Below are positions 1-64,000 of a DNA stretch of 64,000 nt, in pieces. Where the stretch lies: the NCBI RefSeq assembly GCF_022045235.1, contig NW_027266271.1, positions 7,316,001-7,380,000 of the forward strand, in the 5' to 3' direction. Under the pieces are notes generated by a model. That model saw only the letters and a list, made by a program, of their open reading frames with translations. It searched no databases and was not told the DNA's origin. Position 1 is the stretch's first letter, and every line of letters begins with the position of its first letter. This DNA is from Haliotis cracherodii. Its lineage: Eukaryota. A program made the translations under genes and the position numbers.

Positions 1-1420
1 TCAACAATTGTTCTTTATACCCCAAATTCATTAAGTCTAGTCATGTCGAAACACAAGAACTTTATACGCGCTTTGTGTGTGCTGATGATGTTTCTGTTCC
101 CCCAGACACTTGTATTCGACTGAAAAAAAAGCTAAAACCCTAGAAATATTTGAAGCAGGTATGAATAAACCCATTGTATTTAGAAATGATACCCCGCCCT
201 GCCCTTATGAAAAATGGTATTTTTAAGATGAAGTTATTGAAACTGTCTCATTTTACAGATACTTAGAACTCATCTTTACACCTAAACTTGTATGGACCAG
301 AGCTCAAACGTGTTCACCACACAAGCCAGAAAGGCAGTTTTGTCTGTAAAAGTGGTATATAGGAGATTTGGCAACTTTCTAACTTTGATTCAGTGTTTTG
401 ACTCAAATTCTATGCTTCAGAAATCGTGACACCTCCCATTGTAATAATATTGATTCTGTACGAGAAGCTTTGTAAGTATAAAGAATTGGTACAACATCAT
501 TTAATGGCATGGTCCTGGGTGACTGTGACAGATTCCCTTTGCAACTTATGTACAAGGCCTAAACCTGGCTTGATGCAAATTCATTACAGCAATATCTACA
601 GTGTTGATATCGCTTGATTTCACCCAAGCGATATCTCCTGTAGGAGCCAGTTTGGGCACGGGTCATCAATACTGGAGCATTTATCGAGATTCCACACAAC
701 AGTTTAACGCTCCACAAAATACTTTATGCTAAGATCTTTAGACGATCGTGGGCGTACAACATGGGCAAGTGAAAAGTAGAGACTTTTCAGTGTAGATATA
801 GAGAATCTCACCCTTTTTTTATATATATATATATCAAATTTATCAACACGGTTGCAAGCCTCGGAGTTTTCCCACTTTTATCAACAAGTGTTGATATATT
901 TGATATCAAAAGACACGAGGGTGAGAATTTATCTATCATCCAACATCTTTTTTTCAACTTTTTCAGTTTGTAAACAGTAATAAGCAGTGTCTTAAGTGTA
1001 AATGTACTGCTAACAGAGCTATTAGTGATGTCATTTGATTGTGACGTCATGGTAACCAATGGTCACATTGGTCTGGAAAGCATCGTGATGCAAATTCATT
1101 GCAGCAATATATACAGTGTAGATATAGCTTGATTTCACCTATGCGATATCTCCTGTAGGAGCCAGTTTTTGATGATACATGGCTATTCCTGGTTAAGTCA
1201 AGAAAATTTTCATGTAAATATCTTTATTAATAATTATATACAAAGAGTGTCTGACAACCATGGTAGCCATCTATTAATAATCAATAATAATCAAAATGCT
1301 GTTTTTTAGACTGAAAAACATTCTTAAATGTATTGAGATATTTAGGTTTTCACAGAGGCAGTGTTGTAAATAGGTATGGAAACGTGTCATGTGACATATA
1401 GAGTATAGCCGACACTTCCA
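1..1420 (+). mobile_element. Degenerate non-LTR retrotransposon (LINE) ORF2 fragment, RT C-terminal part, interrupted by other inserts
   Basis: Broken-frame peptides 'CADDVS', 'DEVIETVSFYRYLELIFTPKLVWTRAQ', 'YASEI', 'YFMLRSLDDRGRTTWASE', 'LMIHGYSWLSQE' parallel the LINE copy at 1790-3090; boundaries approximate. Confidence 0.6.
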
Positions 1421-1789
1421 CTAAAGGATTACACTATGTTCAGAATGAAATGCATGTTTTACTTGTCTGTGATCAATACTCTAACATCGGGGCAAAGTAT
1501 ATCTCTAAGCTTGTTAAAAAAACCGTGCACTCTTCATACACTTCTAAATAATTTACAGGACAAATACATGGATATTATAGCAGTCTTTATTTGTACCAAG
1601 GCCACTGGCCCATATACAATACATACATTTGAAATAGTGTGGTACATGAAAAAAGGTAATGTCAGGTACAAATTTACAGATTTACAGGCTTTTCATTATT
1701 ACGTCTTCTTTCATAGCTGTAATACATGTATATACAAAGTTTTCCAAGTAATTGTTTACATGAAGTGACAGCAGCGTTTTAAATTTATG

Positions 1790-3090
1790 CATATTTGGAT
1801 TATGGCAAAATGTTGTTGGTAAATACAGATGTCTAATATCGTTGTAATATTCACATTCTAAAGTAAAATACTTGTTTCACATATGGGGCAGAGTCGTAAA
1901 CGTAAGTCAATATCAGCCCATCTACCTTCGTTTACCTTAAGTCTTAGTAGCCCGGCTCTAAGCCTTATCAAAACATTTCGATACTTTTAAATTATTTATA
2001 CAGAATGTACCTAGAACTAGCCTTGATAGTACTATTCCATGATTGGTAGAACATATTTATCAAAACGTTTTTAAAACTATTCATGAATGATGGTTTGTCG
2101 CCAACAGCTTGACTGTGCCAAACTACTCCGAATCCGTGAGAAAATAATATGGAATGAATAGAAGAAGCATAGTTATGACGACCACACTTGTCGTTATATA
2201 CAAGCTTATTATAAGATTTTCTTGGTATCCTATCATCGTCCATTTCAATCACTTTTATCTAATACTTTACAGAACGACACATAGCATTTACATGTAGTTG
2301 GTACCGACCGCATTCCCCATACACAATAGCATTTGGGGTTTGCAAACCAACGTTAAGAAACTTCTTACAAGCCATAATATGCACTTGTTCTATTTTTTCA
2401 AATCTGTCTACGCCCCATATTTCCGCACCATATAAAAGACTAGGTTGAATCTGAGTATCAAATATTTAAAAAAAACCCTGAAGTGTCAACAAAACCAATC
2501 TTCCGTAGACTGCGAAATATTTCCATTAAAGCTCGTTTACCCCTTGATGCTAGATCTGAAACACATTGGTTCATCTTTGATGTATATGAGCATACAAACC
2601 CAAGATATCTATAGGAGTTGGCGGTTGAAATACGTTTGCCTTTATAGAACCATTTCTCATGAACAGATAACCGCCCTCCTCGTCTAAATACAACAACACT
2701 CGTTTTATCTAAATTAACCGTTAATCCATGTGAATCTGCAAAGTTTTCAAGAATATTAAGTTGGTTCTGTAAACCAGTTACTGTGTCAGAGACAAGAATA
2801 GCATCATCGGCAAACAATAATACTAATATTTCAAACAAGTCAGGAAATAATTGTACGCCGTGTTTCCCATGTGATGAAACATCATTTGACAATTCATTGA
2901 TGAAAAAGGAAAATAATAGAGGGCTTAATATACAGCCTTGTTTAACTCCGTCAGGACAATCAAAATATTCTGTATAAATGTTATCATTACATCTCACACA
3001 CGCTTTCACGGAGGCATAGATTCCCTTAAGTGCTCTCATCATCTTTCCACCCAAGCCTACATCGTGCAGACACTCCCATAGTTTATATGA
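1790..3090 (-). mobile_element. 5'-truncated LINE (CR1/L2-like), reverse transcriptase pseudogene
   Basis: ORF 2458-3054 has GVKQGCILSPLLFSFFINEL, LLFADD, VNLDKT, YRYLG; downstream frameshifted pieces include ORF 1992-2252 and a terminal LCPIC..C motif. Confidence 0.9.
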
Positions 3091-5161
3091 AACACTGTCT
3101 TATATTTACGTCAAGTGAAGGGTTAATTGTTGAAAATCACAAACCATTAATGTAAACCGCGCCCTTATAATCAGTTGCATTGACGGTATTTTGGGCCGGG
3201 GACTTTATAGTGAATAAAAGGTCTATTTGTCATGAACGTTTTACCAACATCGTGTAGGTAAACTGAATGGTGGTGTATTATGTATCTCGGGAAAGACGTG
3301 AGCGAACTGAGTGAGAAGTGTGGCCATATCGCCATATTTCGCTGCATCCCACTCAGCATCACTTGTTTGGGACGCCTATTGATCGTCATTGACGGTATCA
3401 ATGATACATGAGTCGGGAGCGTGATATCCACCAGGTAGATTAGCAGCTCACGTCGTTATTCCCCCCAGTTGAGGCCGGGAGAAGCTTTCCTCTTGATGGA
3501 GCGTCCCTGCCACGTTATACCATAGTCATGACTCGCCTGGGTCAGCTTAAGTATTCGATATTTTATCATGGTTTTTGAAAGCTGAATTGGTAGCTTGCTT
3601 ATGTCTACAGGAATACTATTCATGATGCCTAGGAGAAAAATTGATCATTTTACAATAATGAGAGTTTTTTAAATCATAATGCAGTCATTTATCTATATGC
3701 TCTCCAGAACAAAATTTGTCTTCCAATCCACATGTCATCCAAAGTAGAAACGTTATGGATTCTTTTTACATGTACATGTAAAATTGTTTTCTTAACCATG
3801 AACACACAATGCCAGTGTGGGTTCGAATCCAAGATGGAACTCTACCCAGCAGTACTTTACTGAGCAGTGTTATCCCAAATATAACATTTGTTACGTTTTT
3901 TTCTTAACCCCGGTCTTTGGTGTGTCGAGCGAGCACTTTAAATACGTCACTACATAGGACCCTGATTGGAAAGTTAATATGAAAACATTATTTGGTGACA
4001 GTTGAAAATAACAATTGGTCAGTTTTTAACTTGTGAAGACTTTACGATAATTGAACATGAACATGAAGACATTCGAAAGAAATACACTTCGTGGAATAAC
4101 TTCTCTAGTGTCCGTTGTTTGTTTAAATGTGTTCTACCTGATATTTATTTATCTAGTCTCACAATTTTAATTAATACATTACTGATTAAAAAGTGTAATT
4201 TCATTTTACTTATGCATGTTGTGTTTGTGTGGGCATTCATAATCTGTTTGTGTGTTACTTGAAAAGTGAAATTTATAATCGATTAAAGAGTGGTTTCTCC
4301 TGGAAAACTGGCATGTGTATTTACAAAGGCTTGTGAACATGTTTGGTCGATTGCGTTGCCCAGTTGCAATGCACAACAAAAGTAAATGTTCAATGTTTTA
4401 CTTTAAAGTGAAACAATCGAGGAAATTGCTCTTATTGTAAGTTTGCCTGTTAAGTTTAATGTTACACACGTGTGCAAATGTATTGTTAAGGGTACAGCGA
4501 ATGTCAGATTATTGACGAAATCTCATGACGCAAATAAACTACCGCCATTAATGATGCATGAAATCTATGAACCGTAGAATACATTCGTTAAACCCATGTA
4601 CAAATGTAGTCAGTACTATTAATTCCTGTTCTGAAGAGGCATCAGTATTGCAGATGGGACAGCGCTCGGATCAAGTGTCATGTTCCAAGTTTCATCCACG
4701 GTTATATAAGATAGCTAGCTACACGATAACTTACAAAGAACATTGAAGAACGAAACGTGGTTTATTTCACGATAAAACATTGTTCTATCATGATGTCATT
4801 TCCGGAGATTTTCACATGCGCTCGTAATACTGGACGAAGTTATTTTTAGAAGAAAGTGTCTAGTGAGTTGTTCTCCATAGATATAACTGGGCAGTGGCTG
4901 AACGATCGCATTCAGAAGTAGCACAGGAGTTACAGATAATCAACGTGAACATTGTAAGAATATGCGGGAAATACCAAACTTAACCCCCCTGTTCATAAAA
5001 TGGACTTGTCCGACATTGCCGAGATGAGAATCTATTCAGGAAGTTTTAGGGAGTATTAAAATACGGGTAAATAATTTTAAAGCTTGTACATTTTATTAAC
5101 ATTCTTAAATGGGCTGTAAATAATGTTGATATATCATATTAGAAAGTAACGACTCATGGTC

Positions 5162-5264
5162 GTTGTTTATCGTACAATAAAACACTGCAGGGAGAATAAA
5201 CCACTCGGGCCTGCGCCCCTCATGGTTTATTATCCCTGTAGTGTTTTATTGAACGCTAAACAAC
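5162..5264. mobile_element. Palindromic (foldback) MITE-like element core
   Basis: 42-bp arms 5162-5203 and 5223-5264 are reverse complements with 4 mismatches around a 19-nt GC-rich loop. Confidence 0.65.
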
Positions 5265-7743
5265 TATCGCTCGTCGTTTCTTTTTTAAATAGTATGAAAG
5301 TTATACTTAAAACCACACATATAATACTTTTCAAAGGCATGGACGACAATGTAAACCACAGCAAAAACAATGCATTATATATGTTTTGTAAGAAATGGTA
5401 AAGTTGTTTGTTGAAGGTTTAATTATCGATCGGCCAACATGTACGAACAGAATAAAAGTATATTGATTGGAGAGTGTTGCTCGTATGCTTATTTACAGTC
5501 TACTAATATTACGAGGCAATTTGTTGTCAGACAGACATTTCCTTATAGACAGAAGAGACAAGGCCGTTCGACAAACAATCAAGGTGAAGGTCACATGGTC
5601 ATGAGGTCAGCACATGACCTCCAAGTGTGATTTTCTATCTTGGCTAGCCCTCTCTGTATCTTGTTCCCACGGCCATTTTGTTACACATAGGTTTGAAAGA
5701 TTGATTCCGGAAAGTGTCAGTCTCCACACTTCCAGCCCTACTTGTGAGACAATGGTTTCCTCTAACGAGAACAGCTCATACATAAGTGATACCTGTTCTT
5801 CACCTACCCGGCGCCGGGGACGTAGTGTTAATTACGAAGGGAACCGCTGCATTCAGTTAACATGGTTATCTTATCTATATATTGCATAAATGCCAAACGA
5901 ATTTCCTACACACCAAAACGAGTTGTATGTGATGTAACATAATTATGTCTGTACTATGAACCATCTAGAGACAGAGACAATTCACTTATTTGTCGGTTAT
6001 TGAGTCCTGTATGTCAGCATGTGAGCTATGTTGGTAGTAAGATGAAACAAATGTTGGAACAAGATGGTGTTTAACTTAATGGGTTTTTTCTTTTCACTGG
6101 AATTAGGCACCAGTTATTGTTGAACAAAACACATCTCTGTGAAATAGTGATGGTTACTTGATAATAGTCAGTGTGAGATTTTGTCAATCTTGTATGAAGA
6201 ATATGAGACTTCTTTGATTCCTTCTCCCCTGCATATTAAATAGGCGTAATATGAAGAACTAGTCTTGTACGCGGGTACACCTGTTAACGAGTGTTTCTTG
6301 TGATATTTTTAAAATGACATTTCATATTGAAGAAAAATACATTAATATATGTACAATGCTTTTGAATTATACAAACTTTTTGTTGCATAGATATTTTTCT
6401 TCAGTTATTCTTAATTATTTTTAATATCTCTTAATTTTGGAGATACCGAACACGTATCATTTGTGAGAATCACATATGCTAGGGCGTAGGATGAGATGAG
6501 AGAAATGACGTATCTTTGCTATCTGTGCTAAAATAACTAAAGTAGACCTCAAAGGTGTTGTGTTTCTTATTTAGGAACTTAAAAGCCAAAAAATGTCAAT
6601 AAACAAACTCACTGAAACCAAATCAGCCCATTTGGCAACAAGTTTCTTTCGACTCTTGTTTTCATCATTGTTCACTCGACCTAAGTGAAATGAATTCATT
6701 GAAATTATTCACATACCGTATATGGTATGACATTGAAACATATACGTTACCATTCATAACTTTTGCGTTATCACACTTTCACACAGCTAACAGACTATTT
6801 CCTTTACAATTGTCTCAATGCCATTTGGAACTATCACAACAAGCATTCACTTTTTCTGAGAAATATACAAACTTTTATCACACCGTCACAAATTTGGTAA
6901 CGTTTTTCGCGGTAACGTATCCGTTGACTCAGCTCGTATTGATGTGACCAGCCAAGGGAAAAACGTACCCACTTCAAGTGTGTGCAAGGCATGTCTAGAA
7001 ATTACAATATTTTGCGGAAACTGTAACTGAAGGATTTTACAGACACATTATATGTGTTCCATTCCATATGTGTTCTCTTGTTTTCGAATGACACATGTTT
7101 ATCTCATGGAACAGCAGTGACGTGGTGTTTTATGGATTAGGTATTGCTATTTATGTCTAATCAATTCCTTCCTTGTTTTGGTTGATGTCGTGTTGTCGAT
7201 ATCGATGTGAGATGAATCACGCCTTCTCCTCCATGGGACCTTTATTAGCGAAATTTCTTTTCTTATGAAACAAATGAGTTAATTCTTATTGTTCGCGTAA
7301 CAATGTTGGGTTCAATATAACCGACTTCGATACAAACGACTTTGTCATTTCCGGATCTGTTTATTTCACAGCAGATTGGGCTCCCACTCGGCGGAGATAA
7401 ACACAGTTTGACACAAGCAGTGTGGTATGCATTCTGCACCTATTTAGCTATTGAAACTACAATTTTGTAATACCAAATTCATAAAAGGTGCACACTATCT
7501 CTTACAGCTATATATTAACGTTATGTTACATGAAATAGAATCCACATTTCTCTGCAACCAATGTTTAGATTAAACGCTGTCTGACCCACAAGTTATATAT
7601 TAAGTCGTGTTTTCTCACATCAAACGGTAAGCACAGACAGTCATTTAGGTAAAAATCAGACACAATCAACGGCATTGACATCTATTTGCAATCAGTCAGA
7701 TAGTTTCTCCGGCTCTCCAATTGACATTTTGGTCTGGGGCGAT

Positions 7744-8195
7744 TTAAATCTGCCTCCTATCATTGTTGATGGTCTCCATGACAACCTTGAATGGCGGCAT
7801 CGACTTCAAACGTTGGTATTGATTGTCGTCCCTGACTATCCCAGGGCCGTTTGCAGACAACCGGATGAAGCTTTACAATAGGTGTTCCTATTGTGTTTTG
7901 TTTCCATGCTAAGAGGTTTAAGGTTCAGGGTAACCGTGGGTTTTCTTGAGCAGCTCTGCAACACGCTTACCAGGAGCTCTGCCCGGGACTCTGCCAACCA
8001 AATCGATTGACATGTACGAACAAACAAGTTACTCAATTCACCGGAGTTGTTGCTGCTGGAAAGGATGGTGGTGCAAGCGTCGCCATTAAGGAAGTGTGAC
8101 TGACACTGCTTCAGCTCCTGTACGGTGAACATGGTTGTTCCGATATTTTCACGAAACATGGTTTTGTTGAAACAAGACAGGAACATTGTTTGCAT
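7744..8195 (-). pseudogene. Coding-like remnant, possibly an hAT-type transposase C-terminus
   Basis: 119-aa ORF (..QSIWLAESRAELLVSVLQ..) continues in a shifted frame as FIRLSANGPGIVRDD..RRQI*; the ES..E..VS / IRLSxNGP pattern recalls hAT C-terminal regions (pattern recognition only). Confidence 0.3.
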
Positions 8196-8666
8196 ACTAG
8201 GATGTTCAATTCACGTGTATGGAGTTTCAGTGACGCATCTGGAAATGTTTGAAAATATGTTATTTGTTAGTGTTGCTAGGACGCTATGCATGCGGGGTTA
8301 GCCAGTCTTGGCCGGCGACAGTGGAAACATCGTGACGATAACTATTGGCGACACTTTCCTTCAGTAACTAGTGCGTGGAGCCACGTTACCCGGTCATCAT
8401 GGCCAATGTCAGTGGAACCGAACCGACAACATTAACAAATTTGACGTGTTTATGTTACCGGGGTAGGCAACGAGCAATTCAATGAGGATCAATATACTCA
8501 CAGCATGATTCATGCATTACCTGCTGATTTGACAGTATCAAGCATGGCTGCTATAACTTAATGACCGTTAAAGTCGTAATTTACAATGCAGTGGTGCCGT
8601 TTGCATTGGTTACATGTTGTTTGTCAGATTGTGACAAACGATGTGGTACTTCTATGTGGCAGAAAG

Positions 8667-8867
8667 ATGTAAGTGCGTCACACGGCGGTAGAGAATGACA
8701 TGTAAATTCGTCACACGACGGTAGAGAATGACATGTAAATTCGTCGCACGACGGTAGACAATGACATGTACATTCGTCGCACGACGGCAGGCAATGACAT
8801 GTAAATTCGTCGCATGCCGGTAGACAATGGCATGTAAATTTGTCGCATGACGGTAGACAATGGCATG
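8667..8867. repeat. 33-bp minisatellite, ~6 copies
   Basis: Unit ATGTAAATTCGTCGCACGACGGTAGACAATGAC in tandem. Confidence 0.9.
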
Positions 8868-9214
8868 CTCAGCGATTTCACAGAGACCAAGTGTCAATGT
8901 ATAACTTTTAGTGCATCTTCTTGCAACCTATCGCTTTAATTGACTGAATATATTATATTTTTAAAAGATTGAAACGTGTACGATTTCCGTCAATGTCATT
9001 TTGTACCTGATGGTTCAGTGCCTGAATATAGATATTCGGCGTCTATTATGAATGCTTCTTGTCTGTCTTCTTGTCGAAAACAACATCACGAACCATGGCC
9101 AGTAGTTCATTATCAGCTGACATTCATTATACATTTCGACTTGTTTAGTTCAGGCGATAACAGGATATTACCTAGATGCAACCATCCTTTGATGACAAGA
9201 TAATCCGTCGTTGG

Positions 9215-9480
9215 GTGATGAGTTGAAACTGGGTTTAACGTCTCGTTCAAGATCATTACACTCATATAGCGCGCGCGTGTGTGTGCGTCTGTCTGAGTGT
9301 GTGTTTGTGTGCTTACCCACTGAGATACCATGCCGCACAGAGTCTACCCAACACAGTATACTGACCCACTGAGATACCATGCCGCACACAGTCTACCCAA
9401 CACAGTATACTGACCCCGAGCCGACCAGTCCTTGTTATAGCTTCTTAATGCATAAGGGCAGGCGGGGTTAACCACTAGGC
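9215..9480 (-). mobile_element. SINE family A fragment with internal ~50-bp tandem duplication
   Basis: CAGTATACTGAC..CCGAGCCGACCAGTCCTT shared with 38625-38880 and (opposite strand) 16147-16310; the ACCCACTGAGATACCATGCCGCAC..CAGTATACTG block occurs twice. Confidence 0.65.
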
Positions 9481-9966
9481 CATGCAGGTGGTTTTGTAAT
9501 TAAGAATATGGGTTATTAATTACAAACTTACATGATAATAATCAACTTGTATTAATGATCATGATTTCTATCATTGCTATTCCTCATGAGATATGTTGAC
9601 AAATTTTGTTTGCCTAAAATTGTGCAACGATGGGTTCAGAGGCACCATGACTACGTGACATCTCAAATGGTTCAGGTTAGTGTTAAATTTGATTAAACTA
9701 CTTTATGCTTCTATACTTTGTAATGGATATTGCATTTTGTTTCAGAACCATCGTGTGAACATTCGTAATGGAGCTTTTGCCTTGTCTTCAACGCTTTTAC
9801 CTGTATGGATAACGGTAAAGGATAACTACTGTTGCTGATCGTTACAAGTATCAGCCAAACGTAACAACATATTGACCAGACATCGAATATCGTGTTTGTA
9901 CACTTGAGAATACTCTACATTAACACGAACATATTGTTTAAGAGCGCTGTGATAACATAAAAAACT

Positions 9967-10722
9967 ATGGGTGGTTGTTCATCTAAAGAGGAAGAGGCGG
10001 GCAAGTACTTGGTGCAGTCTTTGTTCGAACATGAGGCTGGCATCAACTGTATGGCCCTTAGTGAAGACGGATCTGTTCTGGCCACAGGCAGCGAGGACAA
10101 AACAGCAAGGCTATGGAGCACTAGAACGGAGTATTGTGAATGTATCGGCATCCTCCGCGGACACACAGACTACATCAATTGTATCCTTATTGAGGACTGT
10201 TATGTCCTCACCGGAAGTGCAGACAGGTCCATCCGGAAGTGGGATGTCGGAACGTGCGAATGCGTACTTGTGATGCGTGGTCATTGCTCTCTGATCTACC
10301 GTATGATCTGCACCGGAGACTTTGTATTCACCAGCTCGTATGATCGTACCGCCCGATGCTGGGATTTTGATACGGGGGATAATGTACGGGTGTTTCGTGG
10401 CCACAAGAGAGGTGTATACCCTCTCATTTTCATCCCAGCCGATGAGGACGAAATTGCAGACGACCAGGATCTGGATGGAGGTCGGGATATCCTCATCACT
10501 GGGTCGGCTGATTTCACCGCCAGGTCGTGGAACTTCGATACCGGATGTTGCTTGAAGATGTTCAAGGGGCACCGAGGGGCCGTCACGTGCATGAGTGTCG
10601 ACCCAACCGGCCGAGTGCTGTTTACCGGAAGCACAGATTTCACCGTGCGCAGCTGGAATCTATTCAAGGGCACCCAGCTTAAGATGTTCTCGGGCCACCA
10701 GGGGGCTGTCATTTGTATGCAG
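9967..10722 (+). CDS. WDR86: WD40-repeat protein, WDR86-like, coding exon 1 (252 codons)
   Basis: ATG with in-frame TAA 9 nt upstream; consecutive GH..WD repeats (TGSEDKTARLW, GHTDYINC..TGSADRSIRKWD, SSYDRTARCWD, GHRGAVTC); CAG|GTATGT donor at 10723, phase 0. Symbol assigned from recalled similarity to WDR86. Confidence 0.9.
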
Positions 10723-10767
10723 GTATGTTACGTTAATGGCTGTGTTGTTTCACTCCTCCTACAGTAA

Positions 10768-10945
10768 CTCATGCTTGTCGTAAACTTCACTGACTTGGTT
10801 GATGCTTGTCATCATGTCCCAATTGCGTAGATCGATGCTTATGATTTCAATCACTGGATTGGTTCGTACAGCCTCGATTATTTACAGACCGCCTTTATAT
10901 ATATTATATATTTAACTGGAATGGAGTGTGTCGTCCAATAACAAA
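10768..10945 (+). mobile_element. SINE family B fragment (resembles abalone HaSE-type SINEs)
   Basis: TCCCAATTGCGTAGATCGATGCT..ATCACTGGATT..TCGATTATTTACAGACCGCC; reverse copies at 47860-48085 and 54235-54370. Confidence 0.7.
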
Positions 10946-11684
10946 CACACCATATCGACATCAATGCGGGCGTTGTCGGTTCTAACTGCTCTGATCTAGT
11001 CATAGTACCACCAATGCTCTATGTATATTAGTTGTTTCTAATTGGAATAACGAGTCACAAAAAACCTGCATAGGGATACAATGACACAGGTAGCTTTGTT
11101 TCATTTGCTTGTCATGAAATCCCTGTCGGGAAGTGTATCGCCTGATGTTTACATATAGAAATGTCAAACAGACAAAGTTCCTATTTTAATAAAACGTTAT
11201 GTTTATCCATGGATGTAAACTGCATATGGTGAACTGCTCGTGATGGCGCCGTCAAGTCGTCTATCTCTTCAGTAACATCATTTGTCAGATCTAATGCTAG
11301 CTGCTGAAGACGCCATTATTACATTTACAAGCATTCTTATCGATTTCAAATTCTTTCCTTTCTGGTCCTGGTAGAAACATAGCCAGCAAAATATCATAAA
11401 AACCTACACATTCAGGAAGAGTTGGTTTTTTGTTTTTCTTTTTGAAAGAATAGAATTTTTGTGGTGATAAACACTTGAATATTATTTCATGTATGTTTTG
11501 TAAATATTATTTCATGTATGATTTGTGTACGTCAGCTCTGAATTTGAGGCTTGTGAAAGGAAACGTTTGAAATGAAGTATTAGTCAATATTCAATATGCC
11601 ATATACTGACATGGTCACAGATAGGTTCTCGAGCTATTGAACATTTACTCAAATGTTATCATTTACACTGGGTGGTGGTGACGA

Positions 11685-11830
11685 GAGGTATAGTGAATAG
11701 AGTGTCTGTCCGGAATGGGGAAAATCGAGGGTTCGATCCTCGGCTGCGTCATACCAAACGACGTTAAAAATTACTTGTTGTTACCCTGCCTGGCGCTTGG
11801 CATTAAGGGGCTGAAACAAGGACTAGTCAT
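11685..11830 (+). mobile_element. tRNA-derived SINE family A, 5' part
   Basis: A-box-like GGTATAGTG, B-box GGTTCGATCC, then core GACGTTAAAAAT..TTGTTGTTACCCTGCCTGGCGCTTGGCATTAAGGGG. Confidence 0.7.
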
Positions 11831-12149
11831 CATTCACATTGGACATACTCACATGTTCTCCCCCACACTAACGCACATATTATACTATACATTGGGTATT
11901 GCTTGTTTGGGGGAGTAGTCAATATAGCTTTACTCCCTGGCTTCTGTCTGTTGGGTATTTTCTTATTGACAAATATACATTGTCCCCTGTTTTCATGGCT
12001 TACATACAAAATGTTGAGTAATATTTATAGTGCGTTGTTTACTGAAGAGCACAATACGGATATTCTTCTTGAAACACCATTACAAGTTAGTTTGCAGAGT
12101 TAAAATTATTTTAGTTAATCATAATATCGTGATCTGCTATCAAATCTGA

Positions 12150-12275
12150 GGCACCGCAATTGGCTGTACAGAGTTGCGTCCCTTGGGCACGCCAGAATCC
12201 TATGATCCTTCGGGCTGACAGAAGTGATAGAACATGAATACTGTTAAACGCGGCGTTAAACCCAACTCACTCATT
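12150..12275 (+). mobile_element. SINE family C, internally deleted
   Basis: CCGCAATTGGCTGTACAGAGTTGCGTCCCTTGGG head and GAATACTGTTAAACGCGGCGTTAAAC..ACTCACTC tail shared with 39115-39370. Confidence 0.55.
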
Positions 12276-15200
12276 TACTGCAATCAGATCCTTGTTATTC
12301 TAAGCAGGGAGTCTAAATAGTCTTTGAATATTCTCCCTGATTGTAGATAAAAGACGAATTAGTGCCCACTCCGTTTGTAAAGTCTTCCTGTTCCAAGTGA
12401 ATTAACGTCTTCGTTCGGACTCCTTGTGGTCACTTAGTAATAACTCCGAACAAAATATTGCACTCATGACTTTTGAATGAACCTGCTTTGGGGGAAAACA
12501 GTAAACCGACAAACATGTTTGCATGACATAGTGCTATTTTTAGAACGTCATAACTCAAATCCTTCTTGTAATGCGTTACACGGCTTAGTTACGCTGAAGT
12601 CAGTCCTTTCCAAGCAGTGCACACGTTTTGGTCAAAGTGCTATCTATTTAAACGCAGTTCAGTTAGCAGTGAATATCAGTTTGAATTGGTATACGTTTTC
12701 ATGTGTGACCTTTCTTAAATCTGTCCCTGTATTCTTTACCTCAATGTGCATATAAAATAGATATGTAACAACTTTAAGGATTAAGGAATATAAGTTACTC
12801 ATTGAGAGGGTTGTCATTGAAACGCCATAGTTCCATTTCGTCAGGATTGATAGTTACTTCAGATTTCCATGCATTTACGTGGATAGTCAGCATTTTTCTC
12901 TGGTGACAAAATTGTAATGAAAACCAACGCATAGAAGGGTAACTTATAGCCAGTTACAACATCATACATGGAGGCCATATTGTTAGTTAGTGTATTCAGA
13001 TACATCAACTACTCACGAAACAAGCTATTATCCGAAGCAACGTACAGCGGAAACAACATAATGTGGAGCAGGGTTCACAACTTGGGGTGTCGAGAACATG
13101 ATCGATGGAAACGGCATCTAACACATTCAGTGCTGAAACATTCCAAGCTTTGGGATTGATTTGGGGCACAGTTCTGGCGCGGGATTACACATCGACAAAC
13201 ATGTACAACTCTTTGAACATGTAATTAAACCTTTAAACAAAGTATTTCTCTCTTTCCTCCCCTCGTATTGATCAAGACAAAATCTTTTGATAGCATCTGG
13301 CAAATAATTCTCTACCTAGGAAATGTGAAAACTCAGTATGAATATGTCATTCAGAGCCATTTGATGAACTCAAGCAAATTGAAGTGTTTCAGCATATGTA
13401 AAAAATATGTCCATTGGATGTGGTTAGGATGTTGATGTTGATGTTGATGAGGTTGTATTTCTCCGAGGGTATTAAGGAGGTCTTTCTAAAACATCGGAGA
13501 TCCCACAAAACGAACAGCATTTATTTACCCTATCTTTAACATATCTCTACCCTCACATCTTACCTCCATGTGTCTGAGGTTGAGGGAAGTCATACCTCTC
13601 AAATGAAAACTCAAAGTTTTCGGCTAAGCTGGCGCCAAAAGAAGTACAGGTTATTATTATCAAATGGATCGGAATGTCAGATTTGGTGACTTAGTTATCA
13701 GTGTGTCATCGTACCCCGATAGCATGGTACCTTGCCCGTGATACCAACCATTGATTTGTCCATGCTCAGTTATTGACAGGTCTGTATCTTCGATAAAAAA
13801 ACCCGACTACCATCTTGCCCGTCCGAGTCATCCCCACCTGTTGCATCAGTGCCACGCGGTGTACGTCATCAGACATCTGTATCATAACGCCTCCACTTCA
13901 GGTCTTGTCTTTATGAAGTGGTGGTTGATATTGTACAACCTTTGCAGCGAAGTCTTATTACTTATCCAGTGATAACAATGTCGTTACTATATTCCCAGTT
14001 CGGCATTAAACAGACGTGACCCTGGCACGTGCTTTACCGAGACAAAAAAACTTTAGAAGAATTTTTTATCTTAAAAGATATTAGATTATAGCAGAAGTGT
14101 CAAAGGACGCAGCTAAAGATAAAAAATATTTTGTGACAATAATATTTCATGGGATTTGTGTATTTCGACGCTACGAAGATTGCTCGATGTCTTTAGTTGA
14201 AGCCACCTATCTTTGAACATGGCACGGCGCGTTTCAATGAACAAGTAATATATACCAATACGTTCTGATCGTTGTGGGGAACAATGCTGAGGATTAATTC
14301 ACGTATCTGCTGGATTCAAAAGAACGGCGTAGTTCCTTCAGCAATACGTGTGCCTTAACATTTGCAGATCCAAACAAAAAGCTTTAAAAAATCACAGATC
14401 TTCGCATTTCCGGAAAAAGGGTGAAGTTAAGTTTTAAGTTAGAAAGCAGAATATAGATTTACCAGGGTAAAAAGGAAAACATTTCGTTAACCTACTATGG
14501 CCTGAAAAAAACATGTAGAAGATAACGAGAACATTAACGATTTCTACAAGTGTCAATGTGTTTGGAGCGGACCATAGCAACAACACATTGACATGGTAGA
14601 GATAAGTCGGCGACGCGCTGCGTTATTGACAGAGAAGACAAAAGGGTATCTAACAAAACAAGAGGCATGCACGAGACAACCTTGCATACGTCATGGGTGT
14701 TTAGTGCACATATAGTCCAAGCAACGATGGAGGCGTGTTACGGGGATGCTGATAACGCGGCAGGTTGGGCTCTGAAACCTACGTTCTGGCGCACGTTGAC
14801 GTTAAATCATACTTTGCTAAGATGGCAGTTTTTCTCAATATGTTTTTGTCTGCGAAATGTTGACACTTAACGAACGCTTGCAGCATGACATTGACGTGTG
14901 TAAATCCACTCACTTAAGTAATTATACACCTGTGAGGAGATATGCGGACTAAGGTAACGTTACTGCTGGAGCTAATGGACACCTCGTATATTTACACAAA
15001 TTTTCTCCATATATAAATTGGTCATGCGGACGCAAATTGATAAGATGGACAAGAATCCATGTTACAGATACCTCTTTGTTACGATTGCGGTGACGTTTCG
15101 ATGTAGATTCTAACATTGTTATAACGTACTTGCTTGATAAAGGAGGAGATAAAATCTATACACAACGGGTCCTTGCTCACTATCATATTGGATTTTAATG

Positions 15201-15523
15201 TTTAAAACTGTGGTCATCATTTTAGAAAAGCATCCGTCTAGACGTGACGTAAATCGCAAGGAAGTTCACTTCATGTTTTTTCAAAGTTTTCTATTGTAAG
15301 ATAACAGCCCTTCCATATTGGCTTCTATTAATAAACGTACTCCCTTTTCAATATAACTATGCGAACGCAAAGCAGTTTTACCTTTATTTGCTTGAGTACA
15401 CTCAATCATAGGAGTAAATTTAAGAGTAAACTTAGTGTTTAGTGCATGCGTTTGGGGTATACGTTGCTTTTAGTGAGGAATTTTATGTGAGTAATAAGCC
15501 TTATGATGCAAGTAAGCAAACAT

Positions 15524-15645
15524 ACTCCCTACCTCCATACATACACACTGCTCCAATACTCCCCACCTCCATACATACACACTGCTCTATTCTCCACACT
15601 GCTCTAATACTCCCTACCTCCATACATACACACTGCTCTATTCTC
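15524..15645. repeat. Short C-rich tandem repeat (~3 copies) just upstream of coding exon 2
   Basis: ACTCCC(T/C)ACCTCCATACATACACACTGCTC occurs three times. Confidence 0.8.
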
Positions 15646-15769
15646 CTCTTATAGTCCTTACATTCTTACACATGAGTATCGTGTGGATAAAGGTTAATCC
15701 CTAGCTATGTAATATAAGTGACGTATGTTTCTCTCCTCCATATCGGTATATCGTTGTATTCTTGCCCAG

Positions 15770-15905
15770 GTTGTCAACAAGATCATGTACACCGGCAGCT
15801 CCGACCACACCGGACGGTCCTGGGTCACTGAGTTCGGCGACTGCACCCGTGTCTACAGGGGCCACAAGCATACAGTCAGTGTCATCAAGGTGTTCGACGG
15901 CATGG
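15770..15905 (+). CDS. WDR86: WDR86-like coding exon 2 (136 nt, phase 0 to 1)
   Basis: TTCTTGCCCAG acceptor; VVNKIMYTGSSDHTGRSWVTEFGDCTRVYRGHKHTVSVIKVFDGM; G|GTATGT donor. Confidence 0.9.
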
Positions 15906-15979
15906 GTATGTAACCAACTAATTATTATCATCATAAAAGGGGTTTGAAGCTATTTATGGTCGTAACAATAAATTATATT

Positions 15980-16146
15980 NNNNNNNNNNNNNNNNNNNNN
16001 NNNNNNNNNNNNNNNNNNNNNNNNNNNNNNNNNNNNNNNNNNNNNNNNNNNNNNNNNNNNNNNNNNNNNNNNNNNNNNNNNNNNNNNNNNNNNNNNNNNN
16101 NNNNNNNNNNNNNNNNNNNNNNNNNNNNNNNNNNNNNNNNNNNNNN
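15980..16146. other. Assembly gap (167 N) inside intron 2
   Basis: Run of n. Confidence 1.
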
Positions 16147-16310
16147 TACCTAAAGGCGTTAAAATGGTACCTGTTGTTACCTTGCTTGACGTTTGGGATT
16201 ACGGGGATAAAACAAGAACTGGCCATTGTCGGCTCGGAGTCAGTATGATGTGTCTGTGTGGGGTATTCATGTTAAACTGTGGCATGTCTCCTAGATGGGC
16301 TAGCAGTATA
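16147..16310 (+). mobile_element. SINE family A body abutting the gap
   Basis: GGCGTTAAAATGGTACCTGTTGTTACCTTGCTTGACG..GTCGGCTCGGAGTCAGTAT matches 11760-11830 and reverse of 38740-38860. Confidence 0.7.
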
Positions 16311-16508
16311 TTTGGTATCAAGCCTTGAAATTTATTTTACCAAAGGATGTTTTACTGTGCGCATTGACACAAATGATTCACTTTTAAGTTAAATAAAAGA
16401 AGTTTTCAATATGACATATACATTTAAATTTTTAGACTCACTCCATCGATTAGGAATATTATTCATGGGAAGATTGTTCTTTAAATAATCTGAAAAATTG
16501 TTTTCCAG

Positions 16509-16612
16509 TTTACACAGCTTGTGGCGACTCTGTGTGTCGATGCTATGACGCCAAGAGTGGTGCCTTAAAACGGGAATTTCTCGCTCACGAGAGTACCGTC
16601 ACAGCTTTGCAG
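16509..16612 (+). CDS. WDR86: WDR86-like coding exon 3a (104 nt, phase 1 to 0); absent from the ORF track
   Basis: TTTTCCAG acceptor; (V)YTACGDSVCRCYDAKSGALKREFLAHESTVTALQ; CAG|GTCATT donor; joins exons 2 and 4 in frame. Confidence 0.85.
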
Positions 16613-17602
16613 GTCATTGCTATAGCCATGATATAACTGTGTGGCTTGTAGAATCTCTTCATCTATAGACCTTTTCTGTCTACTTACATATATACCTCGT
16701 TGTGTGGTGTGCTATTATTGTGACTGTCAGAACAGGCCCTTATAATTATATATTGTGAGTTTGTATACTCACATTTTGTATAACTAAATAGTGTGTGAAT
16801 ATACCATTAGACTAACATTTAGTCCCAGACATAAAGTTACCTTATTTAAACATATTCATATGAAAACAAAAAAGTAAATTCCAAATGGAGACCAGAACAA
16901 TTCTTAATTTCAGCCGAGAACTGAGGCAATATAGACTTGCCAAATCATTCTGGAATTGAGTTTGATTCTTTTCTTAAATGCATTCTCTAGGGTCTGGAGA
17001 CTAACATACCATACGCACAGTGAGCTACCAAATTGTGTAGCCCTTACCTGTAAGTACCACAGTAAATGCCATAGAGATCAGAAAACGTAAAAGCCCCCAT
17101 GAAAGGTATGTTTGATAAAGTGATGAAAGATGGATATTTGATTGGGTTGCAATATACAACTTCTGGTCGGTAGTAATCCTAAATGGTTTTGTTTTGACAG
17201 TCACGTAGTCTATTTCACTGTTTGGGTGGTTCTGCTGTGTTTTTAGCATGTGACTTTTCTCGTTACGTCATGTGTTACCTGTTAGTAATGACAAGAATGA
17301 CATGTTCGATCTTATGATTTGGAATAACAGTTCTAAATGCAATGTTTTAGTATTGAATATTACATCCAAACAAACGGGCTCACTGCAACATTGTTCACAA
17401 GATGTGCAACTGAACATGCGGTTGTCTATTGCATCAGTGCTTAGATGTACTTTCACGAAATAGTTCAAGATGTATAATAGAGATATACACACCTGTGTAT
17501 TGCATCTGACGTGTGTTCCATGTATATATGTGTTCCATCAATGTTGTGCTTCGTTGTCTTTCATCATCTCTACCTGTAGCATTTTCTTCTGTTCCCTCAA
17601 AG

Positions 17603-17706
17603 TGTTTACCGGCGCCGGAGATTGTCTAGTTGGGTGTTTTGATCTGAAATCTGCCACACTGAAGCGGTTTTATAATGGCCATGAATTCGCTGTCACTGGT
17701 ATTGAG
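17603..17706 (+). CDS. WDR86: WDR86-like alternative coding exon 3b (104 nt, phase 1 to 0)
   Basis: Pyrimidine tract ending CCCTCAAAG acceptor; (V)FTGAGDCLVGCFDLKSATLKRFYNGHEFAVTGIE; GAG|GTTAGC donor; ungapped homolog of 3a. Confidence 0.8.
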
Positions 17707-18871
17707 GTTAGCCCTGGATGCAGCATGTTTTTACATGATACCCAATGATTATCCCCCTTTAGAGCACGTGATCACATTAAGGCAATCCTTACCTTCTCTT
17801 CCGACGTAACGTAAACGCATGTTTTATTCAAAGCAATACACGAGTAAATATGAAGTTCACATAATTCCCTTTCCAAAACCTTTATATGAACACCTGTTTA
17901 TTGTTTCAAAATGCAATTACCTCACATTTCGATACTAAATACTTAATGCCAGCATGCGACCACTGTATTTGACAATTTTTCTATTTTCTTTGAAATCCCG
18001 ACCTCCATATGGAATTAACGTCAAACTGTTCACTGAAAGTATCATCATGGTTATTATTATCCATTTACAAACTGTAAACTGATTCTTTCTGCAAAGTAAC
18101 GAACGTTGACAGTATAATTGGTTTATGTGTTACGGCCGGGAAATTTGGATATAATATGTAATGTAATATCAAGGATAAACTGATATTCTGTAATGTGATG
18201 AAAAAGAAATTGTTCTGTATGTTTCGTACGTAGCAAATCTCAGTAAGGTGCTTGCCTATTATGGACATTTTTCAAGTTGTTTTATTGATCACGTTGACAC
18301 TTTGAGCACAGAACCTACAGATGTAGCATCTTCATGCGAGTATTCTCATCTATATCCATTCGACTATCGTATGTTTTTCATATCTCATCTGCATGTTCAT
18401 TGGGAAGAATGTGCATCTGAAATATTGCATTCCACGTGATAAATTCATTTGTAATTTTTAGAAAAGCGATCTGTATTAATTAATTTTTCTGAATATAGAA
18501 AACATAATGTAACAACTTCCTGTACAAAACGGTGTAACATGTTATGCTTAATATCAGTGCTATGTACTATTAGTGAGTGAGTGAGTGAATATTTGTAGTC
18601 ACATCGGCAATATCTCAGCCATATCGTGACTAAATCAAGTTAGACACTATATACTATTAATCCATTCATATGTAGTATGACTGAGATATTTAGTTCATGC
18701 GACGTTACAGTTAAACTCCAACACTCATCGTCTAAAGTTCATTATACAATGGAATGGTATTTCTTTGTAAATTATAAAATAACAGATCATTTAAACATTT
18801 TAACTGTAACAAGTTAGCAGAGTTGTTTTTCAATCAACATTTACCTGACCTGGGCTGATGATTATTTTAAG

Positions 18872-19084
18872 GTTGTTGACGGGCGCCTGTTCACGGCATC
18901 GTATGACGGCAGTCTGAAGGTCTGGGACGCTACTGGGATCAAGGATGACACGACCTTCGGCAAAGACGATGACAAGGACAAAGACAAGATGCGAGAGGTG
19001 GAGAAATATGGGGGTTTCGAGCAGCCACAAGTGGACAACAACCAAAACGGGATTCATCAGGACCAGAAGATTATGATTGAATAA
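18872..19084 (+). CDS. WDR86: WDR86-like terminal coding exon (70 aa + stop); absent from the ORF track
   Basis: TTATTTTAAG acceptor; VVDGRLFTASYDGSLKVWDATGIKDDTTFGKDDDKDKDKMREVEKYGGFEQPQVDNNQNGIHQDQKIMIE*. Confidence 0.9.
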   Translation, partial: VVDGRLFTASYDGSLKVWDATGIKDDTTFGKDDDKDKDKMREVEKYGGFEQPQVDNNQNGIHQDQKIMIE

Positions 19085-20499
19085 GCAAGTCATATTTGGG
19101 CGTGGTTTGGGATATTTGGCTAGGTCCATGTATACCAATTTGATAGGTTTGTTAATGATGAAGGCGCTTTATTTGTAAACTTACAGTCTGCAACAGTTCA
19201 ACGAATAATTCCTTTGTGTTGCAGGATTTGATGTTAACGTATATATCAAGCAAACGTAATGCACTACACCATACAAACTGCGAAAGTAAGAACACTTGGC
19301 GCATTAAGTACACAAACAAGAATATCAATCAAACCAAATAATGGCAAGTTGTTGTACAGATGCTTTGTACAAACGCAAGCATGGCTTTGCTGTATAAACA
19401 TTATCTTTTGTTGCTGCCTAAAAGATTCACAGTATTCAGGCTTCTGAAATATTTCCAAAAGCAAATAGGCTTATGTTGACGGACGTATTTGAAGGACTGC
19501 AGGAAAACACCATATGGCATCTAGCCAAGGAGTCGTCCCTTTATACATTAATGTCATATGAAATGGGATAACTACTGATGACATGGCACTGGGTAGCTTA
19601 CCGAGGGATGTTTCACGAATGATGTCTTTCACAAAATTCTATATTTTCACACGTTTGAACACGCACTTTGTTAGATACAGAACAGACGTTGTAAATATGT
19701 GTTGTCGTCATGTATAATGTTATTGATTGTAAATAACTCATATCCGATGTGGGACAGGTTTATATTTGTCCAAAGAGAGTGTTAAGTATAATATAAATCG
19801 AAACGATTGACTTCATTTTGGTTTAAAGGATTAACTGATTTTGAAGAAAGGTATATTCGAAGTCACTAGGAAAGGCAGAAACAAGTTTGATTCATTTGAA
19901 TTCGTATTTAAGATTTGAGAAATGCTTTCCGTGACCTACATTCATTATCCCTCAATTTCAAGTATAAGAATAGTAGTGATGCTTTGTATGATGGGTAGAC
20001 TATAGCGGGTTTTTTTTCATTTGAATGTCCTAGCTGATCTACGTACAATCGTTTACTGCTGATTTTCAACATTTACTAGTTGTCTTTTTTCGTTTGTTAT
20101 TTTTAGAGAGTTTTAAAATCTCTTTTTGTCTCAACTGCTGCACGCCATCCTGGACGTAACTGCTGATATATGGCGGACGTAGACAACTCATTGTTTGAAC
20201 ACTTGTCGACTTATTTTATCCTTTCAATGCTCACTAATTTTAAAGTTTTCAATTCGAAATATTTTTTAATTGAAAATAAAGTAAAGGGTATGAGCATCCT
20301 TTTTTAAGGTAACGTCAGCTTTAATGGAATATGACAACACTGCTTATATTTACAATAGTTATTTGCAAAATGTACCTCTGCACAGACTTCACATTGTATC
20401 AGACAATTATTTTATTAGATGAACAATTCCAAACAAATGTTAATTGTGTTTAACATATTTAACATTTAATTAGTTAAAATCTGCGGTTGGTTGAAAATA

Positions 20500-21350
20500 A
20501 CACAAGTATAACCCATATGCATAATTTGTACATGTGTTCCATACTTGCACATTGTTAATGCAATCTGTGATGTTGTATAAATGATTGTGTAGTAGAATCA
20601 AAGTTAATTGTTAATCCGTCCATCAAATTGTGATATACATGTTTTTATCTCTTGAAATGTTATGTAGCAAGTGATACGTTTGTGTTTTAAGCAAATCCAA
20701 AAAGAAAATGTCTGCATTTTGATTAAGTGATACAAATAATTAGAAACTGTTTTCAAAACCGCTGATGCAGCTTCAGCCAAAATACAGATATGATAAGTCA
20801 AATATTTATAATAAATATTATTTCATTCGGTATAAATCGGATAACAGAAAAATACCGCACATGAATGTTTAAACCATGTACAGGGTAGTATTAATATTTC
20901 AGTAATTGTTTTTGAAGTAGAATAGTTGATGGGCAATTTATGGACCAAAATAGTGTTGGTTGAGGTTAATTAAATACCGTTGTAAGCCATTTTGAAATAT
21001 AAGGACATGCTTTTCAACCTGTGTACACATATGCTTTTATCAAACCACGAGGGTTTCTAACATGATAATGACAATCTCAATCTCAATCTTTTCAATATTA
21101 CGTAAAATACCAATCTGCTGGTAAAAGTAGAAATACAAAAATTCCTTCAAAAACAGTTGTTGTATGCCTTGAACCCTGAGAGAAAGAAAGTCGTTAGACT
21201 TCTGCTTCTGTGGTACTGTGGTAGGTATTTGCTAAGCATAATAGGCAAAACCGAAGCAGTCTTAGATATCTGTAGAAATACTGACACATCAATTTTAAGA
21301 AATACTTTCATTGAACAAAAACAGCCAGCTTGAAAACCAAATTTATATAA
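20500..21350 (-). mobile_element. Highly decayed LINE RT fragment
   Basis: Weak RT-like peptide remnants on the minus strand (e.g. LAEAASAVLKTV); many stops. Confidence 0.35.
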
Positions 21351-22147
21351 TAACATTATGTTCCTAAATATGAGCATAATTCATGACGAGTTTTCTCGTT
21401 TACTTGCCACTATTGTCTCATGTAACTGTTTGATGATGTTGGCATGATCGATAATGGTATATCAGAAGACTCGCTTTTATTGCTACTTTTGAATGCATGG
21501 CAATTACTAGTATTAGTTTCGTTCAAAGGAAAGAAGTCAGTTATTCTAAATCTTGCTTTTTGTCTTGTTTATGCTTTGAAAGGCATCAGTATGGCAAAAA
21601 TATATTTGATCTGCGGGGCGCAAGAAATACCTAAACAAGATATATGTATGTCTACACATGAAGACGGCTTGCAGTGTCATCAAAAGTGGAGAAAAACCGA
21701 ACACTGTGTTCGGAGACTACACATTCTTTGCTATTTTGTGTTGGCAGAGTTTCTATTCCTGGAATATAAGAAAGGGGAACATTGATTACAGAAAACACAG
21801 AATATTAATTATGTCTGGTGCATGCTGATCTTATTTTGCCAAGCAGTTGTTCCTAAGGGACATTCAGCTGTGTGCCTTTCTGAGATTCTGTTAAGCTCAT
21901 ATGCAAGACAGTTTACCAAGCAAATTTGATAATTTCGAGCATTGTTTGAGATAGGCTGTATCCGCGTAGGCTCTGACTATCTATGCACCCACTAATTATA
22001 AAATAGTGTCAGAGAGACAGGCTTCAAGGTAGCACATTCATGCCCTGCTATTAACATATCTGTAAAAAAATATATATTCAATAAAGAAACTATCCATCTT
22101 CATTTGGATTTTGTGCATGAATCTTTTTTTAATTTGGGTTTAATGGA

Positions 22148-22213
22148 ACATACACATACACAGACACATACACAGACACAGACACAGACACAGACACAGA
22201 CACAGACACAGAC
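22148..22213. repeat. (CAGACA)n microsatellite
   Basis: Seen directly. Confidence 0.9.
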
Positions 22214-22559
22214 GCGTACACTACACGAACGCACACACGTATGTACAGAACATTCATATATTATAGTTATTGTTATACCTAGTTAAGCTCTCCATATTGT
22301 CCCCTGGAGGTCATTGTAGCATTTTGAGATAAACCTTTCGTTGAATTATTGATGAAAACGTATCAAGTGATCTATTGAGGGAAGCTGAACACTTATTGTT
22401 CCGGACTTTGCAATGACTATTTATTCACAAACATTGTTCGCGCGAAGTATTCTTTTCTTGACTTCTTACCCTCTACTGCTACAGTTTTGGTAAATTAAAG
22501 ACTGCATGTGTGCACCAGAGGTAAGATTACAACAAATAGTTTATAAGGTGTGTACGAAG

Positions 22560-23150
22560 ACATGTACTATTTCATAGTACATATATGGGCGGATGAAACA
22601 CACATATGTCATTATAATGAACCACTGGGGTTAAAACATATGTAGTTCACGAATGATATTGTATACTACAAGATGGCTTAAAACAGAAGTATGTTATTAG
22701 AAAGTGTTTACGATGGGTAGTTACACCCTTGTATCATTATCTAGAACACAAGATGGATTAGAACATGCGTTATGTCATTGTATTATACACAAGGTGGATA
22801 TGTAAACAATGTCCTATTGTATACTACACAATGAGGTAGGTTATAACAAATGTGTAATTGCTCAAGTACCCAGCAAGGGTGGTAGGAACAGACATTTTCA
22901 TGGCATGATACACAACGAGGTGGGTTATAACAAATATGTCATTATATTATACATAATGCGATAGATATCTACTCACATGCTCCATTGTTTTATACACTAA
23001 GAGGATAGTTATAACAAATATGTCATTGCAAAGTACACAGAAAGGATGGTAGGTACAGCCATGTTCGTCATTAGTACACAACAAGGTAGGTCGGTCCAGA
23101 CAACGTTCTGATTTAGTATGCAACTCGGTGCATTAGACCGCATATGATAT
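22560..23150. repeat. Old degenerate ~40-bp tandem array
   Basis: Recurrent ATGTCATT(G/A)TAT..TACACAA.(G)AGGT(A/G)GGTTATAACA motifs. Confidence 0.6.
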
Positions 23151-23429
23151 TACACAGTACGCAAAAAGTTGGTTAAGAACATTATAACATCGTATAATAC
23201 ACAAGGTGGGTAGATACACGCATAGGCAAATTATTTATATGCATAAAGCACAGAATAATTTGTGAAAGAAAATGCATATTGACTGTTGGAGTACACTGGA
23301 TACAACGTGAAAGCATTCCATTCCGGTTAACTTGTGCACCTACCCAGACGAAACGTATACACGATACAAAGAAATCATTAGAAAACATTAGTTTAAAAAA
23401 TTGACACCGAAGTCTCTCATTTAACATTT

Positions 23430-23700
23430 GTCATGCTTTACGAGTAAATGAGCGCCATCTGCGTATACTGGTCGTTAGATTCACTCCCATACCATCACAA
23501 TTCCCCAAAGCAGACAAAGAAAATGTCAAGGTTTTGCCGAGCAGGGAGGTTGGCATAACACACATTGTTCAAGGTACGTCCTTGTTTGCAAGAGCGTTTG
23601 GCTGTTGCTATCTTAGAACGTTGCAACCTTTCAGGGACACCCTAGACGGATCAGGAAGTGGCAGACCACTATGACAACCAACAAAGAACCTGCAGACATT
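23430..23700 (+). mobile_element. Tc1-like transposase 5' remnant
   Basis: Decayed 'SGRP..TT' motif (GGAAGTGGCAGACCACTATGACAACC) of the Tc1 GRPR linker. Confidence 0.3.
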
Positions 23701-23799
23701 TCATTGGCTGACGGTGATGTCATCTACATCAGCCGAGTCTACATCTTTCTTCCAGGCCTTTGTCGTGACATGGCAGCCATTGACGCGGCAACATTGGTA

Positions 23800-24156
23800 G
23801 AACAGGTTGTTTACGGACGAGACTTATTCCAACACTTTCCAGGTTGTTTACGGAGGAGACTAAATCCAACAGGTGCCAGGTTGTTTACAGACAAGAATAT
23901 AACAAACAGGTTCCAGGTTGTTTACAGACGAGATTTAATCCCACAGGTTCCAGGTATTTGACGGGCGAGACCAAATCCAACAGGTTCCTTGTTATTTAGG
24001 GACGAGACTGCATCCAATAGTTTCGAGATTGTTTACGGACGAGACTGAATCCAACAGGTTCCAGGTTGTTTACGGAGGAGACTAGATCCATCAGGTGCCA
24101 TGTTGTTTACGGGCAAGACCAAATACAACAGGTTCCAGGTTGTTTACGGAAGAGAT
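23800..24156. repeat. 37-bp minisatellite, ~9-10 copies
   Basis: Unit CCAACAGGTTCCAGGTTGTTTACGGACGAGACTAAAT. Confidence 0.85.
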
Positions 24157-24549
24157 CCGTGTGTGTATAGTAGGTGAAGTAGGAGGTGGTCACGAAAAAG
24201 ACATTGTCACGATGAGGAGTTGGATGTTGGGTGACATCAGTGGTCATTCATGTCAACAACCCAAAAGAACAAGGATGAAGTATCCAGCAGGACAGCGCCA
24301 CATCCAAAATAACCAGGATCACACTAGACTTTCTCAGTACCAGGAACACCCCCTTCAATACAAACAATACAAACAGATTAGAGCAACTCGAACTTGCTTT
24401 ACATAATGAGCGGCAACCAATACCAAGTTAATAACCAGGCGACCCTTATCACTCAGACGATGTCGTACATCATTGCAAGGGGGAGTTTACACTAGTTCAG
24501 TATTGTTGGCTTCAATCCAATGTTAAAATAGTGTTTGAATGTTGAATGA

Positions 24550-25400
24550 GATTAATTCAACTGTTCCCACCAAGGAAATCGTTGATACAATGCATAATAC
24601 GATTATGGATGAATGGCGTCTCACAAACACATCACATAGCCAATGCATGGGAGAACTGAAAACACACTGAGGAATGAATAAAGGTTTTTGCACGCGGGGA
24701 TTCAGGATTTCTGACTCAAGTTCAGGAAAGCTCTAGGTTCATCATATCTCTATTTTTTTAAGTCATTTTGAAGCAGACCCAGATGACTTTGTTGATCGAT
24801 TTTTAACCACGGATGTCTTGGGTTCAACACTATCAGCCAGAGACTTTACATCCAACGTCTCCACCTCTAAAGAAGGCAAAGTCTGCGCCATCACATTGCA
24901 AGGTCTTGGCTTCAGTTTGTTTTGGGATTCCAAAGGTATCATACTGATGGACTGCATCCCGTTAATGGCCAATATTATACTAATTTGCTTTGGCAGCTGC
25001 GTGAGAATATCGAGGCTAAACATCACGGAAAACTCACTATTTGAAAAGTGTGTTGTTCCATCAGGTAATGCACCACTGAGCAAGTTTGTTGTCGCCAGTC
25101 ACTGTGGTTTTGAACATCTTCCGTTTTCACCAGATTTGTCACCGTCACACTAACACCTCTTCCCGAACTCGAAGAATGAACTGTCTGGCAAGCATTATGC
25201 AAATGACCATGAAGTCATTTCCAGGTTGTGGATGACATTTTACACCAGCGGTAGGAAGCCTTATACACCAGGGGATTCAGGAACTCCAACTTCATTGTTA
25301 GAAGTGTGTGGACCTCGTAGGGGTTTACCCTGAAAACTAGTTAGTAACTCCATAAACGCAGTCCATTACAGTTAGTCTCAGAGCTTTTCAGGCAGCTTCT
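24550..25400 (+). mobile_element. Decayed mariner transposon
   Basis: Peptides EIVDTMHNTIMDEWRLT, DDFVDRFLTTD, FWDSKGIILMD and PFSPDLSPSH*HLFPN (mariner YSPDLAPSDY motif). Confidence 0.8.
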
Positions 25401-25829
25401 CATTGGTTAGCTGATGTATTTGCAGAAGCTAAACACTGAGATCACATCATTGACGTTTACTTGGTGCTCATACAAGGATATCAAAATATGACGATTTCAT
25501 TTATGTGTGGGAGTGAAAAAAACATACACCGATTGTTCGCCTTCCTGTCTAGCCTCCACTGTTAGGCAGTTTGAAAGCTGTATTATATATTTACGCCACA
25601 AATGGCAACTAGTGCTAAACCTGATTCTATGATAATGTTTTACTTTTTGTTCTAGCGAGTGTTTTCGATATAGTTTCACTGTTTGAAAGAGTTAACCTAA
25701 CATCTTACGAAGCATGTGGTGTGAAGAGAAATTGGACACATTTTTCTGTGCATTTCTGCATAAAGCAGAGTCGATTGTACAGTTCCGAGCTCATAAGCAT
25801 GAGTTTATGAATCACTATCAAATAGTAAT

Positions 25830-26470
25830 CATATCAGATGTTCGCGAAAAGGCGAGCGTATCCTGCCCCACCGGTGACACCCGTCATAAACACATACAAA
25901 GGCAAGTCAATTGTACGCCTTAAAAAACATGGGATCATATAGTACAAGTCAAAATAGGGAATTGCATCGGACATCATTTTTGTTACTGATGCGTCAACTT
26001 TAAAAATGTCCTCCACATTCCTCACTGGGGAAGTCCAGCATTTCACACATTGTTTTCTCAGTAAACTTCAGATGCAATTTGCTTTCATTTTTCACAAATT
26101 GTCCTGAACCTCTGAATATAGATACGTACCTGTATCTGTGTTCACAACGTGTTGTAACAAAGGACCCATGGATCAAGGAATTAAGTATTTCCTTACGTTT
26201 GTCATGTGGCATATTGTACAAAGTGGAAAAATCAAATGTTTTGACAGAATAGAACTTTTCTGAGATTGCAAAGAGTCAAGCAAATCCTTTGAGCTTTTGA
26301 GAATCCACGTGGCATTAATTCTACTTGTCTCAAATACTTTCTGTGAATATGAAGAAAGACCTTCCTTGATTCTATCAAGGATTATGATTAGTCTTTGAGA
26401 CAGGGAAACATGGAAGAAATAATTCATTAACTGTAGTTAACTCAGTTAACTTAGTTGAGACTAAGCTGTT
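25830..26470 (-). mobile_element. Penelope-like retroelement RT fragment
   Basis: RINATWILKSSKDLL, TFDFSTLYNMPHDK, KFTEKTMCEMLDF resemble the Penelope RT DFxxLYT region; the short terminal motif at 25830-25890 is related to 28400-28470. Confidence 0.65.
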
Positions 26471-26964
26471 GCCTGAGTTGACTGTACATATAAAAATATG
26501 TACGTTAATACATGTCAATCGAAGTATACACATTAGCCATTTTAACCAACAAAAACTGTTTTCACACACAACACATAATCCATAGTGACGAGCAGAAATC
26601 GATCCAGTTGACGTCAACGGTATTCATCCGTATCGCCAAATAAACACATAAGATAAAGATATGACTAATTTGGGGCTGAAAAGGTTGATCTGAATGTCAG
26701 TTGGTAAACATGCTACTATGAGTGAGAATTAAGTATTTATTACTTGCTGATGACATATGGAGTTTTTTTTGTAACAGACTTGATCAACGCCAATGATGTT
26801 TTGTCATAAAATACAATGAACTTGAAACAAACATCGATTGATGTCTATAAAACACCGTTTTATGTCAGTGTTTATCGGCACACAACAAATGGTCTAGAAA
26901 ATGTCAGAAAAAAAGAATGATGCTACAAACGAAATAGATTGTCTGCCACAAAAAATACATTGTT

Positions 26965-27200
26965 GCATCCCGTGGACACGCCAGAAACCTATGATTGTGG
27001 GTTCGAATCCCGGTTCGCCCCGATTATGTTTCTAGGTTTATCAGCACCATACCAGTGCTCGTGGGTTTCACCGAAGTGGTAAACGTCTTAGACCTGCATC
27101 ACTTCGTGCTTCCCTCCCACATTAAGCTGACACGCCCCGATATAACTGGAATACTGTTAAAAGCGGCGTTAAACATAACTCACTCACTCACTCACTCACA
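26965..27200 (+). mobile_element. tRNA-derived SINE family C
   Basis: B-box GGTTCGAATCCC; GATATAACTGGAATACTGTTAAAAGCGGCGTTAAAC plus (ACTC)n tail; homologs at 39115 and 53020. Confidence 0.75.
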
Positions 27201-27619
27201 TTGTTGCAAGGTGTTTTGGTAAGAAATTTTAGACTTGGGGTTTTAATTTTAAAAATACCTGGTCTTGCAGACATAGATGAAAACTTATCTTGTCTTCATA
27301 CAGAGCCCAGAATATCAAATGGTCGGTCCCTTAAGCGTGTATGTTGCCACAAGTTGTTTTCTGCCACTGGTTAAGACTCTGACCTCATGATGAATTAACA
27401 ATGACGCTATGGATGTCAGTACAGGAGGTGAAGTCTACCGATGCCTACAGTATTTAATTCTTAAATTTAGGCACCAGTGATTTTCTCAATTACTACCTTC
27501 AACCTTGAAATAAAGTGGTGGAGGCCTGTGTGGTGGACAAATGCCCAGATTAATGTCATACACTATTGAACGATTAAGGATGATCTTTGATATTGTCTAA
27601 TTATGTGTCATTTTCAGGC

Positions 27620-27945
27620 ATACAATAACTCAGTCATTGAAGCAACGAGTCCATCATGTTCGGCAGCAGTCAAGACCTCAAGAGGAGTCTTCAATCCTGC
27701 TTGGTGTTGGTCTTTGAGTCTTGGAAGCTTCTGGTCAATCTCACTGTAAGTCCTCCATGATTCATATGACTAATTGGCTCCTCTCGGTGTTCGCAAACCT
27801 CTGCAGCACCCTGGATGTAGCATATGGATGTAGGATATGGATGTAGGATATGTTAGGATGTGCCCTTTGCACCACCTTGTTGATGTTAGAGTGCCATACC
27901 TCGAGATGGTTGATAGAAGATCCATTGGAAAAACAGTTCAGGTTG
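27620..27945 (-). mobile_element. Mutator/MULE transposase C-terminal remnant
   Basis: NCFSNGSSINHLEVWHSNINKVVQRAHPNI matches the MULE (R)TNNxxEGWH..HPNI motif; continues after a stop as WRTYSEIDQKLPRLKDQHQAGLKTPLEVL. Confidence 0.7.
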
Positions 27946-28182
27946 ACAGGTGACCCCATCAACTGAACGATGAATGTTGACAGGTGACTCCATTGCCTGA
28001 ACGATCCAAGGTGACAGGTGAACCCATCCACTGAACGATGCCTGGTGACGGGTGACTCCATTGCCTGAACGATCCAAGGTGACAGGTGAACCCATCGACC
28101 GTACGATGCCTGGTGACGGGTGACTCCATTGCCTGAACGATCCAAGGTGACAGGTGAACCCATCCACTGAACGGTGACAGGT
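27944..28182. repeat. 34-bp minisatellite with 68-bp higher-order dimer
   Basis: Alternating TGACAGGTGACTCCATTGCCTGAACGATCCAAGG and TGACAGGTGAACCCATCCACTGAACGATGCCTGG. Confidence 0.9.
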
Positions 28183-29689
28183 CAACATCAGCAAATGGCC
28201 CTCACCAATGTGATATAGGTCACTGATGTGAAAGTTAAATAATTGTATATGCCACTATAATCTTTCCTCGTCACTCCTTTCTTACGGCATTCAACAGTAA
28301 AATATGTCAATAGCATTTGTTTTCCGACTGCCGTCGCATGGCAGGAGTACGGCTGTGCGGCGTCAGACAGCAAACACTTATTTTTGTATGCACATTGTGT
28401 GAGTGGCGGATGTAGCCGGTAGGGCAGAACATGCTTACCATTTTCGTAAACACCTGGTGTCATCACTGATTTTCACTGATCCATTCGTATATTTTTCACT
28501 GCTATTTAGACATTTACGCCGATTGGAATCTGTTTCGGTGGATAATCGAGATGGGTTATTCTCTGGCATTGATGTTACATGTTGACCCACTTGTGGGTGA
28601 GATAACTGGTATCAAACATGTGAGATCGAAATCCAGGTCCGTGATTGGCTACTCCATGGTGATGACCTGGGATCAGATTATGACGGACTGCGTTCCTGAA
28701 TGTAATTGATTGATACATTTCTCGTCCTTCAGGCGAAACTTTACGGTTTGGGAGTGTTTAATAAATTTCTTTGATCTTATATAGTTTGTATTATCATCAT
28801 TGCCTTGATAATCCGGAGACGTGGCTGGAAGGTAGAGAACAGTAGTAAGCAGTAAGTCGGGTGACGTCACTCACGACCGTTGTGTTGTATATATATTAAT
28901 GCGCCACATCGATCAATTGAATACACAAACTACATGTATGCATCTGTTCGATGATAACATGGTGCGAATTTAGGATGTGTAAGAAACAGATTATTGCACA
29001 GATTATATGCACTGTAACATACCATTTATCTTGCCAGGATTTGTTAAAAAATGTATCCAGCTCTATTTCGCTCGTTTTGAACCAACACGGTAAATTGTAT
29101 TTGATAGACACTTGTGTAGTAATCTCTCCCTATGTATAATCCCAGGACAGAAATGCAGGTGCAAGGTTCGAAGGGTTGAAGCAGTGGGGGTTTATGGTTA
29201 ACATGTAATGGATGTAAACGTGCGATTAAGCAAGTGTGAGTCAGTTTGGTTAAATGCCACTTTAAATATCAGTACAGTTATATCACGGCGTGAAAACCAA
29301 AACACAGCGCAGGCCATTACATTAAGACAATAAGTAAAATCTCTTGAAGGTTGGAAATTATGGTGAATATGACATTAGAACTGCTATAGCTTAGACCAAT
29401 GGTTAAACCGTGTTCTTGTGTAATAAGGACGGCGTGTGTATAATAAGGAAACATAAGGACAGTGAAGTGTCATCTAATACACCAGGTGGTGGTGGTTATG
29501 GGCCGGGGACGCCGAACTCATAAGTCGAAGGATTCTGCTGTTTGTACCATGGGCGCCAAATCGATGGATAAGCTGTGAGTGCGTTGAACCGTGAATGCAT
29601 TCCGCTTTATGATATAAACGAGGCATACAGAAATACATTATTCATAATGGTACAAAAACATACATGCATAAAATGAAAATACAATTAAT

Positions 29690-30260
29690 TTCAACAGATT
29701 ACGATATTAATATTTTACAGCTACTTGGCGGTGAGTCCGCACGATGTGGATGTGTTTACAGATAAAGGGCTTAAGAAGATCAAAACTTCTGTGTCAAGAC
29801 CATATCACAAACTTTTCAAAGTCAAGGTTTTCTTAAAAATATAGTTAAAGATAAAGCTAAATGATATCCAGTAGCAATTCTGGATAGTTGCAAGAGATCT
29901 TCCAAAGGATCCACGTATAGAATTGTAACAAAGGAATGTGTGAGTATTGTAAAGTATTTAATTAATACAGACGGAAACATTCGAAGAATTTTGCTTAAGT
30001 TCATAACCTCTAATCACAATTTACCAGTTGAAACAGGCAGGTGGAGGAAAAAACACTAAGCTGAAAGAAAATGCCCATCTGACAAAGCTGATGAATTTCA
30101 CTATTTGTTTATGTGTCCTTCATTTGAACAAGAGAGGAAACAACTCACTCATAGATAGTATTATATTAAACCTAACATGTTTAAAATTAATTACTTTTTA
30201 ATAGCTCAAGAAACATTGAGAAAACTATCTAAGTTGTGTAAAAAATATCATTAGAGTTTA
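29690..30260 (+). mobile_element. LINE 3' fragment
   Basis: SSCKRSSKGSTYRI, KFITSNHNLPVETGRW, ADEFHYLFMCPSFEQERKQ (typical LINE ORF2 C-terminus). Confidence 0.75.
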
Positions 30261-30485
30261 AACCTGGAAAGACTAGTTCATAAATGTTTGTAGAAATGTT
30301 CCGACTGCCTTGAAAAGAGGTTTAAGACATTGTAATATTGCTTTCAGTACAGTCCGAACTACCTCAGCCGGACTGAACATTGGCATCAATATGTACATTT
30401 TAACATTCAAACAGTTTAACTTGACATGCATTAATCAAACATGAACTACGGTAATGGGATTGATGAATCTTTGTTCTATTCGTCT

Positions 30486-31012
30486 GGTACCGGATGCGCC
30501 AAAGTCCCGTGTCAATATATCGTGTCTGAGCCCTACTGGTACCTGGAGCGCCAAATCCCGTGTCAATAAACCGTGTCTGAGCCATACTGGTACCTGGAGC
30601 GCCAAATCCCGTGTCAATGAACCGTGTCTGAGCCATATTGGTACCTGGAGCGCCAAATCCCTTGTCAATGAACCGTGTCTGAGCCGTAATGGTGCCTGGA
30701 GCGCCAAATACCGTGTCAATGAACCGTGTCTGAGCCCTACTGGTACCTGGAGCGCCAAATCCCGTGTCAATGAACCATGTCTGAGCCCTACTGGTACATG
30801 GAGCGCCAAATCCCGTGTCAATGAACCGTGTCTGAGCCCTACTGGTACCTGGAGCGCCAAATCCCGTGTCAATGAACCGTGTCTGAGCCCTACTGGTACC
30901 TGGAGCGCCAAATATCGTGTCAATGAACCATGTCTGAGCCCTACTGGTACCTGGAGCGCCAAATCCCGTGTCAATGAACCGTGTCTGAGCCCTACTGGTA
31001 CCTGGGGCGCCA
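30486..31012. repeat. 51-bp minisatellite, ~10 copies
   Basis: Unit GCGCCAAATCCCGTGTCAATGAACCGTGTCTGAGCCCTACTGGTACCTGGA; gives 17-aa-periodic ORFs on both strands. Confidence 0.95.
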
Positions 31013-31170
31013 CTATGAGTTTTCCTCCAAAATATCAAATTTGGCGCTCCGGGGCCCACGACGTATTTCGACTTATGATACAGCTGCTCTTATGCCCACA
31101 AACATACTCTTAGTTGACTATCCATAGTTGGGCTAATCTATAAAAGCACGTGACCCGGGTGTCATTAGTA

Positions 31171-31171
<1 letters not shown>

Positions 31172-31232
<61 letters not shown>
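31172..31232. repeat. (ACT)n microsatellite
   Basis: Seen directly. Confidence 0.95.
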
Positions 31233-31233
<1 letters not shown>

Positions 31234-31369
31234 GTTTTATGCACATTTGAATTATTAAGCCATCCGTATCTCCCTCCTCGAAACAGCGAATGTGGCTTTA
31301 AACCGCTTTAAGCAATATTCCGTACATTCATCGCAGGGTGACACAGGAAATGTAACATTATACAGCGAA

Positions 31370-32244
31370 ACATCGTCGTCAGAGGTTGATATAGGCCCGT
31401 ACTGTACGTCGTTTCCAGCGACGTGACTGGCGGAGGGTCGTCTTCAGTGATGAAAGCCGGTTCTGACTGTTAAGATCTGACAATGTGTTTATTGCCGATG
31501 GGAGAACGAACGGTGGCATGTTGCGTTCAGGAGCTCGTGCCGTATGGAGGAGGGGATGTTATGGTTTGGGGAGGAATTTGTGGGCAGAGGAGAACACCAC
31601 TGGACATCGTGAACGGAATAGCGACAAATCAGCATTACATGGATGACATGTCCGATTGTCCTACAATTTCCGGAACAGCTGTCACGTTGTGTCCTTTATC
31701 AGCATGACAACGCAAGACCTCATAAAGCCCGAATCGTACAGAACTTCCTTGCAGCCAACAACGTCAACGTGTTGCCTTGGCTTGCACGCTCCCCAGACAT
31801 GTCCCCCATAGAAAACCTCTAAGATATCATGGATAGTCGTGTTCGACAGCAACTACATCATCCAGTCAACTGACAAGAACTGGTCCAGGCTCTCCAAGAA
31901 GAAATGCGACGTATCCCACGTGACTTCATCAGACGACTGGCGTTTTTGCATGTCTTGTATCAGGGGTTGGTCATACACGCTATTAATGTGCCGTGTCACT
32001 GAACTTGAGTGAGTTTAGTGTGTGCCCTTTGTCCATTACGTTGATATCTTGTTTTCACTACTCCACCTCAAGTCGGACAGCTGTCAAGTCATTATCGGAT
32101 GCAGTATGACTGCCATTTTAAATGTTGATTTCATTGAGATTTTGATCTTTGTAATAGTTTAATTTATGCATCTATCTTTTGGGGTTTTTAAACTGGTGTG
32201 ATTGTGATTTAAAACTATGGTGACGTTTCTTTTAACCGTCAGTT
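31370..32244 (+). mobile_element. Tc1 transposon, 3' half with right TIR; same family as 62972-64000
   Basis: VFSDESRF, GGGDVMVWGGI, QHDNARPH, WLARSPDMSPIENL (DD34E); TIR TGGTGACGTTTCTTTTAACCGTCAGTT followed by TA. Confidence 0.9.
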
Positions 32245-33699
32245 TATTACACTAAAGAGTCCTGATTTACTCATGCTTATGGCCAGGAGTCAACTCATCC
32301 AGGATCGGGTGGTCAGACTCCGTGGCTGACTGTTCGTCATCTTCTCCCAGGGGAGGGGGCATTGATGAACGATGCAAAATATGAATATGAACAGCAAGTC
32401 ATATCAGACTGTGTCAAGTAATAAGAGAGTAAAGACTAGAGTGATGCATGTCTGAGATGTTTACAACGCTGGTGATTCCCAAGAGTATGTGTATGATACT
32501 GACAAAAACTCATAATAAGGGCGGGTGTTGGTTTCGAAGTGCCAATGGATCCTGGCAGCCTAAAGGGACGCAACCGTGCAAAGCGAAGCGCAGCACCTCT
32601 GAAACAGAGCCACATGACATTCAGGTCGGAAAGTTTAGTTTATTCTTTGAAGAATTCATGATAGAACTGACACGAGATAGGTTATTCAAATGATTTCGTT
32701 GATTCGGTTGTCGGGGTCCCAAGGGCGCTCGACACACAGTATGTAATTAGTGCTGAGACCTTCAGTCAGGTGGTGTTGGCTTGCGCGCACGCTCTCCTAT
32801 TATGGCCGTATTATCACACTTCAGCAACCACATAGCCACCTTCACTATATATGCTTCCAGTCGAGATGGGCTTCCTTCTTAGATAATTAAATCAACATCC
32901 GGTCGAAGACATTTATACGAGACTGGCGAAGTTAATGAGAACGTTACAATATCTCTTAAGGCCATCTGTCTTTTTTGTTTGTGTATCTCATTTCCCGTCG
33001 ATCCAGAATTACCAACCAAAAGGCCTTTTAAATATTTATCTTGTTGCCCAAGAAAGAAACACGGTCGAATGTTAAAGTGCGCGAAGTGGGAACTGAAGCA
33101 ACTATGTTATATTCTCGTCTTTTAAGCCATCTGCATGTCCTCCCTCAAAGCTGTCAACCCCGACAACAATCCGAGCACTTCGAATATAGCACGACAACGA
33201 TCAGCTGTCAATCATTTTTGTAATGTCTTGAACAACAGTTTACTTAATGTGTGTATACTCAACAGACGGCATGGTGTTTTTTTTAAAACTGTATCATATT
33301 TGCTCTGTTTATGACCCTTGGCCTATCATCATCACTACATCTATGTTTGTTGGAGTCATCAGGAGTCCACGTCCTTTGTCACTTCTGGATTTGACATCCC
33401 CAAAATCACCATGAGCAAAGGATTGCATAATGGAGACCTAGTCTGACGCAGAATCACCTTTGAGAGTCAAAGAATGTGTACTGAAAACATTCTAACCTTG
33501 AAACCCTGAAATAATCACACGATACATGAGATCTGCCCAAGACTACCCACAAGTGTGGACGTTACTGCTTGGCATTTCACAGAACGTGCGCTGTATCTAG
33601 ATCTTGAAGCTTCATAAAATGACTGCCCCGGACCACCCACAGGGAGACAAGCAAGGGGTACTGAAGACCTGCTCTGGGTGAGCGGCTTGGCTGTCGCCA

Positions 33700-36600
33700 C
33701 GTGTGGACGCGTGTCGTGGAAATGTTACGTCAGAAAGATAATGACGCAATTTTGCCACCTATCGATAAACTTTTTGACTTTTTCAAAAACCTAAATGCAC
33801 TTAATGTAGACTCTATCCCTGATGATTGGACTGATCTTAATATTAATTTTGGTGTCAATAAGTGTAATGATATTTTAAACATTGATAGAAGCGAACAAGT
33901 TATTGTATGCGCGATTAAACTACTAAAGAATAACAAGGCGTGTGGCCAGGATAACATTATCAATGAACCTATTAAATCTTCAGTGCCAACATTTTTACCC
34001 TTGTATGCCAGACTATTTAATCTTATATTTGACACTCGGATATCTCCCGAACAATGGTTTCACGGAATTATTCGTCCGATCAACAAATGTAAAGGAAGTG
34101 CAGATGACCCTGGAAACTTTCGGCCCATAAGTTGCCTCGGAAAATTGTTTACCTCAGTTCCTTATAAAAGATTAAATGGTTATGTTGAAAGTAATAACAT
34201 TCTGTTAAAATTACAAGCAGGTTTCAGACATGGCTACACCACAAATGATCATATTTTTACCCTGAATGCAATTATTGACTTACTGAAAAAAAGAAGAAAG
34301 AATTGTATTGTGGTTTCATTGATTTCCAAATAAGCTTTTGACAATGTTTCGGGTATAGGTTTATGGAAAATATATTTGCACAAAGTATGAATGGGAAACT
34401 TATTCGCATTAGTGTTGACATACTCTTAAAAAAAGAAACGCAAAGCCTGATTTGTATGAAGTAGGAAAATACATTTATACGAGAAACCGTACAAGGTATG
34501 GAGCCGAAATGTTGTGGAGAGAACACTTGGTGATTGTAGTCATCTCAGTTATCGGTACACAGGAAAAGTCCGAGGTCAGCTGCCATCAATAACGCGTATG
34601 TCTCCCGTAAATCGATAGCGGCCTGACATCTCCTGCGAATGGAAGAGACGTGTATGCGAATCACATCCTGGAAAATGGTAGCCCACCCGGCCTGCAAAGC
34701 AAAAGCCAAGTGCTGCGACGTCTGGGGTTGTGGTTGACGTCGGTATAGCCGTCTATCCAATTCATCCAACAGGTCCTCTGTCGGGTTCAAATCCGGGGAT
34801 CTGGAGCGCCAGGGGAGAACATCAACGTTCTTGTTGTGTAAGACAGGGCTCTTGTGATCCGTGTTGTATGCGGTCGAGCGTTGTCCTGCTCGAATATACC
34901 ATTGCCGTAGGCTATAATTGGGACGTGTGGTTGAGCCGTAAGATTGTCCTGGATGTGGACCAAACCTGTCCTGCCATGATGAGAGATAGTCGCCCACATC
35001 ATAACGCTACCCCCACCAAACCTGTCCACTTCCTGTGCGTAGTTTCCGGCGTAACTTTCTCCCCGACGTCTGTAGACCCGTGTTCTTCCATCCCCTCGAC
35101 GGAGTAGAAATCTTGATTCGTCGTTAAACCAAACATCTCTCTATCGCACTTGAGGCAATACCCTGTGTTGACGACACCAATGCAGTCGTTGTTGACGATG
35201 TTGTCGATTCAATATGATGCGTCGAACTGGACGTCTTGCTCGTAGACCTGCTGCTGTTAAATGTTTTCGTACGGTCTGTGCAGTCCGGGTATTTAGGATG
35301 CGGTTGAGGTAGCTGTGGTCGTCCTTTCAGGTGGCGCAGTTGGATGTAGTGATCTTGAGCGCGGTTGGTTACTCTTGGTTCCTCTTGGCCGATCACGTGT
35401 TGACCCATGCTGTTAAAACCCAATCCCATAGCCTTGTGATGGTGCTGGGCGCTACATTGAAAACCCTGGCTACAGCTGATCGGGATTCCCCTGAGTGCAA
35501 GCGGACTATGACGTTGTTTCATTGCACTTCTGTTAATCTTGGCATGTTGTTGAACTGTCCCTGTTCGATTGAAGCAGATGCCCGGCAATCAAAAAACCTG
35601 CACTTTAATACCGTTCATAATGCTGCTGCACGTACAGTACGTGCAGCTTCATAACCCTTATGGTAATGCACTGGTGCTTTTTTCCAAAGCGTACGTGTTT
35701 CCCGACTGATGGTTTGCGTGTCCTTGTTGTGATCATTTTGATCCGATAAATTTGACACTGACACTATAACACATTAAACCTCTTAATTTTGCACCTCTTG
35801 CTCTGCTAATTTTGCTTTTATGGCCAAACATATCCGTATTGCGTTTATTTATTTGAAGAGTATATGAAATTAAATCATGTGTGTGTACAAAAGGCGTATA
35901 TTCAGAACTTGTTCCTTGTCTTAATGGTTTCCGTCAAGGAGAAAATTTGTTTCCAATATTGTTTTCATTGTTTCTAAATTATCTTGAACTATTTTTATAT
36001 TCTCAAACTACCAAAGCGTTTTTATTCAATCTAAGTCACTTAATGACCTGTTATATCTCCCCGTTGTTTTCGCATTACTATATGCAGATGATACAGTTTT
36101 GTTAGCATTTAATCATTAAAATTTACAAAATATGTTTGATATCTTTTCACTTTACAGTAAATAATGAATGTTGCATATCAATACTAGTAAAACAAAACGT
36201 AGAGTTTTTGGTGGTACAAAAATGACAAGAGTAAACATATATTATTAAATGGCTCACCAATCCAATACGTTAACGATTATATATATCTTGGATTTCACTT
36301 TACAAATAAAGCTCTTTCAAAACCTTAAAATAGCAAATTGTGAATCTGCCACTGAGACCATGTACGTTGTATTACGTAAAAGTAGAACATTTAATCTATC
36401 AATAAAATGTCAATTATATCTCTTCGATACTATGATAAAACCTCTGAAATCTGGGGTTTTGTAAACTGTTAACAAATAGAATCTGTTCACATTATTCATT
36501 TACGTAAATTACTTCCCGTTAAGAAAAGTACACCTTTATAAATGCAGCATGGAGAACCTGGAAGAGTACCTTTAACGAACTCTGTCAAATGTCGAATGGT

Positions 36601-37190
36601 ATGTTTTGGGGCTACTAAGCTCTCATCTGACAAAGAACAAACATTATCGAGAATCCTATATCAATTTTTTTATAATGAAGTCAGAACAAACAAACTGTTT
36701 GGAAAGTATTTTCAATGAAATGGGCTATAGTCGTGACTGGTTAGGCCAACAAGCACTTCTTCCTAATGTCCTTTAATCTACCATTTCGTCAGGATTATCT
36801 GATATAACAACTCAAACATGGAATGCAGAGATTACAAATTCTTCCAAAGGTATCACATATCGCATCTTTAAAAATGAACTCGTCCTTGAAAAGTATCCTT
36901 TATTTAACTCTTTCTCTTTAGCTCTTAAGATCGTCTTGTTTAGAGTCGCATGCCATCATTTACTTATTGAAATTGGTAGGTGGCACAAAATCCCTGTCAA
37001 TGAACGAACGTGTAAACTCTGCGACATGAGCGATGTTGTGATGAATTACATACAATTTTCTTTGTCCTTTTTTTTAAACACAAACGGAAAGTATATGTTC
37101 CAATTTCATATACTGAAAATCCAAATATGTTTAAATTCAAAGTTATTTTTAATTGTAAAAATGTGTTATAAAAAACCTCTGTACATTCTG
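33700..37190 (+). mobile_element. 5'-truncated LINE (RT), split by a Tc1 insertion
   Basis: LKNNKACGQDNIINE, NFRPISCLGKLFTS, QAGFRHGYTTNDHIFTL, then after the insertion RQGENLFPILFSLFLN, LLYADD, HHLLIEIGRW..CKLC. Confidence 0.9.
34423..35860 (-). mobile_element. Full-length but decayed Tc1 transposon nested in the LINE
   Basis: TIRs CTCTTAAAAAAAGAAACGCAA / TTGCGTTTATTTATTTGAAGAG; TA at 34421-22 and 35861-62; peptides DRFGGGSVMMWA, FEQDNARPH, LPWRSRSPDLNPTEDL. Confidence 0.9.
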
Positions 37191-37212
37191 CAATGTTCCG
37201 GACCACTCACTC

Positions 37213-38021
37213 GACCTATTCTGTCATGGACTATTCACAGGGAGACACGCACGGGGTAATCTAGACCTATTCAATCATGGACTATTCACAGGGAAACACG
37301 CACGGGGTAATGTAGACGTATTCCATCATGGACTGTTCACAGGGAGACACGCACGGGGTAATGTAGACCTATTCCATCAAGGACTACTCACAGGGAGACA
37401 CGCACGGGGTAATGTAGGCCTATTCTGTCATGGACAGTTCACAGGGAGACACACACGGGGTAATGTAGACCTATTCTGTCATGGACCATTCACAGGGAGA
37501 CACGCACGGGATAATGTAGACCTATTCTGTCATGGACTATTCACAGGGAGACACACACGGGGTAATGTAGACCTATTCTGTCATGGACTATTCACAGGGA
37601 GACACGCACGGGATAATGTAGACCTATTCTGTCATGGACTATTCACAGGGAGACACACACGGGGTAATGTAGACCTATTCTGTCATGGACTATTCACAGG
37701 GAGACACGCACGGGATAATGTAGACCTATTCTGTCATGGACTATTCACAGGGAGACACGCACGGGGTAATGTAGACCTATTCTGTCATGGACTATTCACA
37801 GGGAGACACGCACGGGGTAATGTAGACCTATTCTGTCATGGACTATTCACAGGGAGACACGCACGGGGTAATGTAGACCTATTCTGTCATGGACTATTCA
37901 CAGGGAGACACGCACGGGGTAATGTAGACCTATTCTGTCATGGACTATTCACAGGGAGACACGCACGGGGTAATGTAGACCTATTCTTTCATGGACTTTT
38001 CCCAGGGAGACACGCACGGGA
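37213..38021. repeat. 51-bp minisatellite, ~16 copies
   Basis: Unit GACCTATTCTGTCATGGACTATTCACAGGGAGACACGCACGGGGTAATGTA. Confidence 0.95.
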
Positions 38022-38624
38022 TACAGGTGGTCTATATATCCTGTCACGATCTGCTCACAGTGTAAGGAAAGACGTTACTACTTGACATTTCCCAGAGCGT
38101 GCTTTTTGTAGCCTCATAAAATGGCCCTGTCTCGAAAACAGCTCTCAGATATCACGTTACGGCAAATCGATTGTTGTACATGTTTCTCATGAGTACATAT
38201 CGATACATGGTAATAATGGAGGGATTCTTGTCTCATCAATGGTAAATCAGAAAGAGCAAGACAAAACTGTGACCTTTTTCACTTACATATAACGTGTGCA
38301 TTTAAAACATTGCCATGTGCTTCCATTGGCATTAACGTGTCGGGGAGCAGCGGTTAAAAACACAGTTACTTCCCTTTGACCATAATGACACGTCAAATAG
38401 ATTCCAAGGTATATATCTTATATCACGATATCGTGAAAAATATATAATAAAGGCATAATAAACACGTCAACTATTTAGTAGAATAAAAGTTTGCACCGTC
38501 GATATTAGAATTATTGAATGTGATAGACAGAAAAATATCCGCCCAAGGAATATCTGCTTACACACATCAATGAGATACAATCTGGCGAAAAGTGCCCGGC
38601 CGTACCTACCAGCAGCCTTTGTGA

Positions 38625-38880
38625 TCAGGTGAGGTGGGGTTTAACGTAGCGTTCAACTTTATCCCACTCATATAGCGACGTGCATGCACGTGCGTGTGTG
38701 TGCGTGTGTACTACTCCGGACTGATGCCGATTTATAGTACTAGCCCATGCCGCAGTTTAACATGAATACCCCACTCATACACAGTATACTGACTCCGAGC
38801 CGACCAGTCCTTATTCTAGCCCCGTAATGCCAACGCCAGCCTGGGTAACAACAAGTACCATCTTTTCTTTTGTCTTTTGA
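38625..38880 (-). mobile_element. SINE family A
   Basis: Reverse-complement match to 16147-16310 and 11760-11830. Confidence 0.7.
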
Positions 38881-39114
38881 TATGAACCTCGGAGGCGGTT
38901 CCTTTGTGATGGGTTGTTTTCGACAAGCTGTCTTTGTTATCCAGATATTGCTATTGCAACATGAGCTCAAGGTAGTGGATCCGAGATTGCTGACACGAAT
39001 ACTGGAAGCTGGTGAATCTCATGACAACTCTCAGTACATCACCTGAAACAAGCTTGGATGCAGTATGCCTGTCAATACAGTGGTTACGCCTGGCACAGGT
39101 GCTCGAGTCATTTA

Positions 39115-39370
39115 AACCGCCGCAATTCGCTGTGCAGAATTGCGTCCCTTGGGTACGTCAGAAACATATGATCGTGTTCGAATCCCAGTATGACTTGGTT
39201 ATGTTTCTAGGTTTGTCAGCACCATACGCGTCCTATTGGGTTTCACCAACGTGGTAAACGTCTGAGACATACATCACATCAAGTGCAACCTACCACATCA
39301 TGCTAACACGTCGTGATATAACCCGGAATACTGTTTGCAAGCGCAAACACAACTCACTCACTCGCTCACT
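39115..39370 (+). mobile_element. SINE family C
   Basis: GTTCGAATCCC B-box, body matching 26965-27200, (ACTC)n tail. Confidence 0.7.
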
Positions 39371-39619
39371 GCTATTCCTAGATTGTACGTAACAACGCCA
39401 TTACTCGCTATGTATCAGCCAGCAGTATGAGAGTCAGGTTGTCGTGGATTCGAACATCAGATTCGCGACCATACTGATCCTTAACGTGTGGGCCCCTTAC
39501 CCGTGCTAATGATTTTCAACCAATGTGGAAAACGTCAACGGCCCTCGTCGTTTTGGCCTTTCCTCCTTCGCCGTTATTTAAATGAAAAACTGTTCAATGG
39601 AGTTACTTACTTACCCAGC

Positions 39620-42550
39620 CTCCCTCCTACCAACCCCCTCTCTCCATCCCTACCTCCTCCTACCTCCCTACCTCTTTACCACTTCTCCCATTCTCCTTCC
39701 ACCCCCGCCCCCACCCTCCACCCCTCCCTCTCCTACACCCCCTCCTCTCCCTCCACCAGTCCAGCTCTTCCTTGCATCCTCTCCCTCTCCTCCATCCAAC
39801 CCCCCCTATCCTCGATTCCACCCCCTCCCCCTACTCCAATCCACCCCCTCCATCTCCTCTATTCCACTCCCCCCTCTCCTCCATTTCACCCCTTCCTCTC
39901 CTCGATTCCACCCCTTCTCTCCTCTATTCCAAGCCCTCCCTCTCCTCCATTCCACCTTCCCCCTTCTCCATTCCACCTTCTACCTCTCCTCCATTCCTAT
40001 CATCCCTCTCCTCCATTCCACCCCCTCCCTCTCCTCCATTCCATATCATCCCTCTCCTCCATTCCACCCCCTCCCTCTCCTCCATTCCACCCCCTCCCAC
40101 TCCTCCATTCCACCTTCTACCTCTCCTCCATTCCACCTTCTACCTCTCCTCCATTCCACCTTCTACCTTTCCTCCATTCCATATCATCCCTCTCCTCCAT
40201 TCCACCCCCTCCCTCTCCTCCATTCCATATCATCCCTCTCCTCCATTCCACCCCCTCCCTTTCCTCCATTCCACCCCTCCCTCTCCTCCATTCCACCCCC
40301 TCCCACTCCTCCATTCCACCTTCTACCTCTCCTCCATTCCACCTTCTACCTTTCCTCCATTCCATATCATACCTCTCCTCCATTCCACCCCTTCTACCTC
40401 TCCTCCATTCCACCTTCTACCTCTCCTCCATTCCACCTTCTACCTTTCCTCCATTCCATATCATCCCTCTCCTCCATTCCACCTTCTACCTCTCCTCCAT
40501 TCCACCTTCTACCTCTCCTCCATTCCACCTTCTGTCTTTCCTCCATTCCATATCATCCCTCTCCTCCATTCCACCTCATCCCACTCCTCCATTCCACCCC
40601 TCCCTCTCCTCCATTCCACCCCTCCCACTCCTCCATTCCACCCCTCCCACTCCTCCATTCCACCTCATCCCGCTCCTCCATTCCACCTCATCCCGCTCCT
40701 CCATTCCACCTCATCCCACTCCTCCATTCCACCCCTCCCACTCCTCCATTCCACCTCATCCCGCTCCTCCATTCCACCTCATCCCGCTCCTCCATTCCAC
40801 CTCATCCCACTCCTCCATTCCACCCCTCCCACTCCTCCATTCCACCTCATCCCACTCCTCCATTCCACCCCTCCCTCTCCTCCATTCCACCCCTCCCACT
40901 CCTCCATTCCACCCCTCCCACTCCTCCATTCCACCTCATCCCACTCCTCCATTCCACCCCTCCCACTCCTCCATTCCACCTCATCCCACTCCTCCATTCC
41001 ACCCCTCCCTCTCCTCCATTCCACCCCTCCCACTCCTCCATTCCACCCCTCCCACTCCTCCATTCCACCTCATCCCGCTCCTCCATTCCACCTCATCCCG
41101 CTCCTCCATTCCACCTCATCCCACTCCTCCATTCCACCCCTCCCACTCCTCCATTCCACCTCATCCCGCTCCTCCATTCCACCTCATCCCGCTCCTCCAT
41201 TCCACCTCATCCCACTCCTCCATTCCACCCCTCCCACTCCTCCATTCCACCTCATCCCACTCCTCCATTCCACCCCTCCCTCTCCTCCATTCCACCCCTC
41301 CCACTCCTCCATTCCACCCCTCCCACTCCTCCATTCCACCCCTCCCACTCCTCCATTCCACCTCATCCCACTCCTCCATTCCACCTCATCCCGCTCCTCC
41401 ATTCCACCTCATCCCACTCCTCCATTCCACCCCTCCCACTCCTCCATTCCACCTCATCCCGCTCCTCCATTCCACCTCATCCCACTCCTCCATTCCACCT
41501 CTCCCACTCCTCCATTCCACCTCATCCCACTCCTCCATTCCACCTCATCCCGCTCCTCCATTCCACCTCTCCCACTCCTCCATTCCACCTCTCCCACTCC
41601 TCCATTCCACCCCTCCCACTCCTCCATTCCACCTCATCCCGCTCCTCCATTCCACCTCATCCCACTCCTCCATTCCACCCCTCCCACTCCTCCATTCCAC
41701 CTCATCCCGCTCCTCCATTCCACCTCATCCCACTCCTCCATTCCACCCCTCCCACTCCTCCATTCCACCTCATCCCGCTCCTCCATTCCACCTCATCCCA
41801 CTCCTCCATTCCACCCCTCCCACTCCTCCATTCCACCTCATCCCGCTCCTCCATTCCACCTCATCCCACTCCTCCATTCCACCCCTCCCACTCCTCCATT
41901 CCACCTCATCCCGCTCCTCCATTCCACCTCATCCCACTCCTCCATTCCACCCCTCCCACTCCTCCATTCCACCTCATCCCGCTCCTCCATTCCACCTCAT
42001 CCCACTCCTCCATTCCACCCCTCCCACTCCTCCATTCCACCTCATCCCGCTCCTCCATTCCACCTCATCCCACTCCTCCATTCCACCTCATCCCACTCCT
42101 CCATTCCACCCCTCCCTCTCCTCCATTCCACCTCATCCCACTCCTCCATTCCATATCATCCTACTCCTCCATTCCACCCCTCCCACTCCTCCATTCCACC
42201 CCTCCCACTGCTCCATTTCACCCCTACCACTCCTCCATTCCACCCCCTCCCACTCCTCGATTTCACCCCTCCCTCTCCTCCATTCCACCTCATCCCTTTC
42301 CTCCATTCCACCCCTACCTCTCCTCCATTCCACCACCTCCCTCTCCTCCATTCCAACCAATCTCCTCCATTCCACCCCTTCCTCTCCTCCATTCCACCCC
42401 CTCCCTCTCCTCCATTCCACCTCATCCCTCTTCTCCATTCCAACCCCACCCTCTCCTCCATTCCACCCCCTCACTCTCCTCCAAACCACCCCATCCCTCT
42501 CCTCCATTCCACCTCCTCCCTCTCCTCCATTCCACCTCCCTCCTCCGCCT
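39620..42550. repeat. ~2.9-kb pyrimidine-rich satellite, 22/23-bp units with CTCCTCCATTCCAC core
   Basis: CTCCTCCATTCCACCCCTCCCA and CTCCTCCATTCCACCTCATCCC(A/G) variants; G almost absent from the + strand. Confidence 0.95.
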
Positions 42551-44111
42551 CTCATTGATCACCAACACATCTCTCGATTCCACGTAATTACATCCCGACG
42601 GTGCGGATCGTTCATCACGCTTTCAACCACTCGTTTATTTGTCACCAGTTCACAAGTCACCGTGACATAGCTGGTTGTAATTATTGTTTTTAGTTAAGAA
42701 AAGAAGAAAGCAACATCCCAGTGCTGTGACATACGATCATCTTCAAACATTTGCCTTGTGATGTTATAACTACTCTTAAAAATATTTGCATTACATATTA
42801 TTAATTACTTCTTCATGTTCTTGTTATACCTTTTAAATTACAAAAATAAGATTAACGTTTTTCATATGAAGATAAAAAAGCGCAGATTTTATTATTTTAA
42901 ATTTGGGGAACTATTATGTAAGGATATAAATATTTCCTTTTGAAGTCATTTCCGTGTATCTTGTTTCGTTGATTGGGTCCGCTTTTAAAGAGTAACATGA
43001 ATAACACAACCGAGCAATGAAACGTTGATGTGCATGGACTAAAACATGTGACGACCGCACTAAATGGCATGTTATCAACGATGTAATTAAACTGTGATAT
43101 CTATTTCAAACAGATCGGGATAAAGCTGACTAAGAGTTTCTGATAAATTGCCACTTTACATATTTATTGCTGTTAATCGATTTCAAATAAATTGTTAGTA
43201 TTTAGTTTTAGCATCATCACCATGGAAACACATGCGTATTTCATAACAAGCCAATTAGGCAAAGTTTGATTGAGTTGCGCAGAGGCAACCGCGACAGGCC
43301 TGGTCGGATAATGGAATGTTGATCATTGTCTTTGATCTTACGAAATACTCATCGAACAAAATCAACGTCACTTGGAAATATGAGTTTTGTTTTCGAGTTA
43401 TTTATCAGCGATCTGATAACCTAATAAATGTTAGTTGATTTTTTACATCAAAATAACCAACAGATATGGTTTCTTCATGACACTGCTATGCTGGAACATG
43501 ACAAATCCATATTCATGACGTACACATATCAGTCATGACACAGAGGCCTGTGTTTATGTATCATAGTATGAAACCCGCTTTTTGTGTAAAATGTTTTATG
43601 TACCGTTCTTGACTTGTTACGACATCGCATGTCTTTGGGTGTGGTAGTTTGTTTGTGAATGTGATACGAGTAGGTCTATTTTTGGATATACGTATATCTA
43701 AATAGGTTAATATAACATTTTGTTTGGTGAGGAAAAATATATGTGTTGTTCTGGCGTATGGTTGGTATAGCAAGTCATTTACAAACAGTCACAATTAGTA
43801 TGGTGAAAGTCAAAGGAAACCTGTTGACATCATTGGGTGGAATGATTGAAGTCAAAAGACGAAAGTGTGTTGAATTAAGTCCAGAGTAGACAGTCAAACT
43901 ATTTCCGGAAATAAATCAGGATTACCCCTGATCGATGACGTAATAGTAATACGTGAATAACATCTTTGACAGTGATCATTCGTTAATTACTTCTTGCAAT
44001 GCCAACAAACCAAACTATTCTTACATACAAAAAATATGATGTTATTGTGACTGGCTGTTTTATCGGTAGTTGGAAACTACTACCATCACTTCTATTAGTA
44101 CTAGATGCTGC

Positions 44112-45018
44112 TGCTACCAGTACCCCTCCCACTACAACTACAACTACCACTACAACTACAATTACAACTACAACTGCAACTACAATTACAACTACCACTA
44201 CAAATACCACTACCACTACCACTACAAGTACAAGTAACACTACCACTACCACTACCCCTACCCCTACCACTACCACTTACCACTTCAATTACAACTACCA
44301 TCACCACCACCATCACCACCACCATCACCACTACCACCACCACCACCACCACTACCACTACCACCACCACTACCAACACAACCGCCACCACCACTATCAC
44401 TACCACTACCACTAACCTTACCCTGACCCTACCACTACCACTACAACTATAACTACCATCACCACCATCAACACTACTACCACTACCACCCCTACCACAA
44501 CCACTACCACCAACACCAACACCACTACCACTACCATCCCCACCATCAATACTACCACCACTACCAACCCTATCACTACCAATACCACCAACACCAACAC
44601 CAACACCAACACCAACACCAACACCACTACCACTACCACCATCACCACTACCACCATCCCGACACCACAACCACTATCATCACTACCACCACGACCACTA
44701 CCACCACCACTACCACTACCACCACTACTACCACCACTACCACCATCACCACTACCACCACCACACTACCAACACCACTACCAACACCACTACCACCAAC
44801 ACTACCACCAACACTACCACTACCACCACTACCACCATCACCACTACCACCACCACACTACCAACACCACTACCAACACCACTACCACCAACACTACCCC
44901 CACTACCATCAACACTACCATCACATCACCACCATCGACACCACCACCACTACCGCCACCGCCACCACCACCACTGCTATCACCACCACCACCACTACCA
45001 CTACCACCACCGCTACTA
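44112..45018. repeat. Compound (ACC/ACT/ACA)n low-complexity trinucleotide tract
   Basis: Seen directly; generates poly-T/H/V ORFs. Confidence 0.95.
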
Positions 45019-45473
45019 AAAAGGATTATATAATTGTCAAGACAAGTGGGAAGGATGGTGCCGTTTTAGTGACTGTTGAGGGTAAATGTGTGGCCCGTTT
45101 CAAACTGATGTACATCTATCCATGGAGATGGGAGATGGAAATATTTAGAGTGAGTGAGTGAGTTTGGGTTAACGCAGCTATATCAGTTGTACCACGGCGT
45201 GGCAACTTTATATAGGAGGATATCCCAAAGTGATGTAGGTCCTAGAAGATCCCCCCCCCCCCCCCCCTCCTTCCCATCCGCAAGTAACCAGACATTCCAA
45301 TACTTCCTGTGTAAAGGGTACAAGGTTTGGGCTACTGAACAAATATATTAGGTAAAAGTATATAAGCACATGATGACAGTTACACCTGGTTCTGATTCTA
45401 TGAAACCTCGTGTAGACTTACACCTCACTCATGTTGTAGCTTATTTACGCAATCAATAGTAGAATGTTTGTTT

Positions 45474-45486
45474 GTTGCCTGGCAAC
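45474..45486. promoter_or_regulatory. Perfect RFX X-box-like palindrome GTTGCCTGGCAAC
   Basis: Exact GTTGCC-N-GGCAAC match; no linked gene identified. Confidence 0.25.
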
Positions 45487-45929
45487 ATCTTATAAGACTT
45501 TTATAACAACTAGACTGATGAATCTGAAATCTGGCTTCTAACAGTCTAGTCAATGCTGCCGGCCTTCTGAAAAAAAATCGGGGTTGAAGAAATAATTAGA
45601 TTTTTGTCTGTTAGTCAATTTATAAAGAATATTGAGATATATGGATATCTTGTTGAGTGTATTTATCTTTAAATATGTATTTTGAATTCAGACCTTGATT
45701 ACATCACATGCTGCAGTGTACATTCTACAGATTGCCATTACCTGAATCATCAGTCATGTTCGTCCTGATAATAAGTCAAAATGCCTGCCATGCCTCAGCT
45801 TTTACGCGCTGACTACGCCCTCGTATTCATTTGTCCCAAAACCTTATAACCATAGATACACGTCAGAGTCAAAGATATTTATTGCATGTAACAAAGGAGT
45901 TACATGCACGTAGTTTGGGATATATACTA

Positions 45930-46500
45930 ATGTTAAACAATGTGTTTCTGAGAGAAATTGCATTTTGAACATATATAGCCAGTTTTAACATGATGGCATG
46001 ATCTTTTGAAGAGAGAAGAGAAATAAAAGCAGATACATGATAATTTGACACATAGCGTTCTGGTATAAATTGTTTCTTTGATCACAATAATAAGGACATA
46101 CAAAAGTAAAATGAATTTCATTTTCTGTAGCTGAATGACATAACGGGCATAACCTCTTCGACGTTTCTTCCTTCATTTATCATAAGATCTTACAATCATA
46201 GCCTAAACTGAATAAAAGAGTTCTTGATGTTAATATAGATAAGTATTTTTCTGGTTGAATAAGACTCTTAAAAGTTCTATACAAGTCATAACATGAACTG
46301 TTTTATACAGTGGAATGCCATTCTTGGCGAAACATATTTATAGATTGTTCACGAACTTGTTTCAAAAAGAGTTTGATTTAACCATACAAAGCCGTAGCTA
46401 TGAGAAAACAAAAGGTGTATTATATGTGATGCCCATGTTACTTGGCCCATGTTATAAAAACGAACAAGCATATTATAAGCAAGTTTGGGGTTGCGGCATT
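45930..46500 (-). mobile_element. LINE 3' fragment
   Basis: AYNMLVRFYNMGQVTWASHI..YGFVWLNQ and RLCPLCHSATENEIHFTFVCPYY. Confidence 0.8.
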
Positions 46501-46596
46501 CATGCATTCCAAGAATGTGCAGATTTGCGTCCCATTGGCACCCTGGAAACCTACGATCGTTGGTTCGACAATTGGAGCACATTTCCAAATTTGACA

Positions 46597-46740
46597 GGGT
46601 AGCCAAGTGTTTAAAGCATTCACTCGTCCTGCTAAAGGCCAGGATTCGATTCCTCACCAGGGTAAAATGTGTGAATCCCCTTTATCGTGTCCCTCGTCGT
46701 GATTTTGCTGGAATATTGCTAAAAGCGACATAAAACCCTA
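46597..46740 (+). mobile_element. Short tRNA-derived SINE family D
   Basis: GGGTAGCCAAGTG A-box, GATTCGATTCC B-box, GCTGGAATATTGCTAAAAGCG tail; reverse copy at 60798-60950. Confidence 0.7.
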
Positions 46741-47859
46741 CTTGGATAAGAAAAAAAAGTGTTTCTTAGCGAGATTCTTATCTTGGATATGAGGTCAATA
46801 CACGTTAACCACCATGCCGCCCACCTGTATTCCCAGGAACACCTATATACACCGAGGTTCTGTGGCCTGGCTGATTACGTACACACAGTGCACCGATAGC
46901 GTGGATCTTGACTCATGCCTTCAGGGATTTGCCAGGTCCAGACTCGAACATCCACAGGCCGTAGTGATATGGCAGCAACTTGTGACTGCGGTGTAATCGT
47001 TCACTACCATCACTCCGTACACTGCACCAAAAAACTAAAAAACTCCCAAAACACACAGAAAACCTATTAACTATTGACTGCTGTCAGCAACTACATTATA
47101 TAGCTGCTCTTGTTGATATCTAAGCACTGATTCAATAAGTGTAAGTATGGATAACCAGGAGAGCTACACTGCTTGGCCCTACCAAACATCCACAAGGTTT
47201 GTGCAAATAACTGCTTAACTGTTGGTAAATCCATTAACTGTAACCGAATGAGTATCCTTTCTCATCCAGTTCCTCTGACCTTCCACTGGTAATTTTGTAT
47301 CGTGTGTCGGTCTGGAGGGGATAGCGGCGAGACTTATGATGCTGTGTCCGCGACCTTTAGATTCCCCACACCTGGTCAGAACTCCGTGGCTCAGGGGACG
47401 ACCTGGCCCACAGTTTATTGATCGTTCCACATAGATGTTTCTCGGGCAAAACACAGAAATGCCACATGTAAATAAGAGCCTGCTAATTATGTTATCACAA
47501 AATATTTAACTGACGATTTGATGATAAGTACGAATTCTAGAATGACTTTGAAAAATGCTCGATTCTAATTGGTCAACCTGAGGTCTCAAATCACTTCGGA
47601 TAAATTATCTTTCAATAGGTTCTTCTTTCTGAATACAGTGTGGGTCATTTTGAAATAGTGTGTGTACAACTGTGCGTTCGGTTCCAAATTCAATGGTGCC
47701 GTCAAAACTGCATGTGGACATAGTTCTGCATTGAAAACAGCAAGCGGGTTTATCTCCTTACTGCTTCCGTTATGACTCTCTGGAAGCATGGCGAACAAAT
47801 GATAACCAAATATTCACTTTCATCTGTGAAAATATAACTTATAACATTATTTATATTTA

Positions 47860-48085
47860 TTTTTTGTTTTACGCCGCAATATCCCAGCTATGTGACGGCG
47901 GTCTGTAAATAATCGAATATGGAGCAGACAATCCAGTGATTGATACCATGAACAACGATGTACGCAATTTGGGAAACGATGACATGCATCAACCAAGACA
48001 CAGACCCTGACCACCCGATCCCGTTAGTTGCCTCTTGCGACAAGCATAACTTGCTGGAGAAATTCTAACCCGTACTTTCAGGGTT
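47860..48085 (-). mobile_element. SINE family B (HaSE-like)
   Basis: GGCGGTCTGTAAATAATCGA..ATCCAGTGATTGA..CCTGACCACCCGATCCCGTTAG; reverse of 10768-10945. Confidence 0.75.
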
Positions 48086-48278
48086 ACTAAACATTATGAC
48101 AAAGCATTCACATATTGCAAATGTCATTTTCACAGTATCGGGAATCCATTTTCTATTAATAGTAAAATACATGCTTGGGACACTTGGACCTGCATCACCT
48201 CGGGCTGTCCTTCCACATCAAACTGCCGTGTTGATGTAACCGAGATACAGTTCAAGGGCGTCGTTGAACCAAAGTCAC

Positions 48279-48410
48279 TCACTCAGTCATTATTACAAGG
48301 AGGTTTATATAAATTATATAAACCTCCTTGCAATAACGACTGAGTGACGCATTTGGCTAGTGATCTTGCAATATAATTTATATTGCAAGATCACTAGCCA
48401 AATCCGTCAC
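48279..48410. repeat. Two abutting near-perfect palindromes (48279-48347 and 48344-48410)
   Basis: 34-bp arms with 2 mismatches and 33-bp arms with 1 mismatch, each with a 1-nt centre. Confidence 0.9.
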
Positions 48411-49490
48411 GGTACAGCATTACTACAATCGATCGTCAACAGCAGTGACAGTGACCATGCCCCACATTGACCATACTAGTGTAATGCTTCAACAGCCGTA
48501 TCGATTGGTCAGCAAGTATACACATGGCAACTAACTGGAATAGTGTTTGTGGTTTTAGTCACACTCGTAAAAGCTTGCACAAAAACATTTAGTCATCGTT
48601 AGCGTCTAATTGCTGCTATATTTAGATGGCGCCGTGAAGCGCCGTGAAAGTTGGCATTAGGGAATTTGGTCCTTGCTTACACACAAATGTTTTTTCTTAT
48701 CAAATCGATACGGTCATTTTGGTAATTTACCAACCCATATTGTTAAACTCCCTCATATGGATTGTCATACAGAGAAAATGCGAATTCATTTACATGCATT
48801 TAAAACAATAAGTCTTCGGTTCTCTATAAAGTGAAACTACGTTTCAATATTTCAGATAGAATAACTTCTTCACCCTCGTAGTTTGCGTTGCCAAAAGATA
48901 TATGTTAGGGGTTTTGTTGTCAATTATTTACCGCATGGCTGTTCAGTGGCCTGAGGCTGCAACCCTCGCCGTGTAGAGTCGTGTCCCTTCATTACCAAAC
49001 ACGGTCTGTTGCATATTGGATTAACTCCCAGAGTTCCAGCGCCATATCCGTTTTCCTGGGTTTCATCAAAGTAGAACATATCAACGATCAACATCACTTT
49101 CTTGACCTGAACGCTGGTATTGATACAGCCGTATCAATGCATCTGTTCATTTACCTGTCATAAAAAGAAATGTGTGCTGAATGTGTTCATTCCTCTAATA
49201 ATTAAATTTTTGTTGTGTTCATTGAAATTCCTGTATTCTGTTAAGCTGAATTGGTCACGCATTATTGCATTCGTTTCCCAATGAATGTGAAAAATGAAGG
49301 TACGCCCACTGAGGCGCACTACTTTTATTACTTCGGAATGTCGGGGAATCCCAATATAACAGTCGAGGGAATTCCCTTTCTGCTCACGTGTATCATCATA
49401 CACAGGACATTTAGCGACTTTCATGCATATTCATTGTCCAAACAACCCTTTGGAACCGAAGGCCGAGAATGAATGAGACAGCAAACGTAC

Positions 49491-50024
49491 CATCTCCACG
49501 AGGCAAGGGAGTTAACTGACCATAAAAGTCCAGTTTCCACCCTTGCCGAACTAGGCTGGTATTATGGAGTTACATTTTGGCTGGACTAACGAGTCTATGC
49601 ATAGTCCAATTAAAATCGCCCAATGAAATCGAAATCCAGTCATGCAGATTTTGGTCGACTGCAGGATTTGCAAAGCATGTGCACAACCAACTCGTTGTCA
49701 ACAGATATTTTCAAAATCTCTTCAGGTTTTCAATCAAGGTCCTCACGTAATTTGATGCACTTCGCGATGTAAGATCCGTTTTATCACAACATAGATCTTG
49801 ATTATCGACCAGATCTTCTTGACTGGGCGCCGCCATTTTGTTTGAAGCAAATGCAAGTGATACGAGAGGTGGAATCTGATTGGTCCATAGGAGAGGCGTA
49901 GAAGGGACATAACTCGTAATAGCCACTGGTGGCGCTACGATCGAGCCCAGGAATTCCAGCCTAGTTCGGCAAGGGTGGAAACTGGACTTTTAAAGTCAGT
50001 TAACTCTTTTGCCTCGTGAAGATG
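49491..50024 (-). mobile_element. 534-bp non-autonomous TIR DNA transposon with 9-bp TSD (Mutator-like geometry)
   Basis: 69-bp TIRs 49491-49559 and 49956-50024; flanks CAAACGTAC (49482-90) and CAAACGTGC (50025-33). Confidence 0.8.
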
Positions 50025-50085
50025 CAAACGTGCAGGCTCGCTCGCCTATTTTTTCCCGCTGGACTCGGTTCAACTTTCATGTCTT

Positions 50086-50231
50086 CGGGTTTCATCTTCT
50101 AACTAGCGTTTTTCCACCTGTGTTTTACTGTAATCAAGGAAGTAATATTGGAACCTGGCGGGTTTCATCTTCTAACTATCATTTTCCCAACCGTGTTTTA
50201 CCGTAATCAGGGAAGTAATGTTTTAATCTGG
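50086..50231. repeat. 73-bp tandem duplication
   Basis: CGGGTTTCATCTTCTAACTA..GGAAGTAAT..CTGG starts at 50086 and 50159. Confidence 0.8.
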
Positions 50232-50592
50232 CAGTAACTGACCATGTAATTTGAAACAGCCGCCTTCTCCCGGACATATTTCTTCCGGTTCGTTAGCCTG
50301 ACTGTTGCAGTTCTTTTGCCCCTTGCCTTAATTGACAGGTCCAATGAACATTGTTTTGATCATACTCTCCGTTGATTGGCTACTGACTGTAGGCATGTCA
50401 AGTTTTGTGAATAAATTAAACGATCACCTGATTAATGTCACGCCACAGTATGTATTCCTACACTTGGAATGTTTATCAGTCTCGTCATTATTTATGTCTG
50501 TTTTGATATATCCAACTGTTTTTGGTTAAACTATTGTGGATAAAACATTTTTTAAGTTGTCGAATTTAATTATAAGCATTGTCTGTGTAATA

Positions 50593-50778
50593 GAAAAACC
50601 GATGTGCAAACCTTTGTAAGAATCCGTTACGCGGATTCATACAGTTTGCACATCGGTTTTTCGAGTCATACCTGCAAGAACCGAAAAAATAAACACGCGG
50701 ATTCTTACAAAAGTTTGCACATCGTTTTTTCGATTCACACCTCAATGAACCGAAAATAATACACAGTCAATCCTTAAA
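50593..50778. mobile_element. Foldback MITE-like element with duplicated right arm
   Basis: GAAAAACCGATGTGCAAAC (50593-611) is complementary to 50644-662 and again to ~50713-731. Confidence 0.6.
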
Positions 50779-51289
50779 TCAACGAAATGATATTGGCAGT
50801 ATATCAGTCGAAATCACTGTCTGTATTTGTACACATGCCCTAGAAATAAGTACCATTTAGTTTAAGATATGACATAGTAGTGCTTGATGCGTAAAATGTA
50901 TCACTCCTGTTTTCAACTAATAAATATATTGCCTGAACGTCATGCGCATCAGAATAACCTCATTTCCGCCGTCGACGTCGAAACTCCATGAAGGCATAAC
51001 AATAAGCTGGAAATTCCTTTCTTATTTTTGTTAAAGTGTGATTTATTTTCAAGAGATTTATTTTCAAGAGATTGCTGCTGACTGAACATGGGGTCCGTGA
51101 CTTGCAGGAACTGACTTGTTTGTGTGTGTGTTCCATCATCTCCCGCCACTGTATGTCAAGGATTAAAACTGTTCCCCCATATATCACACATGGTATTGCT
51201 GACCTTTTGCAGGTCTCATTGACATATATCAGCTTTAGGTAGAAAGATTTGCTGTTGTAGATTTAATCGTGGTGGAGGCAATAATGCTT

Positions 51290-52540
51290 AATGCAGATGT
51301 AAGTTACATTGCTGAAATAATGCTAACTGCCAGTTACACTGGTGATACTGATGAAGAAGTAGGCATATAATAAATAAAAAAAAAGAGTTGACATCCAGAT
51401 ATTCTCTTCCTTATGTGTATAATTTCTAAATGCCTTTCAAAGGCCAGTTTGCTTAATATAGATATCAGTTACACTGCTGAAATGTTGCTTACTATCAGTC
51501 ACATTGCTGAAATATTGCTTAACATAGATATTAGTTACAGTGCTGACATATTGCATACTATCAGTCACATTGCTGAAATATTGCTTACTATAGATATCAT
51601 TTACACTGCTGAAATATTGCTTAATATAGATATCAGTTACACTGCTGAAATGTTGCTTACTATCAGTCACATTGCTGAAATATTGCTTAACATAGATATA
51701 AGTTACACTGCTGACATATTGCATCCTATCAGTCACATTGCTGAAATATTGCTTACTATAGATATCAGTTACACTGCTGACATATTGCTTAATAGAGATA
51801 TCAGTTACACTGCTGAAATATTGCTTCATATAGATATCAGTTACGCTGCTGAAATATTGCTTACTATCAGTCACATTGGTGAAATATTTCTTATTTTAGA
51901 TATTAGTTACACTGCTGAAATATTGCTTACTATCAGTCACATTGCTGAAATATTGCTTACTATAGATATCATTTACACTGCTGAAATATTGCTTCATATA
52001 GATATCAGTTACACTGCTGAAATATTGCTTACTATCAGTCACATTGCTGAAATATTGCTATTATATATATCAGTTACACTGCTGAAATATTGCTTATTAT
52101 CAGTCACATTGCTGAAATATTGCTTATTTTAGATATTAGTTACACTGCTGAAATATTGCTTACTATCAGTCGCATTGCTGAAATATTGCTTATTATAGAT
52201 ATCATTTACACTGCTGAAATATTGCTTCATATAGATATCAATTACACTGCTGAAATATTGCTTACTATCAGTCACATTGCTGAAATAATGCTTGACGCAG
52301 ATGTTAGGTACATTGCTAAAAAAAGAGTTACTGTAGATGTCAGTTTCATTGCTGAAATATTGCTTACTAAGGGTATCAGTTACACTGCTGAAATATTGCT
52401 TAATATAGATATCAGTTACTTTGCTGAAATGTTGCTTACTATCAGTCACATAGCTGAAATATTGCTTGACGCAGATGTCAGGTACATTGCTGAAATAAGT
52501 GTTATTGTAGATGTCAGTTTCACTGCTGAAATATTGCTTA
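51290..52540. repeat. Minisatellite of interspersed 36-bp and 30-bp units
   Basis: ATATCAGTTACACTGCTGAAATATTGCTTAATATAG and CTATCAGTCACATTGCTGAAATATTGCTTA. Confidence 0.95.
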
Positions 52541-53019
52541 CATGCCAAAATACTTTTTATTCATCAGTTAAAAAAGAGGCCATTTCGACATTAAAAGCGT
52601 TTCCAAGGTTAGTCCGCAAAACCCAGCACCACACATGCATCTGTATATAGATCTGTGTTGACACTTGGTGGAACTCGACACGCTATCGTTTACGTATACA
52701 CAAGGAGAAAATAGTAATGAAACTACCTCTGATCTACAATTCGCCGGAAATGTCAAATGATCATAACTATCTAAAAAGGAAGACATATCTTCTGTTGCGC
52801 ATGATTAAGAGATTGTTCTGGACGAATTACATTCAGACACGAATTATGTCTTGCTTTTTTCCTTGTATATATATTTCCGATCTTATGTTTGAATACATGT
52901 TCGACGACCTAAATAATATTTCTTTTTTTCCCCTCATAAATCACAGATTGGGTGTATGTAAAAATAGGCATAGTTCATAAAGGGGCTACACAGTCTCCGA
53001 CAAATTACTTCAAAGATCT

Positions 53020-53250
53020 GTGGGTGCGATTGAAGTGGCATCCCTTAGGCCTTCCAGAATCCATTAATTGTGGGTTTGAATCCCAGGTTCGTCCTGAATA
53101 CGTACGTTTCTAGGTAGCAGATACCTGTTGCTCATGGGTTTTGTGGTAAACATCTAAACCCTGCATCTCTTGGGGGTTCCGCTCACAAGCGCACATGCTG
53201 TGAAATAATTGTTAAACTGTTCGGCGTTAAATCAAACTCATTCACACATT
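53020..53250 (+). mobile_element. SINE family C, decayed
   Basis: GTGGGTTTGAATCCCAGGTTCG, GTTTCTAGGT, GGCGTTAAATCAAACTCA. Confidence 0.6.
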
Positions 53251-53479
53251 CAAAAGTGGTCCTGAAAAATAACAAGGATGTCGTCAGAAATAACCTTTAT
53301 GATTCATGTAATGCCTTCCATATTGATCTGACATGCTTATTGCAATCTCTCCCGAGAACAAAGAAATGACATCATGAGATATAGATTTATATTTTCTGTC
53401 GCAAGTCAGTGAAGCATAAAATATGTTACATGTAACTTATTATTGATAAAGAAGCACTATTGTGTGGCAAGCATTGTGC

Positions 53480-53685
53480 AAATGATGATGACGCCTTTTC
53501 TGATGTGGAGGACCTTTTACACCACCAGGAGGAAGCCTTCTACACCATTGGGATCCAGGTACACCAGCATCGTTGGCAGAAGTGTGTGGACCTAAGAGGG
53601 GGTTATATTGAAAAATAATTAGCAACCAACTCCATCAAAGCAGTCCATCGTCGTGATGCTAAAAACTTTTCAGCCACTCCTCGAA
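53480..53685 (+). mobile_element. Mariner 3' end; same family as 24550-25400
   Basis: TTTTACACCA..AGGAAGCCTT.TACACCA..GGGAT..AAGTGTGTGGACCT shared with 25238-25315; TIR-like AACTTTTCAGCCACTCCTCG. Confidence 0.7.
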
Positions 53686-54234
53686 TACATTCAACCCTGA
53701 CAAAATTAAAGCGAACTCTTTCGCGCGACAGCTTTAGTATTGTGTGATTTTGCATAGGTAATTTAGTTGAATATCCTTAGTAGATTGCATCTTTCAATTT
53801 AGGGATCATGACATTTGGCTTTGATCTCTACAATTGTCCTGACATTTGCTCATCCCGTAATTTTCCCCATAAAACTTAAAAAGCTCCAGTACATGAAAGG
53901 CCAATGAATCTGTCACTCCGTAAACAGTTCTTGAATGCTGCCCCTATAGAAATCAAGCAACTCGTACGTTTACAGTATTAGACTATATCCTAACTATGAC
54001 GACATAAGTAATATATTCGTTAGACAGAAAAAAATGTAACAAGTAAATTTGGCAAGACTATACGATATAGAGAGAGAGTCGTGACATTCTGAAAAAGAAT
54101 ACTTTCCTTTAGTCGTTGTTTGTTTTTTGCGGTGGTATTAACGCCATTTTACCACACCTACTCAGAGCGATGCAGGGACCGACATACATTAATTGAGTAA
54201 AACCACATTTTTGAAGATGGCTATCAGCTTGGCG

Positions 54235-54370
54235 TGAGTGAGTGTTTGTTTCAGTTAATATTTCAGCGATGCCAAGGAAGCATGTAAATAACCGAATCTG
54301 GACCAGGAAAAAAGGTAAATGGTCATGAACACCGTCCCATGCAGTTGGGGTGCAATGACATGCTATCAAC
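54235..54370 (-). mobile_element. SINE family B fragment
   Basis: TGTAAATAACCGAATCTGGACCAG..GCAGTTGGG..ATGACATG similar to 47900-47990. Confidence 0.5.
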
Positions 54371-54473
54371 TTAGCTTTAATACGTTATCAGTGATGTTAG
54401 GAATGTATTCCACGCCTTATCTAATGAAATATGTTCCTGAAACATGTGTACCGTGGTTCCTTTAGGCATATTC

Positions 54474-55630
54474 GTGTGTAATACAATGCACCTTGAAGCA
54501 TTACTGGTGTGTAATACCACGCCCCTTGAAGCATTACTGGTGTATAAAACAATGTTCCCTTGAAACATTACCAGTGTGTAATACCACGCTCCTTGAAGCA
54601 TTACTGGTGTATAAAACAATGTTCCCTTGAAACATTACTGGTGTGTAATACCACGCCCCTTGAAGCATTACTGGTATAAAATACCACGCTCCTTGAAGAA
54701 TTACTGGTGTATAAAACAATGTTCTCTTGAAACATTACTGGTGTGTAATACCACGCCCCTTGAAGCATTACTGGTGTGTAATACCATACTCCTTGAAGCA
54801 TTACTGGTGTGTAATACCATGCTCCTTGAAGCATTACTGGTGTGTAATACCATGCTCCTTGAGGCATTACTGGTGTGTAATACCATGCTCCTTGAATCAT
54901 TACTGGTGTGTAATACCAAGCTCCTTGAAACATTACTGGTGTATTATAAAAAATGTTCCCATGAAGCATTACAAGTGTGTAATACCATGTTCTCATGGAG
55001 AATTACTCGTGTGCAGTACCATGTTCCAAGTATTACTAGTGTATAACACTATGTTCCATGTGTTCCTGTTAAGTAGTACTAGTGCATAACTCTATGTTCC
55101 ATGTGTTACTGTCAAGTATCACTAGTGTATAACGCTGTGTTCCATGTGTCCTTGTAAAGAATCACTAGTGTATAACGCTATGTTCCGTGTGTTCCTGTAA
55201 AGAATCACTAGTGTATAATACTATGTTCCATGTGTTACTGTAAAGTATCACTAGTGTATAACACTATGCTCCATGTGTTCCTGTAAAGTATTACCAGTGT
55301 AAAACACTATGTTCCATGTGTTCCTGTAAAGTATCATTAGTGTATAACACTCCGTTCCATGTGTTCCTGTAAAGTATCACGAGTGTATAACACTGTTGCA
55401 TGTGTTCCTGTAAAGTATTACTAGTGTATAACACTATGTCCCATGTGTTCCTGTAAAGTATAACTAGTGTATAAAGCTATGTTCCATGTGTTCCTGCAAA
55501 GTATTACTGGTGTATAACAGTGTTCAATGTGTTCCTGAAAAAGTATTACTAGTGTATAACACTATGTTCCATGTGTTCCTGTAAAGTATCACTAGTGTAT
55601 AACACTATGCTCCATGTGTTCCTGTAAAGT
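54474..55630. repeat. Bipartite minisatellite: 33-bp units followed by 43-bp units
   Basis: TTGAAGCATTACTGGTGTGTAATACCATGCTCC to ~55030, then CTAGTGTATAACACTATGTTCCATGTGTTCCTGTAAAGTATCA. Confidence 0.95.
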
Positions 55631-58589
55631 TAAAATATTTTAGGTTCATTGAGGTATGACTGTCTGTGACACCTTCTGTGACACCTTCCTTTCGATCTGC
55701 AAGCCACACTTCAAGAGTAGGGTATCGTCAATTATTATTACCTCAGAGATTGGAAAAGGAAAGCTTGGCTAGAACATGAACTGAACGCTCACTTGAAACT
55801 TTCCATGGATGGAGTTTCTCACTAAACTATTCCAAAAGAATATTTCAATGTGCAGATTGCTCTGAATTCTTTGGATTGTTTTGTCTGTGTTGGATTGTGC
55901 ATTCTAGCCTATATACAGGCTTAAATAGATTAGAAAGAAATGCGTTTTGTCCACAGAATGTTTTCAGTTTCCCTCAAGTTGATATATTGGATCAGACTTG
56001 AGTGGAATGAAGAAGTAACTTTAAAATTAAATTGAAATTGAATGAAAACTCTGAATTTAGTGAGGATGAATCGGGTTATTAGGAAATGTAGCTGTTCTTT
56101 CAGAAAACGGAATCGGGTTCAAACTTTTATCTTAGGGTTGCACGCAAGTTGCTAATTGCAAGGTCGGGATTCACCGTGCACGTGGACTTTAACACAGTGG
56201 GAAACGTCTATGGTAAACGTCACTTGAGCCTTTATTCCCTCATAACGGACACGCCATCAAAGCATGATTCAGAGCGGAGTCATATCCGACTCTCTCACTC
56301 GGAGACACCACAAACGAACTAACTATAGTATTCAAGTAGTGCAACATGCCTCTCCAGTGAACACCGTGTCAACTGGGACACACAGATGACGAGATCAGCG
56401 CTGTCACCTCTACAAATAACTTTTGCGGTCCAAATACTTGCAGGGTGATAGTGTTTCATCTGTAACAGATACGTGGTACTCGTGTATAACGATCACACGT
56501 TCTGCCAACCCAATCCATAAAACATATATTGGGACAGTCCCTTGCATGTGTGGCGCCGACGTTTGACAAACATGCGTCCTCAATGGCATGTTTAGGTAAT
56601 GTACGCCGGCTTGTCTCTGCATCTCTGTGTGTATTAAACCCATAGATCTATGTGATTCCCATGTGAAGACGGTTGTAGGACACTACTGTTGTGTGAGAAT
56701 ATGTTACTCGCAATCTGGGTATATAGACTTACTGAACTATTAGAAGGTCTGTACCGAGATCTGGTCACACAGCCTGTCTGCTGTACATGCCCTGCAATCT
56801 AAAGCAGAATCACGATTAACTTACAATCTTGTGTACAGAGGTTGACCTTACAGTTAGTCGGTGTCCGGGGAGTACCCAATAAGGCCTGTCTGAGGCCTTG
56901 GTCTACACATAGGCTTTACACGAGATTTAGGAAGCTTTATTCGTAGATAAGTGGCGTCAGTTTTGCTAGGTCGTGCAACTATACAGTTTATTCAAGGTAT
57001 AGTTAGACTAATCAAAGTGCTAAACATGACAACACAGGCAACGGATGAGACCAAGCCGTTCACTCTTCAGTAAATGCTTGAGTTGTATGTGCGTTGTTTG
57101 ATGGCGTTGTTGTTGCTCGGAAGGCGCGAAGGTAAACGCTTTGAAATTGCTAACACCGAAATTCGGAATTTTGAAGCCTGTCTGAAATATGCCTCAGAAA
57201 TTACATTTCATTGCATTTTCTTCACACAGAAAGCTTGGTGGTTTAACTGAAATATGATTCAAAACGGCAATGTGTACACCTCATACATCAAACTAGAGCT
57301 GGAATACAGTCCAAGGTGCAATTAGTCTTTGTAAAAAAACTTCTTATGCATCGTTCGGCTGCTGGAATTGATACAAAATAGAAATAGCCGGTATGCTTAT
57401 CAAGTTAGTGTATGGTGTTCACGCAGCAGTCCGCAGTGTTCCAGCCGAAAGACGGTGGCCCGTGTCTTTACAATAAAAACCAGTGACTGAAAGCATGAGC
57501 AGCAACCAACGGAATCAGAGCAGGGTGACACACAAGGTACAATCGAGTATGCTCTTTCTACAACCCAAGAAAGGTTAGAACACCCAAGGCCTCAGTAAAG
57601 ATTAAAAAAAGGTTTATGGTAGACATGTGGAGTGACAAAAACGATGTCCGATGCAATTCCCTATTTCGACTTATCGCGTATGTTCCTGTGTTTTCTCAGA
57701 TGAACAGTTGACTTGCCTTTGCATGTGTTTGTACCTTTTCCCGAACATCGAGTAGTATCATTATTTGGTATTAATTCAGAAACACATGCCATGATACAGT
57801 CGGAACCGTACAATCGACTCTGTTTTTGTCAGAGATTTCTTATGAATAAGGAAAAGGTTTTGTCGCTTATACTAAAATTGGAAGCCAAATCACAGAACCT
57901 GATCACTCAATCCAACAATAGGCTGGTCTTCTACCCAGGGTCCCCAGGGCGTGGTATGCCATTGGTTACGAGAATGAAATGTTTATAATTATGGATATAC
58001 TCTCCATTTACGTCAACTTACTGTTACGATTTAATGGTACTAATATATACCACTCGAATAAAAACAGAAATATGCCTATCAAAACTTGAGTTGTGAAGTT
58101 CAATATATTTGGCATCTGTCTTTAAAAGCCGTTAGTATGTTAAGTCAAGGCAAGACAAAGTTTCTTTCATAACGCCAAAAAGCGATCAACACAAAACAAC
58201 ATTTCGTACTGATACTTAGTTCTAATCGCCTACCCCCATCACCTTCCCCAAACCAAACCACAGCCCATCTCAGTTGTCCAAGAGTAATCCGCTTATCGAA
58301 GTCAATTATGTTTCGCTCCTTCATGAAATAATATTTGGAAAGATTAAAACATTTCTCACTTCTTTTTAAATGCACAAACTTTAACATATTAGGAACTTGT
58401 TGATGCCATGTATAGCTAAATATCTCCATCGGATACATTGATGTTAGTGGACAAAGAATGAAAACATGGTTATCGGTTTTACAAACAGGACAGGAGTCTT
58501 TGGTCTAGCGGTAACTTGGGTCCCTCTCAATCATAACCAGGTGCGAGCTGAGACGGAAACGTGCCAATCCAATTCTAAACAGCTTAATC

Positions 58590-59090
58590 ACAATAATATC
58601 AGTTAAATACTTTTAACAATTTATCTTTATAGCAAACAAAAGTCTTTTGCCGGTGGTTGATTCAGCCACTCTTGGCTCTGTACATCTTGTAATCTCTGCT
58701 AAAATTCAGTAACAAACCCATTCAGGTTCAAAACATTTTTTCCCACCCATATGTATCCAAAAATCATATTTATTTAACGCATCCTTCAATAAGTTATCCA
58801 GTTTTCTTTCTTGTGTGGCAGACATATTCATTATTACTGTGTAACATACATTAATATAACTGTCTGTGTCAATCTAAACTTTTCAACCAATATTTTAGGA
58901 TTTTCACAAGCCTAGTTAGTATCAATAAGTATATCCCAAATCCCGGTATGCAGACGAAGTGGATAATTTAACACGTAAAATATGTTTCATGAACCCTTAA
59001 TAGACACGCTCTATGTCTTTAGCTTCTCTAAATCGCCAAACCTCACAACCATAGCATCAAATAGGAAGAATAATACCATTAAACAACTGT
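58590..59090 (-). mobile_element. Decayed LINE 3' fragment
   Basis: LVKILKYWLKSL, KDALNKYDF, LNGFVTEF*QRLQDVQSQEWLN. Confidence 0.6.
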
Positions 59091-60797
59091 TGATGTACAT
59101 GTATGTAAAGAAAAATACAGGAATTCCTTCTGAATTATTGTGACGCTTGATCTGGCAATGTCTTCTTGGCTTGTGCAAAAGTCACTGAAGAAGGAAATAC
59201 TAGTCGTAGACATTTAAACAGATAAAATACATTGACACAGTTCAATGTGACGTCTTCTTGCACTACACTGCTCTGACGTCCGCAGGAAAATGTAACGTTC
59301 GTCTGCCTCTGTAACTTCTGGTGTCCATTACCTACAGATGTTTTAGTTATAAACAATAATGATTATTGCCACACACGCAACAGTCGCCGAGTTGAGATCT
59401 CGCAGTTCTCCGCCCCACCATTGTCACACTACAGCCCATGATGCGTGATAACTTATGAAAACCATTACTAAAGGAAAATGAAGCACGCAATATGTACTCG
59501 TGGACATTACTTTATCGATTAATGGGCATCCATTTTCCTCGTTAAGAAGTAGGCACAAAACGAAATTGACATTGATTCAGCACGCCGGATGCACAGTGGC
59601 AACTATGATAATTACTGAAAATGTTTCTAATGCTTAGGTTAAACAATAACCTTCGTTTGGATCAATTTGTATCTAAAATATTGAAATAATTGAATATTTC
59701 TGTTGCATGTTGAATGTCGTACGCAATAAATTTTTAATTCTTATTCTTACTTTCAAACGAAAATGTCAGAAGCTGTATTTTAGACGAACAACCCATCTTT
59801 ATCACACAAAAGTGTATGCCAGTACCTATTACTAAATGATTGCTCAACGCACCTTCCTGTACAAAGGATGCACCAATGAGGTCCCAAATATACTTAATTA
59901 CATATTACATGACCTTCCAAGAGCCATGACTAAAATTGTCTCATATGTAGAGATATACTAGAAAGATGAGTAGTAACAGCATAATGAGGACATTGATTAT
60001 ATAATTACTCCCCTAAATACCCTACGACCCTAAATATAATCAATGAGAGCAAATACATATCTGAACACGATGGTCAGATGCCACACGGGGCCATTAGCGC
60101 TCAAAGGTGAAACTGGTATAGTCATTTAAAGTTGGTGATGGCTCGTACGCCGTATATTCTTGGGTTACGTGTAACTGCAGTGATTTGGAGACTGGTTCTA
60201 GGCCGCCCATCATATAGGAACATCGGGCTGCTTGTATCAAGCTCTTCCGGCTTGCCACAGGAATAAGATTTATTTGGAAACAATTTGAAAATACCTAGGA
60301 AGGACGTATAGTACATAATTTTTACCCATTACCAAACGAGTTTGAACTGTTGAATGAATGACGTCTCAAGTAGAGTTTGTTTTCGATCGTAAAACCATCT
60401 TCAAAACGACCGAACATGTCAGCAGTCATGTCACGTATATCTTCACAAGGGAAGGGTCGTTGTGGTTTCACAAGACACTCAATTTCTGATCCTGAATCCT
60501 GATTCTTAGGACCGGTTTTCGTGCATGCTCGTCGCTGTATAAGTGCAATAATCTTGGACGCGACGTTAAATCCCATTTCACCTCATCACCTAAGACTGGT
60601 TAAAAAAGTTTCGGATACAACGTTTCACAGAGTCGATGGTGGTTTGGAAGTGTAGGTTGCTGGGTCGCCAATGGGTTGGAAATACAGGGTTTAGTAAACC
60701 TACTATTTAAACATCATTGTAACGAAAATAATTGTTTTAACGTTTAACAGGACTATCTACATACATCTAACGTTTTTAGTTTTACTTCTGACAAAAG

Positions 60798-60950
60798 AGT
60801 GAGTGAGTGAGTATGGTTTTACGCCACTTTTAGCAATATTCCAGCCATATCACGGCGGGGGACACCAGAAATGGGCTTCACACAATGTACCCATGTTGGG
60901 AATCGAACCCGGGTCGAATGCTTTAATCACTAGGCTACCCGACCGCCCCT
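60798..60950 (-). mobile_element. Short tRNA-derived SINE family D
   Basis: (GAGT)n tail, TTTAGCAATATTCCAGC, GGGAATCGAACCC B-box, CACTAGGCTACCC A-box. Confidence 0.8.
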
Positions 60951-61952
60951 CTGACAAAAGAGCCTCACCCGCGTTGGATTGTATTCATATTTGCCTTATT
61001 TGTCGACCATCGCGAATTCATTACTAAAACTCCTAACACTACTCAATGTAGAGTCCAAAAATATCCTTCACACCTTTAGAGCTCTTGTTTCGTTGTAAAA
61101 CACATTTCTGATTACTTCCGCTTATATCGGAAGTGCTTCTGAAATCCTGATTACAGCGTAGGTTGTGAAAAACGGTCTGATATTGTGTTTTGACTTGACG
61201 GACGCTGCAGAACGCAGGAGTCGCCTGAACTCTTTAGTAAAAGACTCGAGAGCCTGGTTGCAATTAATACCAAGAATTAATTTCGATGTAACCTTTGTTT
61301 CTGAAAATGTTCATTTGCACTGATTATTTACCAAATCAGGGAACATTTTAATCTATATTAACTCACAAGAACTCACAGGATCATAGAATATTTACCGATC
61401 ATCTCATTTATTGCTAAAAGTCAGTAAGATAATTGCGCGTTTCAAGTTATACAGCCGACTTGATACATATACATCTGTTCTGTAACCGGATACGCATCCT
61501 TGAAACTACAGAGAAAGATATCCACAGCGCTGAGTAATAACACACAACGACATTTTCTCAAAAGTGCTCTACAGAAATCTTTGACCTGATAACATCTGAT
61601 ACTGGATGACAGCTGGTGATATGGTTATAGATGTCCATTACAAATACATACACGGAACAAGTGCTGTTCTCCAAGAAGGCCATTACAGAAAAAAGGAATA
61701 CTGCCAAACGGGAAGCACTGAATTATAGTTCTCCGCCAATCTGTGCTGGATTATATACGGGTCGTCGTCACAGCTTAAATATTGTTAAGAGCGGCATTAA
61801 ACAACAAACCCCCAAAACGTAAGATATCCCCTAACTGTTATGCATCCGTTGACATGTAAAATTCATAATAGCTGACGATTTTACAAGGAAGCGTCGTAAT
61901 TGATAATCTGGTATGGTCTAATGAACACGCATCAAGAAGTATGGCTGGTGCA

Positions 61953-61954
<2 letters not shown>

Positions 61955-62002
<48 letters not shown>
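61955..62002. repeat. (CT)n(GT)n microsatellite
   Basis: Seen directly. Confidence 0.95.
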
Positions 62003-62003
<1 letters not shown>

Positions 62004-62971
62004 GACTGGTCATTGTTCAGTTCAATAACGCTCGATATAATGTCATGGCGTGATTGATCAATTACCTCCTGCTCCTATCATAAACGTAGTTGGTTGGTAA
62101 CAATCGGACAACACTTAATGCCGAGTTCGTGTTATATTGTGCCTGAATGTTGTTGATATTGTGCTAATAATGATTCATTTGAAATATCGATTTGTAAATA
62201 TGTATGAACACAATAACAACGTTATGGTTTAACTTAATAGTTCGGCCAGTGCCTACTTCTAGCGTATACATAACATTAGAATTTTCCTTTTTTGAGTTAT
62301 TTCCTGACAAAGTATTTTTCAAAAACGACTGTGATGACCTGCACATCACTGTGTGAAATAGTATCGGCATATTTCTGGCCAGTCGGGCGAGCTAGCGTTA
62401 AAGTTACTTTCCACTTTCTAATTTCCTTAGCCATGGATTTTTCATTTCACTACCTATTTTGTTACACTATTCGCGCCTGTTTCTCTTCATCTCTCATTAT
62501 TTCGCTCCCACTACCCTCCCCCGAAAATGAATGCCAGTTGCGCTGTTGGGGCAGTTTGGACGTGTCAGGACTCTACGATCAGAGTTTAATGTCAAAACAG
62601 ACACGAAAAGATTTATTGTTCCCACAATATTTGACATGAGTAGACAAATTTCGTTAACTCGTTCCAGTCAACCAGTTAAAATCTTTATCAGTTAACACAT
62701 TCATAACGTCCAGATCAAGCAACAAGGAAGCGAAAAATACAGTTCGAAGCTTTGTGTGAATAACATGTGCGAAGATTCGTTCGATTTTGGTATCGTAAGA
62801 AGCGGTAAACGTCAATAACAGCACAGTTATTAGATATAAATTAGTTTCTAATGACGCTATTGTTGCCGTAATCTAGTATAAAGACAGTGATCATGATTGG
62901 TCAAATCCAAGCAAGTGACCTGAGGCAGCCAATAAAATAACAGCAATGGATGCCACCCTGTGTATGATATA

Positions 62972-64000
62972 AACTGACGTCCAAAAGAAACTTTACCAAC
63001 TGAAAATATAAATTTCAGACAAAGTATAATTTTTTTTTCGATGAAGACTATCTAAAACACATAACCTAAATACAACAATAGTGTATGCAGAAAATGTTAA
63101 TCGTCTGTTACATGTTTGCGAGATAACACGCGAAAAAGGGAAAAAACACGTGCACCACGGACAACTGCAAATGCACGTGCGGGTAAGGGTATAAAACGAT
63201 TGCAACGGCAAGTCAGACATCCACAGTGATAAAAAAACACAAAAGAAATGCCACGACTCACAGTCGAACAACGTGAACGAGCCTTGGGTATGGTACAGAT
63301 GGGAGCCACCCACGCAAATATTGCACGAACCTTCGGTTGCTCCCGTGTTGCCGTTACCAACTTGATGCAACGTTACAGACAGACAGGACGGACCACTGAC
63401 AGGCCAAGAACAGGCAGACCCAGGGTTACCACGGCCCATGATGTCCGGTACTTGCGTACCTTGCACCTCCGAAATCGCTTCCTGACAGTGACGTCATCGG
63501 CGACAAATGCCTTAGGTGACAGGGGTAGTCGACAAACAGTGGCCAGGAGACTCAGGGCTCATGGAATCAGGGCTTTTAGACCATACAGAGGACAGCTATT
63601 GACAGCGCAACATCGTCGTCTGCGATTGAGATGGGCCCGGACTGTACGACGTTGGCAACGACGTGACTGGCAGAGGGTTGTCTTCACTGACGAAAGTCGA
63701 TTCTGTATGTTTAGGGCTGATGGAAGACAACGTGTTTACCGCCGAAGGGGTGAACGAACTGCGGCGTGTTGCGTGCAGGAGGTCGTACCATATGGTGGAG
63801 GGAGTGTCATGGTGTGGGGAGGTATCTGTGAGCAGGAGAGGACACCGCTGTTCATCGTTGACGGAAACTTGACAGCTCAGCGTTACATGGATAACATTCT
63901 TCGTCCAGTTGTCCTACCATTTCTCCAACAGCAGCCACGTGGTGTCATCTATCAGCATGACAACGCTAGAGCCCATACAGCCATACAACTTCCTCGCAGC
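62972..64000 (+). mobile_element. Young Tc1 transposon, left TIR to window edge
   Basis: TA then AACTGACGTCCAAAAGAAACTTTACCA, matching the right TIR of the 31370-32244 copy. Confidence 0.9.
63248..64000 (+). CDS. Tc1 transposase, open for 251 codons to the window end; probable frameshift near 63983; absent from the ORF track
   Basis: MPRLTVEQRERALGM..DRPRTGRPRVTT..VVFTDESRF..GGGSVMVWGGI..YQHDNARAHTA. Confidence 0.85.
   Translation, partial: MPRLTVEQRERALGMVQMGATHANIARTFGCSRVAVTNLMQRYRQTGRTTDRPRTGRPRVTTAHDVRYLRTLHLRNRFLTVTSSATNALGDRGSRQTVARRLRAHGIRAFRPYRGQLLTAQHRRLRLRWARTVRRWQRRDWQRVVFTDESRFCMFRADGRQRVYRRRGERTAACCVQEVVPYGGGSVMVWGGICEQERTPLFIVDGNLTAQRYMDNILRPVVLPFLQQQPRGVIYQHDNARAHTAIQLPRS

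What the first reader, a model, noticed from the sequence alone, without database searches (positions are those of the whole stretch)
16509..17706. Tandem-duplicated, apparently mutually exclusive exons swap part of the WD40 propeller of the WDR86-like protein
Seen: two 104-nt exons, each with AG/GT sites and phase 1 to 0, align without gaps (VYTACGDSVCRCYDAKSGALKREFLAHESTVTALQ vs VFTGAGDCLVGCFDLKSATLKRFYNGHEFAVTGIE; 15/35 identical). WD40 core positions are kept and neither has a stop. Either one gives a 402-aa protein. Including both reads 3b out of frame (TGT TTA CCG GCG CCG GAG ATT GTC TAG), a premature stop upstream of the last junction and so an NMD candidate. Skipping both gives GGT TGT TGA. 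Established: same-length, same-phase homologous neighbours are the signature of mutually exclusive exons. Inference: high divergence with intact frames implies an old duplication kept by selection, giving two isoforms with different propeller surfaces. I do not know of a description of this for WDR86. The 990-nt spacer is too long for simple steric exclusion unless the branch point is distal.
Basis: partly seen in the sequence, partly recalled or inferred. Interest (0 to 1): 0.85.

Follow-up and report, generated by a model that had tools for sequence, protein, structure and literature searches.

The report
Alternative blade exons in abalone WDR86
An abalone WD40-repeat gene (WDR86-like) has two old tandem copies of one 104-base exon, so it can make two 402-residue proteins differing in one propeller blade; this is a normal kind of alternative splicing, and NCBI's automatic annotation of red abalone already lists the second form.

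Summary
Exons 3a (16509-16612) and 3b (17603-17706) are both 104 nt, both AG/GT-bounded and in the same phase. They align without gaps at 15/35 residues. Either one gives a 402-aa ORF; including both or neither gives an early stop.

The duplication is old and constrained. Only 49/104 bases match, third codon positions are saturated (pS ~1.0, pN 0.38), and the flanking introns do not align. Placing the 55 differences at random gives 15 or more identical residues in 0.025% of trials.

The genome is a Haliotis. In four RNA-derived contig sets, one long contig joins exon 2 > 3a > exon 4. Exon 3b appears only in low-depth unspliced contigs. However, RefSeq XP_048237878.1 (Haliotis rufescens WDR86-like isoform X2, 402 aa) carries the 3b peptide exactly.

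My reading is a true mutually exclusive pair, with 3a major and 3b minor, and exclusivity enforced by the reading frame. I did not see a 3b junction read myself. This is a new member of a known kind, already captured by automatic annotation, and of modest interest.

The parts
9967..10722 (+). Exon 1 of the WDR86-like gene (ATG at 9967, donor CAG|gtatgt), 252 aa, WD repeats 1-6
   Evidence: Sequence. Matches aa 1-252 of P0203 at 99%. Homologues are named WDR86.
15770..15905 (+). Exon 2, 136 nt, ends in phase 1 (TGG|gtatgt)
   Evidence: The junction 15905>16509 appears in the long contig of all four runs. Identical to P0203.
16509..16612 (+). Exon 3a, 104 nt, the major variant. Encodes strands B, C and D of blade 7 and strand A of blade 8.
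   Evidence: Spliced to exon 2 and to the last exon in one long contig (1.3-4.6 kb, depth 23-123) in each of runs X1, X2, X5 and X7.
16613..17602 (+). 990-nt intron between the two variants. No homology to the other flanks, no U12-type sites, no convincing docking or selector pairing.
17603..17706 (+). Exon 3b, 104 nt, the alternative variant with a 17-nt pyrimidine tract before its acceptor. Same phase as 3a.
   Evidence: Peptide is 35/35 identical to residues 298-332 of RefSeq XP_048237878.1 (P0203). Only synonymous changes (17628 A>G, 17659 C>T) in three other coded organism labels (congeners or strains). Seen only unspliced in my four runs.
18872..19084 (+). Last coding exon, with stop TAA at 19082-19084
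   Evidence: Junction 16612>18872 seen in all four runs.

Best explanation
This is a true two-member cluster of mutually exclusive exons in the abalone orthologue of WDR86. It arose by an ancient tandem duplication of a 104-nt exon.

Each mRNA that can be translated to full length carries exactly one copy. 104 is not a multiple of 3, so including both puts a stop 77 nt before the last junction (an NMD candidate), and skipping both puts a stop in the last exon. The reading frame therefore enforces exclusivity at the level of productive mRNA. The 990-nt spacer makes steric exclusion unlikely, and the donors are not U12-type.

3a is the predominant form. 3b is a minor or condition-specific form. 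The swapped 35 residues form three strands of blade 7 and the first strand of blade 8 of an eight-bladed propeller, together with their connecting loops. The two isoforms therefore keep the fold but differ in 20 of 35 residues of one sector.

Shown: exon anatomy, age and constraint, the 3a junctions, and the existence of an annotated 3b isoform in a congener.

Inferred: that 3b is really spliced in vivo, that the frame plus NMD is the enforcing mechanism, and that the two surfaces differ in partner binding.
For: Anatomy and frames.

Homology beyond chance: E 1.9e-7, unique in both window and genome.

Old duplication with purifying selection on both copies:
- 49/104 nt identical. Differences by codon position are 14/15/26. 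pS ~1.0 against pN 0.38.
- Random placement of 55 differences gives a mean of 7.3/35 identical residues, and 15 or more in 0.00025 of trials.
- The flanking introns do not align.
- 3b keeps T300, G301, G303, D304, S314, R319 and H324, which are invariant or nearly invariant across 28 WDR86 proteins.

Recent constraint: the 3b peptide is identical in H. rufescens. The only two 3b changes in three other coded organism labels (congeners or strains) are synonymous, while the flanking intron differs at about 3.7%.

Expression: the 3a isoform is spliced in four runs. The 3b isoform is annotated as XP_048237878.1 isoform X2, 402 aa. In runs X5 and X7 the only contigs on unique intron sequence lie over exon 3b. 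This is a weak hint of extra coverage there.

Fold: the 3b isoform models as a complete 32-strand propeller with pLDDT 94-97 over residues 291-350.

Other molluscs:
- Two unionid proteins are 97% identical in exon 1 but share only 18/35 residues in this exon.
- A Nucella model has a chimeric 43-aa segment that looks built from two copies.
- Both suggest that other molluscs also have two copies.
Against: None of the four contig sets holds a joint 15905>17603 or 17706>18872. Every contig over 3b runs colinear with the genome across both of its splice sites, at depth 2.9-5.3, against 23-123 for the 3a mRNA.

I could not inspect the evidence behind the RefSeq X2 model, and I could not retrieve isoform X1.

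3b is a long branch (1.47 against 0.24 for 3a) and has lost the otherwise near-universal Arg of strand C. This could mean relaxed constraint.

The paralogue in the same genome has only one copy.
Confidence: 0.72

Rival explanations
1. 3b is a once-functional duplicate exon that is no longer used, or is used at noise level. The RefSeq isoform X2 would then be a model built on weak evidence.
For: No 3b junction in four runs, only unspliced coverage. 3b is the fast-evolving copy and lacks the conserved strand-C Arg. Its acceptor is AAG rather than CAG or TAG.
Against: No stop, no indel and intact AG/GT, even though synonymous sites are saturated. The peptide is identical in H. rufescens and only synonymous changes occur in three other coded organism labels (congeners or strains). 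An isoform with this exon is annotated independently. From my own knowledge, not checked here, Gnomon normally emits extra isoforms only where alignments support them.
Confidence: 0.16
2. 3b acts mainly as a regulatory 'poison' exon. It would be included after 3a to shift the frame and send the mRNA to NMD, tuning WDR86 level rather than making a second protein.
For: Joint inclusion gives a stop 77 nt upstream of the last junction. 3b-containing RNA is rare in steady-state contigs, as expected for NMD substrates.
Against: A poison exon needs no conserved WD40 reading frame in the phase used when it replaces 3a. 3b keeps exactly that frame, the family's invariant residues and only synonymous variation. 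No 16612>17603 joint was seen.
Confidence: 0.08
3. The similarity is a chance WD40-like open frame in an intron, not a duplicate exon.
For: WD repeats are common and 34 codons stay open by chance about a quarter of the time.
Against: The full-length gapless match at E 1.9e-7 is much better than to any other repeat of the same protein. Length, phase and splice sites are identical. The peptide matches an annotated protein exactly.
Confidence: 0.01

Closest known systems
Clusters of mutually exclusive exons born by tandem exon duplication (criteria of Pillmann et al. 2011, PMC3228551; human survey of Hatje et al. 2017, PMC5740500)
   Same: The two exons are neighbours with equal length, the same phase, the same splice-site type and homologous peptides that encode the same structural element. 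As in 60% of human clusters, the exon length is not divisible by three, so joint inclusion shifts the frame (PMC5740500).
   Different: No bridging junction reads for the second member were seen here. The gene (WDR86) and the swapped element (a WD40 blade) are not among the cases in the papers I searched.
RefSeq XP_048237878.1, WD repeat-containing protein 86-like isoform X2 [Haliotis rufescens] (P0203)
   Same: 402 aa. It maps exon by exon onto the window and uses 17603-17706. It is identical in exons 2, 3b and 4 and differs at 2 residues in exon 1.
   Different: It comes from another abalone species or individual. It is an automatic model whose supporting evidence I could not see. Its sister isoform X1, presumably the 3a form, was not retrievable.
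WDR86 of other animals (single exon-3 version in the annelid, nemertean, bryozoan, rotifer, arthropod, amphioxus and vertebrate proteins)
   Same: Exon 1 is 42-76% identical. The same 35-residue segment sits between conserved flanks. WD40 Pfam matches were found.
   Different: Those proteins show one version of the segment. Only mollusc entries hint at two: Haliotis, Unionidae and Nucella. The function of WDR86 is, to my knowledge, uncharacterised.
Competing-RNA-structure or steric MXE systems (Dscam, tropomyosin), as reviewed in PMC5740500
   Same: The outcome is the same: one exon of a pair per mRNA.
   Different: The spacer is 990 nt, too long for donor-to-branch-point interference. The inverted repeats in the introns are short, AT-rich and unremarkable. 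The donors are not U12-type.

Membership tests
Mutually exclusive exon cluster (sequence criteria, PMC3228551) | About the same length | tested here: met
   104 nt against 104 nt
Mutually exclusive exon cluster (sequence criteria, PMC3228551) | Compatible splice-site pattern and the same reading frame, with no in-frame stop | tested here: met
   Both AG...GT, both phase 1 to 0, both open
Mutually exclusive exon cluster (sequence criteria, PMC3228551) | Peptide similarity (relative BLOSUM62 score at least 0.15) | tested here: met
   Relative score 0.44, 15/35 identical, E 1.9e-7 in the window
Mutually exclusive exon cluster (RNA validation, PMC5740500) | Junction reads from each member to the flanking exons, bridging the other member | tested here: inconclusive
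   3a: both junctions in 4 of 4 runs. 3b: none in these contig sets, which drop minor variants. A 3b isoform is annotated in H. rufescens, but its read support could not be seen.
Mutually exclusive exon cluster (RNA validation, PMC5740500) | No reads joining the two members, unless joint inclusion shifts the frame | tested here: met
   No 16612>17603 joint. Joint inclusion would in any case shift the frame.
WDR86 orthologue group | Best full-length relatives are WDR86 proteins, with co-linear WD40 repeats | tested here: met
   named hits from molluscs to mammals; alignment; PF00400, 158 bits; 8-bladed model

The most novel reading that the evidence does not exclude
The exon pair predates the split of gastropods and bivalves. 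It would then be a conserved molluscan switch that exchanges one blade sector of the WDR86 propeller, with a canonical copy (3a, Sinanodonta type) and a fast-evolving copy (3b, possibly Potamilus type) that give the protein two partner specificities in different tissues or stages.
Probability: 0.3. Interest if true: 0.45.

Novelty: new member of a known kind. Interest (0 to 1): 0.3.

Why it matters
WDR86 has no known function. A conserved switch confined to one sector of its propeller would show where its partners bind and give a natural pair of variants to compare.

More broadly, this adds a clean example of a WD40 blade exchanged by mutually exclusive splicing. It also shows that contig-level RNA data can hide the minor member of an equal-length exon pair. 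The case is otherwise an ordinary product of tandem exon duplication and is already captured by automatic annotation.

Tried and rejected
I could not fetch the WDR86 loci of Potamilus, Sinanodonta, Nucella or Octopus to look for both copies.
- A region search with the Sinanodonta exon found only the two unionid proteins.
- A search with the 94-aa open frame around 3b found nothing.
- phmmer of the 3b peptide against 1.84 billion representatives was dominated by generic multi-repeat WD40 proteins. The one close short hit, P0181, is from an unrelated lineage with a single, intron-less version.
- The exon tree on 35 columns is unresolved. Only 3a plus Sinanodonta got moderate support (88/78), so orthology of the b copies cannot be claimed.
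- Inverted repeats in the introns gave no credible docking or selector pair.
- The paralogue on the same chromosome has a single exon-3 homologue.
- Paper searches for WDR86 with mutually exclusive splicing or with Haliotis found nothing relevant.
- Octopus isoforms X1 and X2 differ by other events, not by this exon.
I repeated it by extracting the segments from the stored proteins.
Joining was done only inside scripts, to count codons and locate stops. The 3b isoform was folded from the database protein P0203. The 3a isoform was not folded.
- The N run 15980-16146 was left as it is.

Full report
**What is there**

The + strand of the window carries a four-coding-exon gene:
- exon 1, 9967-10722 (252 aa, six WD repeats)
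- exon 2, 15770-15905
- one of two 104-nt exons, 3a (16509-16612) or 3b (17603-17706)
- the last exon, 18872-19084

I first took exon 1 to end at 10731. The donor is in fact CAG|gtatgt at 10722/10723, as the mapping of P0203 shows.

Both alternative exons follow an AG and precede a GT. Both start in phase 1 after the G at 15905 and end in phase 0.

With either exon the CDS is 1209 nt, or 402 aa. With both, the frame shifts and stops at codon 341, 77 nt before the 3b donor. With neither, it stops at codon 300 in the last exon.

**Is it more than chance?**

The two peptides align end to end without gaps, with 15/35 identical and a BLOSUM62 score of 82. That is 44% of the self-score, against the 15% threshold of the published predictor (PMC3228551).

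tblastn of 3a against the window finds 3b at E 1.9e-7. The other WD repeats of the same gene reach only 0.003-0.05. In the whole 1.18-Gb assembly, 3b's only relative is 3a.

**Age and selection**

Only 49 of 104 bases agree. The differences fall 14/15/26 on codon positions 1/2/3. The synonymous proportion is about 1.0 (saturated) while the non-synonymous proportion is 0.38. Fifty bases of flanking intron on each side do not align.

If the 55 differences are placed at random on 3a, the mean identity is 7.3/35. Fifteen or more identities occur in 0.025% of 20,000 trials, and a score of 82 never occurs.

3b retains the residues that are invariant or nearly invariant in 28 WDR86 proteins: T300, G301, G303, D304, S314, R319 and H324. 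Both copies have therefore been read as protein for most of the time since a very old duplication.

For recent constraint, the 3b peptide is identical in Haliotis rufescens. In contigs from three other coded organism labels (congeners or strains), the only changes inside 3b (17628 A>G, 17659 C>T) are synonymous. The adjoining intron differs at about 3.7% (12 of 323 positions in run X2). This last test is weak, with P near 0.05.

**Whose genome**

A Haliotis rubra WDR86-like protein (P0079) matches a paralogue on the same contig at 93%. The 90% cluster of the exon-1 fragment P0001 also contains a Haliotis rufescens RefSeq protein. The window differs from H. rufescens at two residues of exon 1, so it is another Haliotis species or individual.

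**RNA evidence**

I laid the Logan contigs of four runs on 15650-19250. The runs are only guessed to be RNA. However, each has one long contig (1.3-4.6 kb, depth 23-123) in which 15905 is joined to 16509 and 16612 to 18872, with GT..AG removed. They are therefore RNA-derived, and the 3a isoform is real.

No run shows a joint into or out of 3b, and none shows a 3a-3b joint. 3b is covered in three runs, but by low-depth contigs (2.9-5.3) that run colinear with the genome across both of its splice sites: 17441-17867, 17482-17749 and 17596-17859.

This does not show that 3b is unused. The tool itself warns that contigs drop rare variants. A minor path of the same length between the same two exons is the kind of branch an assembler may collapse.

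In X5 and X7 the only contigs on unique intron sequence are the ones over 3b. This hints at extra coverage there, but nothing more.

**Independent annotation**

The decisive lead came from the cluster look-up. P0203 is XP_048237878.1, 'WD repeat-containing protein 86-like isoform X2 [Haliotis rufescens]', 402 aa.

Its residues 298-332 are exactly the 3b peptide. tblastn maps it to exon 1, exon 2, 17602-17706 and the last exon of the window, skipping 3a. The 3b isoform is therefore already in a public automatic annotation of a congener.

From my own knowledge, not checked here, NCBI's Gnomon pipeline emits additional isoforms where transcript alignments support them. I could not see the evidence line of this record, and isoform X1 was not retrievable.

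**Structure**

P0203 was folded with an alignment of 28 WDR86 proteins. It gives a confident model (mean pLDDT 85.6; 94-97 over residues 291-350) with 32 strands, that is eight four-stranded blades.

The alternative exon covers strands 297-302, 306-311 and 317-322 and the start of strand 328-334. These are three strands of blade 7 and the first strand of blade 8, with the loops between them.

The two versions differ at 20 of 35 positions. The differences include Arg to Gly in the second of these strands, Glu to Phe and Leu to Asn in the third, and Ser to Phe in the loop after the His. The 3a isoform was not folded, because joined exon models were not to be sent to tools.

**Other species**

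All non-mollusc WDR86 proteins in hand show a single 35-residue version between the conserved flanks.

Among molluscs there are hints of two copies:
- The two unionid proteins are 97% identical in exon 1 yet share only 18/35 residues here.
- The Sinanodonta model also lacks exon 2, so it looks like a gene prediction that picked the other copy.
- A Nucella model has a 43-residue chimera that looks assembled from two copies.

The 35-column tree groups 3a with the Sinanodonta version (88/78). It leaves 3b (branch 1.47) and the Potamilus version (0.98) unresolved. An origin before the gastropod-bivalve split is therefore possible but not shown. The abalone paralogue has a single copy.

**Mechanism**

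The donors are ordinary U2-type. The spacer is 990 nt, which makes donor-to-branch-point interference implausible (compare PMC5740500). The intronic inverted repeats are short and AT-rich.

The remaining mechanism is the commonest one in the human survey. The exon length is not divisible by three, so only single-inclusion mRNAs are productive and the double-inclusion mRNA is an NMD candidate (PMC5740500). Whether the choice is also regulated by splicing factors is unknown.

**Verdict**

The independent RefSeq isoform and the strong evolutionary constraint make a real, minor 3b isoform the best reading, at about 0.72.

The main rival is a recently silenced exon, at about 0.16. A poison-exon role is at about 0.08.

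This is a new member of a well-known kind, already captured by automatic annotation though not described in the papers searched. Interest is modest.

Noticed in passing
window 39781-42539: A 2.8-kb C-rich tandem array (23-bp unit, about 122 copies, 88% matches) explains the extreme GC skew of -0.97 at 40-42 kb. Two further arrays lie at 37213-38020 (51 bp x 15.8) and 44114-45016 (6/12 bp).
   Followed up: partly
window 16147-16375, 16739-16980 and 18554-18674: Intronic repeats are covered at word depths of hundreds to over 20,000 in all four RNA runs, with many loose ends. They are abundant transcribed interspersed repeats. Going by the translated frames, a related copy seems to lie near 11697-11915. 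The first repeat abuts the N run 15980-16146.
   Followed up: no
G000:C8:661153-696257 (loci L005, L007-L010): A WDR86-like paralogue lies 6.6 Mb away on the same contig. It is 93% identical to a Haliotis rubra RefSeq protein and 56% identical to this gene in exon 1. It has a single exon-3 homologue. One TGA lies inside the extended exon-1 match.
   Followed up: partly
P0009 (Sinanodonta woodiana) and P0023 (Nucella lapillus): Both public models look mis-built at this exon. P0009 lacks exon 2 and uses a different exon-3 version from its close relative Potamilus. P0023 has a 43-aa chimeric segment. Both are the errors one would expect a gene predictor to make at a frame-shifting exon pair.
   Followed up: partly
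window 19156: Two of the three other coded organism labels (runs X2 and X7) carry a 23-nt insertion in the 3' UTR relative to the window.
   Followed up: no
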